Below, piece by piece: positions 1 to 64,000 of a stretch of DNA of 64,000 bases (position 1 is the stretch's first letter; every line of letters begins with the position of its first letter). The notes under the pieces are model-generated. The model had not been told where the DNA came from. It was given only the letters and a program-made list of their open reading frames with translations, and did no database searches. A program made the translations under genes and the position numbers. Origin of the DNA: Heterodontus francisci (lineage: Eukaryota); contig NC_090374.1 in the NCBI RefSeq assembly GCF_036365525.1, forward strand, positions 154,102,502-154,166,501. The letters run 5' to 3'.

Positions 1-14
1 AAAGCACTCATGTT

Positions 15-230
15 AATAAAAACCAAATACTGCAGATGCTGGAAATCTGAAATAAAAACAAAGTGCTGGAAATACTCAGCAGGTCTGGCAACATCTGTAG
101 AGAAAGGAACAGAGTTAACTTTGCAGGTCTGTGACCTTTCATCATTGACCTGAAACGTTAACTCTATTTCTCTCTCTCCACAGATGCTGCCAGACCTGCT
201 AAGTATTTCCGGCACTTGCTGTTTTTATTT
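15..230. mobile_element. Palindromic (fold-back) Penelope-like pLTR/retrozyme-type element, degenerate hammerhead core
   Basis: Arms ~50-130 and ~146-230 are reverse complements. Flanked by the direct repeat aaagcactcatgtt (1-14) / aaggcactcacgtt (231-244). Same family as 61697-61896. Confidence 0.7.
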
Positions 231-1822
231 AAGGCACTCACGTTCCTTAAGGTGCCTGACCAACAGGAGATGCTGAATTTTGTTGGTGATGCCAGTCCAG
301 CCAAAGTAGCCGAAGTAAAAGAAATTGTGAGTGCCGAGGTGCCCTTTTGTTGAATTAGTGCTTCCTTAATTCAACTGATCTTTCTGATTGTCATTCAGTG
401 ATTGCTTTCTGGGTCCCACTTGCAATAGTATCATAACACGATCAGTTCTGATGAAGTGACTGAAGCATTTCAGTGAGCAATATCATCCTGCTATTTACTG
501 AACCATCACAACGGAGGAGTTTAGGGTGATACCCACAGTTAGAACAGGCCTTTGATTGTTAAATGTTCAACTTAGACCAGGAGCTATATACCATGGGCAC
601 ACAAAGGTTACATTCGAATTCTGAAAAATGGCTTTCAGAACATCGCTCTCCATCTAAAATGGAAAAGAAACACACTGATCCAGAAGAACAGAAAAATGGT
701 CTGTCAGATAAATGAGCCATTCTAAATTCACTGCACATTAAATATGTGAAGCACCTGAATGTATAAATAAACATTTGAACCAGAAAGGCGACTTCCCAGA
801 AATAGAATGCAGACAGTAAATGAGCTTCCCAGCAACCATCGAAAAGATGCCTTTCAAATAAAGTGCTTATTATTTTTTAAACATGTTTACACTTCAAATA
901 GAAGTGCTAATGAGGATGGAAAGGGAGGATCGTGAAAATAGCTTCTGATCGTAAAACGTTTGTTGAGCCTAGCCACTCAATATGCTCAAGTTAGAACGTG
1001 AAGTAATTACTGCATGGCCTCTTAAGCTAAGTTGGGTAGACTTGTGTGAGGCACTCATCTTTGTGGGAAGAAAATGAACGATTCATTTGTTGAGTAGTCA
1101 CTAACAGTGAAACAGCATTTTAAGGCACGAAGGGTCTTAAAATATACAATATCCCTGGTTTAATAATTAACATTGGATTAGCAGCAAAGGAGATAGATGT
1201 GAGCTGGTCCAGTGGGACAGACATTCAATGGCTTCTAGAGTATAATTGATTTGGAAATCGAGGGAGAAAAGTGAGGATGTGTGTATCATGCGTGCACTTG
1301 TATGCACCAACTTAATTTTCAATGTAGGAGCTCATTTTTGGAACTAATACTCAGTAATTTGTTCTTAGTGTATTGATAGTAGGTTTCAGCACTTTCACAT
1401 TCTGTTTTTCTTTTCTTGGAGCTCAGATAGAATTATATCAAAGAAACTTGCATTTATATAGTGACTTTCACAAACTAAGGCAGCCCATAAGCAGCACACA
1501 ACCAATTGAGCACTTTTTGAAAAGTAACCACTGTTGTGATGTAGGAACAAAGGGCCGGATTTAATGAAGAAAATGTCGGTCCCACCATGTCGGAGACAGG
1601 AGCGGCTGGCTGCACTTGATCCAGCGGCAGCCAGCCAATTAAAGCGATGAGGTACAGGAGCCGACCAATTACGTGGCTGCTGGCAGAGGCAGACATGGAG
1701 ACAGTGGTGACAGCTGACGCCGCGACAGGTGCTGACGCCATTTTTAAAGGGTTGCCAGACTTGCATTCAATGTTACTGTCTGCAGTGTTGGGATTTCCAG
1801 AGTAATAAAAGGCTGCAGAGTA

Positions 1823-2925
1823 ATGGCAGACAGTAGACTCTCGGTTGGCCCCACGCTTTAGTGATACCTCCCTCCAGATGCTGTTACAAGCTGTCAGGGA
1901 AAGGCGGGCATTTCTCTTCCCTAGGGGCGGGAGGAGGAGAGCCGGGAGCCTGACTGAGCAAGGCTGGCTGCAGATTGCAGAGGGGGTCAGCAGCCATGAG
2001 GTCACACCAACAACCTGGATACAGTGTCGCAAGTGGCTCAATGACCTCATCTAGGCAGCAAAAGTGAGTACCTCTTAAAGTGTTCAGCTCTTGGGTCTTG
2101 CATCTGGCAAAGGAGGAGGGTGCATCGGGTGGAGAGGGGGTCCCCATCCAGACGTGGGCAAATGGTCAGAGGATGCAGACAAACTGCCTGAGGCCTGGAG
2201 AAATGGCCTTGAAAGGAGGCCGTATGTCATGGAGACCCTCATGAGGTCCCTGGAAAGGGGTCGGATGCAGGAGGCATCTGTGTGACCCAATCCGATGGAC
2301 ATACACCAGCACATGACTTGGGGTTGTTCCCACTGGCAGACCAACAGCATTCATACTTGTGTCTGCAGGAATTGCAGAGAGTGGGCCAAGACCAGTGGTG
2401 GACTGCCAAATCTCTGAGCCCAATGGAGAAGGAGGCCATGCAGCTGGCTGGACTGCAGGGAGGATGAAGTATTGTGGACAGAGAGGCAGAGCCTTCTTCC
2501 CAAGGCAGTGAATGAGGTCATCATGGGGCACAAGGGTACATCTATAGCAATGGAGCCATGCTGCTCATCAGGCATCCAGTGCCTACAGGGGTCTCCAATG
2601 TAGGAGTGAGTGCTATGTCAGGAGGGGAGGCCCTTGAGCCATTAATGTCTCTGTTTTCCCATGCAGGTCATACGGAACTTACCCGAAGACTCCAAGACTG
2701 TTGCAGATTCTGCCACCTGAGGGGAAGTAAGGAGCCTCAGAGGGTGCATCATCACCTCATACCTCTTCACCCTCCAACAGCACAGATACTCTAACAACAG
2801 TGTTTATGTGCTCACGGTTTGATTCGGGCACAGAAACTTGTAGCATAGCACACACTTGAGTTGCTAACGTAGGCTGTGACAGCCCAGGCCTCTGACAGTC
2901 AGAGGACACCTGGAAATCCAGCGCC
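1823..2925 (+). pseudogene. Harbinger Myb/SANT-like DNA-binding protein, 5' half (spliced)
   Basis: Translation APRFSDTSLQMLLQAVRERRAFLF...WLQIAEGVS...TWIQCRKWLNDL is a Myb_DNA-bind_5/NAIF1-like domain. Donor aaa|gtgagt at 2063/2064. Acceptors at ~2368 (exon reads ...KTSGGLPNL..LSPMEKEAMQLAG) and ~2667. Confidence 0.8.
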
Positions 2926-3699
2926 GTGACATTGGTTCCATTTTTAGTCAGTGCTGGGAAAGTACCAAGGCAGAATCAATGCCCCGACGCGATGGGAATG
3001 TATTTAACATTGTAGAATGCCTAATTTCAATAGATTAGCATCTCATTCATTGTGATTTAAAGGGGTGCTTGGGATTAAGTGGACGGCAGATGGCACTCAC
3101 ATGCCTTCAGGTTCATGATGGTTGAAAGCTGGGCAAAGCTTCAGTGTCGCGACGGGTAAGCAGCCATGAGCAGCATTGCATAGGGGAAGAGGGGGTTGTG
3201 GAGGACACTTTTGGACTGCAGTGCTGTGCGCTCTGAAAAGGGGGTTGGGGTCTTGGGCTTCTACAGGGAGTGGGGATCGGGGTCTCAGAGGCTCTCTGGG
3301 GAAGGGGGGGACTTGAGTTTGGGTGGCTGTATCTGGTGAACAAACTGTTGGGTGAGATGTGTATTTGCCCATACTGCTGGATGAGAGAGTTGGACATCAG
3401 CAAAGGTGGGCACTGAGGGCCATCAGGGAGTCTGCCGGGGAAGTAGCAAAGGGACAGCAGCGAAGATAGGGTCGTCTCTGTATCTGGATGCCTATTGATT
3501 ACCTGGCATGGATCTCATACACCCTGTCTTTTTGGACCCCCTTGGCATGTTGCAGCACCTCCAACAGGTGAGGGCCAAGAGGCAGCTGCGTCTACCCATG
3601 AAGCTCCACGACGAGAGCAGCAGCAGCAGGCCATGCCAAGAAGGGTCCACCTGCGCCAGAGTGTGTACTGGACTTCTATCAGCAAAGACTACAGCTCTC

Positions 3700-4500
3700 C
3701 AGGGAGGCTGTCGCCGACTCATGCGCCCTGCTGCAAGCTGAGTTTCGACCTATGAGATTCAGGGATTACCCTATGCCAATGATCCTGAAGAACACCATGG
3801 CACTCAAATTTTACACATCTGGATCATTCCAAGGATCCACTGGAGACATGGGGTCTCATGGTAGCAGTCCACTGATGCATCAAGGAGATGACCAGTGCCT
3901 TTTCAAGAAGACTGGTGACTATGTGCGCTAACGAACTGACCCTGATAGTCAGGTGGAGAGGGCCATCAGATTCGGGGCCATTGCTGGATTTCCCCGGGTG
4001 GAAGATGTGATAGACTGCATGCATGTGACCATCAAAGCTTCAAAGGACCAGCCAGCTGCCTTCATTAAAAGGAAGGGCTTCCATTCCATCAATGTTCAAC
4101 TGGTCTGTGACCACCGATAGTGCTTCCTGCAGATATGTGCCCACTTCCTGGGAAGAAGCCACGAAACCTACATACTTCAACAGTCCCAGATGCCACAGCT
4201 TTTCTGGCCCCCGCTCGCCTTCAGGGATGGATTCTTGGAGACAAGGACTACCCATTGAAGACTTGGCTCCTCATGGCTATGTGAACCCTTGCAAAGCAGC
4301 GGAGGAAAGGCACAATAAGATTGCCACAGCTCCACCTGAGTGACCATCAAGCAGGTCATTGGGCTGCTGAAGATGAGATTCTATTACCTACATTGATCCA
4401 GTGGAGCCCTGCAGTATGGTCCTGTGAGGGTCTCACATATTGTGGTGGTCTGCTTTGTTCTGCACAACCTAGCACTGCAGAGGGGGGAGGCCTCCGATGA
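3700..4500 (+). pseudogene. Harbinger DDE transposase (HARBI1-like), disrupted
   Basis: Motifs across frames: [70 protein letters not shown]. Stops and frameshifts present. AATAAA at ~4656. Confidence 0.9.
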
Positions 4501-4949
4501 GGAGGACACAGAGAGGGAGATGAGCAAGCAGCACTGGATGTTGAAGTCCTTGTACTGGAGGCAAGGCAAATTGAGCGATGTGCCAAGGAGGCAAGAGACA
4601 ATCTCATGGTTATCCACTTCCAGCCACCCTGATGTCCACTCACAAAAAAAACCCAATAAAGACTGACCTCAATGCATATAATCTGTCACCTCCTTTCAAT
4701 TTGTGTTCCGTGCCTAGTTTCCAGCTGAAACACGCACTAGTGCTCATGGGAGATCATATTTAAATGAGGGCTGTTCCTATATTGGCATTCCACTCAGGGG
4801 GAAGGGGGAAAGTCAACAGATCACAATTAGGGCATAATAGAATACTCACTTTTACACAATGAACATTAATGGCTTGAACAAAAGAACTTTATATGAAGCT
4901 TCACATGCCAGATATCAAAAACCTGTGAACCCCCAAGTGTGTCTAGGTG

Positions 4950-5660
4950 CTTTTCTTTGTACATTTCTGAGTGTTTCTGTGAGATGTGATCCCTGCAACA
5001 GCAGCCGGGCTGGAGGAAGGCTGCTGATCAGGCTGCCCCTTGGCCTGTGATGACTTTGGCAGCCGTCCTCTGGTTGCCTGAGGCCTGCATGGCGCTGGTT
5101 GCCTGAGGGTTTCCTGCACTGGTGCAAGACTCTCCCCAGGCATCGTGGCTGCTGGAGCTGGGCTCATTGGTGGAGGGGCTGAGGAGCCACTGTCCACACT
5201 TAGAGCACTTTGAGGGCAGCCCCCAGCTGTGGAGGCCAGCCTCTCCTCTTCCCTTCCAAGGCTCACTTGAACCTCCGGCTCACCAGAGAAGGACGAGGAG
5301 CTGCAGAAGCCTCAAGGTGCCTTGTCCTTTTGTCACCTTGCAACTGTTGCATCAAGCCCATGGACAAAGCAATGTTGTGCGCATCTGTTAGGATCTGGTC
5401 TCCATGAGAGTCGCCAACTTCTCGATGGAGGAAGCCATGCACTCACATGCCTTAGACATGGCAGCAGTCATGGTATGGATGGGCTCCTCCATCATCCACT
5501 CATGGCTGTGCATTGCCTCTGGCATCTCTGCTAGATGTTGCCTTGCCTCTCTCTGCAACTCCAGCATGCCCTGTGATGTTGACACCAGAGGCTCGTCATC
5601 AGCCTGGGGCTCAGCCAGTCCTCCGACTGTCAGTGGCCTCAGCTGGCTGAGCCTCAGTCA
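4950..5660 (-). pseudogene. Harbinger Myb-like protein, 3' half (coiled-coil region)
   Basis: MLELQREARQHLAEMPEAM...MEE...MASSIEKLATLME resembles the translations at 47546-47854 (-) and 41077-41310 (+). Confidence 0.7.
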
Positions 5661-6019
5661 GCTGTTCGGGTGCGTCAGGGAGAAAAATTATAGCCCAATA
5701 TTTTTCTTTTTTTTGAATACACTAATTTATTAGTTATGAAAATATCAGGGATGAGAAAAATGGCTGTTTGACTGACGGTCAAGAATCATCCAATTAGAAA
5801 ATGAAGGATCTCTGCAAGAATGAGCATGTCAGGTGACCAATGGTGAAAGCAGGGGGACGGCATGGTTGGAAGTGGGAGGTCATGTGATGAAACCTCCTGA
5901 CATATGTCCAACCAGTGTTGACAACCCTGGATTAAGAGGTGTTTCAACTGATGCATAACTAATTAAGAAATTAAGTTGAATCACCCATTAATGTGCATCT
6001 AAGATTTATTTTGTAGTGC

Positions 6020-6326
6020 TTGACAAAAGAACCAGAGGGGACTTGAGGAGAATTCTTTTTACACAGCAAGTTGTTTTGATCTGGAAGCAGAGTCAATAGT
6101 AACTTCCAAAAGGGCAGTTGATATATAAAAGAAAAACTTGGATTCCTATTATGCTTTCCACAACCTCAGGATGTCCCAAAGTACTTTACAGCCAGTGAAG
6201 TTCTTTAAAGTCGACTGTGGGGAAAGGGCAGGGAGTGGTACTAATTTGATAACATTTGCAAAGAGTTGGCACATGCAAGATGGGCCAAATGGACTCTGTC
6301 TGTGGTGTAAAATTCAATGACTCTAG
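6020..6326 (+). mobile_element. CR1 LINE 3' fragment with embedded SINE tail
   Basis: RRILFTQQVVLIW-type C-terminus and gatgggccaaatgg tail. Reverse-oriented Deu-SINE/L2 tail at ~6135-6205. Confidence 0.55.
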
Positions 6327-6748
6327 TCTAACTCTGGAGGGCATGAGCTGGAGCATTGATGGAGGAAGTGTGGAATAGACTATGTGGTAAGTATACCCTT
6401 CTGGTTATTGTGGATGGTGTGAAGAGATGTCCTGTACAGGTTAAAAGACTAAATAGACAATCCAGGCAGCATCTGCAGCAATCACACAGGAATTCAGTGC
6501 ATCTCAACAACACCTCAATATTGGAACAATATATTTAAAAACTTATTTCCTATCCTGAAGCAAATGTTGAGGTAAGCAGTTAAAATCACTGTCATTTGTG
6601 CCTCACTACTATATACAGGCATACTTCTGAATTAAGAAAGGTGTCAGTTTGGCTCAATAGTAGCATTCTTTCCTCTAAATCAAAAGGTAAGACATGCAAT
6701 GAACTGTTCAAGCTAAAGGTCTTACAAAGGAGCAATGACACAGTAGAC

Positions 6749-7649
6749 CAGCGGTTGGCAACTTTTTTAACTTAAGAGCCTTTTTAAAAGAAATTGCCTA
6801 AAATAAAAACTATTGGAAACCGCAAGATGAAAATCCTGCAATTCTAAACTAAATACTTGGCAAATTGGCAAGTGCCTCTGTTAGAATGCATAATTTGCAT
6901 ATATAAATAAAATATATATGAATTTATGTATCAATAGAGAAACAAACAAAATTAAAATGGCCCTAGCTCTGAATTGCTGCATTTTTTGCGTCTTTTTTTC
7001 TCTTCATATCTCCAGTATATGCATCTTCAGGTTTTGTGCGTCAATTTTCATGAATTATATATAAGCATATTTAAAAAGAAATTGTAAATATGGTGAACCA
7101 TATTCATTTAATGGAAAAACAGCACGTTCCCACGTTGAATAAAAAAGTAAGGAATTTACAAATAAAAACTGAAATAAAAACACAAAGACAAAAAGCATTC
7201 TATCAGATCTTGATAAATGGAATATATTTCACTATAATTTTGTCAGTAAAGTCATCTTTAAAAGAAACTGTAACTAATGATGTTTAGAATTAAGGCAATT
7301 TTTTGGATATAGATTCTAGTGATAAAAAAAAGTTTCTAATAGCACATTCAGAATAATTTATCTTCTCAGCGAGATTAGAATCAATAATGGTTACAACCAT
7401 ACGACCTGTTGCTCGAACCAAAGGCATTATCTATAATCATGCTGTAGCTATACCACTTGAACAGATTTATTTAGAATACGATTAAGGTTTTCCTTAAAAG
7501 AATCATTTTAAACAGCCTTTTATCCCCACAATAAAAACACAGCTCTTAATTTCCTTGATTTAAATTTTTTTCTATGGTAATGCTTTCCAACTGGAAAAGG
7601 TTAGGAGCTGCATATGAGGTGTTAAAGAGCTGCAGGTTGCAGACCCCTG
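6749..7649. mobile_element. hAT (Charlie-type) non-autonomous element
   Basis: TIRs cagcggttggcaac ... ggttgcagacccctg. 8-bp flanks with central TA (cagtagac / ctctaaat). AT-rich interior. Confidence 0.65.
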
Positions 7650-7689
7650 CTCTAAATGTAAATTAATGGGCTTTAGCTCAGCATTTCCT

Positions 7690-8457
7690 ATATCCTAAAG
7701 CGTTGAAATGGCTCTAACCAACGTCAGGAACAACAATCTTTGTGACTGTGACCGTGACCATGGTCCATTTACCCTTCTCATCCGCTTCAACCTCTCTGCA
7801 AATGTCAACACCTTTGACTGCACAACCTTTCCCCAATGCCTTTCCTCCATTGGCCAATTTTGTGCGAATTCCCTCACTCTGTTTTACTCTTGCCTTTCCA
7901 ATCACAGCAAGAGCATGCTTGGAAATGGCTTCTCATCCTACCCTTGCACTAACACCTGCAGAGTCCCTACAGACCCATCCTTGGCCTCCTCCTCTTCCTC
8001 ATCTACAATCTGCCCTGTGGAAATATCATCCTGTAAACCTGGGGTCAGCCTCCACTGTCTCTCACACCCCGTTCACTACCTCCATGTGGCTTGTTAAATA
8101 TTATCTCAAATTTATATTCATATTTTAAGTTCCTTCATTGCCTCATCCTTCCCTAACTTTGTGATCACCTCCAAGCCCATAACCCAAACTCTCTGTTCTC
8201 AGATTCCAAACTCTTATGCATCCTTTACCCTACCATTTGGCAGCCATGCTTCAGCCACCTAGGTGCCACTATTTGGCCATTCCATCCCTAAACATTTCTG
8301 GCTCCTCTTCTCCTTCCTTAAAACCCACCTTTTTGACCAAGCATTTTGTCATTCCTCCTAATCTTTTCTTCTTTGGTTTTGCGTCCATTTTCCTGGTGAA
8401 ATGCTTGGGAGGTTTCTCTGTGTTAAAAGTGCTTTATTTATGTCTGTTTTTGTTGTT
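7690..8457 (+). mobile_element. L2 LINE fragment (RT remnant plus 3' tail)
   Basis: ALTNVRNNNLCDCD..LLIRFNLSANVNTFDC matches the L2 RT motif TETAL.KV.ND...LLVLLDLSAAFDTVDH. Ends in an L2/Deu-SINE-type tail. Confidence 0.7.
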
Positions 8458-8642
8458 TCCCTGACACCAAAGTAATTTCATTTATCAGCTGTTTGCCTCC
8501 AGGCTGAGTCTCCATTTTAGTCTTTGCTATTTCAAAGAAAATCACAAGAAAAAAAGGCAGAAATTTTGTTTGGGTGACACTGTAACCCCAATTTTAACAC
8601 ATTGCAGGAGACATATGGGCGAGAGCGGAGGAAAATGACAAA

Positions 8643-11600
8643 GGGCTGGATTTTACTAGCGCACTACAACACACGGCGGTCCGCCTACGTGCAGCAGCCA
8701 CCACTGAATCCCTGTGATATTTCGCGCGGGAGCTCATTAAAAATGAAGGCACGGAGCGACCACCCCCGATGACATAGAGGGGGCAGGCGCTCTGTATCTG
8801 GCAATGGCGTCCAGCACCACCACGCAGGCACCGGCATCATTTTTAAACAGCTTCAAGCCCTTCACTAGCATTTGCATTTTTGAAAGGAACAAACGTTCAA
8901 AATTAAAGTTACACATGTAGTAACATTTTCACACCCCTCACACACACACCCATGGAAGATTCAAATTATTAAATGCCCATTTCCCCCAAAAAACCTTTAT
9001 GCAGATTCCGACCTTACCGCACCCCCCACCCCAAACTTTATTAACTTGTATCCTTAATCCCTTCCCACCATCCCCCCCCCCACCAATCAAAAGACTGTTC
9101 CCTGCTCCTTCCCCCGCCCCACCAGTGTCTTGCCTTGGTTCCCCAAACAGGGAACTTCCAGCCACCAGTCAGAATATCATCGAGGAACTGCCACCTGGTC
9201 TAGGTAGGTTTATTTACATTTCTTTGAATATCTTTTGCAACGCAAATAAAGGCCCCACTTCAGGGGCCGCAACGAGGCCTCGCCGCTGCCAGTAAAATGT
9301 GACAGGGCCTTCTCGGTGTCAGGGGTCGAGGCGGGTCTCTCCCGGCAGAATTTTACGGACCCCCCTGCCACGACCCCTGCTGTTAAAATTCAATCAACAT
9401 GCGTAGCATTAAATCCACTACGCGATGTGTTTCAACCGTGGACTACCTTGCCAAGGACAAAGCCAACCTACTGTTTCTGCAGGAGTGTGGAATACCACAC
9501 CTCAGCACCACCAGGCAATGGTTGCGATGGTGGTCCTATGGGCCATCGATCTGGTCAGGGGTAATGATTCCCATTCCTCCGGCCTGGGTATTCTGCTGCG
9601 GAGAGCTACTTCACCAACTCCGAAGTTAAGGGCGATCGCCTCCTCGTAGCAGATGCTACGTAGCAGATGCTCTGCTCCGGTTGATCAATGTGTACGCCCC
9701 GGTTCAACGCGGCGAGCGGCTAACCGTCTTCCAGCAGCTCCCACTGCTGCTGTTCCAGGCCGGTCATTCTAGGTGGTGACTTCAACTGTATCATCGATGC
9801 AGCTGGATGATCCGGCAGGGACGACAGCAAACTGGACACTACGTCCAGATTCCTAATAGAAACAGTGAAAGATGCCAAACTGCACGACGTCTTCAGCAAA
9901 CCAGCTGATGGAGCACTGTGTAGATAACATGGTCAAGAACGGACGGGTCTGCCCATTCCAGGATTGACTTCCTGTTTGTGTCCCGTGCTGTCACGGTCGG
10001 ATCAACCGACGTCAAGCCAGTGTTCTTCTCCGACCATTGCCTCTTTTGGCCAATTGTCACTTACAGGACAACTAGCGGGTAGGCAGGGGGTCATGGAAGC
10101 TCAATGTTACACTGCTAACCCCAGAGAACGCAGAGGAACTCAAAAGGGATTACAAAGGTTGGAAAACCATGAAACCACTCTTTCAGTCTCCAGTCCACTG
10201 GTGGGAGGCGATCAAGGTGAACATCAAGAGGTTCTTCATCCACAAAGGTGTTCAGAGGGTGAGAGAGAGACAGAGGGAAATGTCCCGACTCCAGAAAAGT
10301 ATGCAAAATCTGCTCCGGCTGCAGTCGATGGGGATCGAGGTCAAGGAGGACCTCCATGAGATGAAGAGCTAGCAGGTCTCGCTCTTTGCCACGGAGGCCT
10401 CTAAGATCATCTTCCGGTCCAGAGTCTGCTCCATTGAACAGGATGAGACGTGCTCGCGTTACTTCTTCCAAAAGGTACACAGAGAGAGCTCTGTGATCAG
10501 CAGCCTGAAGGAAGAGGATGGCTCGGTAACGTCTTCGCAGTCCGACATACTAAGGACCAGCAAATCCTTTTGTGCTGGGCTGTATGACTCGAAGTCCAAA
10601 GACAGCAGAGCCTCCCAGTCCTTCCTGTCATCTATCACAGAGGTCTTAGATGACAGCATGAGGGAGAGACTGGACAAGCCGTTAACTCTGGATGAGCTGA
10701 CAAAGGCCGTCAAGTCCTTCGAGATAAGTAAAATTCCCGGAAGCGTTGGCTTACCGGTTGAGTTGTATTCCGCCCTGTGGCACTGGGTCGGCCCAGACCT
10801 GCTGGAAGTATATAAGAGTATGCTTCTGGCCGGCAGCATATCAGAATCCATGAGGAAAAGCATCATCACCCTCATCTACAAGCGGAAGGGGGAGAGGGCA
10901 GAAATCAGAAATTGGCGGCCCATCTCACTGCTTAATGTTGACTACAAGATTCTGTCCAAAGTCATAGCCAGTTGAGTCAAGTCTGCTCTGGAGTTGGTGA
11001 TTCACCCTGACCAGACCTGCACTGTATCCGGCAGGAAGATCTCTGATAGTCTCGCGCTACTCAGGGATACGATCACCTATGTACGGGACAGGAGAGTGGA
11101 CACCTGTCTCATCAGCCTGGACCAGGAGAAGGCTTTTGACAGGATATCACACACCTACATGATGGGCGTGCTTTCCAAAATGGGGTTTGGGGAGGGAATT
11201 TGCAATTGGATCAAACTGCTGTACACAAACATCAGTAGCGCAGTCTCAATCAATGGGTGGGAATCAGAAAGTTTCCCGATCCAATCTGGAGTCAGACAGG
11301 GCTGTCCTCTCTCCCCTGCCTTGTTTGTTTGCTGTATTGAACCCTTTGCTGAGTTTATTAGGAAGGATGCAAGCATAAGAGGGATGACAATCCCAGGCAG
11401 TGGAGGCACTCAGGTTAAAACCTCCCTGTACATGGATGACGTCGCCGTCTTCTGCTCGGATCCACTGTCCATTTGCAGACTGATGAGCATCTGCGACCAG
11501 TTCGAACTGGACTTGGGAGCCAAAGTTAACCACAGCAAGAGCGAGGTCATGTTCTTTGGGAACTGAGCTGACCGATCCTTTGTCCCATTCACCGTCAGGT

Positions 11601-12717
11601 CAGACTACCTGAAGGTGTTGGGGATATGGTTCGGAAGGGCCGTGGCTTGCACCAAAACCTGGAAGGAGCGAGTAGCCAGGATACACCATAAGCTGAGCAT
11701 ATGGGGGCAGCGATCTCTCTCCATTGTGGGTAAGAACCTGGTCATCAAATACGAGGTGCTCACATTGTTGCTCCATCCAGTTGGACCGTGCCATACCACC
11801 TATCCTTCGTGGAAAGGTTTCTGCGGAAAAACACCTTTGACCACCAATCCATCAGGCAGTGGTCTACACGGAATGTCCTCAAGGCCCTACAGAAAAAGGA
11901 GATGGTGGATCCTGTCGAACAGACTGCCAAAATCATTTGGCAGAATGCCTCATCCCCAGAACTCTCAAACAATCACCAAGATGTAGCTTGGCTGGTGGTG
12001 AGAAGAACCCTCCCCATCAGATCCTTCCTGCACGCTCGGAGTCTCACCCCCTCCGCACAATGCCCTCGAGGTGGCTGTGGTGGGGAAGAGACGGTTGCCC
12101 ACCTCCTTCTGGAATGTGTCTTTGCAAAACAGGTGTGGAAAGAGGTGAAGTGGTTTTTGTCGAGGTTCATCCCAAGCAGCTTTGTAACACAGGAGTCTGT
12201 GCTCTACGGGCTGTTCCCAGGGATGCACACCGAGATAAACATCAATTGCTGCTGGACAAGTATCAATTCGGTGAAAGATGCCCTTTGGTCTGCCCGAAAC
12301 TTGCTGGTCTTCTGGCGCAAAGAGTTGTCCACGACCGAATGTTGCAGACTGGCACATTCCAAGTTCCAGAACTACATGCTGAGGGACGCGCTAAAGTTTG
12401 GGGCAGCCACAGCAAAGGCTCAATGGGGAAAGACCACTGTGTAAGATCCCCCCGCCAAGGTGAACTGAGGGGCTGGATCCATGGAAAACCCCTTGAACTG
12501 TAGTCAGAAAATATTTGCTGTAAAATGTACATGGCATTTAAAATGAAATGGAAGGTTTGTGAGGCAACTCACTCCTGTATTGAAGGAAACTGCTTTCCTT
12601 TACAGTCTTTGTATTGTTTGACTTCGTGCTTTTTGGAACTGTTTTGTAATGTATTTTTTTACAGATTTTTATGAATAAAGTGTATTTTGGGAAAAAAAAG
12701 CTGTTAAAATCCAGCCC
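8643..12717. mobile_element. Non-autonomous Harbinger MITE, right TIR split by a Tx1 insertion
   Basis: Left TIR gggctggattttac. Right TIR gttaaaatccagccc (12703-12717). Interior related to 18715-19483 in the opposite orientation. Confidence 0.8.
9390..12699 (+). mobile_element. Tx1-clade (L1 group) LINE, ORF2 only (APE endonuclease, RT, zf-RVT), disrupted
   Basis: Endonuclease: NMRSIKS..LLFLQEC, GGDFNC, SDHC. RT: NWRPISLLNVDYKILSK, LDQEKAFDRI, GVRQGCPLSP, YMDDV. C-terminal CPRGGCGGEETVAHLLLEC. AATAAA plus A-tail. TSD gctgttaaaat at 9379-9389 and 12700-12710. Confidence 0.92.
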
Positions 12718-13231
12718 CATGCATCTGGCACCTGGCAAGGAAATTAAAAATACAATAAAACCACTTAGTTTTTGGGCCTCTTCTGGCACAGGTTGCTATT
12801 CCTACCAGGTTGGCCTGGTGATTGTTAATGTTTTTTGCCACTGATTCTTTCCAAATTACAGCAAGATACTTTTAACGTTCCTCACAGACATTGTCTCACT
12901 GAGCTAAAGTGACTTAAAAAAAATGTTAATTTCCCTTGGCTAACCCCTTCAAATTGTTCTCCTATAAATTACTCCCAGAACACTGCTCAAATTAATTACT
13001 GGAAACCCAACTAAAATACTTCCTGGAGCTATGTTCAATAACTAGAAATATTAATTTTCCTTCATCATCTCTTCAGTTATTTTCAATTTCATTCGCAATG
13101 GAGTGATGTTCAATAAATTCATTCTTGGACTAATTTATGGAAGAACAGCTCTTGGGGCTGTACTCAGTTAAACTAATATCTGTGCACAGGCTCTAATTAA
13201 TATTGCTGACAGATTAAGAAGATGAATGAAG

Positions 13232-13545
13232 CTGTACTGGTACTAGTAACCCAAAGGGCAGGAGTTCAAATCCCACCACATCAAGCTGTGAAAGTAAATT
13301 CAATAGATCTGGTCAAATCTGCACCACAAAAATGACCATGAGAACTGCTGGATGGTCATAAAAAAAAAACAACTGGTTGACTCATGCCCTTAATTGGAGG
13401 GACCTAGACTACCTAGTCTGGCTTCCATGTGATTCCAGTCCCACACTACATTGTTGACTCTTAATGCCTTCAGAGCTGCTAAGGATTGATAATAGATATT
13501 CTCAGTCAGTGTCACCCACATCACAAGAACAAATAAAAAAAAACT
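13232..13545 (+). mobile_element. tRNA-headed SINE derived from the 5' and 3' ends of a CR1-group LINE
   Basis: B box gagttcaaatccc. Body matches 55320-55500. Tail resembles 20470-20542. Confidence 0.65.
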
Positions 13546-13639
13546 GTACCATATCTGATCTCAGTTTGGCAATCCCGTTGATATCTTTTTCACCCCAGTT
13601 AATTGAAGCATTGTTTGAACATCAATGTTCATTAGTGTT

Positions 13640-13757
13640 AGAGCAAAATACTGTGGATGCTGGAAATCTGAAATAAAAACAGAAAATGCTGGAAATACTC
13701 AGTAGGTCTGGTAGCATCTGTGGAGAGAGGACAGTTCTAATGAAAGGTCATCAACAA
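13640..13757. mobile_element. Partial copy of the palindromic Penelope-like element
   Basis: gcaaaatactgtggatgctggaaatctgaaataaaaac..., then cagttctaatgaaaggtcatcaac (degenerate hammerhead 5' half). Confidence 0.65.
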
Positions 13758-13816
13758 GCAGCTCATACAAAAACTGTTAAAAGGCCTCATTTCTGCCATT
13801 GTACAACAGAGATTAC

Positions 13817-14395
13817 GGCCGGAATTTTACACCACCCCAACGAGCGGGATGGTGGCGTAAAATGGAGCAGCAGGCTCCGGGAGGCTTTTCCAACCTGCTC
13901 CTGCCTCCGCCGCCCTTTACATAGGCCACTTAAGAGCCTTCGCCTGCCTCCACGCGGATTTTACGCATGGCAAGCGGGCGTTCTGGAGCCAGGAAAAGCT
14001 GCCTGGGAAAACCAGGCGGCTGCCGATCGTCCTGGAGGTGGGGGAGGGCCCCTGCTCATTGGACACAGGGTGCCCGATGGACGACCACCCCCCGCTACCC
14101 CAACCATCCCCAGCACCCAACACGCCCCCCCCCCCTTCCCCCCAGTAGACTACCCTTGCCTGGCCGGGTCCGACCAATTACCCCCGGCGAGGCAATGTGC
14201 CCAAAGTCCTGCTGTGGGGCACTTTTGGCCACAGTGGGAATCGTGGAGGATGGGAAGCTCACTGGAAGGCCAATTAAACCACTTAAGGGCCACCTCCCTG
14301 CCTCTTCTGGCATTTAACCAATGAAGGGGCCCACTGCCACGCGGCAACATTGCAAGGTGAGACCTCCTGGCTTCATAATGGGATCGGGGCGTCCC
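13817..14395. mobile_element. Harbinger MITE fragment
   Basis: Starts with the ggccggaatttta TIR. GC-rich interior related to the other MITEs. Truncated by CR1. Confidence 0.55.
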
Positions 14396-14397
14396 TT

Positions 14398-16045
14398 AGA
14401 GAAAAAGCATATAATTGTGCAAAGATGGCAGATCAGAAGATTGGACAGAATATAAAAAACAGCAAAGAATGACTAAAAAGATTAATAAGGAGGGAAAAAT
14501 TACAGTATGAGAGAAAGCTGGCTAGAAATATAAAAACAGGTAGTAAGAGTTTCTATAGATTTTTTTAAAAAAGAGTTAACAAAGTGAGCGATGGTCCTAT
14601 AGAAATTGAATCTGGGAAATTAATAATGGAAAATAAGGAGACAACAGATGAACTGAATAGTATTTTGCATCGGTCTTCACTATAGAGGATACAAGTAACA
14701 TCTCAGAAATAGCTGTAAATCAGGAAATGGAAGGGAGGGAGGAACTCAAGAAAATTACAATCACCAGGGAAGTGGTACTGAACAAATTGTTGGAGCTGCG
14801 GGCTGACAAGTCCCTGGGTTCTGATGGACTTGATTCTAGGGTCTTAAAAGAAGTGACTAGTGAGATAGTTGTGCGTTGGTTTAATTTTCCAAAATTCCCT
14901 AGATACGGGAAAGGTTCCATTCGATTGGAAAATAGCCAATGTAACTCCTTTACTCAAAAATGGAGGGAGACAGAAAGCAGGAAATTACAGGCCGGTTAGC
15001 TTAACATCTGTCTTAGGGAAAATGTTAGAAGCTATTATTAAAGACGTTATAGCAGGGCATTAAGAAAAATTCAAGGTAATCAGGCAGAGTCAATATGGTT
15101 TTGTGAAAGGGAAATCATGTTTAACCAATTTATTTGATTTCTTTGAAGAAGTAACATGCTGTGGATAAAGGGGAAGTGGTGGATGTACTGTACTTAGATT
15201 TCCAGGAGGCATTTGATAAGGTGCCACATCATAGGTTATTACAGAAAATAAAAACTCATGGTGTAGGGGGTAACATTTTGGCATGGATAGAAGATTGGCT
15301 AGCTAACAGAAAACAGAGAGTAGTCATAAAATGGGTCATTTTCTGGTTGGCAAAATGTAATGAGTGGTGTGCCACAGGGATCAGTGCTGGGGCCTCAACT
15401 TTTTACAATTTATATAAATGACTTGAATGAAGGGACCGAAGGTATGGTTGTGAAATTTGCTGATAACACAAAGATAGGTAGGAAAGTAAGTTGTGAAGAG
15501 GACATAAGGAGGTTACAAAGGGATATAGATAGGTTAAATGAGTGGGCAAATGGAGCATAATGTGGGAAAATGTGAAATTGTCCATTTTGGCAGGAAGAAT
15601 AAAAAGGAAGCATATTATCTAAATGGTGAGAGATTGCAGAACTCTGAGATGCAGAAGGATCTGGGTGTCCTAGTGCATGAATCGCATAAGGTTAGTTTGC
15701 AGGTACAGCAAGTAATTAGGAAAGCTAATAGAATATGTCATTGTTTATTGCAAGGGGAATTAAATACAAAAGTTGGAAGGTTATGCTACAGTTATACAGG
15801 GCATTGGTGAGATCACATCTGGAGTACTGTGTACAATATTGGACTCCTTATTTAAGAATGTAAATGCGTTGGAAGCAGTTCAGAGAAGGTTTATTTGACT
15901 AGTACCTGGATTGGGCGGGTTGTCTTATGAGGAAATGTTGGACAGGCTAGGCTTGTATCCGCTGGGGTTTAGGAGAGTAAGAGGCGACTTGATTAAAATA
16001 TATACGTTCCTGAGGGGTCTTGACAGGGTGGATTGTGGAAAGGAT
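14398..16045 (+). mobile_element. CR1 LINE, RT region, disrupted
   Basis: WKIANVTPLLK..GNYRPVSLTSVLGK, YLDFQEAFDKVPH, SGVPQGSVLGPQLFTIYINDL, KFADNTK. Confidence 0.92.
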
Positions 16046-16237
16046 GGTGGGTTGGAGCCGGTTTCCTGACGCACTCGCATTTTGCCTTAATTTCACTTTC
16101 CCCCCCACTCACCCACACCCAAGCCCACTCACTCACCAATGTTAAAGTTCCTCTCATTAATCAAGAATGTTCGATACATATATCAAAAATTCCCCTTCTT
16201 CCCTACCCTGAGCAGTATGCTTTCCCCATTAGGGTAA

Positions 16238-17428
16238 TTCTTTGGGCCTCCTTATCTCGAGAGACAATGGATACGTGCCTGGAGGTGGTCAGTGGTTTGT
16301 GAAGCAGCGCCTGGAGTGGCTATAAAGGCCAATTCTAGAGTGACAGGCTCTTCCACAGGTGCTGCAGAGAAATTTGTTTGTCGGGGCTGTTACACAGTTG
16401 GCTCTCCCCTTGCGCCTCTGTCTTTTTTCCTGCCAACTACTAAGTCTCTTCGACTCGCCACATTTTAGCCCTGTCTTTATGGCTGCCCGCCAGCTCTGGC
16501 GAACGCTGGCAACTGACTCCCACAACTTGTGATCAATATCACAGGATTTCATGTCGCGTTTGCAGACGTCTTTAAAGCGGAGATGTGGACGACCGGTGGG
16601 TCTGATACCAGTGGCGAGCTCGCTGTACAATGTGTCTTTGGGGATCCTGCCATCTTCCATGCAGCTCACATGGCCAAGCCATCTCAAGCGCCGCTGACTC
16701 AGTAGTGTGTACAAGCTGGGGATGTTGGCCGCCTCGAGGACTTCTGTGTTGGAGATACGGTCCTGCCACCTGATGCCAAGTATTCTCCGGAGGCAGCGAA
16801 GATGGAATGAATTGCGACGTCGCCCTTGGCTGGCATACGTTGTCCCGGCCTCGCTGCCATAGAGCAAGGTACTGAGGACACAGGCCTGATACACTCGGAC
16901 TTTTGTGTTCCGTGTCAGTGCGCCATTTTCTCACACTCTCTTGGCCAGTCTGGACATAGCAGTGGAAGCCTTTCCCATGCGCTTGTTGATTTCTGCATCT
17001 AGAGACAGGTTACTGGTGATAGTTGAGCCTAGGTAGGTGAACTCTTGAACCACTTCCAGAGCGTGGTCGCCAATATTGATGGATGGAGCATTTCTGACGT
17101 CCTGCCCCATGATGTTCGTTTTCTTGAGGCTGATGGTTAGGCCAAATTCATTGCAGGCAGCCGCAAACCTGTCGATGAGACTCTGCAGACACTCTTCAGT
17201 GTGAGATGTTAAAGCAGCATCGTCAGCAAAGAGGAGTTCCCTGATGAGGACTTTCCGTACTTTGGACTTCGCTCTTAGACGGGCAAGGTTGAACAACCTG
17301 CCCCCTGATCTTGTGTGGAGGAAAATTCCTTCTTCAGAGGACTTGAACGCATGTGAAAGCAGCAGGGAGAAGAAAATCCCAAAAAGTGTAGGTGCGAGAA
17401 CACAGCCCTGTTTCACGCCACTCAGGAT
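16238..17428 (-). mobile_element. RTE-clade LINE, 5'-truncated (copy 1)
   Basis: GVKQGCVLAP, LLFADDAAL, RRLRWLGHV, C-terminal CSTCGRACHSRIGLYSH. Nearly identical to copies 2 and 3. Confidence 0.93.
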
Positions 17429-17499
17429 CCTATTACTACTGCTCTACTTTTGATACACGCCATTGAAATTTGACAACGAATTTGCTCATTTATCTCCTT

Positions 17500-17700
17500 T
17501 GTACTCTTTGGAGCTGAATAAAAAACTCATAACAATGTAGCAACTCTCCATCCGTTCCTTAACTCAAGCCAAATAGCTTCAGTCCTTTCTAATTACAACT
17601 GTAACATTATCCTTAACCAATACTGACGCACTCCACCTCTTTTTCCTTCTCTATCATTCCTGAATACTTGATAAACAGGATTATTAAGAATACTTTCCTG
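17500..17700 (-). mobile_element. CR1 endonuclease fragment
   Basis: Minus strand reads LNNPVYQVFRNDREGKRGG. Confidence 0.55.
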
Positions 17701-18379
17701 TCTTTGTTCCAAATCCCTTAACACCCTTACCTAACAAAAGTATATCTCTGCTTGTAAATTTTCAATTGACCTAACCGCAACAGCTTTTCATTTGACATTC
17801 ATAAAACAAAATGAACACAAGTCTTGACTAAATTATTAGAAATCATTTGCTGTCTCATATCTATTATTCCATAACCAGTGTAAATTAATCAACATTTAAC
17901 TTTTCGAGTTAAAATAGTGCAAGCACCAAAATATATTCTTTGTAAATGCTGCAAACCAATCTGGCACCTGATTGGTAACGAGTGGTTATTAATATGGTTC
18001 GGATTCTGGCACCATTTTGGAGAATTGGTGCAGGAGTTGAAGGTTAAACCCCTCTACCTTTACCTCAGCTCAATGGGTTAAAGCAGCCATTGCCAGCTGT
18101 TATGATTGTGCAGCAAGGATGGGAAGTCTTTCAAAACCGAGAGCGGGGCCTTGTCATTTAACTGGTGGCTGGACCTCAGATCCTGCCACTACCAACCTCC
18201 ATCTGTCACACACCAACCATTCCCACCCACACACACTATCAAAAGAAACAAAAGTTATTTCGGAGAAAGTCTCTTATTTTGGAGCCACACGTGCCATCCC
18301 ATCAATTCTCTTTGTCTCATTGCACAACAATTATTCATCCTCTCTCCGTCTCTCCTACCACAGCAGTTTGAAAGGAAGA

Positions 18380-19570
18380 CTTCCATTTTTACGGCATCTT
18401 TCACAGCCTCAGGGGATCCCAACGTGTTTTACAACCAATGAAGAATTCAAATGCATTCACTGTGGAATGTTAGAGCAAGACTCCACAAACAACAACAAGA
18501 TGATGACAAGATAATCTGTTTTACTAGTGTTGGTTGAGAGATAAGTAATAATCAGGACACTGGGAAGAGGTCCCTTGCTCTTTTCTGACCAGCACCATTA
18601 GATCTTGTATGTCCACCTCAGAGGAAAGGCAGGGCCTCAACTTAATTTCTCATCCGAAAAACAGTGGCGCCGATGGTGCAGCACTCCCTGCATTGAAGTG
18701 TCAGACTAAAGAATGGGCTGGATTTTACCAGCCCCTCCGACGTCGGGGGTCGTGGCAGGGGGGCCCAGAAAATATCTCCAGGAGAGACCTGCCATGTGCC
18801 TTCGTGCCGGGAAGGCCCCACCCATATTACCGGCGGCAGCAAGGTCTATTGGCGGTGCTACCCCCCCCACTGGCCGCTTCCGAAAGAAGCTTAATTTAAA
18901 TATTGAAAGACATTTTAATCAATGCATAATTACTTACCTCATCGCGACGGCTGTTCCACGCTGATATTCCAGCTTATTGCCTGAACTCCCATGCTTTCGA
19001 ATCTCCATTCGGAGATCCGAGGTGACACACAGGTGGGGAGGGGGGAGGAGTAAAGTTTTCAGGGCGAGGGCGTGTGAGGGAGCAGGGAAAACTCTTGCTA
19101 TTGGGTGAGAGGATAGTGAAAAGGGGTTGAAGGTCAAAGTTAATAAAGTGCGGGAGGGAAAGTTCGGGATCGAAAGTTTACTTTTTTTGGCGGGAGAGGG
19201 CAATTTATTGATTGATTAGGCATTGGGGGTTGGGAGAGGGGATGAAAAGTGCTCCTAAAGTTTTACATTTTTTTTAGCTAACTGTAACTTTAAAAATGTA
19301 AATGGACCTGAAGGGCTTGAAGCCTTTTTAAAATGGCGCTGGCGCCTGCACGGTGGCACCAGATGCTGTTGACGGGGCTGTAACGCACACCCCTTCTACC
19401 ACATCGGGGGCGGGCATTCCACCCCCTCCATGTACCTATCACGGCAGCTCTGAGATCGGCAGCGAGCAGGAAAAATCCAGCCCAATGTGTTTAAGTCTCT
19501 GGAGTGAAACTTGCATATAACCTTCTGACTTCGAAGGCAAGAGTGCTACCTTTGTGCCATGATTGAGACA
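18380..19570 (-). mobile_element. Deu-domain SINE (SacSINE1-like) split by a Harbinger MITE
   Basis: Reverse complement of the 25515-25975 type. SINE sequence resumes exactly after 19486. Confidence 0.7.
18715..19483. mobile_element. Non-autonomous Harbinger MITE
   Basis: TIRs gggctggattttac / aaaaatccagccc. 3-bp TSD AAT at 18712-14 and 19484-86. Confidence 0.88.
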
Positions 19571-19947
19571 CCGATTGTTTGCTAGTGTTTAATGCTGTTC
19601 TCTATATTCCTTTACCTTGTAAAAACACAAGCAAAAATTGTTCTGCATAATGCTTAACTTCCGCCTGCATTTATACTCTTTTTCTTTGAGAGGAAGGATC
19701 ACGGAGCAGCATTAAACATCAACAAATTATCTGCTGGCACTTTCTCATGACATTCCAACGTTCTTTACTCATGTCTACTTTTTCTGCTAAATCCCACTAC
19801 AAGTGTGACAGGGCAAGATCTTCGTGAGGGGAGTGATGTTAATGGACTGGGAACTTTAGTAAAAGATAAAATTATAAATCGTAGAGACAGTGAGCTAAAG
19901 ATTGAGATAGATAGTGATTTTGAGCCTTGAGAGATAGTTAGATAGAG

Positions 19948-20542
19948 GCTAGGAATCCTGAGGCGAGTAACTCACCTTCTGACTCCCCAAAGCCTGTCCA
20001 CAATCTACAAGGCACAAGTCAGGAGTGTGATGGAATACTCTCCACTTGCCTGGATGGATGCAGCTCCAACAACACTCAAGAAGCTCGACACCATCCAGGA
20101 CAAAGCAGCCCGCTTGATTGGCACCCCATCTACAAACTTTCACTCCCTCCACCCCCAACGCACAGTGGCAGCAGTGTGTACCATCTGCAAGATGCACTGC
20201 AGCAATGCACCAAGGCTCCTTAGACAGCACCTTCCAAACCCACGACCTCTACCAACTAGAAGGACAAGGGCAGAAAATACATGGGAACACCACCATCTGC
20301 AAGTTCCCCTCCAAGTCACACACCATTCTGACTTGGAATTATATCGCCATTCCTTCACTGTCGCTGGGTCAAAATCCTGGAACTCCCTTCCTAACAGCAC
20401 TGTGGGTGTACCTACCCCACATGGACTGCAGCGGTTCAAGAAGGCAGCTCACCACCACCTTCTCAAGGGCAATTAGGGATGGGCAATAAATGCTGGCCTG
20501 GCCAGCGACGCCCACATCCCTGAATGAATGAATAAAAAAAAC
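19948..20542 (+). mobile_element. CR1-group LINE 3' fragment with intact 3' end
   Basis: YKAQVRSVMEYSPLAW..LDTIQDKAARLI..SWNSLP..FKKAAHHHLLKGN*, then the gggatgggcaataaatgctggcc tail. Same family as 54821-58000. Confidence 0.85.
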
Positions 20543-21469
20543 ACAGGTCACAGGACCAGCACTACGATGCTACAAAGATACTGTCAGCTCTGCTCACACC
20601 AGATTGGAGCCTCAGAAATGACCCCAATATCTCTTTGGAATGAGAGAATATCTCTGGCAGTTAGTCTGCTTATTGCTTTACACAAGGCAGTATAACTCCT
20701 CCACTACAAAGTCATGTTTCTAGATTTACTTTCGAATCATTTCAAGATCAGCCAAGCACAGGCACCATCACTTCCTGTTGCCCTGCCTCCACCCACTCCC
20801 CCCCCCCACCCCCCCACCTCCCCCCCCCCAGCTCCGCAACATTAAACATGCACTGGTCAACTCACTCAATACTGGACAGAGTGGGAAGTGCAGCCAGCAG
20901 TATAACTTGGGTCCGCTGGCTGCATGTTGCATTCTACACATATGGCTCGGGGATCAGTATTTATAGTGTGACCAATTCCTGAGAATATTCTCAGGACTTA
21001 TTTCCTGCAAAGTTTCTTGAAGTGATTGTCAGCATTGCAGATGGGCTGGACTCCTACTTTCCTGAATGCAATGAAATCCATTGTTAGGATATTACCTGCA
21101 CTGATCAAATTGTGCCCTATTTCCTGTTATCATGTCCATTGTTTCCAACTGTTGGTCAGCTTCTCAATTTGTTTCTTAATTCCAGTGAGGAGTGTTTTGG
21201 AAAACTTACTAGCACACACTGGCACTTTAATCTTCTTGAGCAGTATATAGCTGATTAAACAATGGTTCAACCTCGTCTCCCTGATGTGCTATTCGGAGTG
21301 CCAAAGTTGCAACTTTCACAGGGACGATAAACAAAATTCTCTCATATTTGCTGCCACCAGTCACTCTTTGAAATGGACCTCTCATCCCTGATGACCCAGA
21401 GATGACCTTTACAAGCCAATAAATAGACAAACATAAACATGACTTGAGGCCCCCAGCAATAAAAAGAAA

Positions 21470-21790
21470 AAAGAATGACTTTGCATTTATATAACTTCTT
21501 TCACAACCACAGGAAATCCCATAGTTTACAGCCAATTAAGAACTTTTTTGAAGTGTAGTTACTCCTGTAATATAGGAAGCACAGTAGTCAATTTACACAT
21601 AGCAAGCTCCCATAATGATGTGGCTGAAAGATAATTATTTGGCTAGGACATAGTGGAGTAATTCCCTCCAAAATAGTTGAATGGTATATTTTATGTCTAG
21701 CTGAAAGGGCCGATTGGCCCTTGGTTTAGCCTCTCATCCGAACAATGGCACCTCCAACTGTGCAGTACTCTCTCAGTACTGCATTATGTA
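21470..21790 (-). mobile_element. Deu-domain SINE, diverged
   Basis: Reverse-complement match to the body and tail of 25515-25975. Confidence 0.6.
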
Positions 21791-22296
21791 AGAATATCGG
21801 TATGTTTTTACATTAACTGTTGTTTCTATTCGAGACAGTATTGTACTGTAAAAAGATTTGGCTTAAATCATGTTCTTGGAAAGACTGTCTTTCCCCCTCA
21901 ATACTGCTTTTGAAGCATAGGTTTTTCATCACAGCAGGTGGCAGTACAAGGGCAGACAATATAGAACATAATATGCTGCTATAACTGCATTCATGCAAAG
22001 ATTGTTTACAATAGAGCCACAGCTTGTAAAAGCAACCATAGGAAGTAACAGGTGTGAAAAGACAAGGGACACTCATCACTGTTTGACAAACAGTTCGAGC
22101 AACTGTGTGCTCAGAAAGCTTTAGACAGGGTTATATTCAACAGGAAGAAAACCATAATGACAATGGTATAAAGAGATGCCATATTTTTATTTAGCTAGGA
22201 GATAATAAGTGAAGTGAATGATCAGTAACATTGCTGTTTCTAGTTGCACAATCTGTTTTTTTTTAAAAGTAAAGGACTTACCCAACACACTGGAGT

Positions 22297-22551
22297 TGTT
22301 GTCTGATCGCTTTAAGAGTGATGTCCCTTTAAGAACTCAGTATGCTAACGAGCTAAGTACCAGGATGTAGTCATGCAACTAGAAGCCATATTCTCTCTGC
22401 AACTATAACACCCTAGACAAAGATTCTGTATATAGTTTGCTCTGCCTTGTATATACCAGTTTAACTGTTAATAAACCCTGCAAAGATCTTCAACGAACTG
22501 GAATCCATGTACCTCATTTGTTGCTTAACAGAACACAAAGAACTGATGACA
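22297..22551 (+). mobile_element. Solo LTR
   Basis: TG...CA ends (tgttgtc...gatgaca), 5-bp TSD GGAGT (22292-96 and 22552-56), internal AATAAA. Inserted in a Deu-SINE. Confidence 0.85.
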
Positions 22552-23934
22552 GGAGTGTCAGTCTAGAGTTTGTGCTCAACTCTCTGGCGTAGGACTTTAA
22601 CACACAGCTTACTGACTTAGAGGTGAGAGTGATACCACTGAGTCAAGGTTGACATTTTTAAAACAAAATGAGACTTGTCAGATGTCTTTAGCTGCACCAC
22701 TGAAAAGGTAAGAAGATTGGTTTCCAGCTGGAAGGACAGATCAGTAAGCTTCAGACACTTGTCTTTGCACACTGAACAGATAGCTTCATTACCCAGCAGC
22801 ACCAGAAAGGATTAATTCAGTTCCACAAGCATCGCCACACATTGTTTAAAACTGTCAACACATTAGAAAGGTTGCTTGTCTTTATTATGGTGCTTAATTT
22901 ATAGAGCTTGATTTGATTGTTGTTTTTTGTGCTCTAACCACACTCTAATTACCAAAGATTTATTCAGTTCTTTGCTGTTCTGATAAATCACATCTGGAAG
23001 TAGATTGTTTGATTGTAGAAGTCTGCCTTGATTTGTACTAACAGGAGTTAGGAAGCAGCGGCAGAGTTTTGGTTGAGCTGAAATTTATGGCAGGTGAAAG
23101 CTGGGAATCCAGCCAGGAGAGTTTAGTTATTTAAAAAAATATGGGGTCGATTTTCACACGGGTTCTCCCATTTGTCCACTGTAAGTGTTAACTGACGTTC
23201 CTTGTACTTAAGTTAAGTCAAACAAGCAGGTGTTCCCCCGCAGAAAAGCACCCCCCTATGTATCTGCAGCCCTTGATCCCTCTGTTCCTCCCCTAAGTGC
23301 CCATTTCAAACAACTGGATGGCTGGAATGTTGCTCAGGCTTTCTCACCTTTAAATATTTTTCAGGGACCTTCTTGAGTCCTTGTTATGACTTGTGGAAAG
23401 CCCCCCCACCCCAACTGTCGCTCTGCCTTGAGGCCCATGAAGGATCTCAAGATGGATTGTAAGTTTCCGGCCTTGGTTGCTGATTATCCATCATGATCAA
23501 TGCAGTTTGTTTTATAAAACTCCTCCACCTTGCTGCTTTGAATTATTCTGTTGGTGTTCAAGCTGTCTTTCTTCCACAAAGTTCAGCTAAGCATAATTAT
23601 CAATTTAATTTGGACAAGTCATTTTCGCACTGCCGTCAACAACTTTCAATTAGAAATAATGAAGGAGTCTTCTTTTTGGCTTGTTTCATTTGAAAGTAGT
23701 GATGTTCCTTCGCCGTGCCTGTAATGACCCTGCCAACATTGATTTACAGTCAACATGTGGCACCGTTACTCGCAAGTCCTTGCTCAGATTTCCAGTCCTT
23801 ATTTAAATTCAGAGTGATGTTGGTTTCGAGCTCAGCATCCTGTGCAATGAGTAACCTCGGTACTAAACAGACACTTATAAACAGAGGCACGATTTGGGAG
23901 ATTGCAGTAATCATTTCTATAAACTAAGCTGACA

Positions 23935-24325
23935 GCTGTGCCAGTCGTGGTTCAGTTGATAGTCCTGTTCCTATGAGTGAGATGGTTGTGGATTCAAGTT
24001 CTCCTCCAGAGAAGATGAAAATTCAATGTTGTAATGAGGGAGTGCAGGTGGATGTAAAAGATGCCACGTTGCTATCCAAAGATGAACAAAGGTACTTCTC
24101 CCAGTGTCCTAGCCAATTTACCCCTCAACCAGCATTTCTTAAGAAAATCAGACTATATTGTTAGAATCTCATTGTTGTTGTGGGCCCTTGCTGTGTACAA
24201 ATTGGCTACTGTGTTTTCCACAGGAGAGGAATGACTGTACCTCGATAAAGTACTTCATTGTCTGTAAAGTGCTTTAGGATGTCCCAAGGTTGTGAAAAGT
24301 GCTATAGAAATGCAAGTTCTTTCAT
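23935..24325 (+). mobile_element. Deu-domain SINE
   Basis: tRNA-like head (gtggttcagttgatag...gattcaagt), Deu core (cttgctgtgtacaaattggct), L2-type tail. Confidence 0.7.
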
Positions 24326-24804
24326 TTAAACTGTTTTATGAGGCCATCACAGAGTAAGATGTTAGAGAATTAAAATGCAACACCACTGAGGGACAGAGAA
24401 AGGAATCTTGCAGATATGAAATATTGAACATCTGTACCTCCCTTGCTGCATGTAGTGGATCTGTAACACTTCTCAGACACCTCTTAAAAAAAAAAGCCAA
24501 CATAGTAACAGTTAAGACAGATTTCTTTTTGTGTGCCAGGGAAGTCAATGTTTACCAATTTAGATGTGCATTTTTGTCATTTTTCAGTGACAACTAAATG
24601 TGTGTTCTGAATTCAAATACCTAAATCCAGATTTGAAAGTTTACAGAAATGTGTGGGTGAAATAATAACAGCCAGCAATGGTTATTTTGTTTTATTTTGT
24701 GCTGAAGTGGAGCAGGTAAAATAAAACTTCAATTTTATGGTGTAAACTGAATAATTCTACAAACACAGTGATTTGAAATAATGGGCAGCCTGTCAGACCT
24801 AACT

Positions 24805-25149
24805 TATTTTTATTCTTTCATCAGATGTGGGCATCACTGGCAGGCCAGCATTAGTTGCCCATCCCTAATTGCCATTGAACAGAATGGCTTACTAGGGAGC
24901 AGTTAAGAGTCAACCACATTGCTGTGGGTCTGGAGTCACACATAGGCTAGACCAGGTGAGGACAGCAGATTTCCTTCTCTAAAGGGCCAAATGGGGTTTT
25001 ACAGCAAACAATGATAGTTTCATGGCACCATTACTGAGACTACTTTCAATTCCAGATTTTTATTAATTAATTGAATTGAAATTCCATGAGCTGCCCTGGG
25101 CTTCTGAATTACTGGTCTAGTGACATTACCACTATGCCACCATCTCCCC
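24805..25149 (-). mobile_element. tRNA-headed SINE = LINE 5' end joined to LINE 3' tail
   Basis: Minus strand has a perfect A box tggcatagtgg. Body matches 55320-55495. Joined directly to the ggcaattagggatgggcaa tail of 20468-20542. Confidence 0.8.
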
Positions 25150-25514
25150 TTGTAACTGCTACAAAGGAATTTCACTTACTTTGTCATATGTTCTGGATCA
25201 TTATTAATATATGTCAGAAACTTGGAAACTTGGTTAATTGGCAATGATTGACGATCCGAGAATAAACCTTGAAGAAATATTTGAAGTATTTTACTTGGCA
25301 GTTTGGTAATGATTTGAGCCACGTTCAAAAAGGATCATATAGATCGCATCTGCAAAGTACTAATTGAAAAGGGAGCGATCTTGCATTGAATTTCTGACAT
25401 TGAGTAACCTGGTGGCTGGAGGTTCCATTGCAGATGTTGTGCACCTTCTCCAGCTGCCACCAAGCATTGTATCCACCAGTGGGAGTATTTCTTTGATTAT
25501 ATAGGGAGAGTTAC

Positions 25515-25975
25515 TATGCCATAGCTCAGTGGTAGCACCCTTGTGTCTGACACACAAGGTTGTGGGCTCAAGTCCCACTCGAGAAACTTGCGCACATAAT
25601 CTAAGCTGACATTGCAGTGCAGTACTGAGTGAGTGCTGCATTGCCCAATGCATTGTCATTTGGATAAGATGTTGAATCAAGGTCCTGTCTGCCCTCTCGG
25701 GTGGATAAAAAAGGTCCCGTGCCATTCTTGGAAGAAGAACAGGAGTGTTCTCCCCAATGTCCTGGGCTAATATTTGTCTCTCAACCAACACCAAAAACAG
25801 ATTATCTGTCCATTATCACATTGCTGTTTATGGGATCTTGCTGTGTACAAATTGGCTGCCAGAATTCTCTATATTACAACTGTGACTACACTTCAAAATT
25901 ACATTATTGGCTGTAAAGCACGTTGGGACACCCTGAGTTCATGGAATATGTTCTGTAAATGCATGTTTTCCTTTT
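25515..25975 (+). mobile_element. Deu-domain SINE (SacSINE1-like), near full length
   Basis: A box tagctcagtgg, B-box-like gctcaagtcc, Deu core (gattatctg..cattgctgtttatgggatcttgctgtg..aaattggctgc), L2-type tail. Confidence 0.8.
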
Positions 25976-26693
25976 CTTTTATTTATTTGAAGATTTTGAT
26001 ATGGATCAGTTACTGTAAATCCTACTTAGCTTTCTAAAATCTCAAATCACCTACAGTTGCTTGCATGACCAGGCAAATCATCAAATTGGCACAGAGTATG
26101 TAGGAATGGTAACTGGTGAACTTGAATGATATTTTCTCATTTATTACACATCTTCATTGCCAGGAACAGGTTAGCCCAGGTGTGGGGTGGTCTGCTGATT
26201 GTTAACCAGCTGTAAGAATTTTATATCTTGTTAAAATTGCTGACTTGCAAAAAGCATCAACTTCCTCCCAAATTATTTTTTGTACAGAGCTATTAGAATG
26301 TGGGAGCCACAAGAAAATGGGATGAAGAGTGAACAACTGTGGTTGCAGATGTGTTTGGTTGATTGTTATTTCCATAAATTCCTAAAGCTCAGAGCCTGTA
26401 TGGTTTTCACCCCTGCTTCATCTTTGTATTTTTACTTATGATTTATCTGGGAGTCTATCTAATTGCATTAAAGCACTTGCCTTTGCAACAGTTTTCCCTG
26501 TTAAATGATCATTGATATCTTTATGGAGCTACAGTGAAAGTTACTTTGCCAAGTTGTTCTGGGGTGGCAACCTTCTTATCCATAAAAATTACTAGGTCAG
26601 AATTTGGGGAGTTTAATGCAGATGTCATCATTAATGTATAAATGGTCCAGCAACTTGTGGCGAGGAAGAGAATAGAAATCACCATAAATTGCT

Positions 26694-27045
26694 GGGCGGC
26701 ACAGTGGCGCAGTGGTTAGCACCGCAGCCTCACAGCTCCAGCGACCCGGGTTCAATTCCGGGTACTGCCTGTGTGGAGTTTGCAAGTTCTCCCTGTGTCT
26801 GCGTGGGTTTCCTCCGGGTGCTCCGGTTTCCTCCCACAGCCAAAAGACTTGCAGGTTGATAGGTAAATTGGCCATTAGAAATTGCCCCTAGTGTAGGTAG
26901 GGAAAATATAGGGACAGGTGGGGATGTGGTAGGAATATGGAATTAGTGTAGGATTAGTATAAATGGGTGGTTGATGGTCTGCACAGATTCGGTGGGCCGA
27001 AGGGCCTGTTTCAGTGCTGTATCACTAAACTAAACTAAACTAAAC
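26694..27045 (+). mobile_element. HE1-type V-SINE
   Basis: A box tggcgcagtgg, B box ggttcaattcc, V-domain tgcgtgggtttcctccgggtgctccggtttcctcccac, CR1-type tail, (TAAAC)n. Confidence 0.92.
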
Positions 27046-28985
27046 AAGAACATAAGAAATAAGAGCAGGAGTAGACCATATGGCCCATTGAGCCTGCTCC
27101 GCCATTCAATACGACCATGGCTGATCTTAGGCTTCAATTCCACTTTCCCGCCTGCTCACCATTTCCCTTGATTCCCTGAGAGACCAAAAATCTATCTATC
27201 CCAGCCTTAAGTGTCTTCAACGATGGGACATCCACAACCCTCTGGAGTAGAGAATTCCAAAGATTCACAACCCTTTGAATGAAGTAATTTCTCCTTGTCT
27301 CAGTCCTAAATGACCGGCCCCTTATTCTGAGACTGTACCCCCATGTTTTAGATTCCCCAACCAGCAGAAACAATCTCTCAGTGTCTACGCTATCCAGCCA
27401 CTTCAGAATCTTGTGCTTCATTGAGATCACCTCTCATTCTTCTAAACTCCAGAGAGAATAGGCCCTATTTACTCAGCTTCTCATCATAGGACATCCCTTT
27501 CATCCCAGGGACCAGCTTAGTGAAACTTCGCTGTACTGCTTCCAATGCAAGTATATCCTTAAATGTGGAGACCAAAACTGCACACAGTACTCCAGATGTG
27601 GTCTCACCAAAACCCTGTACAATTGTAGCAAGAATTTTTTATTCCTGTACTTCAATCCCCTTGCAATAAAGGCCAACATGCCATTTGCCTTCCTAATTGC
27701 TTGCTGTACCTGCATGCTAACTTTCTGCATTCCTTGTACAAGCACACCCAAGTCTCTTTGAACATCAACACTTACAAGTTTCACACCTTTGAAAAAATAT
27801 TCTGGTTTTCTCTTCTTATGACGAAAATGAATAACCTTACACTTCCCTACATTATACTCCATCTGCCGTCTTGTTGCCCACTCACTTAACCTGTCTATAT
27901 CTCTTTGCAGCCTCTCTGTGTCCTCCCAACAGCTTACCTTTCCACCTACCTTTGTATCATCAGCAAACTTAGATACATTCTCTTCATCTGAGTTATTAAT
28001 ATAGATTGTAAATAGCTGAGACCCCAGCACTGATCCTTGCAGCACTCCACTATTCACTGCCTGCCAACTTGAAAATGCCCCATTTATGCCCACTCTTTGC
28101 TTCTTGTCTGTTAATTAATCCTCTATCCATGCTAATATATTACCCCCAACTCCATGAGCCCTTATCTTGCCTATTAACCTTTTGTGTGGCATCTTATCAA
28201 ATGCCTTTTGGAAATCCAGGTATACTACATCTGCTGGTTCCCCTTTATCTACCCTACTAGTTACATCCTCAAAAAACTCTAATAAATTTGGCAAACAGGA
28301 TTTCCCTTTAGTAAAACCATGTTGACTTGTTCTAATCATACTATGCTTTTAGTTTAGTTTAGTTTAGAGATACAGCACTGAAACAGGCCCTTCGGCCCAC
28401 CGAGTCTGTGCTGACCATCAGCCACCCATTTACACTAATCCTACACTAATTCCATATTCCTACCACATCCCCACCTGTCCCTATATTTCCCTACCACCTA
28501 CCTATACTAGGGGCAATTTATAATGGCCAATTTACCTATCAACCTGCAAGTCTTTTGGCATGTGGGAGGAAACCGGAGCACCCGGAGAAAACCCACGCAG
28601 ACACAGGGAGAACTTGCAAACTCCACACAGGCAGTATCCAGAATTGAACCCGGGTCGCTGGAGCTGTGAGGCTGCGGTGCTAACCACTGCGCCACTGTGC
28701 CGCCCTTCTAAGTGCATTGTTAAGACTTCCTTAACAATAGATTCCAGCATTTTCCGAAAGACTGATGTTGGGCTAACTGGCCTGTAGTTTGCTTTTTTCT
28801 CTCACACTGCTTTTCAAGAAAGGAGGGAAACACTTGCCAACTTCCAATCTGCTGGGACAATTCCAGAATCTAAGAAATTTTGAAAAATCATAGCCAGCGC
28901 ATCCATTATCTCTGCAGCTATCTCTTTTAGAACCCTAGGGTGTTGGCCATCAGGTCCTGGGGATTTGTCGGATTTTAGCCCCTTA
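27046..28985 (-). mobile_element. CR1 LINE, RT to 3' end, interrupted by a V-SINE
   Basis: KSPGPDGQHPRVLKE, SQHGFTKGKSC, YLDFQKAFDK, KFADDTK, LVRPHLEYCVQFWSP. Confidence 0.92.
28349..28705 (-). mobile_element. HE1-type V-SINE nested in CR1
   Basis: Reverse complement of 26694-27045. Confidence 0.92.
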
Positions 28986-29969
28986 AGGATGCTTTGTGCT
29001 GCTCCTCTGCTAGCCTGGAAAAATAGTAGTGTGCTCTCAACACTGTAAGTTTCAAGACATTGTTGCATTTGCCCATTAATTATCAATTAAACTCACAGAA
29101 GAAAACTAAGGATGGCATATGGACCCTTTCAATGGCGAGATTTACATTCCTGCAATGCCAATCAATCTCTCCATCCCACAGAGCGAACAGTTTAAGCTGT
29201 GAAGCCTCATTCCTACAGGTAGTCAATTGTTCCTGGAGCTTTTTTTAAAATTTAGAGTTGATTTTTTTTTCCCTTTGTCTTTTTTAATCTCTCAATCCAA
29301 TCTGTGTTTCCCTGTTTATTCTCTTTCTGTTGCAGAGTTAATGCTAATTCATCCCATTTCCTTTTCATCCTGTTTCTTTCTCAATCCTTAAATCTCATTG
29401 GGTAAGGAGATAGACTACTGGTCCTGTCATTCATCAAGGTCCCAGCTGCTTTGTTGACCTTGCTGCACCCATTATCAGCTCATACTTACAGCAATTTATG
29501 GTGCAACTAATTGTTGAGCTGAAGGGTGAGGGAAAAAGACTAACTAATGGAGTCCCACTTTAGCAAGCTGAGAATGCCAAGGGGTTGAATTTCCTGGGAG
29601 CTCCTCCTGCTCTGTCACTAGAAAACCCATTTCTTTGCATCAATAAAGCTTCCACCAAACTTCTGCCGAAACAGTGTAGCAGGAGAAGCCCAAACCAATG
29701 CACCCAGCCCTCCACCCCCTCACATCTTGATGCCAATTCCATCTTCAGCAATTTTTAGGGGAAATTTTCTAAACCCAACCCTAAAGCAATACCATCATGG
29801 ACTGCTGGTTAGCCATTCTTTCTATCTATTTATTACCTAAATTTCAGTGAACAAAATTAAATCTGTGCCTCAAATCTGCATCCATTGCAGCACTGAATAT
29901 TCATAATATCAGATCAACAACAGTTTCAAGTCTATTTTCAAAGAGCATACAGCCCAATGTTAAAGCTAT

Positions 29970-30710
29970 CCCATAGACTCATACAGGCAGAGGGGGGTCA
30001 TTTGACCCATCATGCCCGTGCCTGCTCTTTGAAAGAGTTATCCAATTAGTACCACTCCCTTGCCCTTTCCCTGCAGCTATTTCCTTTTCAAGTGTTTATC
30101 CAAATTCCCTTTGAAAGTTACTATTGAATCTTCTTCCACCATCCTCTTAGGCACAGCATTTCAGATCACAACACACTGTGTTCCTCATCTCGTCTTTTCT
30201 CCAAATTATCTTAAATCTGTGTCCTCTGGTCATCAGCCCTCCTACCAGTAAAAACATTTTCTTATTAACTTTATCAAAACCATTCATAATTTTGAATACC
30301 TCTGTCAGATTTCCCCTTAATCATCACTGCTCTAAGGAGCAGAATCCCAGCTTCTCCAGTCTCTCCACTGGTTGAAACAGAGACCATTATATGTTTCAAG
30401 GAAGAATTGGACACACATTTGAAACAAAGGAGCATATCTGCCTCATTACTCTTCTGGAGAAAGGACTTGATGTATTCGTGCACCCAGTGAGGGAAGACGT
30501 ACCAGCCTTCAGAAGAGTGCACGTGCATCCCACCAGCAGAGGTAATTTTGGACTCCTCTAGTAAATCACCCCTTAGGCTTTCCTGCTCTAAGGAGAACAA
30601 TCCCAGTTTCTCTACTCTCTCCACATAACAGACATCCTTTATCCATGATCTCCAAGGTTTTGACTGCCTTTCGAAAATGTGGTGCCCAGAATTGGAAAAT
30701 GGAGGAGGGC
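29970..30710 (-). mobile_element. CR1 3' fragments
   Basis: QFWAPHFRK, CYVERVEKLGLFSLEQESLRGDL, and a CR1-type tail. Confidence 0.7.
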
Positions 30711-30859
30711 AATTGGAAGTTATTTTGTTTGGGGTAATTTTTGTTCGGCAGCTCACTGACTAGGTGGTGAGAAATCAGCCATTGCTGCAAGTCCTTGATG
30801 GCCAGTGGCAGCTGAAAGAGGAGGTGTTTCAATTGTGGTCAAAACTGAGAGGAACAGCA

Positions 30860-31150
30860 ACAAACAACAACTTGCATTCATATAGTGCCTCTAATGTATA
30901 CAAAATGGTCCCAAGGCACTTCACAGGGATGTAATCAGACAAAAATTGACACCCAGCTAAAGTAGAGGACATTAGGACAGATGACCAAAAGCTTGGTAAA
31001 AGAAGAAGATTTAAACAAAGGTCTTATCGGAGGAGTCAGAGGTGGCAAGGTGATGGGAGTGAGCTCCAGCATTTAGACCCTAGATGGATGAAGGCATGAC
31101 CGCCAATAGTGGGGCAAAGGAAGCAGGGATGCAAAAGAGTTTGCACTGCC
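30860..31150 (-). mobile_element. L2 3' fragment
   Basis: Reverse complement of the L2 tail seen at 8230-8457 and 35080-35290. Confidence 0.6.
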
Positions 31151-32163
31151 ATGGAGCTGCAGCAAGATGTCTGGGGAGCAGGGCCCCAAGGTGATCAGAT
31201 TCAGCCGCAGAGATGCTGGTGGAGCAGATTCACAACAGTAAGGAAAGGTCCTCCAACCGGCAGGTGGTCAGTCTTTACCAAGACAAAATGGTGAATGATG
31301 GCAGGTGGCGTGACATGTCAATGTGAGTAAAATCTTCTCTAGGAACTGACTGAAAAATTAGTGATCTCACCAAGAGAGCCATGATAAGATTCCTGTTTTC
31401 ATCTCTTATACTTGCTGCACAGCCTAAAGAGGACCCTACATTTATCTCAGTACCGTCAATTTTTCCCTTCCCTACTTGGCCTGGCTGCTCATTATTCAGC
31501 TGAAAAGACTTCACTGCATCTCCTTTCTACTTGCACTCACTCCCTCAAAAGCTGCTATTGTTCAAACTTACTGTTTCCACCTGTCATGATACAAACTATA
31601 GCAAGTTGTCTCATACACATTGAAAGCCACTTTCTCAAGGCAACATATTAATCCATTTGCATTCTTCTTCCAGGATATACAGGCACCTGACAAGAGGGAG
31701 TGAAGCAGCACAGGAGAAGATCTTGCCTCACTGTAAGCACTGACCACTGTGGTGAGGCTGTCATTGACCTTATTGGATGGCACACTTCAGTTAGCATCAG
31801 AGATAGCAAGGCTGAAGGCCAGGAACAGCATGGCATGTTGGCATTTTCCTTTCCTCTTCTCTTTGTATTTAAGAGAAAGATTCAAATTTATGTAGTGTCT
31901 TTCACAAACAACAATGAAATAAATAACCAGATAATCTGTTTTAGTGATGTTGGTTGAGGGATAGATATTGCCCAGGACACTGGGGATAACTGCCTGCTCT
32001 TCTTCAAATAGTGCATGAGGTATTTTATGTCTACCTCAGAGAGTAGATAGAGCTTTGGTTTAATGTCTCATTCAGAAGGTAGCTGACTTATTTTGCTCAA
32101 TAATCATGGCGAGCACTGATAGCTTCACCGTTATTTTCAATGCAAAATCCGAGCCATTGTGTC

Positions 32164-32308
32164 CAAAGTTCCCTCTAAGCTGTGTGGGCATGCGTCTGTG
32201 CAGCCATCCAGAACTTACCGCACAGGGGACAAACAGACCGCACACAAGAAGTGGTCCCTTTAAGATGTGTGCATGCACAGCCATGTGACAAGCTTAATGG
32301 GACCACTC
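32164..32308. mobile_element. Short hAT-type MITE
   Basis: Imperfect TIRs caaagttccctctaagct / agcttaatgggaccactc. Confidence 0.45.
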
Positions 32309-33270
32309 AGTGCAACAAATGGGCTGGGCACAGCGAAGGGGAATCAGAGAGAACATTGATTGTATCTGATCATGGACGATATATTATTTGTTGGGAATCT
32401 TGTCTGGTGGCATTGTGTATTAGGAAATTGCAGGTGCGCTCCCCACGATTAACCATCCAACTAAACCTAGAATTGATGTAATTTACCAATGTGTGCTACC
32501 AGCAGGCTCTCATTCAATAAATTCTTATATTACATCTCACAGTAGCAATCATTCTCAACTGCAATTTAAAATCTGTGTTTTTGACCTACAGGTTGGTTTA
32601 GGTGTGCCCTTAAACTGGTGTTAACAGGGCAGTAAGGGCCTCAAAATGTGGTGGGTAGCCTTACTACCCCATTAACATCAGCGATGTGTCCAGTCCCATT
32701 TTAACAGGGGGCCTACCAATAGGTGTCTAAAGCCCTCGCCTATTTCAGACAATAGGCCCCTTCTACTATGGAAATCAGAATCCTATGATGTAAATAGAAT
32801 CCGCAGTTGCCATTTTAGGTGGAAGCTGCGCCCTACGCACTCTGACCAGTTTCATGGGCAATGGAGGAGAAGAGGCCAAACAATAGTCAAAGGTAATAGT
32901 CAAATTATTTTTGTGGGCCCCGGGCAAGCAGAAATTTAAATGAGGCCACAACCTCAAAATGGCAAGGACCTCTTTGCCTTCGGAAAGGGTGGCCGACCAT
33001 TTGTTTGCCATCTTATTTCAATAACCTTTAAAAGAATATCAGTTGCTGTGATCTCTGTCAGTTCTTCATTTTTATATGAATTAGGCACAGTCCAAATCCT
33101 TTCTTCTCTGCTTTTCAACAAGTCTGTTTCCTGGGAAGTGGAATGTGTCACAATGTCTGGACTGTGGACTTAGAGGTCCCCCTTGTGTTCAATGTGTGTG
33201 AACACAGGACAAGGCGAGATGCCAACATGAAAACAGTGTTACCTAGAAATTACACAATATGGAAACTTTT

Positions 33271-34455
33271 CTTTCCTATCCTGAGTGGCGTGAAACAGGG
33301 CTGTGTTCTCGCACCCACACTTTTTGGGATTTTCTTCTCCCTGCTGCTTTCACATGCGTTCAAGTCCTCTGAAGAAGGAATTTTCCTCCACACAAGATCA
33401 GGGGGCAGGTTGTTCAACCTTGCCCGTCTAAGAGTGAAGTCCAAAGTACGGAAAGTCCTCATCAGGGAACTCCTCTTTGCTGACGATGCTGCTTTAACAT
33501 CCCACACAGAAGAGTGTCTGCAGAGTCTCATCGACAGGTTTGCGGCTGCCTGCAATGAATTTGGCCTAACCATCAGCCTCAAGAAAACGAACATCATGGG
33601 GCAGGACGTCAGAAATGCTCCATCCATCAATATTGGCGACCACACTCTGGAAGTGGTTCAAGAGTTCACCTATCACCAGTAACCTGTCTCTAGATGCAGA
33701 AATCAACAAGCGCATGGGAAAGGCTTCCACTGCTATGTCCAGACTGGCCAAGAGAGTGTGGGAAAATGGCGCACTGACACGGAACACAAAAGTCCGAGTG
33801 TATCAAGCCTGTGTCCTCAGTACCTTGCTCTATGGCAGCGAGGCCTGGACAACGTATGTGAGCCAAGAGCGACGTCTCAATTCATTCCATCTTCGCTGCC
33901 TCCGGAGAATACTTGGCATCAGGTGGCAGGACCGCATCTCCAACACAGAAGTCCTCGAGGCGGCCAACATCCCCAGCTTATACACACTACTGAGTCAGCG
34001 GCGCTTGAGATGGCTTGGCCATGTGAGCCGCATGGAAGATGGCAGGATCCCCAAAGACACATTGTACAGCGAGCTCGCCACTGGTATCAGACCCACCGGC
34101 CGTCCATGTCTCCGCTTTAAAGACATCTGCAAACGCGACATGAAATCCTGTGACATTGATCACAAGTTGTGGGAGTCAGTTGCCAGCGTTCGCCAGAGCT
34201 GGCGGGCAGCCATAACGACGGGGCTGAAGTGTGGCGAGTCGAAGAGACTTAGTAGTTGGCAGGAAAAAAGACAGAGGCGCAACGGGAGAGCCAACTGTGT
34301 AACAGCCCCGACAAACAAATTTCTCTGCAGCACCTGTGGAAGAGCCTGTCACTCTAGAATTGGCCTTTATAGCCACTCCAGGCGCTGCTTCACAAACCAC
34401 TGACCACCTCCAGGCGCTTATCCATTGTCTCTCAAGATAAGGAGGCCAAAGAAGA
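33271..34455 (+). mobile_element. RTE-clade LINE, 5'-truncated (copy 2)
   Basis: Same protein as copy 1. 15-bp TSD acacaatatggaaac (33252-66 and 34456-70). A 14-nt deletion near 33670 shifts the frame. (GAA)n tail. Confidence 0.95.
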
Positions 34456-34599
34456 ACACAATATGGAAACAGGCTATTCAGCCCACCAGTCCATGTTGGT
34501 GCTTATCCTCCACATGAGCAGTAGTAGTACCCACCCTGTTTGCATATCTCTTTCTTTGAAACACCTGTCACAATTTTACTGTCAATGGAAAATGTGGTA

Positions 34600-35290
34600 A
34601 AAGTCCCGCTTAGCCATCAGCCCTGTTCTCGCTGACTTACACTGGCTCCTGGTCCAGTGACACCTCAAATTTATAATTTTCTTCCTTTTGTTCAAATCTC
34701 TCCTTGGCCTCACTCCTCCCTATCTCTAAAACCTCCTCCAGCCCTACAGTCCCCCGAGATCGCTACATTTTCCCCAATTCTGGCCACTTGTGCATCCTCT
34801 ATATCCTTTGCCCACCATTGGCAGTCATGCCTTCAGTTGCCTTCAGCCCTAAGTGTTAAGTTCCAGAAAGCTTGCTATGGAAGGATGATACTGGAGCCTA
34901 TGTTTACTCAGTTTCACATTTATTGTACAGAGTTAAACGATTACAAACATGTAGCTCCTCACTCAAACCCTCCACCAGTTTCAGTAAATGTCTGCTTCTA
35001 AGTGGTCAAATAAGACTTCAATTAACACCTTCCATCTGCATTTAACAATTGATACAGATTGCCACTAAGCTCTCCTAAACACCCCCTAAACCTCTCCACC
35101 TCTCTACCTCTTTCTCCTCCTTTATGATGCTCCTTAAAACATGCCTCTTTGGCCCAGTTTTTTTAAATCACCTTTCCTAATATTTCTTTACACGATCAGT
35201 GTCAAAGTATATCTGGTAACGTACTGTGAAGTGCCTTGGGACATTTTACTGCTTAAAAGGCGCAACATAAATACAAGTTGTTTTTGTTGT
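34600..35290 (+). mobile_element. L2 3' fragments
   Basis: PVLADLHWL..P motif (cctgttctcgctgacttacactggctc) and tail gtgaagtgccttgggacatttt...aagttgttttt. Confidence 0.65.
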
Positions 35291-36034
35291 TAATAATTAG
35301 GATGGATCCTCTCTCTCTTCTGTTACAGAGGGCTGGATTTTCCTCCAGTATCCTGGCCAGATAAAGAAGCATGGTAGGGAATCAGGCAGTGATGCCAACA
35401 TCTGCTCACGGCATGACCTGTATTCCCTCTCCCCAGCTCCTACCCCTGCCTTCTGTGTGTAAATGGCAGCAGTGATTTGGGGCCTAGGTCCTTGCCCATT
35501 TTCGCTAGTGTCTACCATAATACAGCCATGAGGGAAGGTGGCAGTGAGCCCTGAGAAGCAGTGCTACTTAAAGAAGAGCAGGGAAGTTCTTCTTAGTGTG
35601 TCCTATGCAACATTTATCCTTCAACCAATAGATAAAAATCAGATTATCTGGTCATTTATCTCATATTGCTCTTTGTGGGAGCTTGCTGTGTGCAATTTAG
35701 CTGCTGTATTTCTTACAGTACAACAATGATTACACTTCAAAAGTACTTCATTGGCTATAGAGATTTGGGACATCCTGAAATGAAAGGCACTATATAAACG
35801 CAAACTTTTTCTTTACCCAACATTGAGAATATACCTGACTGCCACTTCCCGTACCATCTTGCCAGATTTCCAGATGATGACTGTAACTGGAATAATGGAA
35901 AACAGAAAATTAAGACAATGCATTTTACAATTTCAAGGAACTGGAAGCTTGCATCTGGAATATAGGCATAAGACCCAGTAGGATTTTCCACTTCTAATTG
36001 ATTTGGTTGTGATGGAAATTACAATTTCTAATAT

Positions 36035-36360
36035 TACTTTTTTCCCTCTCTGACCTCTGTTCCCCTACTCTGACTCTCCCCTTCTTCCCTCTCCCTTCCT
36101 CCCCTTCCCCCACCACCCTCTTCCCCTCCTCTCCCCAGTTCCACCTCTCCCCTCCTTCCCTCCCCACCTCCACACCTCTTCCCTCCACTTTCTACCTTCC
36201 CATCTCCCCTCCTCCTCTCCTCCCTCCCCTCTTCTCCCCTCCTCCCTCCCCTCCTCCCTTCCCTCTTCTCCCCTCCTCCCCTTCCCACCTCCACCTCTCC
36301 CCTCTACCCCATTCCCCTCCTCCTCCTCTCTACTCTTTTCCCTCTCCTTCCCATTCCCCA
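36035..36360. repeat. Polypyrimidine/polypurine low-complexity tract
   Basis: About 320 bp of almost exclusively C/T on the + strand. Confidence 0.9.
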
Positions 36361-38115
36361 TTGTCCTCACTGTGTAATTGGGCAATTGTGGGCAGTGCCT
36401 ATGATTCATTCCTTTACCTAGTTTAGAGCAAAGCCAGATTCTTAAAGAGCGGGAAAATGGCCACGCTATAGGATCGACTTCATCACCTTTGAAGCCCCCA
36501 TCGCAGTTCCAAACGACATGTCTTTGTAGAAGTCTTTTCCTGGGAAGCAGATGGACTTTTTGCCAAAGACAAGAGACTCACAGCAGCATTTTCTTTACTT
36601 CTTTCCCACTATAACCATTAACAGACCCCCACTTTGAGCTCTCATTTCCCTCGAGATGACACCAGACTTCCTTTGTATTGAGATGAAAGCTGTTATTGAC
36701 AGAAAAGAAAACCTTCAGTTGTTCAGTTGCGGCTGCTGAGAAAAAAACAACCAGCTGGTGCCCTCCTGTATTCTCCTGTCTTTGTTGGGCCTTTTTAAAT
36801 GAACGCTCAGATCTGGATGTTGCTGACAAAGCCAGCATTTATTGTTCATCCCTAGTTATCCTGGATATCTCTGAGCAACTGTTGTGCAGCAGCTGTGACC
36901 AATTTTTACTTCAAAAGTTTTAAAAGTGCTGAGAGGGCACTCAAGATGGAGGCACCCTTCATCTCCCTTACCTACAATGGCAGGTTGCAGCTCCTTCAGT
37001 GCTAAAGGGCCTCCTGTTGGCCTCCATCGAGATCTCACCCACTGTCCAGTGCACCCTCTGGCCACTAATTGGCTAATCCAGGTAGAATTGATGTCAGGTG
37101 ACACGGTACAAAGCCAAGACCCACATTTGACAAGCTGTGACCATGGAGGCGGGGTGGGGAGGTCCTCAACGCTTTCCTGGAGAATTGGCCCTCTGGTGTG
37201 CCGCAAGGAGGCCACCTCCAGGCAGCTGTCGCGGCCCCAATGCCAGGGGAACCCACAGGCCGACTGGAGAATTCCAGTTGGCCTCTGATGTCTGTCCCCA
37301 ATTAGTTTCTTAATTACCTTAACAAGCTACCCACTGCTTATTGGCGGATAGCCGTTCCGCCCCCAATCCGACCTCCAGCAAAATGGCTTGGGGGCAGGAT
37401 GGCACTGGCAAACCAGCACACCAGCTGGCTGCATGAAATTGCATGCCTGCCCATGTCAGTTCCTGCCCCTAAATCGGGGCCAAATTCCTGGCCATCGCCT
37501 CTGTTTCAATCAGTTGTTGATAAGGACACATGTCCCTTTAATTGGGTTCTTGTTCTTAAACCAACATTGCACTTTTCTGCTGGATATCGGTGAATAATTT
37601 AGTTTCTGCACAGTTTTGATCTTGAGACACAGGGGAGATTCTTGGAATGAATTGCTTCTTGATAGCTGTACTGACTCTTTTATCATTGACTGTTTCTGCA
37701 GCTACAGTTGTTAGACAGCTCGATACCTTCCAGCTATGGATAGTCCTAAGGGGATATCTTTCTACTTGCTTTTCCTGAAGGAGGAAGAGGGAGATCAGAG
37801 GAGACATGAAAGACAGGAGAGATTCCACCTTAGACATTCCCTGTGGACATGTCCTTCCGCTGACCCTCACATACTTGGGTCAGGGTCTCTTCCCTCTTAT
37901 CTTTCCAGCACTGACTTTGATTCCCAAAGGAAGTCACCACTACACTCTGCACACTTCCTGCAGATCAGTTCAAGCACATGGATGTTTCTGTCAGCAGTTG
38001 TCAAGGTTGCAGCTTTGAATGTTTATGTGGCAGGCTCCTCGCTGGCAATTGTGGGAGATAATCAAGTCTCCCAACCTCAATCCACAATTGCATCAAACAG
38101 GTAATCTGAGATATT

Positions 38116-38862
38116 GGGGTCAATTTTAACACCCGACATCCAGGAGCAGTGGACATGAGATGCTAAAATTGGGCGAATTGACCTACTGATCTGAAGTTGC
38201 TACATTCTTGCCTGCCACCATCTTCTCTTGTCAGCCGATGGCCGGCTACAGGCAGGTGAGGAGCTAATTAAAATGTAAAAGTCATGGCCTGATGACATCA
38301 TCAGCACGTCAGCGCTATGTTCACTAGGACTTGGGGCAGGATTGGGGGTGTGAGGGGGTGTCCAGCAGTGTAAAATCTGCCTGAGAAAAAACAATAAGAA
38401 GCAGCAGACTGATCACGAGGGGCCAATAAGTTTTATTTTTATACCGTAAGGATTTCTTAGGATCCAGGAAGAGTGGGAACGCTCCTCCCAGAAGGAAGCC
38501 TTGAACTTTCCCTCTCCCTCCCCATCCTGTCATTCATTTGTGGACCCCGCCCGGCACCTATTGTATGCCAGGGTCCATTCCCTTGGGTTCCTCAATTCTC
38601 TTGCCCCTCTGTTCCCAGTCTCCCCCATCGCACCCACGCCCCTCCCAACACCGCACCACCCCTTGCTGAACTTGATGTTATTCTGCTGACTTCAGGTGTC
38701 CAATATTAAAATAAGGCCAAGCTGCTAAAACCATCAGCACTTTGCTTCATTTATAATTTCTGTGTGGGTCACTCACAGTGCCCTCTCCCCTACCTCCCAT
38801 GAATTCCCCCCCTCCCATCCTCCCCAATGATACTCCTCGTTTTACAAGTTAAAATCGGCCCC
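38116..38862. mobile_element. Non-autonomous Harbinger MITE
   Basis: TIRs ggggtcaattttaac / gttaaaatcggcccc. 3-bp TSD ATT on both sides. Confidence 0.85.
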
Positions 38863-39871
38863 ATTCTCTTCCAGGGCTAAGGGCTTTGTCATGTCTCCAG
38901 TTGAATGCAGCCAGAAGGAAGAAAATGCCCCATACTTCTTCAGTGTGCCAGAATTTCCACAATGCAGGCTTTTATTGACTGCCATTGTGTGGAGTACATG
39001 CCCCAGCACAGATGCTGTGCCATTCATGAATAGCAAGAGCTGTGTCCCATCAATGGATTTGGTAGTCCGTGGCCACAGCAACAGAACTCTGCATGTGATT
39101 GCCCGTTGCTACAGCAATTCCCAATGTTTCCTTTGTTCTGCAGCTATTAGCCATGCTATGTGTCAGCCATGGCTCAGTGATAGCACTCTTGTGTATGAGT
39201 CAGACTGTCGTGGGTTGAATTCTCACTCCAGAGACTTAAGCACATAACCTAGGCTGATCCATCAGTGTAGTACTGAAGGAGTGCTGCAGTGTTGGAGGTG
39301 GTAATTTGAGAAGAAAAACCATAAAAAGGACAGTGCTCCAAAAATGAACTGAAAATGGTCAAACTAATTGGCATGAGCCTTAGATGTTCTGGTGCTTCAA
39401 TAATTTGAGGTCCCTCTCACCTGCAGATTGAGGGTGGATTTTGGTCCATGTGGAAGTGCACAGTTGGTGGAGGACCCACAGCTGACAGGAAGCCCAGGCC
39501 CATTTTAGGACTTAAAGGCAAATCCTTGCAATGAGATCTGGAAGGAGCTGCTTGGCGGGACCTGCCTCCTCCTGGACTTCCTGTCAGCTGTGGGTCCACC
39601 ACCAGCTGGGCACCTCAACATGCACCAACATCCACCCTCAGATGTTATAAACGCTGGCCTTTGTAATATGGTTATGTTTTAACATGATTTTTAATGCAGT
39701 GTAAAATGGACAATCGGAGGAAACATGTGACCTCCCACAAAATCTGCCCAGACAAGCCAGGGATCTTGGTTACCGTGAGAACAAGGAACCCAGATCAAAG
39801 ACACTTTTGAAAGCAGGGTGCAAGGTTGTAACACCTAAAGGACAAAGGGTTTCACTCTCCCAGACTCACAG

Positions 39872-40127
39872 GTTTAGTTTAGTTTAGAGATACAGCACTG
39901 AAACAGGCCCTTCGGCCCACCGAGTCTGTGCCGACCATCAACCACCCATTTATACTAATCCTATACTAATCCCATATTCCTACCACATCCCCACCTGTCC
40001 CTATATTTCCCTACCACCTACCTATACTAGGGGCAATTTATAATGGCCAACTTACCTACCAACCTGCAAGTCTTTTGGCTTGTGGGAGGAAACCGGAGCA
40101 CCCGGAGAAAACCCACGCAGACACAGG
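39872..40127 (-). mobile_element. 5'-truncated HE1-type V-SINE
   Basis: Matches the tail and V-domain. cacaggtt is repeated at both junctions. Confidence 0.9.
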
Positions 40128-40237
40128 TTGTAAACAGGAGCCCAGGGACTCTCAAATGCCGATTTGAGTAGCAATTTTTAACACCTGGAAACAAAGAAAG
40201 GCCCAGGTGGTCTTGCTATGGTCAGACTTATTGGGGA

Positions 40238-43200
40238 GGGAGAGTTTTATTCTGGCGGTGAGGGTCTCAACGTCTGGAAAAAGTGACGCCGAGATCCACG
40301 CATCGCCTCTTCTCTGGAAGGCCTGCCTAATCTAGTGCCAATCAGGCACTTAAGTGCACAGTGGCAGGCCTTCCACAGGATAAAGGACCTCTTTGCCGGA
40401 GCTCCCGCCCTTGGAGAGCTGCCAGCCAACCAAAAGTGGAGGCAGTGGCTGTTGTTGGAGGAGAACTTACTGGAGGCTGAGAAGCATTGCTGGACCCAGG
40501 TCACAGGTAGGTCAGAGTGGGAGGGGTCTCGCGGGGTGGGGGTTTGGAGGGAGGAGTGAGAGGGGTTGGCAGCAAGGGAAGGGGTTGGCTGTCAACAGGC
40601 ACCCCTTTTTCCCCGTCTCCCGATGCCAGACCCCTCGTTCAGGCACTAAATGCCTTTAAACAAAGAACCCCCCACAACACCCCCAGAGCCAGGAAGCAGC
40701 CCTCATGGTTTTCCATGCCGTGCTTCCCATCCAGCGACAGGGAAGCCCACCACATGGCTAATTTCGGCTGCGGTGGGAAGAGGCCCTTAATTGGGGATTA
40801 ATTGCCCAGTTAACAGCCTCAATTGATGGCGCGGTGGGAAGGCCATTCACAGGCCTTCCTGCCCCAGACTAAATTTTGTGTCTCCACTGCAGGTGCCCAC
40901 ACTCAAGTCACAGAACACCGCATGGCCCAAGAATCCTCCTCTGGGGAGGATGATGAAGCCAATGCCCCAGAGGGTTCACCGTCACCTGCCTCTTCTTCCA
41001 TCTCTGCCAGCGCAGATACATCCACACGGTCTGTGGGGGGGAGGGGGTTTAAGATTGGAATCTGGGTCTCAAGCTGGTGTGCACAACACAGACACATCCC
41101 AGCAGCCTGAGGGAGCATGTGCCAGCCGGGTCCCCTGATAATCGGAGGAACGCTGGGGACCAGGCTCCTGCTCAGCTGCACGCTCATGATGACCCTCTGT
41201 TTGTTGCTGCAAGAAGTCTGCTGGATATGCAGCAAAACCATGTGGAAAATATGTCGGAGATGCCTGAGGTCATGTGTGGCTTTGTGCATGCCATGGAGGA
41301 GTCCATGTAAGCCATGATGTCTGCCATGTCCCAGACATTTGAGCATATGGCTTGCTCAGTCAAGAGTTTGGCGAGCTCTGTGGAGCACTCGAGTCATACA
41401 TGATCTGACCTGCACTCCATCACTGTTGCCGTGGGCTCCATGCAGCAGAGTCTAAGCGAGAGGGGCCGAGGAACCTGGACCTCCCTCCAGGTGCTCCTTT
41501 CTCTCAGGGCGACAGGCAGGTACCATTGTGCAAATTGCAATGATGTTTGCAAAGCATCTCAGGAAATGTCCAGTGTCCATATCTCATTGGAATTTGAGCT
41601 TTCACTCTTCAATGATGGCTGTTTTCCTTTTGATGATTAATAAAATTTTTCAGTACGGTCAAGTCTTACTTTTATTTACTACGGTCATAACTTAACGCTG
41701 CTGTAGTCGCATTCATTGTAGCCCATGGACAATTTCAATTGCCAATCACATGAAAGTGCAGCCACGCTTTAGGATTGCAGAGATGAACAAGACCTTGGGC
41801 AAAAGGGAATTTCTGTGAGGAATTGTTATGTTTCTCCTCCCAAAGTTCTTGATGATGTGGCTTAATGTTGGCTGAAACGTACATGAAAGTAGATGAAATC
41901 ATTGGCACATTGAAAAAGGGCATTTTTTACCTCTGCACCTGTTGGTTGTGGACTGCAAGATGCCACATATGTCGCCTGGTAGCAAAGAGATTGAGTGCAA
42001 TAGTAACCTTGAGGGTAAGTGGCATGGGATTCCCAATGAAAACAAGCAGCTGCAGGTAATGCTGAGGGATCATATACATTTCTGTCGCCATTGCAAATCA
42101 CATCCTCATGTTTCTCTGGCATTGCCTCGCTGACATCTGAAGGTAATGTGTCCTTGTCCTGAGGATGCGATGACATGCCAGTATCCGTCTTTGATAATGT
42201 CTTTCCTGGATGGCTTCATTCTGAGCAGTCTCGCCCTCTTGTGTTGCCTGCTGCTCCTGTTGAGGTATCGTCCGTTGATCGCCAAGATCCTTCCTCAGTC
42301 TCTCCCTCTGCAATTGTTCGTGTGTTAGAGGACAAATGAGATTCATATCTTTGCAGTTTTTCAATTGTTGAGATGAGAAGTGTGTTGTAAAACTGTCCTT
42401 CTGCCATTCAGCAGAACTATGAAAGTCATGAGCAGATCGCTGTTATGTGCCTTACATTTGCATGCAGCAGGTGATCGCACCCACCATCATTTATCTCCTC
42501 CCAATCGACTTGCATTCCTTGATTGGACACGTGGTTTGCATTCTTCTTCCAGAAAATGTTGTGTCTGCAATACCAGGCAAATTTACCCACCTTCCAACCT
42601 CCTCCTGCCACCTTCCACCCTGCACCCATAACCCTTGACCCACCACTTAACCTTCACCCTGCCCCCTGTTACCATAGCACCTTCCCCCGTTACCGTGGAC
42701 CAGCCCATCATCAAGTTATACATGTCAGGCTTCCCCACTGCCCCTACTCCCGTCAGCATCCAACTGCCAACTCTCACCCTTAAACCTTCAAGAATCCACC
42801 TTGATATAGTCACAGATCCCCAATCCTCTCCCTATGATGACCTCAAATACCCAACCCTCCACCCCACCCCCCCCCCACCCCCACCATATACAGTTGCCCC
42901 CTGTAACTGTGACTGTACCTTCTATCATTCAGTACCCTGATGTGGACACAGAGGACTCCAATGACAGCCATCCTCCCCCTTTTTACGCCTCTCATGACCA
43001 TCAGTTTACTGACAGGAACGCATCAACCTGCCACCCCCTGCAACCACACACAGCCAGCCTCATCATCAAAATCAGTCACTACACACACTGGATGCTGCCC
43101 TCCTCCTTCCCCTGCTTTGCCATGCACCTGAGACCCCACCCTATCCTCCCTGACTACCCTCCCCTGCTCCTCCCTGTAGCTCCCGCCATCCCATGAGATG

Positions 43201-43621
43201 ATTCACCCTTGCTGGTGCCAAGCCTGGAGGCAAATCCATTCCAATGCTGGTGATAGTTTAGTGGCTGAATGAAAGAGAGAAGAGCACAGTCCTAAGCCAT
43301 AACTGCAAAATCTAATTGTCATACGACACATTGAAACATTCGTGAACCGGGTGGCACAGGAATATCACTAACCGTTCACTTAATCTGACAGGTAGGACTA
43401 AATTGTAACTATGCATAGGGTAATGAGTACTCATTGCATGTAAATAAATGCAAAGCTGCAATCTGCCATCACGCTGGGGAACCCCAGAACGCTGCAAAAT
43501 CACCGATGACTTAATTCCTCTAAAATATGCCGCCATCGTGAATCTGAAAAAACACCTCCCACCTAATTATATCACACCACCCGCCACCAAACCGCCGTGT
43601 CAGACAGCATAAAATTCACCC
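40238..43621. mobile_element. Internally deleted Harbinger element (Myb exon on +, transposase N-terminus on -)
   Basis: TIR-like ends gggagagttttattctg / cagcataaaattcaccc. Myb-protein exon after cag| at ~40893-41520. Minus strand ~41880-42200 reads GNPMPLTLKVTIALNLFAT (HARBI1-like). Confidence 0.7.
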
Positions 43622-45419
43622 ATGGTGTGGGGTTTTTGAGTGTGTTAATGGAAAATACCTTTCTCTGTAGTTTAGTGTATTAGCTACCTACTAAATACAT
43701 TTTAGTTAATGTTGATTTTTTTTTAGTTTAGTTGTTATAGTAAAAGTCTTAAAACATGAAATCTCACGTAATTCTTTAATCGGTCTGGGAAGTTTATATC
43801 TCTTGCTTTAAAGTTAATGGTCTCTATTCAGGTCGTAACATCGAGTGCGCTATGTTCCAGGACAATGACTGCCCAGGAACATTGGACCTCTGATCCCTTA
43901 AGATATTTATATCAAAATAATCTATACTTGATGGAGGGAGTCAGTTTTGTTCAAGTTGATTTGGAGGCTAAATCAGTCTGCAACCATAGCAAATCAATCT
44001 GCAAAGACTTGCTTATCTTCCCCACTGTGCAGTAGAAGTACACAAGCACCCTTGGGTAATTATAGCCAGCTGCTCTGCTGCAACTGTAATAGATTTTTCT
44101 GGGAATTACATTCAGCTTTCACTGGTGGTGAAGGCTGAGTTCTGACAGTAATGATGAACCTCTGGGAGAGGGGAATATAGCACTTATGACTAGTTCTTTC
44201 TCAATCCCTCTTTCATTGGAGTCCAGGTTGATCCAAAACTGATGGGTAGGAGATCAGCAGGACTCCTGTGAAAATGATAGGGACCCAATTGCATCACCTC
44301 TTCAGCATTTCCATAGGTTTCCTGCCTACCATGAAAGGGGAAGAATTCCCATCTACCCTAGTGTCTTTCTCTTCTTAATTTCTTTATTTCTTTCCCTCTT
44401 TAAATTCTTCCTTTTTACTTCATGTTTTCCTTCTCCTTTCTTTCTCTCCTTTCTAAGAGCATTTCTGGGGGAAAACACCTTTAGAAGGTCTGTCCATATA
44501 GAGTTTTGTGAGAATATTTCAGATTAGATCTTCTAGAAAAGCAATTGATATCGTCGGGCGGAATTTTCAAAAGTATTTTTTTCTTCTTCCCAGATGCCAA
44601 GATCGACCTGTTAACTTTGACTGTTGCTGTTTCCAGGTTGCAGGTACTGAGGGAATGTGATAGTTTAAACCCTCACAGGCGGTTTAAGCCAATGCCTGCT
44701 AATAACTTAGAATGCACTCTATATGAAGAGAAGTATTGATTTGATTGAATTTGTTCTTGTTTATGTGACAGAGTGGAACATGATGAAAGGGACTTCATTG
44801 TACATACTGTCAGGATTGCATTCGTTCTGATAAAATCATAGGGCTGAATTTTTGTATCCCAGCGGGGCAGGCAGCCGAGGTAGATCGGGCCAATGTGCTG
44901 GTTTTCTGACACCGTTCCCAGTGCCAGCCATGTTCACTAGGGCGGATTAAGGCCAATTAAGGTGGTTGAGGAACTCATTAAGAGCTCATTAACGGGGAGT
45001 GTTGAGATTTTCATGGGGCTGCACACATGTCTGAAGCAGACCAGGTGAAGGGATGTGGATACAAAGTGGGGAGCCAATCATGGCTGCCCTAAGGAATTAC
45101 CTCAGAGGGTGAATGCACAGAGCGGGCCTTGGCCATTGACAAACAGGTGCCCTTGGCACAGCACATGTGGCAGGGAGACTGGGCAATATGCGTATGGGCA
45201 GTGCAGGGGTCATCAAACTGCTGGCATCATGGGGGCAGAAGAGCAGGGGGCAAGGCTGCTAAGGACAATTGGGCGTTAAGCTGACCACAAGAAAGGCTGA
45301 ATCTTGCAAGGGTGGCACAACTCTCAGATTTTGCACCCAATGGCGATGAGGAGCAACACTCTCCACAGGAAGGGCAGAGCCCAGCCATCAGGAGGGCAGG
45401 AAAGAGGAACAAGGGGCAG

Positions 45420-46620
45420 ACTTGGAGGCCATTCCCTCAGCATAGGATATACCGATGAAGACGGAACTACCTTTACATGACCAAGAACCAGTGCAGCAGG
45501 AAACTATGACTCTCCAGGTTGATGGTCACAGATATCTATGCCCTCATCTCTGAAGACCTGACACCACGCAGCACTGATCATCATGTCCTGTCAGTAGCCA
45601 TCATAGCCACAGTGGCCTTGAACTTCTTTGCTTCCAGGTCCATCGAAGAATTAGCTGCGACCTTGGTGGCATCTCAATAGCAGGTGCGCACAACTTCATC
45701 TCATGAGTCACTGATGCCCTCTTTGCCAGGATTGGAAAATACATTCAGTTCATGACAGATGACAGCTTGCAGGCACAGAGGGCATTAGGTTTCACTGCCA
45801 TCACTGGATTCCCCCAGGTGCAGGGCATCATCAATTGCACCCATGTGGCTGGCCGCCAAGGCACCCAGTGACCGACAATGAGATTCATCAACTGGAAGGG
45901 CTTCCACTCCCTCAACATTCAGCTGCTCTGCAACCACAACAAGAGCTTCCTCTATGTGTGCGCTCACTTTCCTGGCAGCTGCCATGATTCATTTATCCTA
46001 TGCCAATCCAGGCTGCCACAGCTCTTTATAGAGTTATAGAGTCATAGAGTCATCTATGGCACAGAAGGAGGCCATTGGCACATCAGGTCCATGCTGTTCT
46101 CCGTGGAGCTATGCAGTCAGTCCAACTCCCCGGTTCGATTCCCGGAGCCCTGCAAGTCTATTTCTCTCATGTGGCCATCCAACTTCCTCTTGAAGTCATT
46201 GATCATCTCTGCTTCCACCACCCTTGTGGGCAGCGAGTTGCAAGTCATTACCAGCCACTGCGTAAATAAGTGCTTCCTCATATTCCCCCTGTATCTTTTT
46301 CCCAAAACTTTCAATCTTTACTCCAAACCCTAAAGTCTGTGGATGTATCCTTGGGGACAAGGGATATCCCTTGAAGAGATGGCTACTCACCCCTCTATGA
46401 GAGCCCAAGACATAGGCACAGAGGCTATACAACCAATGCCATCTGCCCACCAGGACCACCTTTGAGCAGGCCAGAGGCTTCTGAAGATATAATTCCGGTG
46501 CCTAAACCTGGCCTGCTGTACAAACCTGCAAGGGTCTTGATCATTGTGGTGGTCTGCTGCACGCTCCATAACATGGCCCTCCAGAGAGGAGTAGACCTTG
46601 AGGATCGTGAGGCCCTGCAG
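45420..46620 (+). pseudogene. Harbinger DDE transposase (HARBI1-like), disrupted
   Basis: [67 protein letters not shown]. Confidence 0.9.
46029..46314 (-). mobile_element. CR1 3' fragment inserted in the transposase
   Basis: RGNMRKHLFTQWLVMTCNSLP..FKRKLD. tcttta repeated at both junctions. Confidence 0.8.
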
Positions 46621-47099
46621 GGAGACAGCTCATTGGAGGAAGAAGAGGGGTGGGAGAGGGGAGTAAGAGGAAGTGGAGGCAGAGGATGTGGATCATTGAG
46701 GTGCACCAGCTGCACAGGGAGGCGGCCGGGTACTGCGCAGGTCGTGAAGGTTTCGTCTGGATGCCATGAATGTCAAGGATCATCTTAATCAGGAACTTAT
46801 CAGGTGAGCCCCTCTGACACAGGATGAAGGGCATGGCATGGTGGCTCACACATCCGTTGAAGCCGCAGTTGGGCACATCTAAACTCTTACTGCCAATGAC
46901 AGAACCATAACTGCCTGAAGGCTTCACCGTCACTGTTGAGGACCCTTGATCTACTTCACCACCTCATACCTCTTTTCTTGTCCCTCCATCAATAACAGGA
47001 GTCTTACACTTATGGCTTTAGTTATTATTAACATGGTGTTCAGAAAGGGAAGCAGTTCACAGATACAGTAAGATGACACCCCAGTGATCAATTCAGTGT

Positions 47100-48824
47100 T
47101 CCGCGCAATGTGGTGATCTTTGCACTCTGCTAACTCTATGTTGTGCTCCCCCTGTGAGCTCGGAGGAGGTGGAGCCAGCCTGCTCATTTGTCTCTGCCTG
47201 TGGCTGTGTGGCGGTCGTCCTCGTCGTGGCGGTCCCTGTAGGGTCATCTCCAGAGACTGCTGCACCTGCATCATTGCTGGGGCAGCCTCCGTAACCTGGC
47301 CCTGCTGCACAGAGGTTCCAACTGTCAGAGGAACCAAGGAGGCTGAGGATGTTGAAGGTGCCCTATGATGGGTGGCACCTCACCCACCTTGGTGACGTCC
47401 TCAGGTCTTGGGTGCACCAAATTACTGGAGGAGGGCACCAGCTGGGGTGCAACTGGCATCCACTCCTAACATCCCTGTATCATCAGCACCACTGATCAAT
47501 CCAGGGTACGTAGTGTGGCATGCATCCTGTGTGCTGTTCCTGCATTCACTCCGTGTGCTGCCACATATGGCTCTCCATGAGGTTGGCCACTTTCTCGATA
47601 GAGGAACTCATGCACTGAATGCCCTGAGCCATGGTGTTGCGTATGAGCTGGATGTACTCCTCCATTCTCAGCCTATGACCCCACACTGCCTCAGGGAACT
47701 CCGACATGTGGGGGCACATCTGCTGCTGTTGGCTGAGGTGCAGCCTCCTTTCCTGTGACTCCTGAGGCCCTGCATCTGTGCCCAGCTGAGCAGGGTTGTG
47801 TCGGTCCTCCCTCCTCCGAGGGGGACTGCCCACAGCAGCCTCTGCCTCTGGCACCTCCTCTGCACACTAGTGCTGTGCTCATCAGCCAGTGCCACACTCC
47901 CTAACCATGTGCGAGGACCCACTAAGGTGAGAATATCTACGTTGGTATACGGTGCATTTGTAAGGTATGATGGTACCTTTTCACTTCCTTGGTGGTCATC
48001 TGGGAATGCGGAGGGAGAGGGAGAAGGTCTCGTAGAGAGAACGTCTGTGCCTGTGGGAGACACAAGAAGAGATCATGAGAGCTAGCCTTGGAGAGCTAAT
48101 GCCTCTGCAGTCCTGAGGCTTCCCAATGCAACTTAGTGTTTGGCATGCTGTCGGATGGGGTGGAGTGCAATGCACCCTTGAATGAGCACATTTCCCTCTG
48201 TAATCACCAAGTCCACATTGAGCGCCCATTTTGCCATGGCCGATCTACGATCCTGGCTATCTCCATTGATCAATTCCCCATTGCTGTTATGGTGTGAAAG
48301 TATGGTACCCCTCCTGTTTGTGCCCTTTCATGGGCATTATGGGACCATTGCTCCTGCAAGGACAAATGAGAGTGAGATAAGGCCCTGCTGGCCTCTATGG
48401 CCAATGGTAGCTGTCCCTATTCATTAATGCTGGCAGGTCCTCAACAGCATTATGGCTCTGAGGCGTTCTGAGGGATTAGTAAGTGCCCTGGGCACAGGCT
48501 GCTCCCATGTTCAGGGGCAGCATGCGCCTCAGACTCCTCAGATGGTGTGTCCACTGGAAGGTGAGTACCGAGAGGCCTGTCCTGAGGACTGGGTGTTGCA
48601 CTCACCTTGCCAGAGCGCATGAGGTCATTGAACTTTTTCCTACACTGGATCCAGGTTTGTCTTATGACACTTCTGCCACTGATGGTGGCTGTGATTTTGA
48701 CCCAGGCATGTTTGGTTTGAATGGTGACATCCTCCCACCCTATGAGAAGAGGACCTCCTTCCTCCCCCCTCACAGCCTCTAGCATAACCTTCAGGTTGCT
48801 GTCCAAGAAATGAGGGGCTGCCAT
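47100..48824 (-). pseudogene. Harbinger Myb/SANT-like protein (spliced), disrupted
   Basis: MAAPHFLDSNLKVMLEAVR...AWVKI...TWIQCRKKFNDLMRSGK|gtgagt with donor at 48606/48605, the same codon position as the 2063 donor. Coiled-coil region at 47546-47750. Confidence 0.82.
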
Positions 48825-49675
48825 GCCCCAGTTGCCAGGCCTCCGGCTCTCCTGAGACATGATGGAGACAGCAATTCAACCCAAAGCTCAATGAGAATGT
48901 TCTCTCTTCTCTTTCAGCAGTGAAATAGCAGCCACAGTAATGGCTGCCATGGGGAGTTTAAATCGGGCCTGCATTTGGCCCACCTCTGATCCTGCCCCTG
49001 TGGCCTGCAGCTGCTAATTGGCTGCCAAACCCGTCTCCATGCCAATTAAGAGGTCACCCCCATGAAAATTGTGAGTCAATTCTGTTTCCCCCCCACACGT
49101 GGGTTTGGGACCCAGAGATGGTCCCGACTTCGGTTTGACACCACCGATGCGAAAATCCAGCCCATAGAGTCCTACAACAGAGAAGGATGCCATTTACTCG
49201 ATCAAAATCCTTCATAATTCTGAATACCTCTATTAAATCTCCCCTTAACCTCTCTGCATTAAAGAAAAAAAATCCAGGTGCTTTATTTGATCTAGGGATG
49301 TAGGCAACACTGGCCTGGCCCATCCTGAGTTACCCTAAAGGGATGAAGGGGTACATTTTCACCTAGACATTAAGCCTTGTGAAGTACGAGAAAGGAAAAT
49401 CTGATGGTGAGGATGACAGGTAGATAATGGAACCTACCAGCAGTGAAATTAATGGAAGAAAAATCCACTATGAGCTCTCTATCTAAGCATTCCTTCCTGT
49501 GCTTAACCAAGGCACTAAAGATGAAAATTTAACCTCAAGAGTCAACTGGAGGCCATAGCACTGGGGAAAGGGGGCAGTAATGAGTCAGTTGGGTTTTTAC
49601 AATAGCATTTGTCTGGTGCCAGTTTATAAATGACCAGAACTATTGAATTCAATTTCACAACTTACTACAGACGTG

Positions 49676-49868
49676 TGTTACGGCCACATGGTGAGGGGTG
49701 TGCGTGGTTCCCACCGTACAACTCCCACCTGACTGCAGCAAGTGTGTTTTGTTATTCGGGTTAAAACCCCTTAGTGTTTTATTTGTCAACAGACAGTGAG
49801 AGAATTTCTTGTGGGTTTAAAACAGAGGATCAATTAATAATTGAATAATATGGCTTATCCTGAAATTG
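49676..49868 (-). mobile_element. Gypsy LTR fragment (probable 3' LTR)
   Basis: Diverged direct repeat of 52769-52940 (tgttacggccacatggtgagggg). Confidence 0.75.
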
Positions 49869-50416
49869 ATTCCCTAGCACAAAGGAAGATGGTTGTGGAT
49901 GTTGGAGGCCAATCATCTCAGTTCCAGGACATCACTGCAGGAGTTCCTCAAGATAGTGTCCTTAGCCCAAACATCTTCAGCTGCTTCATCAATGACCTTC
50001 CTTCCATCATAAGGTCAGAAGCGGGGATGTTCACTGATGATTACACAATGTTCAGCACCATTCACAACTCCTCAGATACTGAAGCAGCCTGTATTCAGAT
50101 GCAGCAAGACTTGGACAACATCCAGGTTTGGTCTGATGAGTGGTAAGTTACATTTGTGCCACACACTGCCAGGCACTGACCATCTCAAACAAGAAAGAAT
50201 CTAACCATCTCCCCTTGACATTCAATGGCATTACCATTGCTGAATTCCACACTATCAACATCCTGGGTATTGTCATTGACCAGAAACTGAACTGGACCAG
50301 CCACATAAATACTGTGGCTACAAGAGTAGGTCAGAGACTGAGAATTCTGCAGCGATTAACTCACCTCCTGCTTCCCCAATGCCTGTCGACCATCTGCAAG
50401 GCACAATTCAGGAGTG
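49869..50416 (+). mobile_element. CR1-group LINE RT fragment
   Basis: AGVPQDSVLSPNIFSCFINDLP..MFTDD, ILGIVIDQKLNWTSHI. Same family as 54821-58000. Confidence 0.85.
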
Positions 50417-50965
50417 TGTCAGGCTAGGCCCCCACCTGCCAAGAATGAGGCACATTAATTTTGTCATGAACATTGATTTTAAAATATTGCAGGAGTGAGG
50501 AAATGATTTGTTGACCAGATCAGCCATGGCTGGAGAAGAGATTTGCATACTAACAGACAGTGCTTGGAAGGACAAAGGACCATTCCCTGACACATTCAAC
50601 CCACAATGGACCTTGATCACCAGGTATTGTGTGTAAAAGGAGCATTCCAGAGACTACTAAGGTGATACAATTCAGGATTGGTTAGACCAGCTGGTCATAT
50701 GACTAACTGGCTGTTCCAGGGTCTTTTGAACTAGCCACAGAGAGTTTGAACTCCAAAAAAATGTTTGCTCCTGGACTGAGAACATCTCTCCTGTCTGGTC
50801 CCATTTCTTTCTTATAAGGCTTTGAATCCACTGAAGACACATGAACCCCAAGAGAGAAAATGCTCCTACAGTGGACAAGGTTCGAGAAAAATACTGGGCC
50901 CCAACGAAAAGCAAGATCTACCTACAATCAAGGACTCTACAGTGAGCTTGAAGAACCATAACACA
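50417..50965 (+). mobile_element. Probable second LTR-type fragment
   Basis: Abrupt TG start (tgtcaggctagg) cutting the LINE. Non-coding. No TSD identified. Confidence 0.4.
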
Positions 50966-51179
50966 AATTTCCTCAGTCCTTTGTAGCTGTGCAGAGTTTT
51001 GTTAGTTCCCCTCAATTTCTCCAGTTTCTATGGACTGTTCTGGACCCTTTGAGTATTATACTGTGCTTCCTGCTAAGTCATTGCCCAATAATAGATTGAC
51101 CCTGTGCATTGATAAGCTTGAAATGATCCTCACTGTCACTACCCTGGTGATCAACTTACTCTGAAGGTGAATTTTAAAG

Positions 51180-52616
51180 AAGGGAACCTTCAAGCATTGC
51201 CAGTAAGCCCTTTTACTAATACCCTGGTATTTGTTCTGCTTTCGGTGGCATTTCTGTAAACTTGGCTGCCAGTAGGGTTTGAAAACAATCGGTATCCCTG
51301 AGGATGGTTATCTCTTTGCCTAGTGCATGGGATACAAAGGAGTAATTTTCCTTTTTGTAAAAAGTTCTGGTATGTGTTCTGTTCTTGAGTTATTTTAGAA
51401 CACATGCTTACCACTTTCATAGTCACAGACCCTGGTTTGACTGAAGCGCCTCCTGTTGGTTTTTTGGCAAACCAACAATTTTCCTGGACATTCCCAGATT
51501 TCCCACACTGGAAACATGTTGGACAAACTCCTATGGGTTTATCACCTGGGTTCCTTCTTTTAAAAGTTGGAGACTAGTCTGGTTTTCTTTCCCTACTCTC
51601 CTTTTCTCTTGAGCCCATTTCTGCTTCCTCTGTATCCCTGCTATCTTTCCCTAGCCTGTAAGAGTTACTAGACCCAAATTTATTCTGAGTTAGAGATTTG
51701 TGTATTAACTCATAATCATTAGCTATTTTTGCTGCTTCCATTGTCATTGTAATTCTTTATTCTTCATTGTGGGTCCTTTTACTAACTGGGATGCTATTTT
51801 TAAATTCTTCCAGCAACATCACTTCTCTCAAATTTTCATACGAGAATTCTAGCTTGAGAGATCGTATCCAGGGATCAAAAGCCACATGTTTAACTCTTTC
51901 TTTCAAATTCCATGTAAGTCTGTGTCGGTCTTTTCCTCGTGTGTTTGAATTTCCATCAAATGCCTCAGGTGCTAGCTCACATGCATAGAGTTGCAGTTTT
52001 GGTTTGTTCATAGTCAGAGAAACTCTCTTCTGATAACAGGAAAATCTTCACGAGCCCCACCCATGATCTCGTCTAGTAAGAGGAGAGTCTAAAGTTCTTT
52101 TGGCCATTTTAGCCTGGCAGCTATTTTCTCAAATGAGATAAAATATGACTCCACTTCCTCCTCATTAAATTTTGGCACTGACCGTGATTGTCTCAGTACA
52201 TCAAAGTTTTGCTCTGAATTAGAGATAAGGTTTCAGTGGCTGGTGGCATTATTATTTTGGGTTTTCAGCCTTGCTAACTCAAACTTTCTTGCTGCCTCCT
52301 TCCTCTCTTTGCATCTCTCTTTCCTCTTCTTCCTTCTGAAACTCTCTCTCTCTCTCTCTTCCTTTTTCATCTGTAACTGGATTCTAGATAGGATTATTTT
52401 TTCAGACTCTCATTCCACGCTTTCTTCTTCTAGTTCAGGGATAACTTTAAAATTGCTAACTCGGCTCTTCACCAGTTCAGGTTTCTTTGCTTTTTGTTTG
52501 AAAATGATTCCCACCTCTGTAGCTAGGCTTTTTAAATCTTCAGTATTTAATTTATTTAACTTGTCAAGGGATATGTCTCCCTGCTCTACAAACTCCTTAG
52601 CATTAAATGTGGCCAT
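51180..52616 (-). pseudogene. Gypsy (Gmr1-like) gag with SCAN-like capsid domain and zinc knuckle
   Basis: MATFNAKEFVEQ.., coiled coil, VPKFNEEEVESYFISFEKIA..LKWP, ELAPEA..YENLREVMLLEEFKNSIP, CFQCGKSGNVQENC. Confidence 0.8.
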
Positions 52617-52746
52617 ACCTTTTGCTTCCAACACTGCAGTGAAAAAAACAGAAGAATACAAGAAAACCTGTTTGTTTACTTTTCCACAATTTCAGAGGTC
52701 AATTTTCCTCCTGTTTGCCAAATCTCTCATTTGTCTGGTGGTTCAG

Positions 52747-52765
52747 ATCCCAGCTCAAGTCCCCA
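52747..52765 (-). other. Primer-binding site, tRNA-Pro-like
   Basis: Minus strand TGGGGACTTGAGCTGGGAT, 3 nt after the LTR end ...tgtaaca. Resembles the complement of the tRNA-Pro 3' end (TGGGGGCTCGTCCGGGAT). Confidence 0.65.
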
Positions 52766-52768
52766 ATT

Positions 52769-53250
52769 TGTTACAGCCACATGGTGAGGGGCATGGGTGG
52801 TTCCCACAATTCAACTATCCACCTGACTTTAACCTCTTTGTGTTTTATTTGTCTAATGAACAGACAGCAATAGGTTTTCTTGTAGATTTAAAACAGAAGA
52901 TTCATTATGTATTGAGAAATATGCCTTATCCCGAAATTGTTGCAATCGCATCCACTCACGCATTCACTCACGCACGCAAACACACACACACACACACACG
53001 AGAAGAGACAGAGAGAGAGGAAAAGGGGTAAATGGTTTTCAAGTGAGGTAGGGTTTCCGGGTTCATGGTAAATCTGTTGAATTCTTTTGGAAGTAAACTT
53101 CTCATTGGTTGTAAACCTGAGGTATTTGTAGATTTCTCTCTTGGTTGAAAGATCAGTTTAAAGACAAAGGATCACTTCCAATTCATTGCGGTATAAGTTA
53201 AAAATGTAGAATTTACAGTAGGGCACCTCCCTTCTGGCTTATATGCATCA
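52769..53250 (-). mobile_element. Gypsy 5' LTR (outer boundary uncertain)
   Basis: Abuts the PBS, contains a (CA)n/(GA)n tract, and is homologous to 49676-49868. Confidence 0.7.
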
Positions 53251-54379
53251 AGTTAGTCATCATAAAACTGGTCAATTTTATTTGGGTTTTAATAGCCTCA
53301 CTAGTCCTTGTAATGTAAAATAAGATCACATTATGATGACTGATATTTAAAGCCTCACCTACCTGTTGAAGATTAGATCATCAACATTTTGTATTATCAA
53401 AGACATTAGTTCGCCTTGTTTGCTCTTTTACAAACTTCTTCATTAACTCTAGAAGTCCTGTGTTGTCTTACAATTAGGAACATTATTGTCCAATTTCCGA
53501 TAAGTTTAAATCTCCAACTACGACAGTTGGCCACTTACTAATCGCTTTCCTTAGCTCATGCAGAACCTTTGGTCTTCTTCTTCCTGTGTTATTCATTGCC
53601 ACATGGACGACTACATTTGATTCCTCAGCTGCTCCCTCCAGCATGCTGTCAGCCAGTCAGATTCATGACTCATGCACCCAGGAGGTAACATACCATTCAA
53701 CTTTCTGGGTCTGGTTTGCACAGAATTCTATCTGTAAACTGAATAATCAAAACCCTCATTACCACAACTTGTCTGCTACTCTTTCTTTTTTTCTCTCCTT
53801 CCCTGACAGGTTGCTGGATTGCCTCAGTTCATGGCATATCCTCATTTGTCACAGCCACTTCTTGAGTCTCCATATCTCTGCTTTCAACTGGAGAGAAACT
53901 GTTGCAGGCCACCAGAGAAAACTGCACGTCCCTCACTATCAACCTCGCCATCTGACCCGCTTTCTAACAGAGAGCCACACTCCTTTTCCAGGTACCTCTC
54001 CTGCTACTATCCCCAGAGTGATCTTCCCTAATACCTAACCTATAAAAACTCTTGCTCCCTAATATGTTGACCAATTTAGTCTTGAGTGCATCGACCTGCT
54101 TGCAGATGTTGCAGATGAAACCCTTCAAAACTTGGGCCTAGAAGGTAAATACTTCATAACATCTACAACCCACAAAGTATTCCATCCCTGTACAACTTTA
54201 AAGTGTAAAGCTTGTTTCCATTAAAAAGGGCATGAGAGATGAACCTCCTTCATTTAAATTCCCTCTCAACCCTCTTTTTCCCTTTTTTTGTTTTTGTCTC
54301 TTGGTTAAATCACTTAACATCTCTTTCCCTCTCTGCACTTAATTTCCACTCTCATCAAATTTCCATTTAAAAAGTATTA

Positions 54380-54815
54380 AGAGTTATACCAGGGCTTAGA
54401 GAGTTAAATAATGTGGACAGGTTGCATAAACTTGGCTCGCATTCCCTTGAGTAAGGAAGGCTAAGGAGTGATCTGATTGAAGTGTTTAAAATGTTCAAAA
54501 GATTTGATACTGTAGTTCTGGAACAACTATTTCCTCTAGTGGAGGAATCAAGGACAAGGGGCATAATTTTAAAATCAGAGCCAAGCCATTCAGGAGTGAA
54601 AAACAGAAACACTTTTTCCCACAAAGGATAGTAGAAATCTGGAACACTCACCCCCAAAGGCTGTGAATGCTGGGTCAATTGGAGTTTTGAAGGCTGAGAT
54701 AGATAAGAATTGTGTTCGGCAAGTGTATCAGAGGATGTGGAGCAAAGGTGGGAAAAACGGGTAGACCTACAGATCAGCCACAGTCTAATTAAATGACGTA
54801 GCCTGCTTGAGGGGC
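54380..54815 (+). mobile_element. CR1 3' fragment
   Basis: RLRSDLIEVFKMFK..TRGHNFKI..FFPQRIVEIWN. Confidence 0.75.
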
Positions 54816-54820
54816 AATAA

Positions 54821-57800
54821 GGGAACAGTAACATGGTGGTAATGTTACTGGATTAGTAATCCAGAGGCCCAGACTAATGCTCCAGAGACATGAGTTCAAG
54901 TCCCACCACAGCAGCTGGTGGAATTTTAATTCAATTCAATCAAAAGCTAGGGGTGGCACAGTGGCGCAGTGGTTAGCACTGCAGCCTCACAGCTCCAGGG
55001 ACCCGGGTTCGATTCTGGGCACTGCCCGTGTGGAGTTTGCAAGTTCTCCCTGTGTCTGCGTGGGTTTTCTCCGGGTGCTCCGGTTTCCTCCCACAAGCCA
55101 AAAGACTTGCAGGTTGATAGGTAAATTGGCCATTATAAATTGTCACTAGTATAGGTAGGTGGTAGGGAAATATAGGGACAGGTGGGGATGTTTGGTAGGA
55201 ATATGGGATTAGTGTAGGATTAGTATAAATGGGTGGTTGATGGTCGGCACAGACTCGGTGGGCCGAAGGGCCTGTTTCAGTGCTGTATCTCTAATCTAAA
55301 AAAAAACTTCCTAATCTAGTGCCAGTAGGGATAATCATGAAACTACTAGATTGTCGTAAAAACCCATCTGCTTCGCTAATGTCCTTCAGTGAAGGAAATC
55401 TGCCGTCTTTACATGGCCTACATGTGACTCCAGATCCACAACAACATGAATGACTCTTAACTGCCCTCTGAAAAGGCCCAGCAAGCCACTCAGTTGTATC
55501 AAACAGCTACAGAAAAGTCGAACAAAAATAAAATCGGATGGACCAACCAGCGTCAACCTAGGATCCAGAAATGACAGAGGCACATCCTGCCCAGTCAACC
55601 TTGCAACCTCTCTAATATCTGGGGACTTCTGCCAAAATTGGGAGAGCTGTCCCAGAGACCAGTCAAGTGACAGCCTCACATAATCATACCTTACAGCCAA
55701 TGTCCCAGACTCCTCCATCACCATCCCTGGGTATTCCCTGTCTCACCCAGCAGGACAGACCCACCAGAGGTGGTGGCAGTGGTATACAGTCAGGAAGGAG
55801 TGGTCCTGTGATTCCATTGACTCTGGACTCCATGAAGTCTCATGGCATCAGATCAAACGTGGGCAAGGAAACCTCTTGCAAATTACCACCTACTGCCCCT
55901 CCTCAGCTAATGAATCAGCACTCCTCTGGGTTGAACACTACTTGGAAGGTATACTACTTGAGGGTGTACTCTGGGTGCTAGATGTCAATGTCCATCACCC
56001 AAAGTAGCTCGGTAGCACCACTACTTTTCGAGCTGACTGAATCCTGAAGGACATTACTGCAAAACTGGGTCTTCACCGGTTGTGAGAGAACCAACAAGAG
56101 CAAAAAACTTACTTAAACTTGCCCTCAACAATCTACCTGTCGCAAATGCATCAGTCCATGACAGCGTTGGTAGGAATGACCACTGCACAGTCCTTGTGGA
56201 GATGAAGTCCTGTCTTCACATGGAGGATACCCTCCATCATGTTGTGTAGAACGAATACCATGCTAAGTGAATAGATTCAGAACAGATCTGGCAGCTGAAA
56301 ACTGGCATCCATTAGGTACTGTGGGCCATCAGGAGCAGCAGAATTGTATTCAACCACAATCTGTAAGCTATGGCCTAGCATATCTCACACTCTACTATTA
56401 CCATAAAGCCAAGCGACCAACCCTGGTTCAATGAAGAATGGAGAAGAGCATGCCAGTAGCAGCAACCAGGCCTACCTAAAATATGAGGTGTCAACCTGGT
56501 GAAGCTACAACTCAGGACTACATGCATGCTAAACAGCGGAAGCAGCATATGATGGACAAAGCTAAGGGACCCCACAACCAATGGATCAGATCAAAGCTCT
56601 GCAGTCCTACCACATCCAGTTATGAATGGTGGTGGACAATTAAACAACTAACTAGAGGAGGAGGTTCCCATTCTCAATGCGGGAGCACAGTATGTCAGTG
56701 CAAAGATATGCTGAAGAATTTGAACCCATCTTCAGCCAGAAGTGCTGAGTGGATGATCCATCTCGGCTTCCTCCTGAGGTCCCGAGCATCACAGATGAAA
56801 GTCTTCAGCCAATACAATTCACTCCACACGATGTCAAGGAGCAGCTGAATGTACTGGATACAGAAAAGTCTATGGGCTCTTACAATATCCTAGCTGTAGT
56901 AATGAAAACATGTGCTCCAGAACTAGCTCTGCCCCTAGACAAACTGTTCCAGTACAGCTGCAACACTGGCATCTACACAACAATGTGGAAAATTGCCAGG
57001 CTATGTCCTGTCCACAAAAAGCAGGACAAATTCAATGCGGCCAATTACCGCCCCATCAGTTGACTCTCAATCATCAGCAAAATGATGGAAGGTGTGATAG
57101 TGCTATCAAGTGGTGCTTATTCAGCAGTAACCTGCTCACCGATACTCAGTTCGGGTTCCTCCCAAGACCACTCGACTCCAGACCTCATCGCAGCCTTGGT
57201 TCAAAATGGACAAAAGAGCTGAATTAAAGAGGTGAGATGTGATTGACTGCCTTTGACATCAAGGAAGTATTTGACCAGGTGTAGCATAAAAGAGCCCTAG
57301 CAAAATTGAAATCATTGAGAATCGGAGGAAAACTTTCCACTAATTGGAGTCATACCTATCACAAAGAAAGATGGTTGCGGTTGTTGGCGACCAGTCATCC
57401 CAACCCAAGGACATCACTGCAGGAGTTCCTCAGGGTAGTGTCCTAGGCCCAGCTATCATCAGCTGCTTTATCAATGAATATCCCTCCATCATATATTCTA
57501 AGTGAATATGTTGGGTGATGATTGCACAATGTTCAGCACCATTTGTGACTTTTCAGATACTGAAGTGGTCTGTGGCCACATGCCGCAAGACCTGGACAAC
57601 ATTCAGGCTTGGGCTGATAAGTGGCAGGTAACATTCATATCACATTACCATTGCTGAATCTCCTACCATCAACATCCTGGGGGTTACCATTGACCAGAAA
57701 CTGAGCTGGACCAGCCATATAAATACTATGGCTACAAGAGCAGGTCAGAGGCTGGGAATTATGTGGTGAGTAGCTCATCTCCTGATTCCCCAAAGCCTGT

Positions 57801-58000
57801 TCACCATCTACAATGCACAAGTCAGGGATGTGATGGAATATTCTCCACTTGCCTGAATAAGTGCAGCTCCAACAACACTCAAGAAGCTCAACACCATCCA
57901 GGACAAAGGCCACTTGATCGATAACCTATCCACCATCTTAAACATTCAGTCCTTTCAACACAGACACACAGTGGCAGCAGTGTGTACAATCTACAAGATG
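54821..58000 (+). mobile_element. CR1-group LINE with a tRNA-like 5' head and a single EN-RT ORF (disrupted, 3'-truncated)
   Basis: A/B-box-like head at 54821-54905. Endonuclease starts ~55613 (NIWGLLPKLGEL, QDRPTRGGG). RT motifs CAPELALPL..WKIARLCPVHKK..NYRPIS and GVPQGSVLGP. Confidence 0.82.
54950..55306 (+). mobile_element. HE1-type V-SINE nested in the LINE 5' UTR
   Basis: Near-identical to 26694-27045. Confidence 0.92.
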
Positions 58001-58161
58001 CTCTTGAAGCAAAATCAGGGGTTACATCCAGCTGTTATAACCAAGGCTGTGCCTCCCCTTCAGGTAGTTTACAACCCACTGCTCTTCCAACCACTCATGG
58101 CCCCCTGCGGCCTAACTCCCACCTTATCCTTACTTTTCAAACTTTTCCCTTCACAATATCT

Positions 58162-58433
58162 GAGGCATAGTGGCGCAGTGGCTGGCACCACAGCCTCACA
58201 GCTCCAGTAACCTGCGTTCAGTTCTGGGTACTGCCTGTGTGGGTTTCCTCTGGGTACTCTGGTTTCCTCCCACATGCCAAAGATATGTGGGTTGATAGGT
58301 AAATTGGCCATTGTAAAAATTTGTCCCTAGTGTAGGTAGGAGAATTGTGGGGATGTGAGAGGGATTAATGTAGGATTAGTATGGATGGTTGGGCTGAAGG
58401 GCCTGTTTTGGTGCTGTATCTCTCCATGACTCT
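58162..58433 (+). mobile_element. Diverged HE1-type V-SINE
   Basis: A box tggcgcagtgg, partial V-domain, tail. Confidence 0.8.
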
Positions 58434-58651
58434 ATTACAGTCTGGATTTAAAACAGCATGCATACCTTGGCATATTTAATTACTTTCAGCCACAGCATAA
58501 TGATCACAGCAGCATGACGTCATGGCAGTTGGACACCTCGCTTCTGGAGGCACAGGAATACTTTATAGAATGTTGGGCCCAGCACCTTTAAAATGAGATG
58601 TTAATCTGAGATCCTATTTGCTGTCTTAGGTGGATGCAATATATTCCATGA
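58378..58651 (+). repeat. Left copy of a 274-bp direct repeat flanking the RTE
   Basis: Matches 61332-61605 with two substitutions seen by eye. Confidence 0.95.
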
Positions 58652-61331
58652 ATGAGAATGGGCAGAGACTGCTTGAGTTGTGTACCTATCATAACCTCTG
58701 CATCACCAACTCGTTCTTTCACACTAAACCCTGTCACCAGGTTTCATGGAGGCACCCAAGATCGTGTCATTGGCACCAGCTAGACCTCATTGTCACAAGG
58801 TGAGCCGCCTTAAACAGTGTTCAAATCACACGCAGCTTCCACAGTGTGGACTGCGACACCGATCACTCCCTGGTGTGCAGCAAGGTTAGACTCAGACCAA
58901 AGAAGTTGCATCATTCCAAGCAGAAGGGCCACCCGCGCATCAACACGAGCAGAATTTCTCACCCACAGCTGTTACAAAAATTTCTAAATTCACTTGTGTC
59001 AACCCTTCAAAACACTCCCACAGGGGATGCTGAGACCAAGTGGGCCCACATCAGAGACGCCATCTATGAGTCAGCTTTGACCACCTACGGCAAAAGTGCG
59101 AGGAGAAATGCAGACCGGTTTCAACCTCATAATGAAGAGCTGGAACCTGTCATAGCTGCTAAGCGCATTGCACTGTTGAACTACAAGAAAGCCCCCAACG
59201 AGTTAACATCTGTAGCACTTAAAGCAGCCAGAAGCACTGCACAAAGAACAGCCAGGCGCTGCTCAAATGACTACTGGCAACACCTATGCAGTCATATTCA
59301 GCTGGCCTCAGACACCAGAAACATCAGAGGAATGTATGATGGCATTAAGAGAGCTTTTGGGCCAACCATCAAGAAGATCGCCCCCCTCAAATCTAAATCA
59401 GGGGACATAATAACTGACCAACGCAAACAAATGGACCGCTGGGTTGAGCACTACCTAGAACTGTACTCCAGGGAGAATGTTGTCACTGAGACTGCCCTCA
59501 ATGCAGCCCAGCCTCTACCAGTCATGGATGAGCTGGACATACAGCCAACCAAATCGGAACTCAGTGATGCCATTGATTCTCTAGCCAGCGGAAAAGCCCC
59601 TGGGAAGGACAGCATTACCCCTGAAATAATCAAGAGTGCCAAGCCTGCTATACTCTCAGCACTACATGAACTGCTATGCCTGTGCTGGGACGAGGGAGCA
59701 GTACCTCAGGACATGCGCGATGCCAATATCATCACCCTCTATAAAAACAAAGGTGACCGAGGTGACTGCAACAACTACCGTGGAATCTCCCTGCTCAACA
59801 TAGTGAGGAAAGTCTTTGCTCGAGTCGTTCTAAACAGGCTCCAGAAGCTGGCCGAGCGCGTCTACCCTGAGGCACAATGTGGCTATCGTGCAGAGATAGA
59901 CCGTTGACATGCTGTTCTCCCTTCGTCAGATACAGGAGAAATGCCGCGAATAACAGATGCCCCTCTACGTTGCTTTCATTGATCTCACCAAAGCCTTTGA
60001 CCTCGTCAGCAGACGTGGTCTCTTCAGACTACTAGAAAAGATTGGATGCCCACCAAAGCTACTAAGTATCATCACCTCATTCCATGACAATATGAAAGGC
60101 ACAATTCAACATAGCGGCACCTCATCAGACCCCTTTCCAATCCTGAGTGGCGTGAAACAGGGCTGTGTTCTTGCACCCACACTTTTTGGGATTTTTTTTC
60201 TCCCTGCTGCTCTCACATGCGTTCAAGTCTTCAGAAGAAGGAATTTTCCTCCACACAAGATCAGGGGGCAGGTTGTTCAACCTTGCCCGTCTAAGAGCGA
60301 AGTCCAAAGTACGGAAAGTCCACATCAGGGAACTCCTCTTTGCTGACGATGCTGCTTTAACATCTCACACTGAAGAGTGCCTGCAGAGTCTCATCGACAG
60401 GTTTGCGGCTGCCTGCAACGAATTTGGCCTAACCATCAGCCTCAAGAAAACAAACATCATGGGGCAGGCCGTCAGAAATGCTCCATTCATCAATATTGGC
60501 GACCACACTCTGGAAGTGGTTCAAGAGTTCACCTACCTAGGCTCAACTATCACCAGTAACCTGTCTCTAGATGCAGAAATCAACAAGCGCATGGGAAAGG
60601 CTTCCACTGCTATGTCCAGACTGGCCAAGAGAGTGTGGGAAAATGGCGCACTGACACGGAACACAAAAGTCTGAGTGTATCAAGCCTGTGTCCTCAGTAC
60701 CTTGCTCTATGGCAGCGAGGCCTGGACAACGTATGTCAGCCAAGAGCGACGTCTCAATTCATTCTATCTTCGCTGCCTCCGGAGAATACTTGGCATCAGG
60801 TGACAGGACCGTATCTCCAACACAGAAGTCCTTGAGGCGGCCAACATCCCCAGCTTATACACACTACTGAGTTAGCGGCGCTTGAGATGGCTTGGCCATG
60901 TGAGCCGCATGGAAGATGGCAGGATCCCCAAAGACACATTGTACAGCGAGCTCGCCACTGGTATCAGACCCATTGGCCGTCCATGTCTCCGCTTTAAAGA
61001 CGTCTGCAAACGCGACATGAAATCCTGTGACATTGATCACAAGTCGTGGGAGTCAGTTGCCAGCGTTCGCCAGAGCTGGCGGACAGCCATAAAGGCGGGG
61101 CTAAAGTGTAGCGAGTCGAAGAGACTTAGCAGTTGGCAGGAAAATAGACAGAGGCGCAAGGGAAGAGCCAACTGTGTAACAGCCCCGACAATCAAATTTT
61201 TCTGCAGCACCTGTGGAAGAGCCTGTCACTCTAGAATTGGCCTTTACAGCCACTCCAGGCGCTGCTCCACACACCACCGACCTCCTCCAGGCGCGTATCC
61301 ATTGTCTCTCGAGATAAGGAGGCCAAAGAAG
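58652..61331 (+). mobile_element. RTE-clade LINE (copy 3), part of the endonuclease plus RT
   Basis: NENGQRLLELC, DCDTDHSLV, CNNYRGISLL, FIDLTKAFD, GVKQGC, FADD, C-terminal zinc finger. Several stops and frameshifts. Confidence 0.95.
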
Positions 61332-61605
61332 AGTATGGATGGTTGGGCTGAAGGGCCTGTTTTGGTGCTGTATCTCTCCATGACTCTATTACAGTCTGGA
61401 TTTAAAACAGCATGCATACCTTGGCATATTTAATTACTTTCAGCCACAGCATAATGATCACAGCAGCATGACATCATGGCGGTTGGACACCTCGCTTCTG
61501 GAGGCACAGGAATACTTTATAGAATGTTGGGCCCAGCACCTTTAAAATGAGATGTTAATCTGAGATCCTATTTGCTGTCTTAGGTGGATGCAATATATTC
61601 CATGA
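61332..61605 (+). repeat. Right copy of the 274-bp direct repeat
   Basis: Follows the RTE (GAA)n tail directly and continues into the Deu-SINE downstream. Confidence 0.95.
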
Positions 61606-61696
61606 CACAATTTGAAGAAGAGCAGGGGAGTTATCTCTGGTGTCCTGGCAAAAAATTATCCCTCAACCAACATCAATAAAGCAGATTATCTGATTA

Positions 61697-61896
61697 AAAG
61701 CAAAATACTGCAGATGCTGGAAATCTGAAATAAAAACAAGAAATGCTGGAAATACTCAGCAGGTCTGGCAGCAACTGTGGAGAGAGAAGCAGAGTTAACA
61801 TTTCAGGTCAGTGACCCTTCTTCAGAACTGAAGAAGGGTCACTGACCTGAAACGTTAACTCTGCTTCTCTCTCCACCGATGCTGCCAGACCTGCTG
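61697..61896. mobile_element. Palindromic Penelope-like/retrozyme-type element with hammerhead ribozyme motif
   Basis: Near-perfect ~70-bp arms centred at 61826/27. 14-bp TSD agattatctgatta (61683-96 and 61897-910). Inserted in a Deu-SINE. Confidence 0.8.
61792..61830 (-). ncRNA. Candidate minimal type I hammerhead ribozyme
   Basis: Minus strand agtt-CTGAAGA-a-gggtc-act-gacct-GAAA-tgtt-aact has the core CUGANGA/GAAA, stem II, stem I agtt/aact and a rudimentary stem III. Confidence 0.55.
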
Positions 61897-62089
61897 AGAT
61901 TATCTGATTAGCTATCTCATATCTGTTTGTGGGAATTGCTGTGTGCATTTGCCTACATTACAACAATGACTACACTTCAAATTATTTGGTTCTGAAGCAC
62001 TTTGTGATATCCTGAGGACACCAAAGCTGCTATATAAATGCAGGTTTGTTCTCAGGTAAGATTAAACAGCTTTGATCATGCCTTTTATC

Positions 62090-62425
62090 ATAGTCAGTGC
62101 TAGCTCTCTTACCTCTGAATCAGAAGGTTGTGGGTTCAAGTCTCATTCCTGGAGCTTAAGCACAGAAGTGATGTAAAAGATCCCATTACACCATTTCAAA
62201 ACGGAGCAGGGACATCCCCCTGCTGGTATCCTGATGAATAGTTATCCCTCAACTAAGATCACTAAAACAGATTATCTGGCTATCATCACAGCGCTGTTTG
62301 AGGTGTCTTGGTATGTGCAAATTGGCTGCTGCATTTCCAACAACAGTGACTACACTTAAATAGCTGTAGATCACTTTGGGATGTCCTGAGGTTGTGAAAG
62401 GTGCTATATAAATGCAAGCTTTTTA
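62090..62425 (+). mobile_element. Deu-domain SINE
   Basis: B box ggttcaagtc, Deu core and L2-type tail. Confidence 0.7.
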
Positions 62426-62669
62426 CTGTTTATTGATCAGACTATCATTACCTACACAATTGATCATTACTCCATGGGAATATCCAATGCATAGAATTGT
62501 AGAATGATGCAACACAGAAGAAGGCCATTTGGCCCATCATGCTGGTGCCAGTTCTTTGAAAGAGCTTTCCAGTTAATCCCATTCCCCTGTCTTATCCTCA
62601 AAGGCCTGCATATATTTCCCTTTCTAGCAACGGCAGGCCAGTCAGATTAACCTCAGTGGTAGGTAGGGT

Positions 62670-64000
62670 ATTAGAGATAATAATCAGGGGAAAAAAATCA
62701 ATGGGCACTTGGAGAGGTTTGAGTTAATTAAGGAGAGCCAGCATGGATTTGTAAAAGGCAGACCATGCTTGACTGACCTAACTGAATTTTTTGATGAAGT
62801 AACAGAGAAGCTTGATGAAGGGAATGCGATGGAGGTTGTAAGATTATTAGGTTACTAAAAAGTTATTAACCAGAATACTATTTGTTAAAATCTAGCTATT
62901 GTAATCTAACAACTGACTTATTACTACCATCTAACATTTAGCTTTATTAGAACCCTTCTTTACAGCATGGTAAGTAGGAAAACTTTGGAAAAGGTATAGA
63001 CAGTATAGACAATAGTCAAGTTCGAGGGATTCTGGGAGATTATGTCAAGTTTTCAAATGCTTACTTGCAGGAAAAGGGTGAGACCTTGAAGTAGACAGTG
63101 AAAACAGCTTCTGAGAGAACAAAGTATCACATAAAAGGCTGGTTAATGCAATTGAGGCTCGTGGAATAGAATGGTCAGTGTCCAATTAGATTTTAAACAT
63201 TGGCTTTAGGACAGAAAACAGTGAGTCATGGAAAATGTTTATTTTTCAAACTGGCAAATGGTAGACAATGGTGTTCTCTCAGGGTCAGTGCTGGGACCAC
63301 TGCTTTATTTGATATATATAAATGACTTGGATCTTGGAATACAGAGTAGAATTTCAAAATTTTCTGATGATACCAAACTTGAAGGAGTGGCAAACAGTGA
63401 AGATGATTTGAATTGCCTGCAACAGGACATAGATAGGCTAAGAGAATGGGCATTATAGGGCGGCACAGTGGTGCCGTGGTTAGCACCACAGCCTCACAGC
63501 TCCAGCGACCCGGGTTCAATTCTGGGTACTGCCTGTGTGGAGTTTGCAAGTTCTCCCTGTGTCTGTGTGGGTTTCCGCCGGGTGCTTCCGTTTCCTCCCA
63601 CCACCAAAAGACTTGCAGGTTGATAGGTAAATTGGCCATTGTATAAATTGTATAAATAGGTAGGTGGTAGGGGAAGATAAAGACAATGGAGGATGTGGTA
63701 GGAATATGGGATTAGTGTAGGGTTAGTATAAATGGGTGGTTGATGGTCGGCACAGACTCGGTGGGCCGAAGGGCCTGTTTCAGTGCTGTATCTCTAATAA
63801 TAATAATAATAAGTGGCAGATGGAAATTAATACAGACAAGTGTGAGATGATGCATTTTGGCAGAAGGATAGGGTGAGGCAATATAGACGTAATGGCGCAG
63901 TTCTAAAGATTGGGCAAGCACAGAAGTACCTAGGGGTGCATGTGCATCGATCTTTGACGGTGGCAGGACATATTGAGAGAGTGGTTAGCAAAACATATGG
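62670..64000 (+). mobile_element. CR1 LINE RT region with two insertions
   Basis: SQHGFVKGRPCL, GSVLGPLLYLIYINDL, SKFSDDTKL. Interrupted at ~62837-63121 and 63458-63810. Confidence 0.85.
63458..63810 (+). mobile_element. HE1-type V-SINE with (TAA)n tail
   Basis: Same head and V-domain as the other copies. Confidence 0.92.

What the first reader, a model, noticed from the sequence alone, without database searches (positions are those of the whole stretch)
58378..61605. RTE insertion with a 274-bp target-site duplication
Seen: 58378-58651 and 61332-61605 match except two substitutions at CpG-type sites, and abut the RTE exactly. The left copy continues the upstream V-SINE and the right copy continues the downstream Deu-SINE, so this is duplicated target DNA and not transduced sequence. 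The last 4 nt (atga) probably overlap the RTE 5' end. The sister copy at 33271 has a normal 15-bp TSD. Inference: second-strand cleavage or strand invasion ~270 bp from the first nick, far beyond usual LINE TSD lengths. The differences between copies argue against an assembly artefact and date the insertion as recent.
Basis: partly seen in the sequence, partly recalled or inferred. Interest (0 to 1): 0.7.

Follow-up and report, generated by a model that had tools for sequence, protein, structure and literature searches.

The report
RTE jumping gene's 274-base landing scar
A dead jumping gene sits exactly between two copies of 274 bases of host DNA, likely duplicated when it landed; about one in eight of its sister copies in this genome carries a similarly over-long scar, so this is the far tail of a known process rather than a one-off.

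Summary
Observation confirmed. The 274-bp copies (272/274 identical, both differences at CpG) abut a 5'-truncated RTE-type LINE. The duplication starts on the family's nick signature (TT at -13/-12, T|A), at a SINE position where 7 of 246 sister copies also inserted. It ends in a 4-nt microhomology with the element. Its core was found nowhere else in the genome. So it is very likely a real target-site duplication (TSD). It is not unique: of 242 other non-inverted copies, 29 have TSDs >20 bp, 8 have >=100 bp, and two reach 225 and 349 bp; the mode is 9-12 bp. All 14 scorable 5'-inverted copies have short TSDs (7-14 bp). The long tail likely comes from host repair finishing the 5' end; end extension and a distant second nick are not separable here. 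'Recent' is overstated: the copy looks older than 93 of 130 sisters. Reads and an empty allele gave no verdict. Long TSDs are known for L1, and this scan noted similar single loci (about 130-476 bp) in other genomes. The added result is a family-wide germline frequency.

The parts
58164..58435 (+). Older tRNA-type SINE (V-SINE label recalled) in whose 3' part the RTE nicked; its tail is the start of the duplicated block
58365..58378 (+). Family nick signature: TT at -13/-12 and T|A at the first base of the duplication
   Evidence: T at -13/-12 in 67-73% of 45 short and 72% of 25 long TSDs; T at -1 84%/76%, A at the first base 78%/84%
58378..58651 (+). Left copy of the 274-bp target-site duplication
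58436..58585 (.). Core of the duplicated block, found only twice in the assembly (here and in the right copy)
58648..58651 (+). ATGA microhomology shared by target and RTE 5' end
58648..61331 (+). 5'-truncated, decayed RTE-type LINE (last 2.68 kb of a ~4.68-kb family element; end of APE domain, RT, short 3' UTR ending in AAG/GAA repeats)
61332..61605 (+). Right copy of the 274-bp duplication
61606..61690 (+). Continuation of an older SINE-like repeat (Deu-SINE label recalled) whose head ends the duplicated block
33271..34456 (+). Sister RTE copy with 15-bp TSD and 4 extra bases
16238..17428 (-). Sister RTE copy without detectable TSD

Best explanation
The 274-bp repeat flanking this truncated RTE-type LINE is very likely its own target-site duplication, begun at the element's normal nick site and likely made long by host DNA repair at the 5' end. 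Shown: the repeat starts at a TT..T|A site typical of the family, the element's 3' tail joins there, and the element's truncated 5' end shares 4 bases (ATGA) with the far end of the repeat. Inferred: the endonuclease nicked the bottom strand at 58377/8 and reverse transcription stopped after 2.68 kb. The new DNA end then annealed through ATGA to an upstream target end reaching ~270 bp past the nick instead of the usual ~11 bp. I favour slightly (about 0.5 against 0.4) that this end was lengthened by replication-type repair synthesis over a second nick placed 270 bp away. The same route would explain the heavy tail of TSD lengths across the family.
For: Exact abutment and 272/274 identity. Core found only twice. 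Continuity with the interrupted SINEs. Nick signature shared by short and long TSDs, matching the T-stretch-plus-TA signature published for RTE-clade LINEs (PMC6007223, PMC13295347; passages). 7 of 246 sisters have 3' flanks starting within 0-2 bases of the same SINE position. Family tail: 24 of 203 copies >20 bp in the first set, replicated by 5 of 39 in a later set; pooled 29 of 242 (12%, CI 8-17%), 8 of 242 >=100 bp (3.3%), 2 of 242 >=200 bp. Smooth power-law-like tail (alpha about 1.85, n=28) without 10-bp periodicity. All 14 scorable 5'-inverted copies have 7-14-bp TSDs, so where the second end primed, it lay close to the first nick.
Against: No read or empty-allele support: the run with the highest word share had zero depth over most of the core and no contig spanned a junction. 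The two copies show 0 non-CpG differences in 268 sites where 5-7 are expected from the element's own decay (P 0.001 for 7.0; about 0.007 for 5, my arithmetic). The other long TSDs show no clear deficit at the 2% threshold (16 vs 19.6), but do at the 5% threshold (7 vs 23.9 over 12 loci including this one). The inverted-copy contrast is weak (0/14 vs 29/133 TSD-bearing copies, one-sided P 0.039, two-sided 0.073; vs all 242 P 0.18) and is also expected under a distant-nick model. Longer microhomology in long TSDs is not significant (15/25 vs 17/45, P 0.086).
Confidence: 0.82

Rival explanations
1. Same TSD, but made by a second-strand nick ~270 bp downstream (host- or element-made), with unwinding and fill-in of the stagger.
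For: Proposed for the large L1 TSDs of NER-deficient cells (PMC5223499, passages). Fits all junction features seen.
Against: Needs 270 bp of duplex unwound. No length periodicity or preferred spacing. Not separable from end extension with these data.
Confidence: 0.35
2. The RTE inserted with an ordinary short TSD, and the 274-bp block was duplicated later by a template switch or exchange between filled and empty alleles (or later gene conversion made a true TSD look young).
For: The copies are more alike than the element's age predicts (0 vs 5-7 expected non-CpG differences). Recombination between RTE copies does make duplications in this genome (3.17-kb unit in L261).
Against: Both ends coincide with the element's ends, and the left copy is not preceded by RTE sequence. 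Each copy has its own CpG decay. In 1.49 Mb scanned without reference to RTE ends, 14 of 23 near-identical direct repeats listed bracket an RTE, 5 are RTE sequence themselves and 4 are other.
Confidence: 0.07
3. Assembly artefact: filled and empty haplotypes merged.
For: No read support obtained. Two differences could be allelic.
Against: It would need an invented junction at 58648-58651 that happens to carry a microhomology. 29 sister loci show the same anatomy, and the 25 long TSDs profiled share the nick motif.
Confidence: 0.04
4. 3' transduction, or insertion into a pre-existing tandem duplication.
For: None specific.
Against: No donor site elsewhere. The right copy runs on into the flanking repeat. 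Landing exactly on the junction of an existing tandem pair is improbable, and the start fits the nick motif. Copies in tandem-repeat flanks were removed before counting (7 + 2 copies).
Confidence: 0.03

Closest known systems
Long TSDs (L-TSD >20 bp; >100 bp) of de novo human L1 insertions (PMC4245944, PMC5223499, PMC2912911; passages)
   Same: 5'-truncated LINE, endonuclease-type first nick, 5' microhomology or extra bases, TSDs of hundreds of bases. >100 bp in under 10% of HeLa events and in most events in NER-deficient cells.
   Different: Here an RTE-type element, in inherited genomic copies of a non-mammalian vertebrate, at 12% >20 bp and 3% >=100 bp. The genomic L1 survey collected only 5-30-bp TSDs.
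[quoted passage not shown]
   Same: Same geometry; supplies the favoured mechanism.
   Different: 1-10 kb, somatic or cancer cells; here 21-349 bp, germline.
RTE-clade LINE insertion signature and TSD range (PMC6007223, PMC13295347, PMC4245944; passages)
   Same: T-stretch about one helical turn upstream, T|A at the nick, TSD peak 10-12 bp.
   Different: Those two RTE surveys searched only perfect repeats of 10-49 bp in 200-bp flanks, so a tail like this could not appear.
C. elegans Rte-1 (Youngman 1996) and rotifer R9 (Gladyshev and Arkhipova 2009)
   Same: R9's title states an exceptionally long TSD (seen only in a reference list). A ~200-bp repeat around the founding Rte-1 copy and 126 bp for R9 are recalled; neither paper could be read.
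   Different: R9 is site-specific with a fixed length (recalled); here lengths vary smoothly.

Membership tests
TPRT target-site duplication | Direct repeat abutting both element ends | tested here: met
TPRT target-site duplication | Repeat starts at the element's endonuclease signature | tested here: met
TPRT target-site duplication | Repeat is local target DNA with no donor elsewhere | tested here: met
TPRT target-site duplication | Empty site has one copy | tested here: inconclusive
   no cover of the core in 4 of 4 runs; no second allele in the assembly
TPRT target-site duplication | Divergence of the two copies matches the element's age | tested here: inconclusive
   CpG fits (2 vs 1.2 expected), non-CpG is low (0 vs 5-7):
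RTE-clade non-LTR retrotransposon | One long ORF of ~1,000-1,070 aa with APE endonuclease and RT | tested here: met
   1,069-codon frame across copies; PF03372 and PF00078 in a sister copy; PF00078 in this copy; homologues mostly ~1,045 aa, 60-69% identical, named ones from lancelet, shrimp, sea star, snail, oyster and a carp
RTE-clade non-LTR retrotransposon | Very short 3' UTR ending in A-rich short repeats (PMC1291365) | tested here: met
   about 55 nt, ending in AAG/GAA repeats
RTE-clade non-LTR retrotransposon | TSD peak 10-12 bp with T-stretch/TA signature | tested here: met
RTE-clade non-LTR retrotransposon | RT phylogeny groups with named RTE elements | not tested
   No named RTE reference came from any call; the clade label rests on structure and recall

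The most novel reading that the evidence does not exclude
This RTE family makes long duplications as a regular germline outcome. Its own second cut is fixed at ~11 bp (14 of 14 twin-primed copies), and in about one insertion in eight host replication-repair extends the upstream end by tens to hundreds of bases. With roughly 10^5 copies, that would be about 3,000 duplications >=100 bp (near 0.9 Mb in all TSDs >20 bp) in one genome. That is a natural data set on how the second strand of LINE insertions is resolved, invisible to surveys capped at 30-49 bp.
Probability: 0.3. Interest if true: 0.55.

Novelty: new member of a known kind. Interest (0 to 1): 0.33.

Why it matters
How the second DNA strand is cut and joined during LINE insertion is still open, and long TSDs are one of its few readouts. 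They were described mainly in cultured or cancer cells. Here they are a measurable inherited tail (12% >20 bp, 3% >=100 bp) of an RTE-type family, which makes the question testable from assemblies alone. They also duplicate local DNA and create repeats that could delete the element cleanly. The single locus duplicates only SINE pieces and ~150 bp of unannotated DNA and has no evident function.

Tried and rejected
Reads: contigs of 4 runs laid on 58345-58730 had zero depth over most of the core, and no listed piece spanned a junction; no verdict on two copies or on an empty allele. The RTE 5' part was covered in all four runs, from four organism labels. Helical periodicity of long TSD lengths: none (n=28, lowest P 0.13 over the periods tried). 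Long TSD vs element age or length: none (P 0.25 and 0.96). Private variants inherited from active source lineages as the cause of the age mismatch: not supported, since they are near neutral (ratio 0.84-0.89). Base composition as the cause: no (expected 6.98). Control family: 0 of 21 young SINE copies had a TSD over 8 bp, too few to show that the tail is RTE-specific (P 0.07). An apparent ~815-bp TSD at L249 was a tandem unit from recombination between two RTE copies. Apparent long repeats at L147, L159, L245 (two), L295 and L298 lie in tandem-repeat flanks and were dropped with L030, L176 and L233; an 88%-identical 33-bp match at L114 was counted only by its 13-bp exact part. One genome search returned nothing. 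Enlarging the inverted set beyond 14 was not possible within the session. Literature: nine searches listed no paper whose title or abstract start reports a long-TSD tail for a vertebrate RTE family. Subscription papers (Ichiyanagi and Okada 2008, Youngman 1996, Gilbert 2005) and all supplements were not seen, so absence from print is not established.

Full report
Observation. The two blocks are 274 bp, differ at 2 positions (both CpG decay, one in each copy) and do not extend outward. Between them lies a 2.68-kb decayed LINE with four in-frame stops and two frameshifts and a Pfam RT match. The window lies in a 6.0-Gb genome; its repeat content suggests a cartilaginous fish (recalled, not tested).

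The element. Sister copies are about 95-96% identical over the whole 2.68 kb. Several start at one shared 5' position, giving a full length near 4.68 kb with a leader of about 1.4 kb. The family has one 1,069-codon frame with APE (PF03372) and RT (PF00078) domains, a 3' UTR of about 55 nt and AAG/GAA tails. These match the RTE-clade description in PMC1291365 (passages). Homologues are mostly ~1,045-aa proteins at 60-69% identity, none named RTE, so clade placement by tree was not tested.

The repeat is local target DNA. A search with 58436-58647 matched in full only at the two places. The upstream SINE runs across 58378. The downstream repeat runs across 61605/6 in 14 of 23 hits, while 0 of 58 hits span the end of the left copy. 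The native RTE sequence before ATGA differs from the window, so ATGA is a 4-nt microhomology.

The start is a normal nick site. In 45 short (10-20 bp) and 25 long (>20 bp, this one included) TSDs the context is the same: T at -13/-12 in 67-73% and 72%, T at -1 in 84% and 76%, A at the first base in 78% and 84%. This locus has TT at 58365-6 and T|A at 58377/8. The signature is the one published for RTE LINEs (PMC6007223, PMC13295347; passages). Seven of 246 sisters have 3' flanks starting within 0-2 bases of the same SINE position, one of them with a 146-bp TSD.

Family distribution. The first set had 248 distinct copies with a 3' end: 15 were 5'-inverted, 21 lacked upstream flank, and 211 were scorable. 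Seven in tandem-repeat flanks and the focal copy were removed, leaving 203: none 87, 7-9 bp 47, 10-15 bp 42, 16-20 bp 3, 21-49 bp 13, 50-99 bp 4, 100-199 bp 5, and 225 and 349 bp. Shuffled flanks gave 7-9-bp calls in 58 of 632 pairs and never 10 or more. Two of the 31-bp cases (L138, L206) have complex junctions. A later set gave 43 new copies, 42 scorable, 2 dropped for tandem flanks, 1 inverted, and 39 others with 24, 34, 39, 61 and 111 bp among them. Pooled: 29 of 242 >20 bp (12%, CI 8-17%), 8 of 242 >=100 bp (3.3%, CI 1.4-6.4%), 2 of 242 >=200 bp. Copies were picked by similarity to query pieces, not by flank, but they are the top hits of each search rather than a random draw. Flanks were mostly 1-4 kb, so multi-kb duplications could be missed. 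Twelve incidental copies in 698 kb suggest roughly 10^5 copies genome-wide (rough); at about 9 bp per copy that is near 0.9 Mb duplicated.

Mechanism. Shown: a first nick at the family signature, 5' truncation, and a 4-nt microhomology. The tail is smooth, power-law-like and not periodic. All 14 scorable 5'-inverted copies have 7-14-bp TSDs, against 29 long among 133 TSD-bearing non-inverted copies (one-sided P 0.039, two-sided 0.073). Inferred: the element's own second cut lies near 11 bp, and long TSDs arise when host repair completes the 5' end. Two published routes fit: replication from the reciprocal end (bioRxiv 10.1101/2024.12.14.628481, passages) and a distant host nick (PMC5223499, passages). 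A distant nick would also prevent twin priming, so the inverted copies do not separate the two. I lean slightly to end extension because it needs no 270-bp unwinding.

Age, and a result against my reading. The element carries 13, 23 or 32 private non-CpG changes in 2,452 sites, depending on the threshold, and 19 of 192 CpG positions changed. It looks older than 93 of 130 copies, so it is not a recent member. The TSD copies differ at 2 of 3 CpG sites, as expected, but at 0 of 268 other sites where 5-7 are expected. Across the other 24 long TSDs of the first set there is no clear deficit at the 2% threshold (16 vs 19.6), though the 12 longest show one at the 5% threshold (7 vs 23.9). Chance, gene conversion between the copies, or a later duplication remain open.

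Reads. Contigs from four runs did not cover the core or span a junction; no verdict.

Known and new. Long TSDs are an established class for de novo L1 inserts (PMC4245944, PMC5223499; passages), and PMC1291365 notes that L1 TSDs reach several hundred bases. Genomic surveys capped the search at 30 bp (PMC2912911) or 49 bp. A vertebrate-wide preprint calls RTE-BovB TSD lengths noisy along the tree (PMC13320814, passages). R9 was seen as a reference title only and Rte-1 as a reference only; their repeat lengths are recalled. PMC2887409 (passages) showed only short RTE TSDs. Supplements were not read and may bear on length tails. Earlier notes of this scan report single LINE loci with about 130, 158, 398 and 476-bp duplications in other genomes; I did not check them. 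Verdict: a real long TSD, a new member of a known kind. The family-wide inherited frequency is the modest addition.

Noticed in passing
L015, L007, L044, L023, L033, L236, L243, L022, L142, L041, L220, L012, L060, L276: 5'-inverted (twin-priming-type) copies: 15 of 248 in the first set, plus one later; all 14 scorable have 7-14-bp TSDs. PMC4245944 saw inversions only with L1 in human cells in its assays.
   Followed up: yes
SINE position matching window 58378 (L057, L058, L112, L128, L153, L157, L215) and 7 bases away on the other strand (L100, L217, L230, L239): One spot in the SINE's 3' part is a recurrent RTE target on both strands.
   Followed up: partly
L261 1638-9901 (minus strand) / L249: Tandem array of a 3.17-kb unit made of RTE plus ~0.8 kb flank, consistent with unequal exchange between two RTE copies.
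   Followed up: partly
L232 1647-1718 and 2669-2740: Perfect 72-bp direct repeat around 950 bp of non-RTE, low-copy repeat sequence; origin unexplained.
   Followed up: partly
L008, L031, L039, L207, L242, L252: Full-length copies share a 5' start about 1.4 kb before the long ORF, so the long leader belongs to the element.
   Followed up: partly
L009/L010 and L126/L130: Pairs of loci with the same RTE copy and flanks (segmental duplication, or an unplaced duplicate contig); counted once.
   Followed up: no
242 non-inverted copies: 109 have no detectable TSD; target deletions or blunt joins may be as common as duplications, which needs empty sites to test.
   Followed up: no
window 10373-12444: Another decayed LINE with RT-like frames, distantly related to the RTE (30% identity over 105 aa); family not determined.
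   Followed up: no
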